Shown: one piece after another, positions 1 to 30,234 of the stretch
Layout of the letters: the number at the start of each line of letters is the position of its first letter
Numbering within the stretch: position 1 is the stretch's first letter
Virus record (IMG/VR): IMGVR_UViG_3300032135_000040
Coordinates: 1-30,234 of that record
Source of the DNA: a virus
Taxonomy: Duplodnaviria > Caudoviricetes
DNA length: 30,234 bases
Reading direction: 5' to 3' (one strand)
Notes under the pieces: generated by a model
Told to the model about the DNA's origin: nothing
The model's input: only the letters and a program-made list of their open reading frames with translations
The model's database searches: none
Program-made: the position numbers and the translations under genes

Positions 1-1
1 C

Positions 2-1027
2 GTTCAGGTCGCACCACAGGATGATCTGCTCATCCGGCGACTGTTCGGTGTGTTCGGTGACGAGCGCCATCATGCGGGCGACGCGAGCTGTCAACGTGTT
101 CCGCTTCTCACGCGCGGCACCAACGAGAGACATCGCACCGCCGCGTACAAGAACAGCCTGCCCATCACGCTCGATCTGGTCGGAGAGCATGTCGATCGCG
201 ACTTCCTCCCACTCGACATGCAGCGGCGGCAGGTCGTAGCCTTCGTCGGAGAATCCGAGGTCAGAGGGTCGCTGCAAGAAGCACGCCCATGTGTTCAGCC
301 ACAGCCAGAATTCCCGAGTTTTATGGGGATAAAGCTTGAGGTTCCCAGCCTTCGAAGAATCGCGGTGGAAGAACCGTGTGAGCGCGGCTCCGGTGTCCAT
401 AATTCCAAGGAACCCGGCGTAGTGAATGAGTTCCTTGTGCCGGTTCGGTGACGGTGTGGCTGTCGCCACGAACCGGAACGGCACCGACTCGAACAGCTGC
501 AAGAACTCCTGATACGTCTTCGAGCCGAACGAACGCAGCACGGCAGCCTCATCGAGAGACACCGCGGTGAACTGCTCAACATCGAGCCTGCCGTCACGCA
601 CAGACTCATAGTTGGTGACGTAGACGCCAGACCAGTCCGGGTCGATTTCTTCGGTGCGGCGAATGAAACGCACTTCGAGGTCGAGAAGGTTGCGGCCGTC
701 GCGGATGATGTCACCACGGACACCGAGCGGTGCCACGATAAGCCCACGTCCGCCCTGCCGCCCGAGGATGAGCCGGATGATCTCCAGCTGCATGATCGAC
801 TTGCCGAGTCCGTAGCGGGCAAAGATCGCACGGCGGCCACCAGCGACAGCCCACTTCACGATCGCTGCCTGGTGAGGCTGGAAATTGGGGTGGCCCTCAC
901 GCATAATGGCCGACAGATCGTCGTCTGCGACCTCGAACCCGAAGCGGCGGTCGAACGCCACCTTGTCGCGCAAGAACTCGTCATAGCTGAGGTGACCGGT
1001 GTTGCCAGTCGAAAGAGTCAATGTCAT
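2..1027 (-). CDS. SNF2-like (SF2) helicase, 3'-partial; phage family often fused to a DNA methyltransferase
   Basis: Absent from the ORF track because it runs off the edge. Manual translation from ATG 1027 (ATGA overlap with rusA) gives MTLTLSTGN...PHQAAIVKWAVAGGRRAIFARYGLGKS (Walker A)...TNYE...SLDEAAVL (Walker B)...ATATPSPN...GYDLPPL...IILWCDLN. The methylase half, if present, is outside the window. Confidence 0.85.
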   Translation of the reverse strand, partial: MTLTLSTGNTGHLSYDEFLRDKVAFDRRFGFEVADDDLSAIMREGHPNFQPHQAAIVKWAVAGGRRAIFARYGLGKSIMQLEIIRLILGRQGGRGLIVAPLGVRGDIIRDGRNLLDLEVRFIRRTEEIDPDWSGVYVTNYESVRDGRLDVEQFTAVSLDEAAVLRSFGSKTYQEFLQLFESVPFRFVATATPSPNRHKELIHYAGFLGIMDTGAALTRFFHRDSSKAGNLKLYPHKTREFWLWLNTWACFLQRPSDLGFSDEGYDLPPLHVEWEEVAIDMLSDQIERDGQAVLVRGGAMSLVGAAREKRNTLTARVARMMALVTEHTEQSPDEQIILWCDLN

Positions 1028-1452
1028 TTTTTCTGCCCTTGCTTTTGGAGGGAAACAATGTCGTCCCCAAGATCGGTGATCGTCACAGTGAAGTGCGGTT
1101 CGGCGCCTGCCTCGAACCGGATCGTCGCGGACGGTTTCTGCATATGGGCAGGGTCGTCGTCGTCAACAATTCGGGCGGAAGTGCCACGGTTTGAACCGAT
1201 ACCGTCATAGATCGCTTTCAGCAGCGGGGCGAGGTTGTCGGTGTCACGGTTGCGGCGGTCAGCAACAACCCACACGACATCGACACGGATATTGTCCAGT
1301 CCCGGGACTTGTGCGGCACGGGTGCGCAGCATCGTCTGGGTGCGTATCATCTGGGTGTTCTCGTGCTTGGTTCGCCAGTGGCAGCGGTCGTTCGCTGAGA
1401 GCCCCTTCGGTGGGCGGGGATAGTTGAGGTCGAAAGACCATGTGGTGGTCAT
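1024..1452 (-). CDS. rusA: RusA-like Holliday junction resolvase
   Basis: RNRDTDNLAPLLKAIYDGI...DDD acidic motifs; N-terminal P..LSAN; size and context fit. Confidence 0.85.
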   Translation of the reverse strand: MTTTWSFDLNYPRPPKGLSANDRCHWRTKHENTQMIRTQTMLRTRAAQVPGLDNIRVDVVWVVADRRNRDTDNLAPLLKAIYDGIGSNRGTSARIVDDDDPAHMQKPSATIRFEAGAEPHFTVTITDLGDDIVSLQKQGQKK

Positions 1453-1907
1453 CGGTGGCTCCCGTACGAGTTATAGGCAGCTTGGACGCCGCGATTGATA
1501 TTTAAATTTCCGTAAAGCTTCGACGTAAGCGCTTTGAGGGTGTCGTCGGCGTAATGCCATGCCGCTTTCGCGTTATGAAGGTCCTCCATCTCGGTAAGTG
1601 CCTCCACATCTGCCAGAGCGCGCGCCACCGTGACGGTGTTGTTTTTCGCATGCTGGGCAAGTGCTGTGTTGCGGCGTCGTGACCATGCCCGCTCACACTC
1701 ATACCGACGCTCATTCAGTTCGAGCATCTTCGCGGGCATCTGCTCAATGAGAGTGGTCAGTTCGGTGATGAGGTACTCCATTTCGGCTGGATTCGCCGGA
1801 ACAAAGTGGATCAGCTCACCACCACGAGTGAGCACGTCAACAGCAGCGCCGCCTTCTGCGCCTGCGGGGGAGGTGACAGTAGGGTTCTCGTCGGTGAAGT
1901 GAGTCAT
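1449..1907 (-). CDS. Hypothetical helical protein
   Basis: 152-aa ORF with ATGA overlaps on both sides. Confidence 0.75.
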   Translation of the reverse strand: MTHFTDENPTVTSPAGAEGGAAVDVLTRGGELIHFVPANPAEMEYLITELTTLIEQMPAKMLELNERRYECERAWSRRRNTALAQHAKNNTVTVARALADVEALTEMEDLHNAKAAWHYADDTLKALTSKLYGNLNINRGVQAAYNSYGSHR

Positions 1908-2842
1908 CGCCCAGCCTCGGCTTCCGCTGCGGCTTGCGCTTCGTAGTCGGCGTCCGTTGGGGTGGCAGGTTCAGGCTCGGCTTCAGACACCGGCTCAGCC
2001 TCGGTCGCGGGTTCCTCGATGACGACGTCGCGGCCCAACTTCCCGACCTTCGTGAGCACGAGCGTGCGGATCTGATCGGTGTACTCTCCGAGCGCGTCGG
2101 CGCGCTTACCGATCGCCAACAACTCATCCTTCGTCGTGGCCTCAGCTACCAACGCTGCCCAGTCCTCAGTCGGCTCAAGATCAGCGTCCACTGTCTCGAC
2201 TTCTTCGCGCTCGTTGACGACAGCGCCCATCTCCTCAGCGGTGTAGTGCATGCCCATGAGCACGTCCTCAAAACCAGCGGACGCGACATCGCTGAGCGAA
2301 CGCCAACGCAGAAGACGGGGCATGTAGCTCTCCCACGGCTTCGGGTTGTTAGTTTTCGACCGCGCCTTCCCACGCCAGACCCCTCCCGCGTCAGGCTCGT
2401 AGGAGTCGAGCAGTCCAGCGCGGAGGGCATCGGCCGGCGTCCACGTGTACACATAGGGGTGCTCGGGATCGTCGGATCGGATACCTGTGCATGTGACGGA
2501 GATGTCGCCGCCCTCGACAGTTCCTGTTTGCTCAATGCGGAGCGTGTGCCCCGCCTGGCGGATCAACGCCGACATCAGCGACGGCTTCAACGTGGGATTA
2601 CCCTCGATGACGTCGATGCCGCGCAGAGCTGCCATGGGGTGCAGGCCAAGCATTAGCCCGGTTTCGACGATGAGCATGACCTTGCCGGGGCTCGGTCGGT
2701 TTTCCATCAGCCCGGTCTCAGGGTTTTTCGTGTTCGCCCACAGTCCTGGGGGCAGTAGATCGCCTGCGGCGGCCAACATCTGGACGTAGGACTTTTTCTC
2801 TTCGAGGGTGGCGTTGACGTATTGGGTGATTGCGGTGCTCAT
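1904..2842 (-). CDS. RecT-like ssDNA-annealing protein
   Basis: GLHPMAALRGIDVIEGNPTL...W..Y...LLRWR...EDVLMGMHYTAEEM pattern, acidic tail, directly downstream of the exonuclease. Confidence 0.75.
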   Translation of the reverse strand: MSTAITQYVNATLEEKKSYVQMLAAAGDLLPPGLWANTKNPETGLMENRPSPGKVMLIVETGLMLGLHPMAALRGIDVIEGNPTLKPSLMSALIRQAGHTLRIEQTGTVEGGDISVTCTGIRSDDPEHPYVYTWTPADALRAGLLDSYEPDAGGVWRGKARSKTNNPKPWESYMPRLLRWRSLSDVASAGFEDVLMGMHYTAEEMGAVVNEREEVETVDADLEPTEDWAALVAEATTKDELLAIGKRADALGEYTDQIRTLVLTKVGKLGRDVVIEEPATEAEPVSEAEPEPATPTDADYEAQAAAEAEAGR

Positions 2843-3447
2843 GCTGCGTTCATCTCTCTTTCGAATTCGAGCGCCCGGGTAAGGCGGTCGAGGAGGTCCG
2901 TTGCGAGGGGAAGAATCTTCGACGTGAGGTCGACGATCTTTGGGTGGTTGCGGGGGATGGTGAGGTTCTTCGGTTCGTCAGCGCGGGGAATCCACTCGCC
3001 TGCAATTGGGTCAGTGACGAGTTCCTGCCAGATGAACTCGATCTCTTCGAACTCGGGGACGACAAGAAACTGAAACGCGACCTGTCGCCATTCGCCAAGA
3101 GTTGGACCGGTCACGACCTTGTTGTGCTTGGCCTTACACTCAGCGCCACGGGTAGCGTCCGCACCATCTGGTGTCGCTGCGAACCCGCGGTTGTCGGGGG
3201 CGTGGATGAGGGCAATATTCGGGCTGATACCGGCCCAGGCGAGCATCATTGGTTCCCACCTGTGGCCTTGTTCGGTGTATGCGTTGCCGTTCCACTCGCG
3301 GCGTGTGAGTTTCTCTTTGAGTACCGATTCCACTGAGGACTCTTTGGCGAGTTTCGCGGCGTCGGACGCACCAACGCAGGGTTGCCGGGCGAGCTTCCAC
3401 CCTTCCCGGTCGATGCCGTCGTGCAGAATGCGATCGAAGTGGGTCAT
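2839..3447 (-). CDS. YqaJ/lambda-exonuclease-like recombination nuclease
   Basis: W..AR...VGASD, GHRWEP, ATPDG, ECK, W.Q motifs. Confidence 0.85.
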   Translation of the reverse strand: MTHFDRILHDGIDREGWKLARQPCVGASDAAKLAKESSVESVLKEKLTRREWNGNAYTEQGHRWEPMMLAWAGISPNIALIHAPDNRGFAATPDGADATRGAECKAKHNKVVTGPTLGEWRQVAFQFLVVPEFEEIEFIWQELVTDPIAGEWIPRADEPKNLTIPRNHPKIVDLTSKILPLATDLLDRLTRALEFEREMNAA

Positions 3448-3608
3448 ACCGGCCTCACCTCGGTCTGAGCTTCGAGCGGGATGGCCCCACTCTTTGTGTA
3501 GTTCTCTGCGAGTGCTTTAGAGGAGAATGTGGCAAGCCATACCCACGGAACGGCATTGTTGGGGCGCGCGTAGACGTCGTGCGCGTCGTGGAAGATTCCT
3601 TCGGGCAT
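3444..3608 (-). CDS. Small hypothetical protein (54 aa)
   Basis: Manual ORF MPEGIFHDAHDVYARP...EVRPV that fills the gap with stop/start overlaps at both ends. Confidence 0.6.
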   Translation of the reverse strand: MPEGIFHDAHDVYARPNNAVPWVWLATFSSKALAENYTKSGAIPLEAQTEVRPV

Positions 3609-3727
3609 CAGTTGCCACCTGTCTGTTGTTCGTCGCGGTGGTCGTCAGCATTCGCGAGGATGCGTTCGGCGTATCCCGGCGATTTCCGGTCGTCCATGTC
3701 ATAGGCGTCGTAATCGAGGTCGTCCAT
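3608..3727 (-). CDS. Small acidic hypothetical protein (39 aa)
   Basis: MDDLDYDAYDMDD...; TGATG coupling to both neighbours. Confidence 0.55.
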   Translation of the reverse strand: MDDLDYDAYDMDDRKSPGYAERILANADDHRDEQQTGGN

Positions 3728-3978
3728 CAGATGCCCAACCCTTCGACGGGTGTTTGGTCGCGGTCGGGTGCGATCGCTTCGAGGAGCGCGTAACGGTCTT
3801 CGAAGTAGCGGTAGAACGTCCCAATCGAACAGCCAGCAAGGAGCGCCACCTGTGCAGTCGTGAGTCGGTCGCGGCCGATCGCAGGGTTGTTGTACAGCTT
3901 GATGGCTGCAGTCTTGATCGCGTCGAGGCGAACCTGCGAACGCGCCTGCAGTGGCTTGTTGCGGAGGGCGGCGCTCAT
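3727..3978 (-). CDS. TetR-type HTH protein (DNA-binding domain only)
   Basis: QARS...AIKTAAIKLY...TTAQVALLAGCSIGTFYRYFEDRYALL is the TetR N-terminal signature. Confidence 0.85.
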   Translation of the reverse strand: MSAALRNKPLQARSQVRLDAIKTAAIKLYNNPAIGRDRLTTAQVALLAGCSIGTFYRYFEDRYALLEAIAPDRDQTPVEGLGI

Positions 3979-5261
3979 TTTGCGACCTGCCCGTCAGCGA
4001 GTTCGAGCACATCAATACCAGCCACAGAAGGCATGTCCGGACGGCCACGATCAATCAGCCCGGTGAAGTGTGCCTCGGTGAGCATCTCGTCAATCTTCGT
4101 GAGGCTGGTCGGGTCAAGTGCGTCACCGTTCTTGATGATGACCAGGCACAGCTCTTCATCCGAGTGCTCACCTGAGATCGCCACCGCAATAGCAGCAACT
4201 TCCCTGTCGGCAGCGTTCACGTTCACAAACGGGGTGCCGTCGAGCAGAACGTATTCGTCATCGACCGACAGCCCCGGGTGCGGGAACGTCGCGAGCGCCA
4301 GACCCTCGAACTTGGCCTTCTTCACCGTCTTAAGTTTCTCGTCAAGAGTGATGTGCAGGGTGGCGGCGGCATCGTAGGCGGCTTTCGCTCGGGAGTGCTC
4401 AGCCTTCGCTCGAACTTTGGCGTTGATCTCTTCGACCTCACCGAGGCGGGCGTTGATCGCGGAGGTGTCGATGCGCTCGGGCCCGATGACGAACGCCTTC
4501 CGACAGGTTTCCTTCACGTCTGTGGCGCGTGATAGGAATGTGCGTGCCGCGTCGAGAGCGTCTATCAAACGAGCTACCTCGGTCGCAGCGCGCTCTTCTT
4601 CGGATTCAGCATTAGCAAGGGCATCTGCCTTGCGGTCGAGTTCAGCGTTGTGGTCCCGCGCTGCGTCGAGTTCGGCATTGATGCTGGCGTAGGAAACTTC
4701 CTCCGCAGGAGTGTCCCGCGAAGGCGGAACCAACTGGGACAGTGCACCCTCAAGGCGTGACTTCTCTCGGTTCGCATCCGTGCGCGCCAATTCCACCCGT
4801 GACTGCTCAGCAGTCAAAGCGGCCATGTCGAAACCCTCAGGGAAGATCGACTTCGACATGATCAGCTCGCGACGCTTCGCTTCATCCATCGCAAGGAACT
4901 CGGCAACATCCACAATCACGGTGCCGATGCGGTCTTTCAGGATCGCGGTGCCGTCCTGGTACTTGGCGCCGTCGAGGGCGCGCACTTCGACGGCCGACAT
5001 TTTGCCGTTCTTCCACTTGCGGGTGAATGAGAGTCCGAGGTCGTGGTCGACGTAGGTTGCTTCACCTTCGAGCTGTCCTTCATGCACGGGGTCGGGTGCG
5101 CCCTTGATTGCTTTGTGGGCGAAGATGTGCCCGAATGCGTTCACGAAGCTGGACTTCCCTGCACGGTTCTTGCCGGTGATGACGATGGTGTTGCTGTCGG
5201 TACGGTGGGTGATCTCTCCACGGATGCCGTAGAGGTTGCGAACAGTGAGTTCTTTAGTCAT
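3975..5261 (-). CDS. SMC/SbcC-like coiled-coil ATPase
   Basis: N-terminal Walker A GKNRAGKSS, long coiled coil, divergent C-terminal ABC half. Confidence 0.8.
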   Translation of the reverse strand: MTKELTVRNLYGIRGEITHRTDSNTIVITGKNRAGKSSFVNAFGHIFAHKAIKGAPDPVHEGQLEGEATYVDHDLGLSFTRKWKNGKMSAVEVRALDGAKYQDGTAILKDRIGTVIVDVAEFLAMDEAKRRELIMSKSIFPEGFDMAALTAEQSRVELARTDANREKSRLEGALSQLVPPSRDTPAEEVSYASINAELDAARDHNAELDRKADALANAESEEERAATEVARLIDALDAARTFLSRATDVKETCRKAFVIGPERIDTSAINARLGEVEEINAKVRAKAEHSRAKAAYDAAATLHITLDEKLKTVKKAKFEGLALATFPHPGLSVDDEYVLLDGTPFVNVNAADREVAAIAVAISGEHSDEELCLVIIKNGDALDPTSLTKIDEMLTEAHFTGLIDRGRPDMPSVAGIDVLELADGQVAK

Positions 5262-5419
5262 GGGAGGTGCCTTTCAATTTGGAGGATTAGAACAGCGGTG
5301 CTGGCGGTGACGTAAACGGTCAGTACCAGCCACCAGAACCGGGGCACCCATTTGGTGCGACGGCGGTGGGTGGAGGCACGGCGCAGATGTTGTGCGTCGA
5401 TGCCCCACATGGTTTTCAT
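5258..5419 (-). CDS. Small membrane protein (53 aa)
   Basis: Manual ORF MKTMWGID...FWWLVLTVYVTASTAVLILQ; coupled to both neighbours. Confidence 0.55.
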   Translation of the reverse strand: MKTMWGIDAQHLRRASTHRRRTKWVPRFWWLVLTVYVTASTAVLILQIERHLP

Positions 5420-5700
5420 TACGATGTTGAGGAGCTGTAGTGCTCGAACCCACAGTCAGGGCACACCCAATGGCCTGTGTCCGTCTCAGGGTCGAATGTT
5501 GCATCGACGTTTCCTGCAAACCCGCACGGGGCGAGGCATTCGCGCCACACAATGTGATCAGTCACAAACTGGCCGGATGATTCCATTGCTTGCTCCAGAC
5601 GTTGAGGTTCTTGGCGCATCACTTTTTCGCCCACCAAGATTTCGGTAATTTGCTGAATGGGAGTGGTGCTTGTTTGCATGTGCGCGATTAGGTCATTCAC
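5419..5700 (-). CDS. Hypothetical Zn-ribbon protein
   Basis: CLAPCG...WVCPDCG cysteine pairs. Confidence 0.65.
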   Translation of the reverse strand: MNDLIAHMQTSTTPIQQITEILVGEKVMRQEPQRLEQAMESSGQFVTDHIVWRECLAPCGFAGNVDATFDPETDTGHWVCPDCGFEHYSSSTS

Positions 5701-6035
5701 TCGGTGCTCCTATTTGCCAGCTCGATTAGCACGTCTGCATGGCACGGCTGATCCAGCGGGCACCAACAAACGAGGTCTCTGCCGCGCAACTCGAACAAGT
5801 TGGAAAGCTTGATCTGGAGTCGCCCGTCGAGAAGCGCTTTGCGAAATTCCGCTACAGCGACTTCAGGGGTGATGTTCCCGCCATTCTCAGGTGTCCCCAC
5901 AACAAACGGGTTCCCAAAAAACGATGGACGGGACACGACAATTGCGCCGGTCGGCTTCCGCCAACCCTTCGCCCTGCTGCGCCTAATTCGCTTAGGCAGC
6001 GAGGGCGCGACATCGAAAAGGGCCAACGCACTCAC
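5697..6035 (-). CDS. DUF4326-like protein
   Basis: VSRPSFFGNPF...LRGRDLVCWCP..PCHADVL; start placed at GTG 6035. Confidence 0.8.
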   Translation of the reverse strand: MSALALFDVAPSLPKRIRRSRAKGWRKPTGAIVVSRPSFFGNPFVVGTPENGGNITPEVAVAEFRKALLDGRLQIKLSNLFELRGRDLVCWCPLDQPCHADVLIELANRSTE

Positions 6036-6190
6036 AACGTCACCCCCGTAATGAGGAGTGCGAACCCCGCCGAGACGGTCACGTTCAGACCGAGCAGGAT
6101 GGTGCCCACGAGAAGCACCGGTGTGAGGCGGTAGTAGCCTTTTGGTGCTGGGGTGAACTCGCCGCGGTCGCAGGTGTAGAAACGAGTCAT
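6032..6190 (-). CDS. Small membrane protein (52 aa)
   Basis: Manual ORF MTRFYTCD...VLLVGTILLGLNVTVSAGFALLITGVTL; overlapping stop/start at both ends. Confidence 0.55.
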   Translation of the reverse strand: MTRFYTCDRGEFTPAPKGYYRLTPVLLVGTILLGLNVTVSAGFALLITGVTL

Positions 6191-6570
6191 TTTGTTGCCT
6201 CCGATTCTGCGATCTGACTGTCATCGGTCAAGTCGAATAGCGGTTCGTCCGGCTCAGCAGGCTCGGGCGCGTAATGCCAGAAGTAGCCACAGCCGTCCCA
6301 CGTGAATTCGACAAGGCCAGAGCGGAACTCGGTTTCTTCGCCGTCGTAGCATTCCTCAAGGCCAACGCTGTCGAACCAGCCCTCCGTCTCACGGCAGTAA
6401 TCGAGGTGATTTGTCCACGTCTCAACACCGCACGAACATTCCTCTTCGCAGGTCTCGCAGAACCAACGGCAAGGCGAAACTGTTACGTCGTCGGAATCCT
6501 TCGCAGTGCAACGGAACTGTTTAGTGATCCAGTGTGGATGGATGCTTAGGTCTATGTAGTGAGCGCTCAT
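6187..6570 (-). CDS. Cys-rich acidic hypothetical protein
   Basis: 127-aa ORF, CRWFCETCEEECSC; coupled within the operon. Confidence 0.7.
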   Translation of the reverse strand: MSAHYIDLSIHPHWITKQFRCTAKDSDDVTVSPCRWFCETCEEECSCGVETWTNHLDYCRETEGWFDSVGLEECYDGEETEFRSGLVEFTWDGCGYFWHYAPEPAEPDEPLFDLTDDSQIAESEATK

Positions 6571-6710
6571 GACCGCACCCCGCGCTCAGCGCGATCACGG
6601 CGCACCTTGTCACGACGCAACAACACACACGTCCATAACGTCACCAGAACAACGATCAGCAGGAAGCTCCCGGCCTCGCTGACCGTCTGCGCCCACATCT
6701 CCGCGCTCAT
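6567..6710 (-). CDS. Small single-TM protein (47 aa)
   Basis: Manual ORF MSAEMWAQ...FLLIVVLVTLWTCVLLRRDK; ATGA overlaps on both sides. Confidence 0.6.
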   Translation of the reverse strand: MSAEMWAQTVSEAGSFLLIVVLVTLWTCVLLRRDKVRRDRAERGVRS

Positions 6711-6976
6711 GCGAGACGCCCCTGAATCTCCAGAAGCCGTTCCTTGGGTATCCCGTACCCGGCGCTCAAGTCGGCGTTCATATTGGCGATTAGGTTGGCG
6801 GTGCGCTGCTCTTGCACCAGTGCGGCGGTCTGCTCTACCAGCGCGAGAGTCGCGTGAACCTGTGCGGCAAGCAGTGTCTCGGTGTCGTTCTTGAACCAGT
6901 AGCTGCCATCCTCTGGTATACGGGAGCCGCGCTCAGCAAGGTACTCGGCTTCTTTCTTGTGGTCGATGGCACTCAT
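6707..6976 (-). CDS. Hypothetical protein
   Basis: 89-aa ORF (AQVHATLALVEQ...QRTANLIA), coupled within the operon. Confidence 0.7.
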   Translation of the reverse strand: MSAIDHKKEAEYLAERGSRIPEDGSYWFKNDTETLLAAQVHATLALVEQTAALVQEQRTANLIANMNADLSAGYGIPKERLLEIQGRLA

Positions 6977-7848
6977 GCGGACACCGCCTTACGCACTAGG
7001 AACGCGCCAACTGCCAACAACAGCGACGCGATACCAGCAGGGACAAGAGGACTGCTACCCGTGTAGGCGAGCTCGGTCACAGGGAGCGTGGGGAGCTGCT
7101 GGGGAACGAACGCCGCAACAGGTGTCGTCGGCTCAACAGGAGGGACAACGACAGGCGGCTCAACGACGGGAGGCTCAACAGGCGGCACGACAACCGTGCA
7201 GTCATTACCCTCAGTGAAATCCCAACCAACATTCATGCCATTGACCGGATGACTATGCGGTGCCGACACCTGGTTCTCACCATTAGGCGACCAGTACAAA
7301 TCCGACTGCCAGTTGCAATCAGGAAGCTCAACAGTCAGCGTGTAATCACCCGCACCGTAAGCAACACCCGCATCAGTGGCATGATCGAAAGCAACCTGCT
7401 TGTCATAAGGAAGAACCAGCTTATTTTCCAGCTCATATGAAGAGAACGAGATCGGCGCGGTCGGGATGTTGCAGTCAGCGGGTGCGACAGTAAGTGTTGC
7501 TGTTCCACCTATCACCGTCGATGCGGTAACTCTGCACTGGATGTCAACAACTGCCGGGTCAGGTGTCGGGTCGGGGTCTGGTTCATCCGGTGTCTCTTCA
7601 ACGATGGGCGCCGGTTCCACAATTGGGCAACCATCAGCGGGTGCCGGGATCAGGTCATCATCGTGTTTCTCGTGTCCTTTCAGCGCATTTGCTGAAACGT
7701 TGATCAGGTTCCATGGGTTCTCTTCGCTACTCGTGGAGTGGCAGATGCTGACCTTGGGTTCGGGTGTTGCGTTTGCGATTGTTGCCCCGCCCAGTACGAG
7801 TGCGCCGGCGAAACATGCGGTGGTGAGTGTTGCAAATGTTTTGTTCAT
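6973..7848 (-). CDS. Secreted, sortase-type cell-wall-anchored protein (LAYTG)
   Basis: RBS GAAAGG before ATG 7848; signal peptide ending ANA; Pro/Val-rich stalk; LAYTG (7057-7071) followed by a hydrophobic segment and RK tail. Confidence 0.8.
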   Translation of the reverse strand: MNKTFATLTTACFAGALVLGGATIANATPEPKVSICHSTSSEENPWNLINVSANALKGHEKHDDDLIPAPADGCPIVEPAPIVEETPDEPDPDPTPDPAVVDIQCRVTASTVIGGTATLTVAPADCNIPTAPISFSSYELENKLVLPYDKQVAFDHATDAGVAYGAGDYTLTVELPDCNWQSDLYWSPNGENQVSAPHSHPVNGMNVGWDFTEGNDCTVVVPPVEPPVVEPPVVVPPVEPTTPVAAFVPQQLPTLPVTELAYTGSSPLVPAGIASLLLAVGAFLVRKAVSA

Positions 7849-7892
7849 GGTGTGCCTTTCAGAAACCAACGGAGCTATCGAAATTGCGGGAC

Positions 7893-8681
7893 TCATGCCG
7901 TCACCGCTGACAGGTTCGACAGCACACGCCGCCGGATCGCAGGAAGCGCCGCAGAACGGATGTACAGGGTTGTTCTCACCTGCCCGTTGTGATGACGGGG
8001 CGCATTATGTTGCGGCATCGACCGGAACTTGTCCGCGTGCGCGGCAGCCGCCCGATACTCGTACTCCTTGACATCACGGCCGACTGACTTCGACCACCGC
8101 GTACCAATGAGGGTCTTATATACCCATCCGGCAGCGAGTAGACGGTTCCGCAGTTCTCCCTCGGGAACACCAATCTCGTTCGCTGCGACACGGAACAGCA
8201 CCACGTCGTCATGGTCGACAAACGTTTCGACGTATTCGACCTTCGGGGCGTCAGCCTCGACCTTCGCCTCTAATGCAGCGCGCGTCTCAACTTCATCTGC
8301 CAGCATGCGAAGCGCCTCACCATACGACTGCGGCAACGCGTTGACCTCGGAGCGGCTGTAACCTCCCGTTCTGCGAATCGTCGGCAATACTTCGCGGGTG
8401 ACCCAGCGCTTGAACTCAGAAGCGTTCGGCGCTTGGGAGCGAAGAACCGCAGAATACATTCCCGGTTCCGAGACGATGGCGACGGCTTGCATCCCGCCAG
8501 GGGTGTGCAGGTCTTGCACCCCCTTGTCCTCAGCGTCGAGAGACCGGAGCATCGCGGATGTGGCGGAGTAGCCGAGTGCCTGAGAAAGATCAGACGCAAC
8601 CCACCACGGCTCACCGTCGATCACAAGCGTGCGAATATCCACCCCCTCGTGGCGGAAGATGCTAATCTCGGTGGTTGACAT
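7893..8681 (-). CDS. Antirepressor, BRO-N plus ANT/KilAC domains
   Basis: IRTLVIDGEPWWVASDL...VSEPGMY...FKRWVTREVLPTIRRTGGY; LPQSYGEALR...DAPKVEYVETFVD; RBS GAAAGG before ATG 8681. Confidence 0.9.
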   Translation of the reverse strand: MSTTEISIFRHEGVDIRTLVIDGEPWWVASDLSQALGYSATSAMLRSLDAEDKGVQDLHTPGGMQAVAIVSEPGMYSAVLRSQAPNASEFKRWVTREVLPTIRRTGGYSRSEVNALPQSYGEALRMLADEVETRAALEAKVEADAPKVEYVETFVDHDDVVLFRVAANEIGVPEGELRNRLLAAGWVYKTLIGTRWSKSVGRDVKEYEYRAAAAHADKFRSMPQHNAPRHHNGQVRTTLYIRSAALPAIRRRVLSNLSAVTA

Positions 8682-8703
8682 TGGGTTTACCTTTCGTGTC
8701 ATG

Positions 8704-8731
8704 GCCCGGTGTTTGCCCACCGGGCTTTTTT
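8704..8731 (+). terminator. Intrinsic terminator on the strand opposite the early operon
   Basis: GCCCGGTG-tttgcc-CACCGGGC followed by TTTTTT on the plus strand. Confidence 0.7.
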
Positions 8732-8804
8732 CTTGGAGCAGTGAGGGCCGGACGGGCACCCTTTGGTCGTTTGAGCCGCCGACTACTCGACAGCCCCGCC
8801 CGGT

Positions 8805-9032
8805 TCAGCCAGTGGGGGGACTGGCGGTCTGTGTGCCGTAGGTGCGGCGATCGAGGTATGCCTGAAGTGTTGATGCGCTGATGCGCTGCTTCGCCTGGCC
8901 GCTGCCGAGCTCGACCACCTTCTTGAGACTCCCGTCCGCGATGCGGGCGTAGACGAAGTCAGTGGAGACGTCGAGAATGGTGGCCACCGATGCGATCGAG
9001 TAGTGACGCTCAACCTCAAGCACGGCGCTCAT
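8805..9032 (-). CDS. xis: Excisionase-like HTH protein
   Basis: YSIASVATILDVSTDFVYARIADGSL...RISASTLQAYL; located after cro. Confidence 0.75.
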   Translation of the reverse strand: MSAVLEVERHYSIASVATILDVSTDFVYARIADGSLKKVVELGSGQAKQRISASTLQAYLDRRTYGTQTASPPTG

Positions 9033-9295
9033 CAGGCGGCCAGATTGTCCGAGGTGACCGCGTGAAAGAGATCACCGAGCGGGACATGGGGGAACGCAAG
9101 GTTGACCTGCGCGATGAACACGCCGTTTACGGGCAGTCCCTTCGACGCACGCCACAAAGTGGTGTAGTCAGTGCCGATGATGCGGGCAAGCTCCGCTTCG
9201 CTCGTAATTCCGTTTGCTCGGCGAAGTTCATCCAGCCGAGAACGGTTCAACACTGTTCCGGGTTTCGTTCTTGCTGTACCGGTAGAAGCTTTCAT
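9032..9295 (-). CDS. Cro-like HTH regulator
   Basis: LDELRRANGITSEAELARIIGTDYTTLWR; divergent from the repressor; start placed at ATG 9295, 7 nt below a TAGTCT -10 (leaderless). Confidence 0.8.
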   Translation of the reverse strand: MKASTGTARTKPGTVLNRSRLDELRRANGITSEAELARIIGTDYTTLWRASKGLPVNGVFIAQVNLAFPHVPLGDLFHAVTSDNLAA

Positions 9296-9449
9296 AACGG
9301 CAAGACTAATCATTTCTTGCTGCAACGCAAGTTGATTTCAGTCCCGCGTGTCGCATTTCGCGCCCAAAAGTGCCGAAAACAGCCAAATTATGAGGATTGC
9401 CCCCCTGAAAGGTCATTGCAGTATTGAAATACCCGGGTACGGTTGAACC
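9290..9449. promoter_or_regulatory. Divergent promoters and 14-bp operators TTGC-N6-G(A/C)AA
   Basis: Copies at 9290-9303 (reverse), 9317-9330, 9397-9410 and 9416-9429. Rightward TTGCAG-16-TACGGT lies 6 nt before the repressor GTG; leftward -10 at 9303-9308. Confidence 0.7.
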
Positions 9450-9854
9450 GTGAATCAGAAGCAGACTTGGCCTGAATACCTCAACACGGTCACCGCCGGG
9501 GACACGGGAGCGCGCATCGCGCAAATATCCGGGGTGCCCGAATCAACCGTGAGCCGCTGGAAGAAGGGCATCTACTCCCCAAAGCCCCAACACGTCGTCG
9601 CGGTTGCGCGCGCATACGGAGCGAACGCAGCAGAGGCGCTCATCGTCGCCGGGTTCCTGCAAGAAGGAGACGTTGATCTCAGTGCTGCCGCCGCGCGGAA
9701 AGTGCACCTTCGCGACTTCACCGACATGGAACTAGCACAAGAGATGCTGCGCAGAGTCGCAGAGGGCGGCTCACCAATACTCGAAGAACCTCTCGACGCA
9801 GAGCACCCAGCAATGCGCCCCCCATCCAGCAACAGCACAAGCCGCGCCGAATGA
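9450..9854 (+). CDS. Immunity repressor (XRE HTH)
   Basis: GARIAQISGVPESTVSRWKKG...VAVARAYG...EALIVAGFL; divergent from cro; coupled to int. Confidence 0.85.
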   Translation: MNQKQTWPEYLNTVTAGDTGARIAQISGVPESTVSRWKKGIYSPKPQHVVAVARAYGANAAEALIVAGFLQEGDVDLSAAAARKVHLRDFTDMELAQEMLRRVAEGGSPILEEPLDAEHPAMRPPSSNSTSRAE

Positions 9855-11029
9855 GAGCAGCCAAGGGCGAGGGGTCGGCATTCAAGACCGAGACCGGCTA
9901 CCGCGGGTACGTCACTGTCAACGGCAAGCGGAAGTACTTCTCCGCGAAGACCAAGGCCGAGGCCGCGCAGAAGAAGCGCGCGCTCCTCGCGCGGCGAGAC
10001 GACGGCCGCCTGGTCGTCGGGAAGGTTCCGACCGTAGGCGCGTGGATGGTGCACTGGCTCGACAACGTGCGCACCGCCAGCTCCACCACCTACGACATGG
10101 ACAAGTGGGTGATCGAGGCGAAGATCATTCCGGAGCTCGGCACCACCACCCTCGACAAGCTGACCGCCGAGCGGATCGAACAGTGGGTCACCGACCTCGG
10201 CGTTGTGCCGTCGTCGCAGAGACGTTACCTTGCGCCGATGAAGACAGCGCTCGAGGTCGCTTTCAAGCGCGGGCACATCGTATTCAACCCCGCGGCGCGC
10301 GTCGAGATCGGCGCCCAAGGGAAGGCGAACACCTCCGCGTTCTCGCGAGCAGATCGCGACGCTATCTTGCGTGCCGCCACTGGTCGAAACCGTGCGCGCT
10401 GGCACGTCGCCCTTCGCATGGGTCTGCGGCCGGCAGAGGTGCTCGGGCTGTCGTGGACGGACTTCGATGAGAAGGTGGGGACGCTCACCGTGCGCAACCA
10501 GCTCCTACGGGCGACAGGGCGCGGACTGTTCCTGCAACCGAAGACGAAGACGAAGGCGGGGGATCGGGTCATCATTCTTCCGAAGTCGATCGTTGCGCTC
10601 ATCGTTGACCACCGCGCGGAGCAGCTGATCGAGCGCGGACAGCAGGCCGACGACTGGGTCGGTTGGGATTTCGACGGCCAGCCGGTTGCGCTGATCTTTA
10701 GCCAGCCGAACGGCCTGCCCATCGGGTCGGGCACAGACATTCGTCACTGGCGGAGGACGCTCGAAGCCGCCGGGCTGTCGAACGTGCGTCGGTATAAGGG
10801 CCGCCACACTGCGGCCACGCACATGCTGAACGACAGCGGAAACGACGTCGCCGTCACCGCGAAGAACCTCGGCCACTCCGACGCAGGGTTCACCTACCGC
10901 ACCTACGTGCACCCGCTCGAAGATCGCGAGCGCGAGATGGCCGAGAAGATGGATGCACCCTATGCTGCACCCTATGACACCGCCACAGAGCGGTACCCAG
11001 CGGAACTCGAACCGGGAACTTCCGCGTAA
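9851..11029 (+). CDS. int: Tyrosine integrase
   Basis: N-terminal GEGS arm-binding region; GLRPAEVLGL, KT, YKGRH, LGHS, Y catalytic motifs. Confidence 0.95.
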   Translation: MRAAKGEGSAFKTETGYRGYVTVNGKRKYFSAKTKAEAAQKKRALLARRDDGRLVVGKVPTVGAWMVHWLDNVRTASSTTYDMDKWVIEAKIIPELGTTTLDKLTAERIEQWVTDLGVVPSSQRRYLAPMKTALEVAFKRGHIVFNPAARVEIGAQGKANTSAFSRADRDAILRAATGRNRARWHVALRMGLRPAEVLGLSWTDFDEKVGTLTVRNQLLRATGRGLFLQPKTKTKAGDRVIILPKSIVALIVDHRAEQLIERGQQADDWVGWDFDGQPVALIFSQPNGLPIGSGTDIRHWRRTLEAAGLSNVRRYKGRHTAATHMLNDSGNDVAVTAKNLGHSDAGFTYRTYVHPLEDREREMAEKMDAPYAAPYDTATERYPAELEPGTSA

Positions 11030-11080
11030 AGTCGGGTTTCACCGGCAGTGTGCGGCACCCAGCGGAGGCGGACTCTATCT

Positions 11081-11125
11081 CTCGTAATGAGAAGGTCGTC
11101 AGTTCGATTCTGACAGGCGGCTCCA
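11081..11125 (+). other. attP core = 3' half of tRNA-Thr(CGT)
   Basis: CTCGTAA anticodon loop, TGAGA, T arm GTCAG-TTCGATT-CTGAC, AGGCGGCTCCA. No D arm or 5' acceptor strand upstream. Confidence 0.9.
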
Positions 11126-11133
11126 TATAAACA

Positions 11134-11164
11134 CTGGGGAGTAGCCACCACGGCGACTCCCCAG
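11134..11164 (+). terminator. Hairpin downstream of the att core
   Basis: CTGGGGAGT-a-GCC...GGC-g-ACTCCCCAG; positioned to end or stabilise the reconstituted tRNA transcript. Confidence 0.65.
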
Positions 11165-11233
11165 CTTCATGCCCTGCACCCTACCGTGCACCGTATGGGG
11201 ACAGTGCGACCCGCGGAACTGCGCGGTTCGCGC

Positions 11234-11488
11234 CTACGGACGCCGCGCGGAATCGGCGCGGGTGATGACATCGACAAGGTCGAGCGCGAGTGCCCTGCAG
11301 ATGCGGTCTAGCTCATCGATGGTCAGCGCACGCTCGGCGCGAAGAAGTTTCGACAGCTGCGACTGGGAGATTCCCACAACTTCCCCGAGTTCACTCTGAC
11401 CAATGCCGGCGTCTCCGAGCGCATCGCTGAGAACGTTGGCTATCGCGCGCGATAGCGGCCCAGGCGGGCGTCTGGTTCCGGAAGGCAT
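11234..11488 (-). CDS. XRE-family HTH protein
   Basis: GIGQSELGEVVGISQSQLSKLLRAERALTIDELDRICRAL; leaderless -10 TAGTTT. Confidence 0.85.
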   Translation of the reverse strand: MPSGTRRPPGPLSRAIANVLSDALGDAGIGQSELGEVVGISQSQLSKLLRAERALTIDELDRICRALALDLVDVITRADSARRP

Positions 11489-11527
11489 CGTTCGAAACTA
11501 TCGCCAAAAGTGGGGCCCTTCTGAATC

Positions 11528-11547
11528 TAGTTCGGATGAACTAATGT
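11528..11547. promoter_or_regulatory. Palindrome TAGTTC-GGAT-GAACTA overlapping -10 TAATGT
   Basis: Perfect 6-4-6 inverted repeat at 11528-11543; the -10 (11542-11547) is 6 nt before ATG 11554. Confidence 0.55.
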
Positions 11548-11553
11548 TGCTAC

Positions 11554-11769
11554 ATGGAGCGACAACGTCGCGTTCAGGTGGCGAGCGCAGTGAAAGCCGA
11601 ACTCGCCCTGCAAGGCGTGTCGCCCGAACGGTTAGCCGAGTTGATTTCAATTCCAATGTCAGCGCTGGATCATATGCTCAGCGGCGAAGCAGACATGGAA
11701 CTCGAAGACCTCGACACGATAGCCATCGCCCTCGGGGTTTCCGTTGTCTCATTTCTGGATGCGGGCTAG
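11554..11769 (+). CDS. XRE-family HTH protein
   Basis: VKAELALQGVSPERLAELISIPMSALDHMLSGEADMELEDLDTIAIALGVS. Confidence 0.8.
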   Translation: MERQRRVQVASAVKAELALQGVSPERLAELISIPMSALDHMLSGEADMELEDLDTIAIALGVSVVSFLDAG

Positions 11770-11803
11770 GTGCAGGCTGGTGCATCGTTTTCAAGGGGGA
11801 TAC

Positions 11804-12052
11804 ATGCGATTGGTGAAACTTGATTGGGCGGCACTTACGGAAGCGGCGGCGGGCATGGGGGTGTGCGGCCGTGAGGCGATCGTTCAGCATCTGGGAGTGG
11901 AACCCGAACCTGTGACGATGGAGGTCATCGCGCGAGTGGTCACCCTGTTTCCAGCGAGGGCCGTCGACGTCTTCCGCATTTCAGGGCGGGGTGACCTGCT
12001 CCCACCACCACCTCCCACTCTGGGGCTGCGGGGACAACGTGCACGCCGGTAG
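11804..12052 (+). CDS. Degenerate Cro-like protein
   Basis: RBS AAGGGGG before ATG 11804; aligns by eye with the Cro at 9032-9295. Confidence 0.55.
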   Translation: MRLVKLDWAALTEAAAGMGVCGREAIVQHLGVEPEPVTMEVIARVVTLFPARAVDVFRISGRGDLLPPPPPTLGLRGQRARR

Positions 12053-12062
12053 GCTCGGTCGC

Positions 12063-12485
12063 ATGAAAGTCCTCACTACGACCATGCTCGGACTGTCCGT
12101 CGTTGCGATGCTCGCAGGCTGCGCCGCACCTGCTGTGACGCCCGAGCCGGAACCATCCGAGACTCTGAACCCGGCGCACGCGATCTGCGACGACTTCGAG
12201 ACCGCAACAAACGACCTCGCCCAACTCCTCATCCTCGTCTGGAACGGTGACGCGACTGATTCTGAAGAGGCGGAACTCAAGAACTTCGCCGACAGATTCG
12301 ACATACTCTCCCTAGAGGCTGACGGCGAGCTCGCGACCAGGCTCGCCGCTGTGCGGGACATTCTGCCCAATGGTGTGTTGCCGGTGCTCATTGACTCCGA
12401 GGACTACTTCGATGCGCTGAGTGCTGTGCAGCGTGCTTGTGAAGCTGAGGGCGCAGACTCCGACTACACGACATGGGAGTACTGA
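12063..12485 (+). CDS. Lipoprotein (candidate superinfection-exclusion factor)
   Basis: MKVLTTTMLGLSVVAMLAG-C lipobox; -10 TAGGCT 7 nt before the ATG. Confidence 0.8.
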   Translation: MKVLTTTMLGLSVVAMLAGCAAPAVTPEPEPSETLNPAHAICDDFETATNDLAQLLILVWNGDATDSEEAELKNFADRFDILSLEADGELATRLAAVRDILPNGVLPVLIDSEDYFDALSAVQRACEAEGADSDYTTWEY

Positions 12486-12498
12486 CGCAGGGGACAAC

Positions 12499-12546
12499 AA
12501 AAAAGCCCCGCTCCGACCTCTGCGAAGAGGTGGAGCGGGGCTTTGT
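12499..12546. terminator. Bidirectional intrinsic terminator
   Basis: A-run, AAAGCCCCGCTCC...GGAGCGGGGCTTT, between the convergent lipoprotein and holin genes. Confidence 0.85.
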
Positions 12547-12637
12547 CGTTGCTGGACTATTGGCAGCTGCCACACTGCAGTAAGTCCTGCGGGTCGACGG
12601 GTACCGCGTACGGTTCGTCGTTCGGATCCTGCACGGG

Positions 12638-12934
12638 TCAGCGTGCGGTATAGACCGGTGTGGCGGACGAGCCGAGTAACCACTTCTCTGCCTTCGGCCA
12701 GCGGGCTCCAATCTTGCGGGCACCCCAGTAGTAGAGGGCGATGACTGCGGCTGTGGCTGCTGCGATGAGCAGGTCGCGCCACCCGTTGCCGTACGTGCCT
12801 TCGACGTAGGTGATGGCGGTGTTGAGCCAGGTGAACTGCGCGAGCAGGAACGTGATGAGCGAGCCGATCGCGACAGGCACGTAGGTGCGGAAGTAGGCGA
12901 CCGGGTCAATGGTGGGGAGGATGGGACTGGACAT
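12638..12934 (-). CDS. Holin-like membrane protein
   Basis: Two TM segments, RTYVPVAIG...YYWGARK...WLLGS; last gene of the late operon. Confidence 0.7.
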   Translation of the reverse strand: MSSPILPTIDPVAYFRTYVPVAIGSLITFLLAQFTWLNTAITYVEGTYGNGWRDLLIAAATAAVIALYYWGARKIGARWPKAEKWLLGSSATPVYTAR

Positions 12935-12989
12935 TACTGCTCCTTGTTCGGTTTGTGTTGGTTCCGCTCCCGGGTGGGGCGGGTGTCGT

Positions 12990-13373
12990 TCAGTTGCCGT
13001 ATCGCTTTTTACGAGACGGCCGAGGCGGTATCTCGATTGTGTTTTCGTTCAACGTGTGAATAAGAAGGTTGTTGTACCCCAGCAGCTCGACAACTTCTGC
13101 CTCGAGCTCTTGGATTCGGGCGGCCGTTTCCTTCTCGAAGTTGTCCAGCCGCTCTCGCAACGACTGGTTATCCTTCTGCAATGCCTCCGCTAGTGCCCCA
13201 AACCCCTCAACAGCGTTCGCATCCTTCTGAAGTGCATCACCCTTGATCCCCCGACGAGATGCAGCAATCGCATTCACCACCGCAGCACCCATACCCCCAG
13301 TGACCAACGCGAAAATGCCAAGAATGATCAGACCGGTGTAGTTACCCGACTCAATAAAGTCATTCGGCGCCAT
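12990..13373 (-). CDS. Membrane protein with coiled coil (lysis cassette)
   Basis: N-terminal TM followed by heptad repeats. Confidence 0.7.
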   Translation of the reverse strand: MAPNDFIESGNYTGLIILGIFALVTGGMGAAVVNAIAASRRGIKGDALQKDANAVEGFGALAEALQKDNQSLRERLDNFEKETAARIQELEAEVVELLGYNNLLIHTLNENTIEIPPRPSRKKRYGN

Positions 13374-13767
13374 CGGCAGCTCCCCTCGTCAGTCGACGTG
13401 TCTTCACATCCAACTTGATAGCTTTTGACAAGAAGAAGAGCGACAGAATTGCAACAGCGATCGCGGGTCCATAGACGGCTGGCAGCGGATCCCGGAACGT
13501 TGCCTGGTCGAGCATCAGCGCCCACAGCGCGACGTCGTATAACGCATATGCACCACACAGCGGCCAGAGTGCGATGGCTTCAATTTTGAAGTTGGGTTTC
13601 AGGATTGAGAAGAAAGCTGCACCACCCGCCACAAGAAATGATGTGCCGTAAACGTAGACGATGCCTACCCCCAAAATCATTTGGACGGGCATTGACGGAT
13701 ACAGCAAGGTCAGCACTCCGTGGGCCGTCACTAGCGCGTAGATAATCGCCAGAAGAGTCCGGTTCAT
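13360..13767 (-). CDS. Four-TM membrane protein (lysis cassette)
   Basis: Start placed at ATG 13767 (MNRTLLAIIY); four hydrophobic segments. Confidence 0.75.
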   Translation of the reverse strand: MNRTLLAIIYALVTAHGVLTLLYPSMPVQMILGVGIVYVYGTSFLVAGGAAFFSILKPNFKIEAIALWPLCGAYALYDVALWALMLDQATFRDPLPAVYGPAIAVAILSLFFLSKAIKLDVKTRRLTRGAADGAE

Positions 13768-13821
13768 ATGTACTCCATTCGAGGGGTAGAAGATTGTGTC
13801 CAAATGAATTAAACTTTGCTC

Positions 13822-14235
13822 ATGAAGAACATGACGAAGGGGATCATCGCCAGCCTCAGTGCTGCCGCCGTAATTACTGCCGGCGCGTTCATCGGGGTGT
13901 CCGCAACAACAGCGGAACCCGAGGAAACACAGGCCGCGGTCGTAACCGTTGACGAGAACACGTTGCGTCAGGAAACTCCCAACACTGTTCGTCAGACTGT
14001 TCTTCCGGCACCTGTTGTTGAGGAAGCTGTTATTGAACCAGCCCCGACACAGGAACCCGTAGCAGAACCCGCACCGGCACCAGCGCCTGAACCTGAGCCC
14101 GAGGCATGGGTGAACGATGACGGAAAGGTGGAAGGCGCAGGCTGTCCCTCGCCCTACGTTGATCTGGGATACGGCTGCCAAGACCCCATCTGCGGTGTAG
14201 ACGCAAACGGCAACGACATTCCCTGTGAGGGCTAA
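13822..14235 (+). CDS. Secreted Pro/Glu-rich protein with four C-terminal Cys (moron)
   Basis: Signal peptide, PAPAPEPEPE linker, CPSPY..GYGCQDPICG..DIPC; -10 TAAACT 6 nt before ATG 13822; opposite strand to its neighbours. Confidence 0.75.
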   Translation: MKNMTKGIIASLSAAAVITAGAFIGVSATTAEPEETQAAVVTVDENTLRQETPNTVRQTVLPAPVVEEAVIEPAPTQEPVAEPAPAPAPEPEPEAWVNDDGKVEGAGCPSPYVDLGYGCQDPICGVDANGNDIPCEG

Positions 14236-14987
14236 GCGGTTTCCAACCTCGTGAGCCGTTCATGCAAATCACGGACAGCAACAAGGTTGGCTACAGCACC
14301 AAACCCCGCATAATCCACACCGGCAGGCGTGACCCCATCACTGTCATAGATGACGAACAACTCTAAACCATTCTTGATAAGATCCTCAGCGAATAAACCC
14401 GCCTCGTCTGGAACCTCATATTCGGGGTCGTAGAATTCGTTCTCGGGGTTGTCGCGAATCTCTAGCTGGGTGATGTAGGCGAACACTCCCGGAGTACATG
14501 CACGCACGTTCTCCGCGGTGAACGGGACGCTCCTAATGTTTGTTTTCTTCACCTCTGTAGAAGGTGCGTAGCCGAAGATTCCGTTGTTGTTCTGCCATAC
14601 TGTTTGACGCGCGCCGGGGTATACGGTGATGTCGGTGTTGAATGCACCCACACTCTTCAAACTGCCAACAGCGTTCACTTGGCTGGACGCGGTAACGCTG
14701 CCGGATGCAGACATGTTGCCGGTCGCAGTGACGTTGCCGCCGGCGGTGACGTTCCCGGTCGCGGTGACGTTCCCGGTCGCGGTGACGTTGCCTGTATTCA
14801 CAGCCGTTGCGAGGGCCTCATCGATCTGCCCGGGCAGGTCATTCACGAGCTTGGTGAGCGTCTCAATGGCCCGGTTCATCTGGGTAGCATCAAAGGTGGA
14901 GATACGGTCAATGCGTTCATCCAGTTGTCGGCGCAGTTCCGAAAGCTGGGCGCGGAAATCGCTAGGTCCTGGTGTTGGGTTAGCCAA
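14232..14987 (-). CDS. Minor tail/spike protein with hexapeptide repeats and a C-terminal chaperone-like (peptidase S74-like) domain
   Basis: TTG 14987 with GGAGG RBS; GNVTAT repeats; STEVKKTNI...GLFAEDL...VDY...LHERLTRLE. Confidence 0.75.
   Translation of the reverse strand: MANPTPGPSDFRAQLSELRRQLDERIDRISTFDATQMNRAIETLTKLVNDLPGQIDEALATAVNTGNVTATGNVTATGNVTAGGNVTATGNMSASGSVTASSQVNAVGSLKSVGAFNTDITVYPGARQTVWQNNNGIFGYAPSTEVKKTNIRSVPFTAENVRACTPGVFAYITQLEIRDNPENEFYDPEYEVPDEAGLFAEDLIKNGLELFVIYDSDGVTPAGVDYAGFGAVANLVAVRDLHERLTRLETA
14715..14792. repeat. 18-bp coding tandem repeat (about 4.3 copies)
   Basis: GTT(G/C)CCGGTCGC(A/G)GTGAC-like units at 14715, 14733, 14751 and 14769. Confidence 0.9.
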
Positions 14988-16119
14988 GAGGTGCCTCCGT
15001 GGTAGTGATAGTGATCCAGTTCGGGTCTTCCGTGCCGGATAGTGCGGCGATCTCACGCCGGTACGTCCCATCAGGAATCAGATCGTCATCACGGACGGTG
15101 ATGTCACACAAGTCCCCCTTGCGGTACTCGCCCGGGAACGGTGACTGGTCAGTGCGAACCCGGAAAGGCCAGAACTGGGTGGGCGCAGCGGATACCCGGA
15201 TTCGTTCATCCGAATATGACTGAATGGTCGCGGGGTCGCTTGCGCTCGAGTGGTCAGTATCGACAGATTCGAACAGGGGGAAGCCAGCGGTGAGCTGAGC
15301 AGGGTTCTGCGCAAACGTAACCATGGCATTGCCGACAGAGCGGCCACCTGTCGTCCACGCAAGGGATGACATTGTGGTTGCGTCGATCTCAATCTCAAGG
15401 TCATCAATGCCTGGTTCGGGTACTGAGTAGTCCCACTGGTGGATTGATGCCGAGCGGAGACGTGGCTGTTCCTCGGTGCCGGTACGAAATAGTAGTTCGA
15501 TGCCGAGGCGGTCTGCGGTGAGGCGTGGGGCGAACTCCCAATCGGGCCCGTTGTCGCGGGCCGCATAGTTGTCGAAGGTTCTACCGATGGGAACAAGGTC
15601 GGAACCGAAGATGGTGTCCTCGCGAGTGCCAACACGGTCATCTTCGAAGATGACTGGCAGGTCACCGCCCGGGAACAGCATCGACTGTTGAACGATTTTC
15701 TTGAGGATGGTGCCCATGTCCCATCCGGATAGAGCAGTGTTGGTGAGCGGGTTTGCCTCACCTGTGGCCGGATCGATGAGGGGTTCGGTGAGGGCCGCCA
15801 GTGGGATGACGTTGCGGTGGTTGAAGTAGTCGTTACGTGACCGCAATTCCAAGGTTCGGCGCCTACGGTTGTAGAGCGGTTTCGACATCAGCCCGAACGC
15901 CATGACGTTGTCGCCGATGATCTTCGCGAGAAACGTTTTACCTGCGGTGGCGGCGTTGTACAAGCCAAGGGCGCGCATGCTCTCGTCGGCCAAGTTCACA
16001 ACGCAGGAGAGGTCGTCGGGGGCATTACGGCGGGACTCCCACCGGTCGGAGACAACCTCAAGGTCAAGGATGTTCCGGCCGGTGAGGAAGTCACCGATGA
16101 CAGTGCGGGACTCAACCAT
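14980..16119 (-). CDS. Minor tail protein (baseplate hub-like)
   Basis: IGDFLTGRNILDL...GPDWEFAPR...WDYS...GFPLFESVD...GDLC pattern; tail context. Confidence 0.75.
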   Translation of the reverse strand: MVESRTVIGDFLTGRNILDLEVVSDRWESRRNAPDDLSCVVNLADESMRALGLYNAATAGKTFLAKIIGDNVMAFGLMSKPLYNRRRRTLELRSRNDYFNHRNVIPLAALTEPLIDPATGEANPLTNTALSGWDMGTILKKIVQQSMLFPGGDLPVIFEDDRVGTREDTIFGSDLVPIGRTFDNYAARDNGPDWEFAPRLTADRLGIELLFRTGTEEQPRLRSASIHQWDYSVPEPGIDDLEIEIDATTMSSLAWTTGGRSVGNAMVTFAQNPAQLTAGFPLFESVDTDHSSASDPATIQSYSDERIRVSAAPTQFWPFRVRTDQSPFPGEYRKGDLCDITVRDDDLIPDGTYRREIAALSGTEDPNWITITTTEAPLG

Positions 16120-16179
16120 CTCGTTAGTTCGCCGCGACTGTGAATGTCTTCAGGCGGGCGATGATGTACCGAGTCACGG

Positions 16180-17070
16180 TTACTCCTTCACGATGTAGAG
16201 GCGTGCTGCTTTTCCGTTGTCGTCAGCGGTGGGGATCTCCGCAATTTTGTCGAGTACGGGTTGCAGGTTTGTTGTTCCGCCGCCGCCGCCACCCGAACCT
16301 GTGCCGACCGCAGCAACAATCGTCTTTGTCGCGTCGGTCACATTCTTGGGTGTCGCATACCTTTCGAGTGGATTAGCGTATACGGGCGACCCGTAAGCCT
16401 CAGCTTGAGCATCACTCTTCTTGACCACCTTCGCAGTGAAGCCGGTCTTCTGCTTGTAGAACACCTCGTACGTGTCAAGCGCTGCTTGATTGGGGATCGC
16501 ATAACGCAAGATGCGATCGACGCACCACCACACGGTGTCGTCATCACTTTGAATTAGGTCGTACTGGGGCATGTCTTCCTCGGTTTCTGTCGGTGTTGCA
16601 GGAATTGTGGTGCCGGGGTTTCCGGCAAGCGAGTAAGAGAACGGGCCGGGGACACGACCGCCACTGCGGGCAGTGTTTTTCCACCCCATGAAGTCGCGCA
16701 ACCAACCCTCGAATGAGGCACGGTTCGCACCCGTTTTTGCGCGTTCAATCCACATGTGAGTGTGGGGGCCAGTGGTTGCAGAACCCGTGCTGCCGACGAC
16801 GGCTATCAGGGTTCCCTCTTTCACCCAGCCAGAAGTGGGGCCACGGTAACCGCTGTGGTGTTGCATGGTGACTTTCCAGTCGTCACTTGTGACAGCAACA
16901 GTCCAACCACCTGTGTCAGACCACCAATGAGTCACCCAACCGCTGATGGGGGCATATACGCCCTCGCCCATGTCGGCGCCATAATCGGTTGCAGGCCCAA
17001 CCCCATATGTTGCGTGTGAGGCGGTGTCGCCGGTTATTCGGCGTGGGCCATCTAGGGGACGGCGGGGCAT
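16180..17070 (-). CDS. Endolysin, N-terminal M23 peptidase
   Basis: H...ATDY...VYAPISG...H...VGSTGSATTGPHTH motifs. Confidence 0.85.
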   Translation of the reverse strand: MPRRPLDGPRRITGDTASHATYGVGPATDYGADMGEGVYAPISGWVTHWWSDTGGWTVAVTSDDWKVTMQHHSGYRGPTSGWVKEGTLIAVVGSTGSATTGPHTHMWIERAKTGANRASFEGWLRDFMGWKNTARSGGRVPGPFSYSLAGNPGTTIPATPTETEEDMPQYDLIQSDDDTVWWCVDRILRYAIPNQAALDTYEVFYKQKTGFTAKVVKKSDAQAEAYGSPVYANPLERYATPKNVTDATKTIVAAVGTGSGGGGGGTTNLQPVLDKIAEIPTADDNGKAARLYIVKE

Positions 17071-18098
17071 TACGCCTTCACCCCATCAGCATTCCACGCG
17101 AAGTAGTAATCGTAGGAAGCGCTTAGGTTTGGCCCGTCAGCACGCCGAATGTTGACCGTGAACCCTGTTGTTGTTGTTGCGGAAATGACTGTGATCTCAG
17201 TGCCACCAACAGCAATAAGCCCGGACGGATCAAACGCACCCGCAAGGCGTCCCCCAATAGACGAACCCGTTACTACAGGGATGGTCGAATATGCGGCAGG
17301 GAACGTAACAGTCTTAGAGATCGTGGCCGCAGCGGCACCCGTAATTTTGTCCACACCCCGCTGAGGGGTAGAAACGATGACACTGCTAACAGTGCCCATC
17401 TTGAGTTGCACGGTTGAACCCGTCTGCTCCCACGCCGCGCCCGTGTAACGGAACCGTGACGAGTCAGCCAACACAACCGCCTGCTGCTCCTTCTGCGCAG
17501 TCGTCCACAAATCCAATGCCGCCTTAGTGCGGAACGGAACAACCCCACCCGTCGTGGCCGTGTACTGGTACAACTGCGTGTAAACCACACCGCCAGACTG
17601 CATGCTGGTGGCTGTCGAAGGAATCAGCACTGCCGCTAGTGGTTCAGCACCAGCACCAATACCCGGTGCAGCATCGAGTGCTGTCTTCGCTGTGGCGTAG
17701 GTGGGCAGAGTAGGTGACACCGAAGGTGCGCCCTTGAGGATTCCAAAAACTGGGAGGCTGTTCGCGTCAGCGTTCGGCGCAACTGCATCATTTTGCTTCA
17801 TATAGATCGTGTCATACCGTGAATTTGCCACCGGCGCAGCATCATGCAAAACGTTTGTGGCTCCGTTGTTGGCGAGCAGGATCACGCCCTGTCCTGAGCG
17901 CGACAACGCAGCCTCGAACGCGGCAACAGAGGAGTTCATTGTCGCCGTCGACGTAACCAACGCATCCGTGTTCCGAAAGAAAATACCGGTACGGGGGTTT
18001 CCGGAACTATCCCGAACCATCAGGCCAGCCAGTGCAAGGCGCACATCATTCGCGTCAGCGAGGCCGCTGGCCGAGGGGAATCCGTCTTGAAGGGCCAT
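17070..18098 (-). CDS. Minor tail protein with C-terminal beta (H-lectin-like) domain
   Basis: APVANSRYDTIY N-terminal motif; C-terminal TVTFPAAYSTIPVV...TTTGFTV...W.A.G. Confidence 0.75.
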   Translation of the reverse strand: MALQDGFPSASGLADANDVRLALAGLMVRDSSGNPRTGIFFRNTDALVTSTATMNSSVAAFEAALSRSGQGVILLANNGATNVLHDAAPVANSRYDTIYMKQNDAVAPNADANSLPVFGILKGAPSVSPTLPTYATAKTALDAAPGIGAGAEPLAAVLIPSTATSMQSGGVVYTQLYQYTATTGGVVPFRTKAALDLWTTAQKEQQAVVLADSSRFRYTGAAWEQTGSTVQLKMGTVSSVIVSTPQRGVDKITGAAAATISKTVTFPAAYSTIPVVTGSSIGGRLAGAFDPSGLIAVGGTEITVISATTTTGFTVNIRRADGPNLSASYDYYFAWNADGVKA

Positions 18099-18107
18099 TA
18101 TGTTCTC

Positions 18108-18959
18108 CTAGTTGTTCGCGGGCGCTGTAAACGCAGTGAGAGTCGGTGCGCCCGTGGCAACACCAATCGAGTTAAATTGGATCGTGCGGGTTACACCAGG
18201 CGGGTTGGTCCACCAGTCGCGGCGGGTGAGGAAACCAGAAACAGGGGACTGGCCATCAATGAACGCCTGCCCGCTGCGCAAATCGACGGACACGGTCGAC
18301 CCGAGGGGGATGGTTCGCTCGAAACGAATCTCTCGACCAAGCTCGACACATACCGCACTGAACCCACCCTCGAGACCACCCGTTACCTCGATTATTGAGT
18401 AGGTTTCGGCCTCGCCGGTGTTTGTGGTAACCACGCGGCCCGAGATGCCTGCCGCGCCGAAGTCGATGGGGAACACGATGGGGAACTCAATACCGCCACC
18501 ACCCGACGGCAGGCCGGTCGATAGAATCTCAACGGGCCCATATGTGCGCGGGTCTTTCATCATCAGCGGGATCGTGAAATCAGCGATCGCGTTCTCATCG
18601 GACACATAGAAGCCGAGCTTGCCGTCGAACTCAACGTAGGCGGTGCGCACTGAACCATCTGTCGAATCGGTGACGGTCACAGGCCAACCGGGGGCTAGCT
18701 GCTTCAACCCCATCAGGGTTGTGCGCAGTGCACGGATTTGCGCGGCACCTCCGGGGTGGATGATGCGCCCGACGATTTCGAAGTACTTCGCATCGTCGTA
18801 CACCGGCGACTGCCCAAACACACCATGCCCAGTGTTGCGGCGCACCTTTTCACGTTTCACATCGGCGCTGTCGTCCCACCCGGGCAGATCGACCAAATAA
18901 GGGTCGGTGCCAGTGTCGGAGTTCATCAAAGCAATCACGGGCAGGGTCACGGTGATCAT
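18108..18959 (-). CDS. Distal tail protein (Dit-like)
   Basis: Directly follows the TMP (TGATG); LPGWDDS...DPRTYG...FPIVFPIDFG...N.G. Confidence 0.8.
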   Translation of the reverse strand: MITVTLPVIALMNSDTGTDPYLVDLPGWDDSADVKREKVRRNTGHGVFGQSPVYDDAKYFEIVGRIIHPGGAAQIRALRTTLMGLKQLAPGWPVTVTDSTDGSVRTAYVEFDGKLGFYVSDENAIADFTIPLMMKDPRTYGPVEILSTGLPSGGGGIEFPIVFPIDFGAAGISGRVVTTNTGEAETYSIIEVTGGLEGGFSAVCVELGREIRFERTIPLGSTVSVDLRSGQAFIDGQSPVSGFLTRRDWWTNPPGVTRTIQFNSIGVATGAPTLTAFTAPANN

Positions 18960-21919
18960 CAGAAGCCTCCGAGCTCGTCTTTGATATACCCGCGAATCCA
19001 TGCTGTGCCACCAACAAGTTCAAGCTTGCCGACGATCTCTCGCGGGCCTGAACGACCACTGCTTGCGGGTTGCGAGCCACTCCGGCCGCCGTCACCGAAC
19101 GACTGGCCACCCTTCGGTGTCAGTGTGTATCCGAACTCGTCGGCGGCCTCAGCAAGAACCTGTGTGGATCGTCCGCGCTTCGCTGGGGCTGCAGGGATGT
19201 ACCACTCGCCGCCAGTTTCCGGTTCCGCCCACACCCTAGTGGTGCCTGCGCGCGCGAACTGGGCGATATGGTTCTCCCGCCCACCGTCTGCGTAGAAGTT
19301 GACCTTCCCACCATCAGCCTGATACATCCATGCGTTGTCTTTGATGCCCTGCTGTGCCTGCGGGGTGAGGAACATAGGAATGTTGATGCGGCGACCTGAG
19401 GCCGTAGTGATGAAGTTGTCAAGCGTCTTCAGTGCCGTTTGCGTGTCGGCGATGATCTTGATTTCCTTCTCGGAGGGCATCTGCACGATCGTGTCGGAAA
19501 GGTACTGAATCTGCTCATCGGTTGCGCCGAGGTCGCGGGCGCGCTGTAGGACTGCGTCACGGCCGGCGCGGAGGTTCGCGACATAGTTCTCGGTGTTGCC
19601 GTCGAGAGCGAATTGGTCTTCGGCAGCCTTCTGGTAGCCGCCCGCAAGATCGTTGAGCATGGCCATGTTGTCGCGACCGACCTGAGTGTTCTGACCCATC
19701 CCCAGGGAGAAGCCATCAACACCCTCGCGGGCTTTCCGGATCTGCTCATCGACTTCGAACAGCGCATTTTGGTAGTCCAGGTTTGAGGAGACCGCATCCT
19801 GCCCGACACCGTTGGCTTCGTTCATCTTCGCAATGAGACTGTCGAGAGTGTCGGTGAGTCCATCGGCTTCATTAGCAGCATCAAGGTACGCGTCAGCAGC
19901 CTCGGTAGATGCTTTTGCCCCGTCACCCTGAGCAAGTTTGAGCAGTGCCGTGTTCGCGGCAGCCTCGTCAGTGGCTGAAATGTTGATGCCTTGCGCGTTG
20001 GCTATGTCGATCAGCGCTTCCCGATATTCGGGCATCGTTTCGAGCAAAGTGACGAGCTGCTTCTCTGAAAGGTTCTGCCCATCGGTGAGCAAACGGAAGG
20101 CTTTCTGTGCACCAGGCAGATCATTCGCCGCAAGATCCGCAAGTTGCACACCAGCGTCTTTGACAGCGTTGCGGAAACCACCAGTTTCGGTAGTGAATCG
20201 CTTCCACACGTCATCGTTGAGTTCTTGCACGCGACCCAACATGTATCCCATGTTTTCTAGGTCGGCTGTGACGTCACGCCACGCAGTGACGTTGCGTCCT
20301 TCACCCAGCACGGCAAACAATTCGGCTTGAGATTGCGCTGTGGTTAGAGCATTCGTAACCTCTGTCGACGAAGCCTTCAGCGAGTCAAGGTACGAGGTGA
20401 GCAGTACTACGCCGACTGCGGCGGCGGCAAGCGCAACACCCCACGGGCCAGCAAGGAAAGAAGCGGTGCCACGGATTGCGGCAGTAGTCTTCGGCATCTG
20501 GGTTGCCAGGAGAGCGGTCGCGACACGGAACTCGGCAATCTTCGGGATTGCCAGTAGGGCCACACCTCCACTGAGGATGATCGCCCCAGCAAACAGCGCA
20601 AGAACACCAATAGCACCCTGTACAGGTTCGGGTAATCCACCAAGGAATGATGCGAACGCGGAAAGACCGTCCGATGCGTCCGAAATTGCGGGGAGGAACA
20701 CCTGCCCGAAACCAATCGCCGCATCCATGACGTTGTTCTTCGTGATCGCAAGCTTCGAAGCGACAGTGTCGTACCGTTTCGCCGCCTCAGAAGTGAGTGC
20801 GTTGTTCGCGTCGAATGCTTCGTTGCCGGTCTCCATCGCCTCAGTGAAGGAGTCAGACGCGGCAGCAGAACGCAGCAGAGCGTCACGCATCCGCACTTCG
20901 GTGATGCCAAGTTCCTCAAGCATCCCCAGGGTGGAACCACCCTGTTCTTCCGCATCAGCAAGGCCCTTCACGAACAGAGCTAGAGCTGCGCCCGGGTCGG
21001 TCTTCCACTTCTTTGCGAACTCGTCAGCGGAAACCCCGGCGATTTCGGCGAACTGGTCGAGACGTTTCCCGCCCTTGTCAACAGACGCAGCGATGTCGAT
21101 CATGACCTTCGAGACGGCGGAACCGCCAGCCTCAGCCTCAATACCCACGGAGGAGAGTGCGGCGGCAAGCCCCAGCGTTTCACCTTCGGTGAGGCCTACC
21201 TGCTTTGACGCACCAGACAGACGGGTCGCCATCGCCACGATCTCGGCCTCGGTGGTGGCGTAGTTGTTGCCAAGTTCCACCACAGACGAACCAAGGTTCG
21301 AAACCTTATCCTGTGAGGTGCCCATAACGTTCATGAACCGCGCAAGGGCTGTGGCGGCTTCGTTGGCTGAAAGGTTTGTTGTTTCGCCAAGGTCGATCAT
21401 GGTCTTCGTGAACGCGACAACGTTCTTTGTTTGCACACCCAGCTGACCTGCAGCCTCTGCTACCGCTGCGATCTCCTGATGGGATGCCGGAAGTACCTTA
21501 GTGAGGTCGCGGAGGCCGTCTTCGACCGCTCCAAGCTCCTCAGGGGTGCCTTCCACAGTTTTTGTGACGCCAGCCCACGCCGACTCCCAGTCGATCGCAA
21601 CCTTCGCCGTGAGGGCGACCATTGCGAGCACGGATGCGCCGATGCCGACGGCAGCGGTACCGATCTGGGTTTGGGCGCGCTTGACGTCCTCGCCGAGTTG
21701 CTTCGCAGCGCGAGAGGCTTCCGCTTGTTCCTTCGCGAGACGTTTCGCCGACTGGGCGGCAGTCTCCTGCTTCTTGCCCAGTTCCTCGGTGGACTTCGCA
21801 GTCTCTTTCGAGGTGGTGCCGACCTTCTTAGCGGTCTGCTCCGCCCCGGCCATGGCCGTTTGGAAGACCTGGTCCCCGGCCACTTGAATGTTGAATACTA
21901 TCGATCCGGCGTCGAACAC
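18959..21919 (-). CDS. Tape measure protein
   Basis: 986 aa, Ala-rich; WESAWAGVTKTV...LGNNYATTEAEI core; TM region; follows the chaperone genes. Confidence 0.95.
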   Translation of the reverse strand: MFDAGSIVFNIQVAGDQVFQTAMAGAEQTAKKVGTTSKETAKSTEELGKKQETAAQSAKRLAKEQAEASRAAKQLGEDVKRAQTQIGTAAVGIGASVLAMVALTAKVAIDWESAWAGVTKTVEGTPEELGAVEDGLRDLTKVLPASHQEIAAVAEAAGQLGVQTKNVVAFTKTMIDLGETTNLSANEAATALARFMNVMGTSQDKVSNLGSSVVELGNNYATTEAEIVAMATRLSGASKQVGLTEGETLGLAAALSSVGIEAEAGGSAVSKVMIDIAASVDKGGKRLDQFAEIAGVSADEFAKKWKTDPGAALALFVKGLADAEEQGGSTLGMLEELGITEVRMRDALLRSAAASDSFTEAMETGNEAFDANNALTSEAAKRYDTVASKLAITKNNVMDAAIGFGQVFLPAISDASDGLSAFASFLGGLPEPVQGAIGVLALFAGAIILSGGVALLAIPKIAEFRVATALLATQMPKTTAAIRGTASFLAGPWGVALAAAAVGVVLLTSYLDSLKASSTEVTNALTTAQSQAELFAVLGEGRNVTAWRDVTADLENMGYMLGRVQELNDDVWKRFTTETGGFRNAVKDAGVQLADLAANDLPGAQKAFRLLTDGQNLSEKQLVTLLETMPEYREALIDIANAQGINISATDEAAANTALLKLAQGDGAKASTEAADAYLDAANEADGLTDTLDSLIAKMNEANGVGQDAVSSNLDYQNALFEVDEQIRKAREGVDGFSLGMGQNTQVGRDNMAMLNDLAGGYQKAAEDQFALDGNTENYVANLRAGRDAVLQRARDLGATDEQIQYLSDTIVQMPSEKEIKIIADTQTALKTLDNFITTASGRRINIPMFLTPQAQQGIKDNAWMYQADGGKVNFYADGGRENHIAQFARAGTTRVWAEPETGGEWYIPAAPAKRGRSTQVLAEAADEFGYTLTPKGGQSFGDGGRSGSQPASSGRSGPREIVGKLELVGGTAWIRGYIKDELGGF

Positions 21920-22298
21920 GAGTCATCACCGCTTTCTTTAGCCATGAGCCCTCGATGTCGAGGAGTCGTTCAGTAGCGGATCGGACGTAATGCCACGTTC
22001 TCGTGTCGAGAGAGCGGTCTATGTCCGTGATGAGGTGATGCTGTGCGAGGTCAAGTTCAACTTCGCCGAAAAGTTGTGGGAACGCCTCAGCCCAAATGTC
22101 CTGAGCTGTGGCCCCGGTTACGGCTTTGTCTGCTTCGGCAGCCTGTCTTGCGGCTGCTTCACGTTCGGCTTTCCACCCGTCGGGGTAGACGTAGTGGGGG
22201 TATCTGCCAGTTGAATCAGGGTTTCCAATGCCGAACTGGGCGATGTCCGCGAGGGTGAGAGCCCCAAACGTGCGACCAGCGCCCAGAGTGCTTTTACC
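21828..22298 (-). CDS. Tail assembly chaperone, -1 frameshift extension
   Basis: The -1 frame is open for 157 codons from GGTAAAA (22292-22298) to TAA 21828, with an in-frame stop a few codons upstream of the site and no start codon near its 5' end. Confidence 0.7.
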   Translation of the reverse strand, partial: GKSTLGAGRTFGALTLADIAQFGIGNPDSTGRYPHYVYPDGWKAEREAAARQAAEADKAVTGATAQDIWAEAFPQLFGEVELDLAQHHLITDIDRSLDTRTWHYVRSATERLLDIEGSWLKKAVMTRVRRRIDSIQHSSGRGPGLPNGHGRGGADR

Positions 22299-22675
22299 CC
22301 TCCGGCAAGGCCTTCACCGCCTTCGATGTAGGCGTTGACACCGGACACACCGAGGATCGTCTGCCAGAACATGGCGGCGAGCGCGACGGATTCCGTTTCG
22401 GGGATCGACAGTTCGAGTCCCATCCGGTTCCCGACACTGCGTTCGTCGAGCGGTCGCGGTACCCACACGTCGCCCTCGAGGGTGGCGCCGTCAACGGCGA
22501 TGGCCAGAGCATCGGTCATCTGCTCACTGGTGGCGGTGCCGGTTGCTCCGCTGAGGTACGTGTCGGTGATCTGCATACCTGCACGCCCAGGGAGGGGCTT
22601 GATGATGAACGGCTGATCGATGCCGATCACGGTGATGTGGAGGTCGCGGCCTTGCTGGGCGGCGGTGATGGTCAT
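22118..22675 (-). CDS. Tail assembly chaperone
   Basis: Between the major tail and TMP genes; RBS AAGGAG before ATG 22675. Confidence 0.8.
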   Translation of the reverse strand: MTITAAQQGRDLHITVIGIDQPFIIKPLPGRAGMQITDTYLSGATGTATSEQMTDALAIAVDGATLEGDVWVPRPLDERSVGNRMGLELSIPETESVALAAMFWQTILGVSGVNAYIEGGEGLAGGVKALWALVARLGLSPSRTSPSSALETLIQLADTPTTSTPTGGKPNVKQPQDRLPKQTKP

Positions 22676-22713
22676 GAGTAGGTGTGCTCCTTGCCGTGAG
22701 GGGAGGGTGGTCA

Positions 22714-22744
22714 CCCGGCGGCGACCGGTCAGGCCACCGCCGGG
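22714..22744 (-). terminator. GC-rich hairpin after the major tail gene
   Basis: CCCGGCGGTGGCC-tgacc-GGTCGCCGCCGGG on the minus strand; no U-tract. Confidence 0.5.
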
Positions 22745-22755
22745 GAGTGAACTTG

Positions 22756-23499
22756 CTAGGTTGCGGCGACGTACGCGAAGGCTGCGGATGCGCCGGTCGC
22801 GTTCGTGTCGATGATCGGTGCCGCGCCAGAAACTGTGGCGGGAACGAGCATCGCGAGGGTGTTGTCGTCGTACACGGTGAACTCCACGACGGCAGCGCCG
22901 TCCATGGTGATACCCGTCGTGCCGGTGAACTTGTAACCGCGGAGGACGATGATCTCGCCCACAGCAGCACCAGACGCCGGGGACACCGACTCGATGATCG
23001 GCTCACCCGTGCCCGCAATCGGCGAGGTGATGTAATCCACGACACCGTTGGAGGTGAACGTGAACTTGTACCCGCCGGACTCTGCGAACCCGGTCTTCAG
23101 TGGTGCGACGGACACGGAGAAGTTTCCCTCGATGGCGGGGATGTTCTCATCCTTACCATCGAACAGTTGCACGTCGACCTTGTTCGCGGCACCCTTCGAC
23201 TTGGCGATGTTGAGCAGGGCGATGAGCCACGTCTGGGCAATCGCACCGGTTGCGTCGCGGACAGCTTCAACGTCGGTCGTGATGACCCAGTTCTCGCCAA
23301 TCTTCTCCATCGACTGAGTGGTCTTGTTGCCGTAGTTCTCTCGCGGCTGGGTGACATCGGTGGGAAGCCCATTGATGTTGTTGCAGTCTCCGGAAATGTT
23401 CTCGAAGACACCGCCACGCTTGACGCGGAGAATCTTCTCGTGGGCGAGCTGCAGGCTGCCCTCAGTCTGTGACGTCGCATCATATATTGCAGTTGACAT
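22756..23499 (-). CDS. Major tail protein with C-terminal IPT/Ig-like domain
   Basis: Position; C-terminal PIIESVSPASGAAVGEIIVLRGYKFTG...VP...F.Y. Confidence 0.85.
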   Translation of the reverse strand: MSTAIYDATSQTEGSLQLAHEKILRVKRGGVFENISGDCNNINGLPTDVTQPRENYGNKTTQSMEKIGENWVITTDVEAVRDATGAIAQTWLIALLNIAKSKGAANKVDVQLFDGKDENIPAIEGNFSVSVAPLKTGFAESGGYKFTFTSNGVVDYITSPIAGTGEPIIESVSPASGAAVGEIIVLRGYKFTGTTGITMDGAAVVEFTVYDDNTLAMLVPATVSGAAPIIDTNATGASAAFAYVAAT

Positions 23500-23578
23500 T
23501 TATTGCTCCTTGTTTTGATGGGGGAATGTCGGGCATGCCGACTGCCCCTCTGTGAGGAGGGGTGGTTTTGTGGTCCGC

Positions 23579-23989
23579 TCAGGCGGAAGGCCGATAACTG
23601 CGGTTGCGCGCAACTCGGTCGTCAACATTGTCTTGAACAGTGCCGAGGAGAAGGTGCTCGGGATTGCAACACGGCGGATTGTCGCACGAGTGGCGAACGA
23701 GCAAACCCTCAGGTATCGGGCCGTAAGCGAGTACATATGCGGCTCGATGAGTGCCTACGGTCTTCCCACCGAAGCGGATACGTCCGTATCCCCACCGATC
23801 TACAGAGTTGATCCACTCGATGCAACCATTGGGTTGAACCGAGAGCCCAGATGCGAGTCGTTCGGAGGCTGAAACAGCGCTTCGATATAACTGCCCGTTT
23901 CCGCCCTTGCGCTTGTAGTGCATCTTGCACATTCCGCGCGAGTGGCTGGCGCGTTCGCAGCCTTCGATAGAACAGATACGCTGGGTCAC
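23579..23989 (-). CDS. HNH homing endonuclease
   Basis: CSIEGC...RGMCKMHY; GCIEW...GYG...HRAAY...HSCDNPPCCNPEHL..GT..DN. Confidence 0.92.
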   Translation of the reverse strand: MTQRICSIEGCERASHSRGMCKMHYKRKGGNGQLYRSAVSASERLASGLSVQPNGCIEWINSVDRWGYGRIRFGGKTVGTHRAAYVLAYGPIPEGLLVRHSCDNPPCCNPEHLLLGTVQDNVDDRVARNRSYRPSA

Positions 23990-24062
23990 ATCAACTCCTT
24001 ACCGAGTTGGTCATGCCCCCGGTCTGTTAGCGCAGATGCGGGGGTCTTCCATAAGTGTACGA

Positions 24063-24509
24063 TCAACCGCCGACAACAGGGCGGCGACCTTTGAGGTAGA
24101 AGGTCTGCGCGGTGGAGTACCGGCCGTTGCTGTCCTTCGTGAAGGTCAGCTGCGAGAACAGTGACACCCACGACACGTTGAACCCGGCAGGGATGCCCTG
24201 CTTGTGATCGAGGGCAGCCGCAAGGTTCCATGCGAGGTTGCGGGACTGCACCTTCGTGCCCTTCAGTCGGGAAAGGATCTGGATGCGGTGCGTGAAGTTC
24301 GCACGGCCTTCACGGATCGGATCGAGGGTGGTGAGCGCAATAACGTTGTCGAGAGTGGTGGGCAGGTCTGGGCCTGAGACGATCGCGGGCCGCTCCACTG
24401 TTGCCTCAGCAGTCGTGTACACAGCGCTGGGCTTGTACAGGCCAAGTGCGAGGTCGTCGAGGTGCTGTGCAAGGCCACGCTCGAACAGGACTAGGTAGGA
24501 ATCAGGCAC
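24063..24509 (-). CDS. Tail terminator-like protein
   Basis: GLAQHL...IQILSR...KDSNGR; position before the major tail gene. Confidence 0.7.
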   Translation of the reverse strand: MPDSYLVLFERGLAQHLDDLALGLYKPSAVYTTAEATVERPAIVSGPDLPTTLDNVIALTTLDPIREGRANFTHRIQILSRLKGTKVQSRNLAWNLAAALDHKQGIPAGFNVSWVSLFSQLTFTKDSNGRYSTAQTFYLKGRRPVVGG

Positions 24510-24870
24510 CGCCCGCTCCCTTCGCGATGATCGCCCGCAACTCGGGGAGGTTCTGCATCATCGGATCTTCCAAATACTTCCCCTTGGCGCCGGGATTGCT
24601 GTCGGTCGAGAAGTTGTACTCGGGGTGCTCGTGGAGCCGTGCAGCCTGGGGGCGGTCATAGACGATCTGTGTCGTGTCGCCGATTTGCTCAGCATTGACG
24701 ACCTGCCCGGATTCGGAAAGGTCACCATTGTCGAACGGAACCTGTTGAGAGGAAAGCGCGAGCCCACGTTCGCCAACCATGTTCTGCCCGCGCACAGCGC
24801 CCATAAGGATCTCTGCGGTGACGGCGTTGAAGTTGAGGGTGACGGTGACTTGTGCGCTGATGTCATTCAT
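24502..24870 (-). CDS. Neck/minor capsid protein
   Basis: VPFDNGDLSESG...YDRPQAARLHE...KGKYLEDP. Confidence 0.75.
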   Translation of the reverse strand: MNDISAQVTVTLNFNAVTAEILMGAVRGQNMVGERGLALSSQQVPFDNGDLSESGQVVNAEQIGDTTQIVYDRPQAARLHEHPEYNFSTDSNPGAKGKYLEDPMMQNLPELRAIIAKGAGGA

Positions 24871-25211
24871 GTTGCCCAAATCTCCACATGGCTTGGGGTT
24901 CTCGGATACGAGAAGAAGGATGAGTCGATTACTTCGGCCTCACGCTCGCGCGTAGTGCCAGCCCACACGGTGACCTTTGATGCGGGCAGCACATCATTCG
25001 CAGTGAGCAGCACAACGAATGTGGAGGCGGTGATCTCCTGCCCTACCGTGGGGGACGATGAGCGGCGGTCGACCACGAGCTTCGACTTCTGCTCCACATA
25101 CGCGGGCACATCCGGTACTGGTTCGGCGTAGGTGACACCCTCAGCACCTTCTCCAGCGAGGCGGGTGACGATAATGCGGTGCGGAAGGTGACGTTTGCGG
25201 AGCCTAGGCAT
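24867..25211 (-). CDS. Head-to-tail stopper
   Basis: Size, position and beta-rich pattern ending HVEIW. Confidence 0.7.
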   Translation of the reverse strand: MPRLRKRHLPHRIIVTRLAGEGAEGVTYAEPVPDVPAYVEQKSKLVVDRRSSSPTVGQEITASTFVVLLTANDVLPASKVTVWAGTTREREAEVIDSSFFSYPRTPSHVEIWAT

Positions 25212-25220
25212 GAGCGCCCC

Positions 25221-25640
25221 CTACGAGTGATAAACGGTCGCGGAGATAAGACCCGCGTTCGTGAGGATGGTGACAGCAGCTTCACCAATCCTGCCAACGA
25301 GCTTGTCGCGGGGAGAATCGGATGCCTGGTTGCTGTTCGTAGTGCCGAGGGACACAGAACCGATCTTCACCGCGCCCGCACTAGCTTCGGCACCACGCGG
25401 GTCATCGGTGTCCTCCCAGAATTCGACGATCGCGCACGTCGCTTCCGTGAACGCATCGGCGATCGTGGCGTCCGTGGGGTAGTTGTCCTCGTCGACGTCG
25501 TACCGGGCAAGGCGGGTGAGAGCTTCTACCTCTGACGATGCGGAGCGGAGCCGCTTGCCGAGCTTCGTTTCGTCGCCCTCGAACGGTTCCTCAGCGAAAG
25601 CTCCGTACTCGGCTGCTGTGGCGTACACACGCTGGGCCAT
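25221..25640 (-). CDS. Head-to-tail adaptor
   Basis: YATAAEY...LRSAS...ATCAIVEFW...KIGSVS...L.NAGL. Confidence 0.8.
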   Translation of the reverse strand: MAQRVYATAAEYGAFAEEPFEGDETKLGKRLRSASSEVEALTRLARYDVDEDNYPTDATIADAFTEATCAIVEFWEDTDDPRGAEASAGAVKIGSVSLGTTNSNQASDSPRDKLVGRIGEAAVTILTNAGLISATVYHS

Positions 25641-25643
25641 GGT

Positions 25644-25862
25644 CTATTCCTCGTCGTTGTCGATGCGAGCACGAATGAGCGCAGCAGACTCGCGGGCGGC
25701 AAGTTTTATGTCTGCCGCTGCCAATAGCGCAATGTTTCGGGCGTGAATGGCGGGGGATGCGGGGATGTACCACTCGCCCTCGGTTTCCGGTTCAGCCCAT
25801 GGCAACGTGCCGGATTCTCCCTTGACGAAACCGCCGTCAGGCAGAGCTGAGGTGTCGGCCAT
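25644..25862 (-). CDS. 72-aa protein carrying a copy of the TMP C-terminal motif
   Basis: Tightly packed ORF; WAEPETEGEWYIPASPA versus TMP WAEPETGGEWYIPAAPA. Confidence 0.75.
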   Translation of the reverse strand: MADTSALPDGGFVKGESGTLPWAEPETEGEWYIPASPAIHARNIALLAAADIKLAARESAALIRARIDNDEE

Positions 25863-25864
25863 GA

Positions 25865-26212
25865 TCAGTTGAAGGACGTAGAGGGGAGGGTTGGGAGGGA
25901 CTTACCGTCACCGATGATCGTGCCGTCAAACATCTCTACGATCGCGAACGGGCCTTCATCGCCGGAATCGGGGTCGACTGGTGTGCCAGCCTTGACCTCA
26001 GCGGCTTTCCCGGGCTTCGCGGGCTTGCGCTTGCCGGAACGCTTCTTGGGCTGTACGGGGCGCTCAGTGTCCTCAATCGTGAAGTTGTGCAGCACGAGCG
26101 CTGCACGAACCTCTGGGTGGAGATCAGCAACCTCAGCGAACCCGTCATGAAAGGTCACGCCGACGAACGTCTGCTTACCGGCCTGCGGGCGCGGATGTGT
26201 GATGCGGGCCAT
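25865..26212 (-). CDS. Hypothetical protein following the capsid gene
   Basis: 115-aa ORF with GGAG RBS; VGVTFHDGFAEV N-terminus. Confidence 0.75.
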   Translation of the reverse strand: MARITHPRPQAGKQTFVGVTFHDGFAEVADLHPEVRAALVLHNFTIEDTERPVQPKKRSGKRKPAKPGKAAEVKAGTPVDPDSGDEGPFAIVEMFDGTIIGDGKSLPTLPSTSFN

Positions 26213-26242
26213 GATGCTCCGATCAGAGAGAGTGGGAGGGGT

Positions 26243-26279
26243 GCGAGGCCGCGACAGGGAGGATCTGCCGCGACCCCAC
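26243..26279 (-). terminator. Hairpin after the major capsid gene
   Basis: GTGGGGTCGCGGCAG...CTGTCGCGGCCTCGC on the minus strand, with G-U pairs. Confidence 0.55.
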
Positions 26280-26287
26280 GGGTCGGT

Positions 26288-27481
26288 CTAAACGAAGACC
26301 GGGAGACCACGCAGCTGGGCGTGAGCCTTCTCGTTGCCGTACTCCAGACCGATCTCGCCGTACAACTGCGAACGAGTCGCAGAGCCGACCTTGGCCAGCG
26401 GCTCTTCGAAGAAGTGACCTTGACCCTCAACTTCGAGGAAGAACGGTGAGAGCTGCTCAAGCGAAACAATCGCGAGAGCATCCTGCGGGAGCTGGCGGTC
26501 CAGCATGATGTTGAGCGTCCCGAAGTCCGTCTCGATCGTGGTGAGGTTCACACCACCGACGTTGCGGGTTCCGGCCAGCGGGTCGGACTTCGCGTACGCA
26601 GCCGCGTAGGTAGCGGTGAGGTTCCGCTTCTGCGAGGAGTTGCACGCGATCGTGGCCGAAACAACGTCACCCAGACCGCCGTTGTCGTACGCCTTCTGGA
26701 ACAGACCGTTGTAGGTGTCCAGGGTGGGCGCCGTCGAGGATACCGGGATGACCTTCACACCGGTGGCAGTGCCGAGCGTGATGGCCGCGCCACCAGAGGT
26801 AGCAGCGACCTTGAACGAGGCCGTCGTGGAGACCGACTCGACAAAGTACACCTTGCCGATGACCACCGAGGTGATCGCGTCGCGAGCAGTGAACACAACC
26901 TTGTCGCCAACGTTGAGCGCGTGAGTGACAGTGATGACGTTCGTTGCCGTGGTGGCGGTGAGTTCACCGGAACCGTAGATGACACGGTTCGTGCTGATTG
27001 CCTGCAACAGACCGCGGGTCTTGCGTGCGGTCGTGTTGTCGGTCGGCTTGTTGTACTCGCCATTCCAGAACGCGTGGTTCACGTCCTTCGCGACAGCCTT
27101 CAGCTCGTTCATGACCTGGTGGTCATGCTCGTTGGCGATGGGGTTTGTGCCCTCAACACCTGCCGTGTTCGTCTTGTTCTGGGTGCCCTGCTTCGTGTAC
27201 GAAGTTTCCACCGCAGAGTGGTGAATTTCGGCCACGTTCGTGACGTTTGAGCGGACACGCGACTGTCCGGCCGGAGCGTTCGCGCCCTCAAGCGCTACGT
27301 TCTGGTCGTTGTCGCGCAAATCCTCGATCTGCCATTCCTTCTCAGTCGACTTCACCGAGACACCACCGGTGAGACCACCGATAGCAGAGAGCAGAGGGGT
27401 TGCCTCCGGGGTGATCTGGAACAGTTCACCGACGAAGTTGGGCAGGTTGTATGTGGTGCCTTGACCGGTAATTCCGGGCAT
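26288..27481 (-). CDS. Major capsid protein (SU10/DUF5309-like) with an inserted beta domain
   Basis: TTYNLPNFVGELF..TP..TPLLSAIGGLTGG...ALEGANAP...RKTRGLL...ETDFG...LYGEIGLEYGNE. Confidence 0.9.
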   Translation of the reverse strand: MPGITGQGTTYNLPNFVGELFQITPEATPLLSAIGGLTGGVSVKSTEKEWQIEDLRDNDQNVALEGANAPAGQSRVRSNVTNVAEIHHSAVETSYTKQGTQNKTNTAGVEGTNPIANEHDHQVMNELKAVAKDVNHAFWNGEYNKPTDNTTARKTRGLLQAISTNRVIYGSGELTATTATNVITVTHALNVGDKVVFTARDAITSVVIGKVYFVESVSTTASFKVAATSGGAAITLGTATGVKVIPVSSTAPTLDTYNGLFQKAYDNGGLGDVVSATIACNSSQKRNLTATYAAAYAKSDPLAGTRNVGGVNLTTIETDFGTLNIMLDRQLPQDALAIVSLEQLSPFFLEVEGQGHFFEEPLAKVGSATRSQLYGEIGLEYGNEKAHAQLRGLPVFV

Positions 27482-27496
27482 GGTGACTCCTTGGGT

Positions 27497-28303
27497 TTAG
27501 GCGGATGCCTTCGCTGCCGCAATGCGGCGCTTGAGCGTGATGGATGATGCGACATCCCCGTCCTTGGTGGCCTTCGCGAGAAGAGCTTCGAGGTCGGGGA
27601 CACTGCCTCCCTTGTGTTCCGGGCTACCTGAGCTCGGCGGGGTGGCTTTCAACGCCGGGTTGGCCTGCAACTCGGCGGTGATGATGGCTGCGATAGCCGC
27701 TTCATCCGTCGGCTCTACCGACGCGATGGAAGCTTTGAACTTCTCGTTAGCGAGAAGCAGTTTCGGGGAACCACCAAGACCGTGAGCGAGGATGGCGACC
27801 TGTGTAGAAATCTGGCCAGCCTTCGCTGCAGCTTGTGCGGTGGTGAGGGTGGCATCCTGATCGGACACCTTCGTGGTGAGTTCGGTGACGCGAGCCTGCA
27901 GCTTGGCAGGGTCAGTCTCGAGTTCTTCGCCGCCACCGAGGAGCTTCGCGAGTGCGAGGTTCGACTGCTTCACAGCGTCGGCGGTTGCGGCCTTCACTGC
28001 TGCGTCGATCTCGGTCTTGGTGGAAGCTTTCTGGGCTGCGATGTCACCGCGGAGGTTCTCGACGAGTCGCTGTGCGCGGGCAGGGTCGAAGTTCTCGGCA
28101 GTCCATGGGGCTTTCGCGGCTTCTGCTTCAGCTGCGGCATCTGCAGCAGACTTCGCGGCTGCGGCCTGAGCGGCAGCATCGCCACCGTCTCCACCTTCGC
28201 CATTCTCGTAGCGGATGCCCATGAGCTGGTGCTTCGTGCGCCCGATGACAGCCATGCCGTCGACGTTGTGCTGAACAGGGATGGTGCTGGTCTGGATGGA
28301 CAC
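27497..28303 (-). CDS. Scaffolding protein
   Basis: Ala-rich helical protein immediately upstream of the capsid gene; RBS AAGGAG. Confidence 0.85.
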   Translation of the reverse strand: MSIQTSTIPVQHNVDGMAVIGRTKHQLMGIRYENGEGGDGGDAAAQAAAAKSAADAAAEAEAAKAPWTAENFDPARAQRLVENLRGDIAAQKASTKTEIDAAVKAATADAVKQSNLALAKLLGGGEELETDPAKLQARVTELTTKVSDQDATLTTAQAAAKAGQISTQVAILAHGLGGSPKLLLANEKFKASIASVEPTDEAAIAAIITAELQANPALKATPPSSGSPEHKGGSVPDLEALLAKATKDGDVASSITLKRRIAAAKASA

Positions 28304-28382
28304 GGTTGTACTCCTTCGCGGCGCCTGGCCGAGTTGGGTGGATCGCCTGCTCTTGCAGGACGTACTGGACGCGGGGCGTCTG

Positions 28383-28454
28383 TTCCGCTGGCGGGACTCG
28401 AACCCGCATACCGCTCGAAGCGGACTGGCCGTTACCCGTGCGGGTTACAGCGGA
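28383..28454 (-). ncRNA. tRNA-like element (intact acceptor stem and T arm, aberrant D/anticodon region)
   Basis: TCCGCTG...CAGCGGA 7-bp stem; GCGGG-TTCGAGT-CCCGC; no CCA; essentially no variable loop. Confidence 0.65.
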
Positions 28455-28462
28455 CCTTTTGG

Positions 28463-28705
28463 TTAGGCTGTTGGGCCTGTGGCGAAGATGCCGCGGTTGG
28501 CGCGCATCTGCACGTCTTCGAGAGCGGTGAGCGCAAGGGACTTGTTGCGGCCGTCAGGCACAAATGCGCCGATGTGCGAGGCGACCTGAACGATTGCCTC
28601 TTGAAGCTTTACGACCGCATGTTTCTGCTCGTCGGTTGCAGGCTTACCGGACGAGGCGGTGAAGAATCGCTGCTCAAGCGGGGTGGGTGTCGTGGACTCT
28701 GCCAT
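28463..28705 (-). CDS. Acb2/Tad1-like helical hairpin protein (candidate cyclic-nucleotide sponge)
   Basis: RBS AAGGAG before ATG 28705; RF...Q...VPDGRNKSLALTALEDVQMRANRGI. Confidence 0.6.
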   Translation of the reverse strand: MAESTTPTPLEQRFFTASSGKPATDEQKHAVVKLQEAIVQVASHIGAFVPDGRNKSLALTALEDVQMRANRGIFATGPTA

Positions 28706-28745
28706 GATGTTCTCCTTGATTCGACCCAGCCGTCTCGCTGGGAAG

Positions 28746-29963
28746 CTATTTGCCGTCTGCGAAGTGCAGCTGCTCGCGATAGTTCGAACGGTTCCGGCCG
28801 GTGTCGTTGATGAACTGACGCATGCTTGCTTGACGTTCGCGTACTTCGCGGGTCGCACGACGGCGGGAAACATCATCACCGGCAGTCGCAGCGTCACGCT
28901 TTGCCGCACGAATGTCGCGCTCGATCTGACGTTGCTTCGTGCGTTCCTTCTCCCGCTCGGGGGAGTATTCGAAGCCCTCCTGCGGGATCGACAGGCCGGG
29001 AAGGTAAACTGAAGTTTTATCACGACAATTCGGGTGCCCCCAGCCTGCAGCTTTCGCTTGGTCGAGGGTGCCCGCGATCTGCACAACAACCTGACGGTCT
29101 TCTGTCGCATGGGGAAGCGTCACAGCGCCGGTCTGTCCGTTGGTGGAAAGAATCTTCCCAATCCACGGGGCGCAAAACTTGCAAGCATCAATGCCGCCGA
29201 CGATGGTGACAAGGTTGAGACCTGATTGCTGCATCCGCCATATGCCAGCATCTTCGTAAGCACGGCGTACAGCGGTACGTCCGGCCATTTCGGCGTAGGA
29301 ACCGATGCGCCAGTTGCGGCCAGCTTTGTCTACGAATCCGGTGATGCCCTGCGACAGGAACTGTTGCACCGCCTGGGCTTGTGCGACCTTCATCGTTTGT
29401 CCGGTGAGAATCTGTGATGATGCGGTGAACGAGATGACCTTTTGGTACGCATCTTGTGGGTAGCGGGAGATGCGAAGGTGCATCGCTTCAAGGCGTGAAC
29501 TGAGGTCAATGGTCAGTGCAGCAACCGCTTGTGTTGCGTTGCCGGTGAGTGCGCTGGTCTGGGGGAGTCGTGAAGCCATCCGCAACCGTGCAGCGGCGGC
29601 GGCTTCGCCTTCCTTCGCAGCAATATCGATGAGTTCCTGCGCGAGCCCTGCACGACGCAGCTTGTCAGTGACCTCAATCGCGAGGAACTGCAACTCGCGG
29701 ATGGACTGTGCCCGGTATGCGGCAAGTTCAGCAAACGCCCGGTTCTGCGCGATGCGATCGGCGAGTACTTTTGTCTGATCGGCAGTGAGAGTCGCGGTCG
29801 CGAGCTTCTGCTGCAACGCCACATCACGGTAGGAACGTTTCGCAATCTCACGAATCAGCTCATCCTCGGCACCGGCATATCGTGCGGCAAGCTCGGCGCC
29901 CAACTCCTCGATCAAGTCCGCAGCATCTACCGGGTTGTCGAGGTTTGGAACGTATGCGGTCAC
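28746..29963 (-). CDS. MuF-like minor capsid protein
   Basis: GITGFVDKAGRNW...YAEMAGRT...CKFCAPWIGKILS...GHPNCR...QRQIERDIRAAKR...REQ. Confidence 0.9.
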   Translation of the reverse strand: MTAYVPNLDNPVDAADLIEELGAELAARYAGAEDELIREIAKRSYRDVALQQKLATATLTADQTKVLADRIAQNRAFAELAAYRAQSIRELQFLAIEVTDKLRRAGLAQELIDIAAKEGEAAAAARLRMASRLPQTSALTGNATQAVAALTIDLSSRLEAMHLRISRYPQDAYQKVISFTASSQILTGQTMKVAQAQAVQQFLSQGITGFVDKAGRNWRIGSYAEMAGRTAVRRAYEDAGIWRMQQSGLNLVTIVGGIDACKFCAPWIGKILSTNGQTGAVTLPHATEDRQVVVQIAGTLDQAKAAGWGHPNCRDKTSVYLPGLSIPQEGFEYSPEREKERTKQRQIERDIRAAKRDAATAGDDVSRRRATREVRERQASMRQFINDTGRNRSNYREQLHFADGK

Positions 29964-29965
29964 GG

Positions 29966-30234
29966 TTAGTTCTCGATGGGGTCATTGACGCCGGTGAACG
30001 TGGCAGGATCCGGCGCAGGCTTACCCTGCTCCAGCTGCACACGGGCGATCTCTTCCTTGATCTCAGTTTCTGTGAGGTTGTCGTCACGGACACGCTCACG
30101 CACACGCGCCTCAAGAGAGATCGCACGAGCCATGTCAAGAATCTGCAAGGTGCGTGCCCGCTTCTCAGGGTCTTCCTGCGAAATCTTCGCGAACGTGACC
30201 TCGGGACGCTCAAATTCGCCGCCGCCCTTGCCCG
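29966..30234 (-). CDS. Portal protein, C-terminal part (5'-partial)
   Basis: Frame open to the window edge: PEVTF...AISLEARVR...EIKEEIARV; upstream of MuF. Confidence 0.75.
   Translation of the reverse strand, partial: GKGGGEFERPEVTFAKISQEDPEKRARTLQILDMARAISLEARVRERVRDDNLTETEIKEEIARVQLEQGKPAPDPATFTGVNDPIEN

Follow-up and report, generated by a model that had tools for sequence, protein, structure and literature searches.

Several temperate Microbacteriaceae phages carry a come-and-go mini-gene built from a tape measure protein module at one fixed head-gene slot

Genes and features at the locus

The window analysed here is the whole stretch of 30,234 nucleotides of an IMG/VR virus record, and it belongs to a temperate siphophage in which integrase, capsid, adaptor and tape measure protein (TMP) genes are present (Pfam and PHROG). 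Among its named relatives, prophages of Subtercola, Leifsonella and Microbacterium are the closest, and the sequencing runs containing this phage are mostly labelled as brine metagenome. The relevant features are as follows:

26288..27481, minus strand: major capsid protein (PF17236, E 2e-76)
25865..26212, minus strand: post-capsid gene, 115 aa, with a swappable tail and only a weak match to phrog_15682
25660..25883, no strand assigned: cassette of about 224 nt, missing in empty alleles (empty loci L017 and L018; contigs of the DNA runs)
25644..25862, minus strand: accessory ORF, 72 aa, a stand-alone derivative of a TMP module, with nine protein alleles known
25749..25799, minus strand: TMP-like patch of 51 nt within the accessory ORF, a putative recent gene-conversion tract
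25641..25659, minus strand: conserved junction (last codons, stop and a purine-rich, RBS-like stretch) common to filled and empty alleles
25221..25640, minus strand: head-tail adaptor (phrog_541, E 8e-14)
18959..21919, minus strand: TMP, 986 aa (PF10145, E 2.5e-20; PHROG TMP families)
19082..19330, minus strand: TMP module with no established name (GG motif, E-N-H segment, W-A-E-P core, K-R-x-R-S helix and second GG motif)
19181..19231, minus strand: TMP copy of the 17-residue motif (TMP residues 897-913)

The accessory ORF is a small gene within the late operon, located between the capsid and adaptor genes with tightly coupled spacing. The stop of the post-capsid gene lies 2 nt before its ATG, and the adaptor start is found 3 nt after its own stop. 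All eight slot ORFs that we inspected either start 0-2 nt from the upstream stop or extend up to the adaptor start. No RBS was found upstream of the start of the window ORF, and the adaptor was observed to retain its own purine-rich site in both filled and empty alleles. No promoter-like site was found within 25100-26400 and there is therefore no sign of lysogenic expression of the accessory ORF. A single, very shallow RNA run (X20, 0.05 share) gave no contig over the ORF and carries no weight either way. A readthrough fusion of the ORF with the upstream gene seems unlikely, as the frames differ and a canonical slippery site was not seen in the sequence.

Searches of Pfam, PHROG and NCBIfam returned no match for the 72-aa ORF. 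It is not itself a TMP, being short, without a TMP family domain and located before the adaptor. AlphaFold predicts mostly one helix (residues 37-71; pLDDT 66.4) with a low-confidence N-terminal half, and the model of the TMP end is poor (pLDDT 47.7). The nearest named look-alike in the ESM Atlas was a cluster with PF09718 on 18% of its members (0.83), which is a lead only. The neighbouring post-capsid gene (L438, L401 and L394 in addition to the window) has a conserved head of about 50 aa followed by swappable tails. Elsewhere, in the tail operon, an HNH endonuclease (window 23579-23989) was observed to be present, absent or relocated in close relatives (L004, L005, L013 and L017).

The TMP module

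The 17-residue motif lies within a module of about 75 residues in the TMP, in which a GG motif, the W-A-E-P core and an aromatic-I-P are followed by a helix. The module has no match in Pfam or the PDB. It matches 153 of 50,697 GenBank phage records, and among the matches listed 58 of 60 are annotated as TMP and two as hypothetical. Carriers include cultured Microbacterium foliorum phages, Microbacterium phage AvGardian (gp16) and H1. One to three copies are found in long actinophage TMPs. In P0010-P0022 the copies bracket inserted segments, and a Pfam scan of the segments between repeated modules in five long TMPs named no enzyme domain. In one family (401 genomes), frames of at least 724 aa account for 31 of 35 module matches.

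The earlier note placed the motif at the TMP C-terminus and linked it to engagement of the tail tip. The motif does lie towards that end (residues 897-913 of 986) but 73-89 residues before it, and not in the terminal segment. In 31 of the 32 cases with a stop in view, the last TMP module is likewise 80-137 residues away from it. The link to the tail tip is weak, since the ordered TMP part in the tail-tip structures, as these are reported, comprises only the last 32-35 residues (PMC11445458, PMC12617516, PMC10038345); the module is therefore not the tail-tip anchor. The accessory ORF does not align to the terminal helix of this anchor, which is about 33 residues long and forms a helical bundle in the hub, and the motif ends 73 residues earlier. 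The T5 TMP is reported to be cut after R1127 and the lambda TMP is also cut, near the relative position of the module (PMC10038345, PMC12617516). In addition, the genes after the TMP (window 18108-19001 compared with L005 and L016) diverge sharply, with Dit at 50% and 24% identity, while the TMPs stay 72-83% identical, so the TMP end is a module boundary.

Relationship between the accessory ORF and the TMP

Our comparison confirmed that ORF and TMP share 15 of the 17 motif residues and that their DNA differs at 8 of 51 nt, five of the differences being synonymous. This match is not due to chance, as tblastn within the window gave E = 3e-10 for the pair and 0.28 for the next best hit. A profile comparison of the ORF with the TMP module (E 1.6e-10 over 31 columns) aligned only ORF residues 21-51. 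The DGG reported before the motif is real in both proteins but the linkers differ, the ORF being without the E-N-H segment, which showed no variation across an alignment of 60 TMP modules.

The synonymous excess had been read as selection on the ORF peptide rather than recent duplication debris. This reading fails because the patch is as close to TMPs as TMPs are to one another. As an example, the TMP alleles of five close relatives differ mutually at 4-13 of the same 51 nt, and the TMP allele of L340 is nearer to the window ORF (6 of 51 nt) than is the window's own TMP (8 of 51). The first 33 nt of the patch show 10-15 differences from the sister alleles against 3-5 from the closest TMPs, and the flanks of the patch in the window ORF are ordinary sister-like sequence. 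The excess divergence of the patch is significant against four of seven sisters, and a similar excess was noticed in two sister-sister pairs. The 15/17 match is particular to the window allele. The conserved Glu was observed to be lost in all seven sister alleles with DNA and kept in 195 of 201 TMP modules.

Judged from these alignments, the 51-nt stretch is most likely a recent gene-conversion patch with a TMP allele as its donor. The accessory gene is older than this patch, and the TMP-like state of the window allele is probably derived, as distant members of the family share the Cys of the sisters. If the patch did come from a TMP, the synonymous excess would reflect selection in the TMP donors and would say little about the accessory gene. 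An insertion that captured the last codons of the upstream gene was also considered; it is not polarisable, since the shared end is the junction common to filled and empty alleles.

Alleles and selection in the brine group

Members of the accessory ORF family are 55-73 aa long. Nine protein alleles were found in the brine group, eight of them with DNA, and all are intact with indels in frame only. When scored on a TMP-only profile (201 TMP stretches; 1000 shuffles per query), eight of eight brine alleles beat 1000/1000 shuffles. The gene is absent from three close relatives (L017-L019). Furthermore, contigs of all three DNA runs contain three coexisting types, namely an empty slot, an allele identical to that of the window and a divergent one, and the joint of the empty allele was found at 25659-25884 (25898 in X3).

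The dN/dS was 0.56 for the eight alleles (p 0.004) and 0.46 for the seven sisters without the window allele (p 0.0006), values that recombination can bias. By part, it was 1.28 in the first 21 codons, which look neutral, then 0.49, and 0.37 in the helix (p 0.003). The gene as a whole evolves at 3-6 times the dN/dS of the adaptor (0.16) and stopper (0.08). In simulations of neutral substitution all eight alleles stayed open in 37 of 5000, a figure also open to bias from recombination. The intact alleles came from protein-based searches, which favour intact ORFs and so weaken these selection figures. The accessory ORF is thus under weak purifying selection. Neutral decay among the homologues, which would have counted against the earlier proposal of a TMP mimic, was not observed (dN/dS 0.46-0.56).

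Distribution of the slot gene

Stand-alone homologues in other phages, on which the same proposal depended, were found at the same position before the adaptor. Single-sequence searches recovered brine alleles only and suggested a gene local to that group, which was overturned by family-wide profile searches. Same-slot relatives found in this way are L104 (in G352, also G419), L357, L372, L412, L410 and L423, and the adaptors of the distant phages are 46-68% identical. Sixteen of 58 distinct slots are filled and 42 are empty (9 of 12 filled among brine-group slots, 7 of 46 elsewhere), in a survey where most loci were chosen because their TMP carries the module. On the adaptor tree (57 rows, 15 filled, with L012 dropped as truncated) ten gains or losses of the slot gene were counted, at least seven of them forced by supported branches.

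On the TMP-only profile L104, L357 and L372 beat 1000/1000 shuffles and are clearly TMP-module-like. L423 and L412 are barely so (matched by 4/1000 and 67/1000 shuffles respectively) and L394 is not (640/1000). On a profile of sister alleles, no shuffle reached the score of L412 or of the C-terminal piece of L410, and 3/1000 reached that of L394. The slot gene of L410 is frameshifted between motif and helix, making it a pseudogene or an assembly error. The L394 slot holds a Cys-rich ORF of 54 aa before the adaptor, and this ORF matches the sister-allele profile only weakly.

The slot genes share residues that are rare or absent in TMPs. A Cys in the motif occurs in six of seven sisters and in L104, L357 and L410, and in none of the 201 TMP stretches. 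A change of S to N was observed in 10 of 11 family members compared with 6 of 201 TMP stretches, and in the K-R-x-R-S segment the Lys is kept in 0/11 slot ORFs and the Ser in 1/11. Absence of the E-N-H segment is a further mark of the family. Of the brine alleles, L011 and L012 resemble L357 (0.49-0.51) more than they resemble any of the 192 TMP cores (maximum 0.43-0.49), and they have non-TMP residues in common with L357, L410 and L412. A single lineage appears to unite the brine alleles with L357, L410 and L412. L104 and L372 are no closer to other mini-genes than to TMPs and may each have been captured independently.

The module also recurs outside both TMPs and the slot. Three of 71 post-capsid gene tails carry its second half in frame. 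In prophage G148 (L186:6125-6322, G148:C10) a 46-aa ORF lies among small genes before the terminase; its core peptide is perfect and it has an RBS-like stretch, and the prophage's own TMP has a different module subtype. Of 123 viral loci with the exact motif, two are stand-alone. In 78 the frame stays open over 120 or more upstream codons, in 42 the flank is too short to tell and in one a stop occurs 182 codons upstream. Several other candidates were discarded. Most of the 21 inspected among 77 short proteins matching the module look like TMP end fragments, the 203-aa frame of G275 and the 128-aa frame of G261 look like broken TMPs, the 121-aa match of G448 is antisense to another gene, and P0009 and P0019 are unrelated repeat proteins. 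As a separate observation, the G352 prophage (L104:2175-2585, L185) has neck and tail genes and the slot in common with the window, and the window capsid protein is unmatched there, which suggests a different capsid family.

Taken together, at one fixed head-gene slot several temperate Microbacteriaceae phages carry a come-and-go mini-gene that is built from the TMP module.

Possible functions of the mini-gene

The gene originates from the TMP module, sits in a fixed slot, is present or absent within one brine phage population, has been gained or lost repeatedly, is weakly constrained and has family-specific residues. We tentatively propose that it is a dispensable late-operon accessory gene whose product may act as a free decoy, competing for the binders of the module. 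Translation is likely coupled to the upstream stop codon, so that the ORF and the TMP would be produced at the same time. A binding surface could be preserved by the retained W/E-P, aromatic-I-P and R-x-x-x-hydrophobic residues, while the module's own role would be lost along with E-N-H and K-R, and the window allele appears to have received a fresh patch from a TMP allele through gene conversion. The candidate binder would most plausibly come from the host or a prophage and attack C-terminal regions of the TMP while tails are being assembled; the literature searched, as far as those texts were available, named no binder of the module. A decoy would fit the gene's place in the late operon, its patchy occurrence and rapid change, and its re-patching from the TMP. 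Recurrence of the motif outside TMPs, in the post-capsid gene tails and in G148, also supports it, as does the reported case of Tab, where TMP C-termini are targeted and the attack is countered from the late operon (PMC10884400). The proposal is weakened by the fact that most alleles are poor mimics (Glu lost in 7/7 sisters, Lys in 11/11), and by the high dN/dS, the neutral-looking first 21 codons, the frameshifted L410 and the barely TMP-like L423 and L412. Avs18 is moreover reported to bind a central helical segment of the TMP instead (10.64898/2026.01.04.697583). A more specific version, in which an anti-defence decoy family derived from the phage's own TMP module is carried as a slot cassette, kept current by gene conversion from the TMP and aimed at an actinobacterial defence that reads the module, seems doubtful.

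Three other explanations were weighed. The main rival is that the ORF is near-neutral spacer or debris: a junction prone to recombination would receive TMP fragments time and again, and the frame would be kept only for translational coupling to the adaptor. We consider this somewhat unlikely. The close fit of all eight inspected ORFs between their neighbours, the high dN/dS with a neutral N-terminus, one frameshifted and two decayed members, the possibly separate captures L104 and L372 and the 42 of 58 empty slots would all be expected of such debris, whereas the affinity of L011 and L012 to L357 over any TMP core, with non-TMP residues common to L357, L410 and L412, the helix dN/dS below 1 and the adaptor's own purine-rich site, retained whether the slot is filled or empty, argue against it. 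Alternatively, the module may be a docking or loading tag, with the free peptide packed inside the neck or the lumen of the tail and perhaps co-ejected, or tuning TMP maturation. The position of the ORF among head-completion genes, the half-modules fused to the upstream gene (3/71 tails) and the location of the last TMP module (80-137 residues from the stop in 31/32), near the cuts reported for the T5 and lambda TMPs (PMC10038345, PMC12617516), agree with such a virion accessory, but the gene is dispensable in close relatives and the ORF lacks the module's invariant segment, making this role unlikely.

Interference with competitors, in which the peptide would poison tail assembly in co-infecting phages with the module, is very unlikely. 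The motif subtype of the G148 ORF is missing from the TMP of G148 itself, and such divergence from self would limit self-harm, but no promoter-like site is present in 25100-26400 and the window allele hardly differs from the motif in its own TMP.

Comparison with known systems and implications

The actinophage TMP module (AvGardian gp16, H1) and the ORF share the GG motif, the W-A-E-P core and the aromatic-I-P followed by a helix. Unlike the module, the ORF is free-standing at 55-73 aa, lacks E-N-H and K-R, and gains Cys and R-N. Inhibition by Tab of Pseudomonas phage JBD26 is reported to map to the TMP C-terminus, and a late-operon gene counters it (PMC10884400). This anti-Tab gene resembles the accessory ORF in being a small gene of the late operon. 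It is a counter-defence gene and non-essential once its partner is deleted, but the portion of that report available to us does not describe it as a TMP copy and places it beside tab, between terminase genes (PMC10884400). No tab-like partner of the accessory ORF was identified, and a PADLOC defence scan of 11 proteins, covering part of the window ORFs, gave no matches.

Host defences that engage the TMP are described for SNIPE, which acts at injection (10.1101/2025.11.03.685801), and for Avs18, which senses a central helical segment of about 130 residues (10.64898/2026.01.04.697583). A TMP decoy would therefore have targets, although both systems, as reported, are defences and not decoys. Lambda gpHC and T5 TMP-pb2C are small products of the same general TMP region (PMC12617516, PMC10038345). 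According to these reports they are cut from the TMP and keep its hub-binding terminal helix, whereas the accessory ORF is a separate gene without that helix. Searches of the open literature returned no description of the module or of a stand-alone copy.

Our findings mark a highly conserved and hitherto nameless TMP module as something that phages repeatedly lift out as a gene of its own, and the accessory ORF offers a cheap handle on the role of this module. The module is present in cultured phages of Microbacterium foliorum, so laboratory experiments can separate the decoy, cargo and spacer explanations. If the ORF is indeed a decoy, it would represent counter-defence by self-mimicry that a structural gene supplies through gene conversion, and it would point the way to the defence factor.
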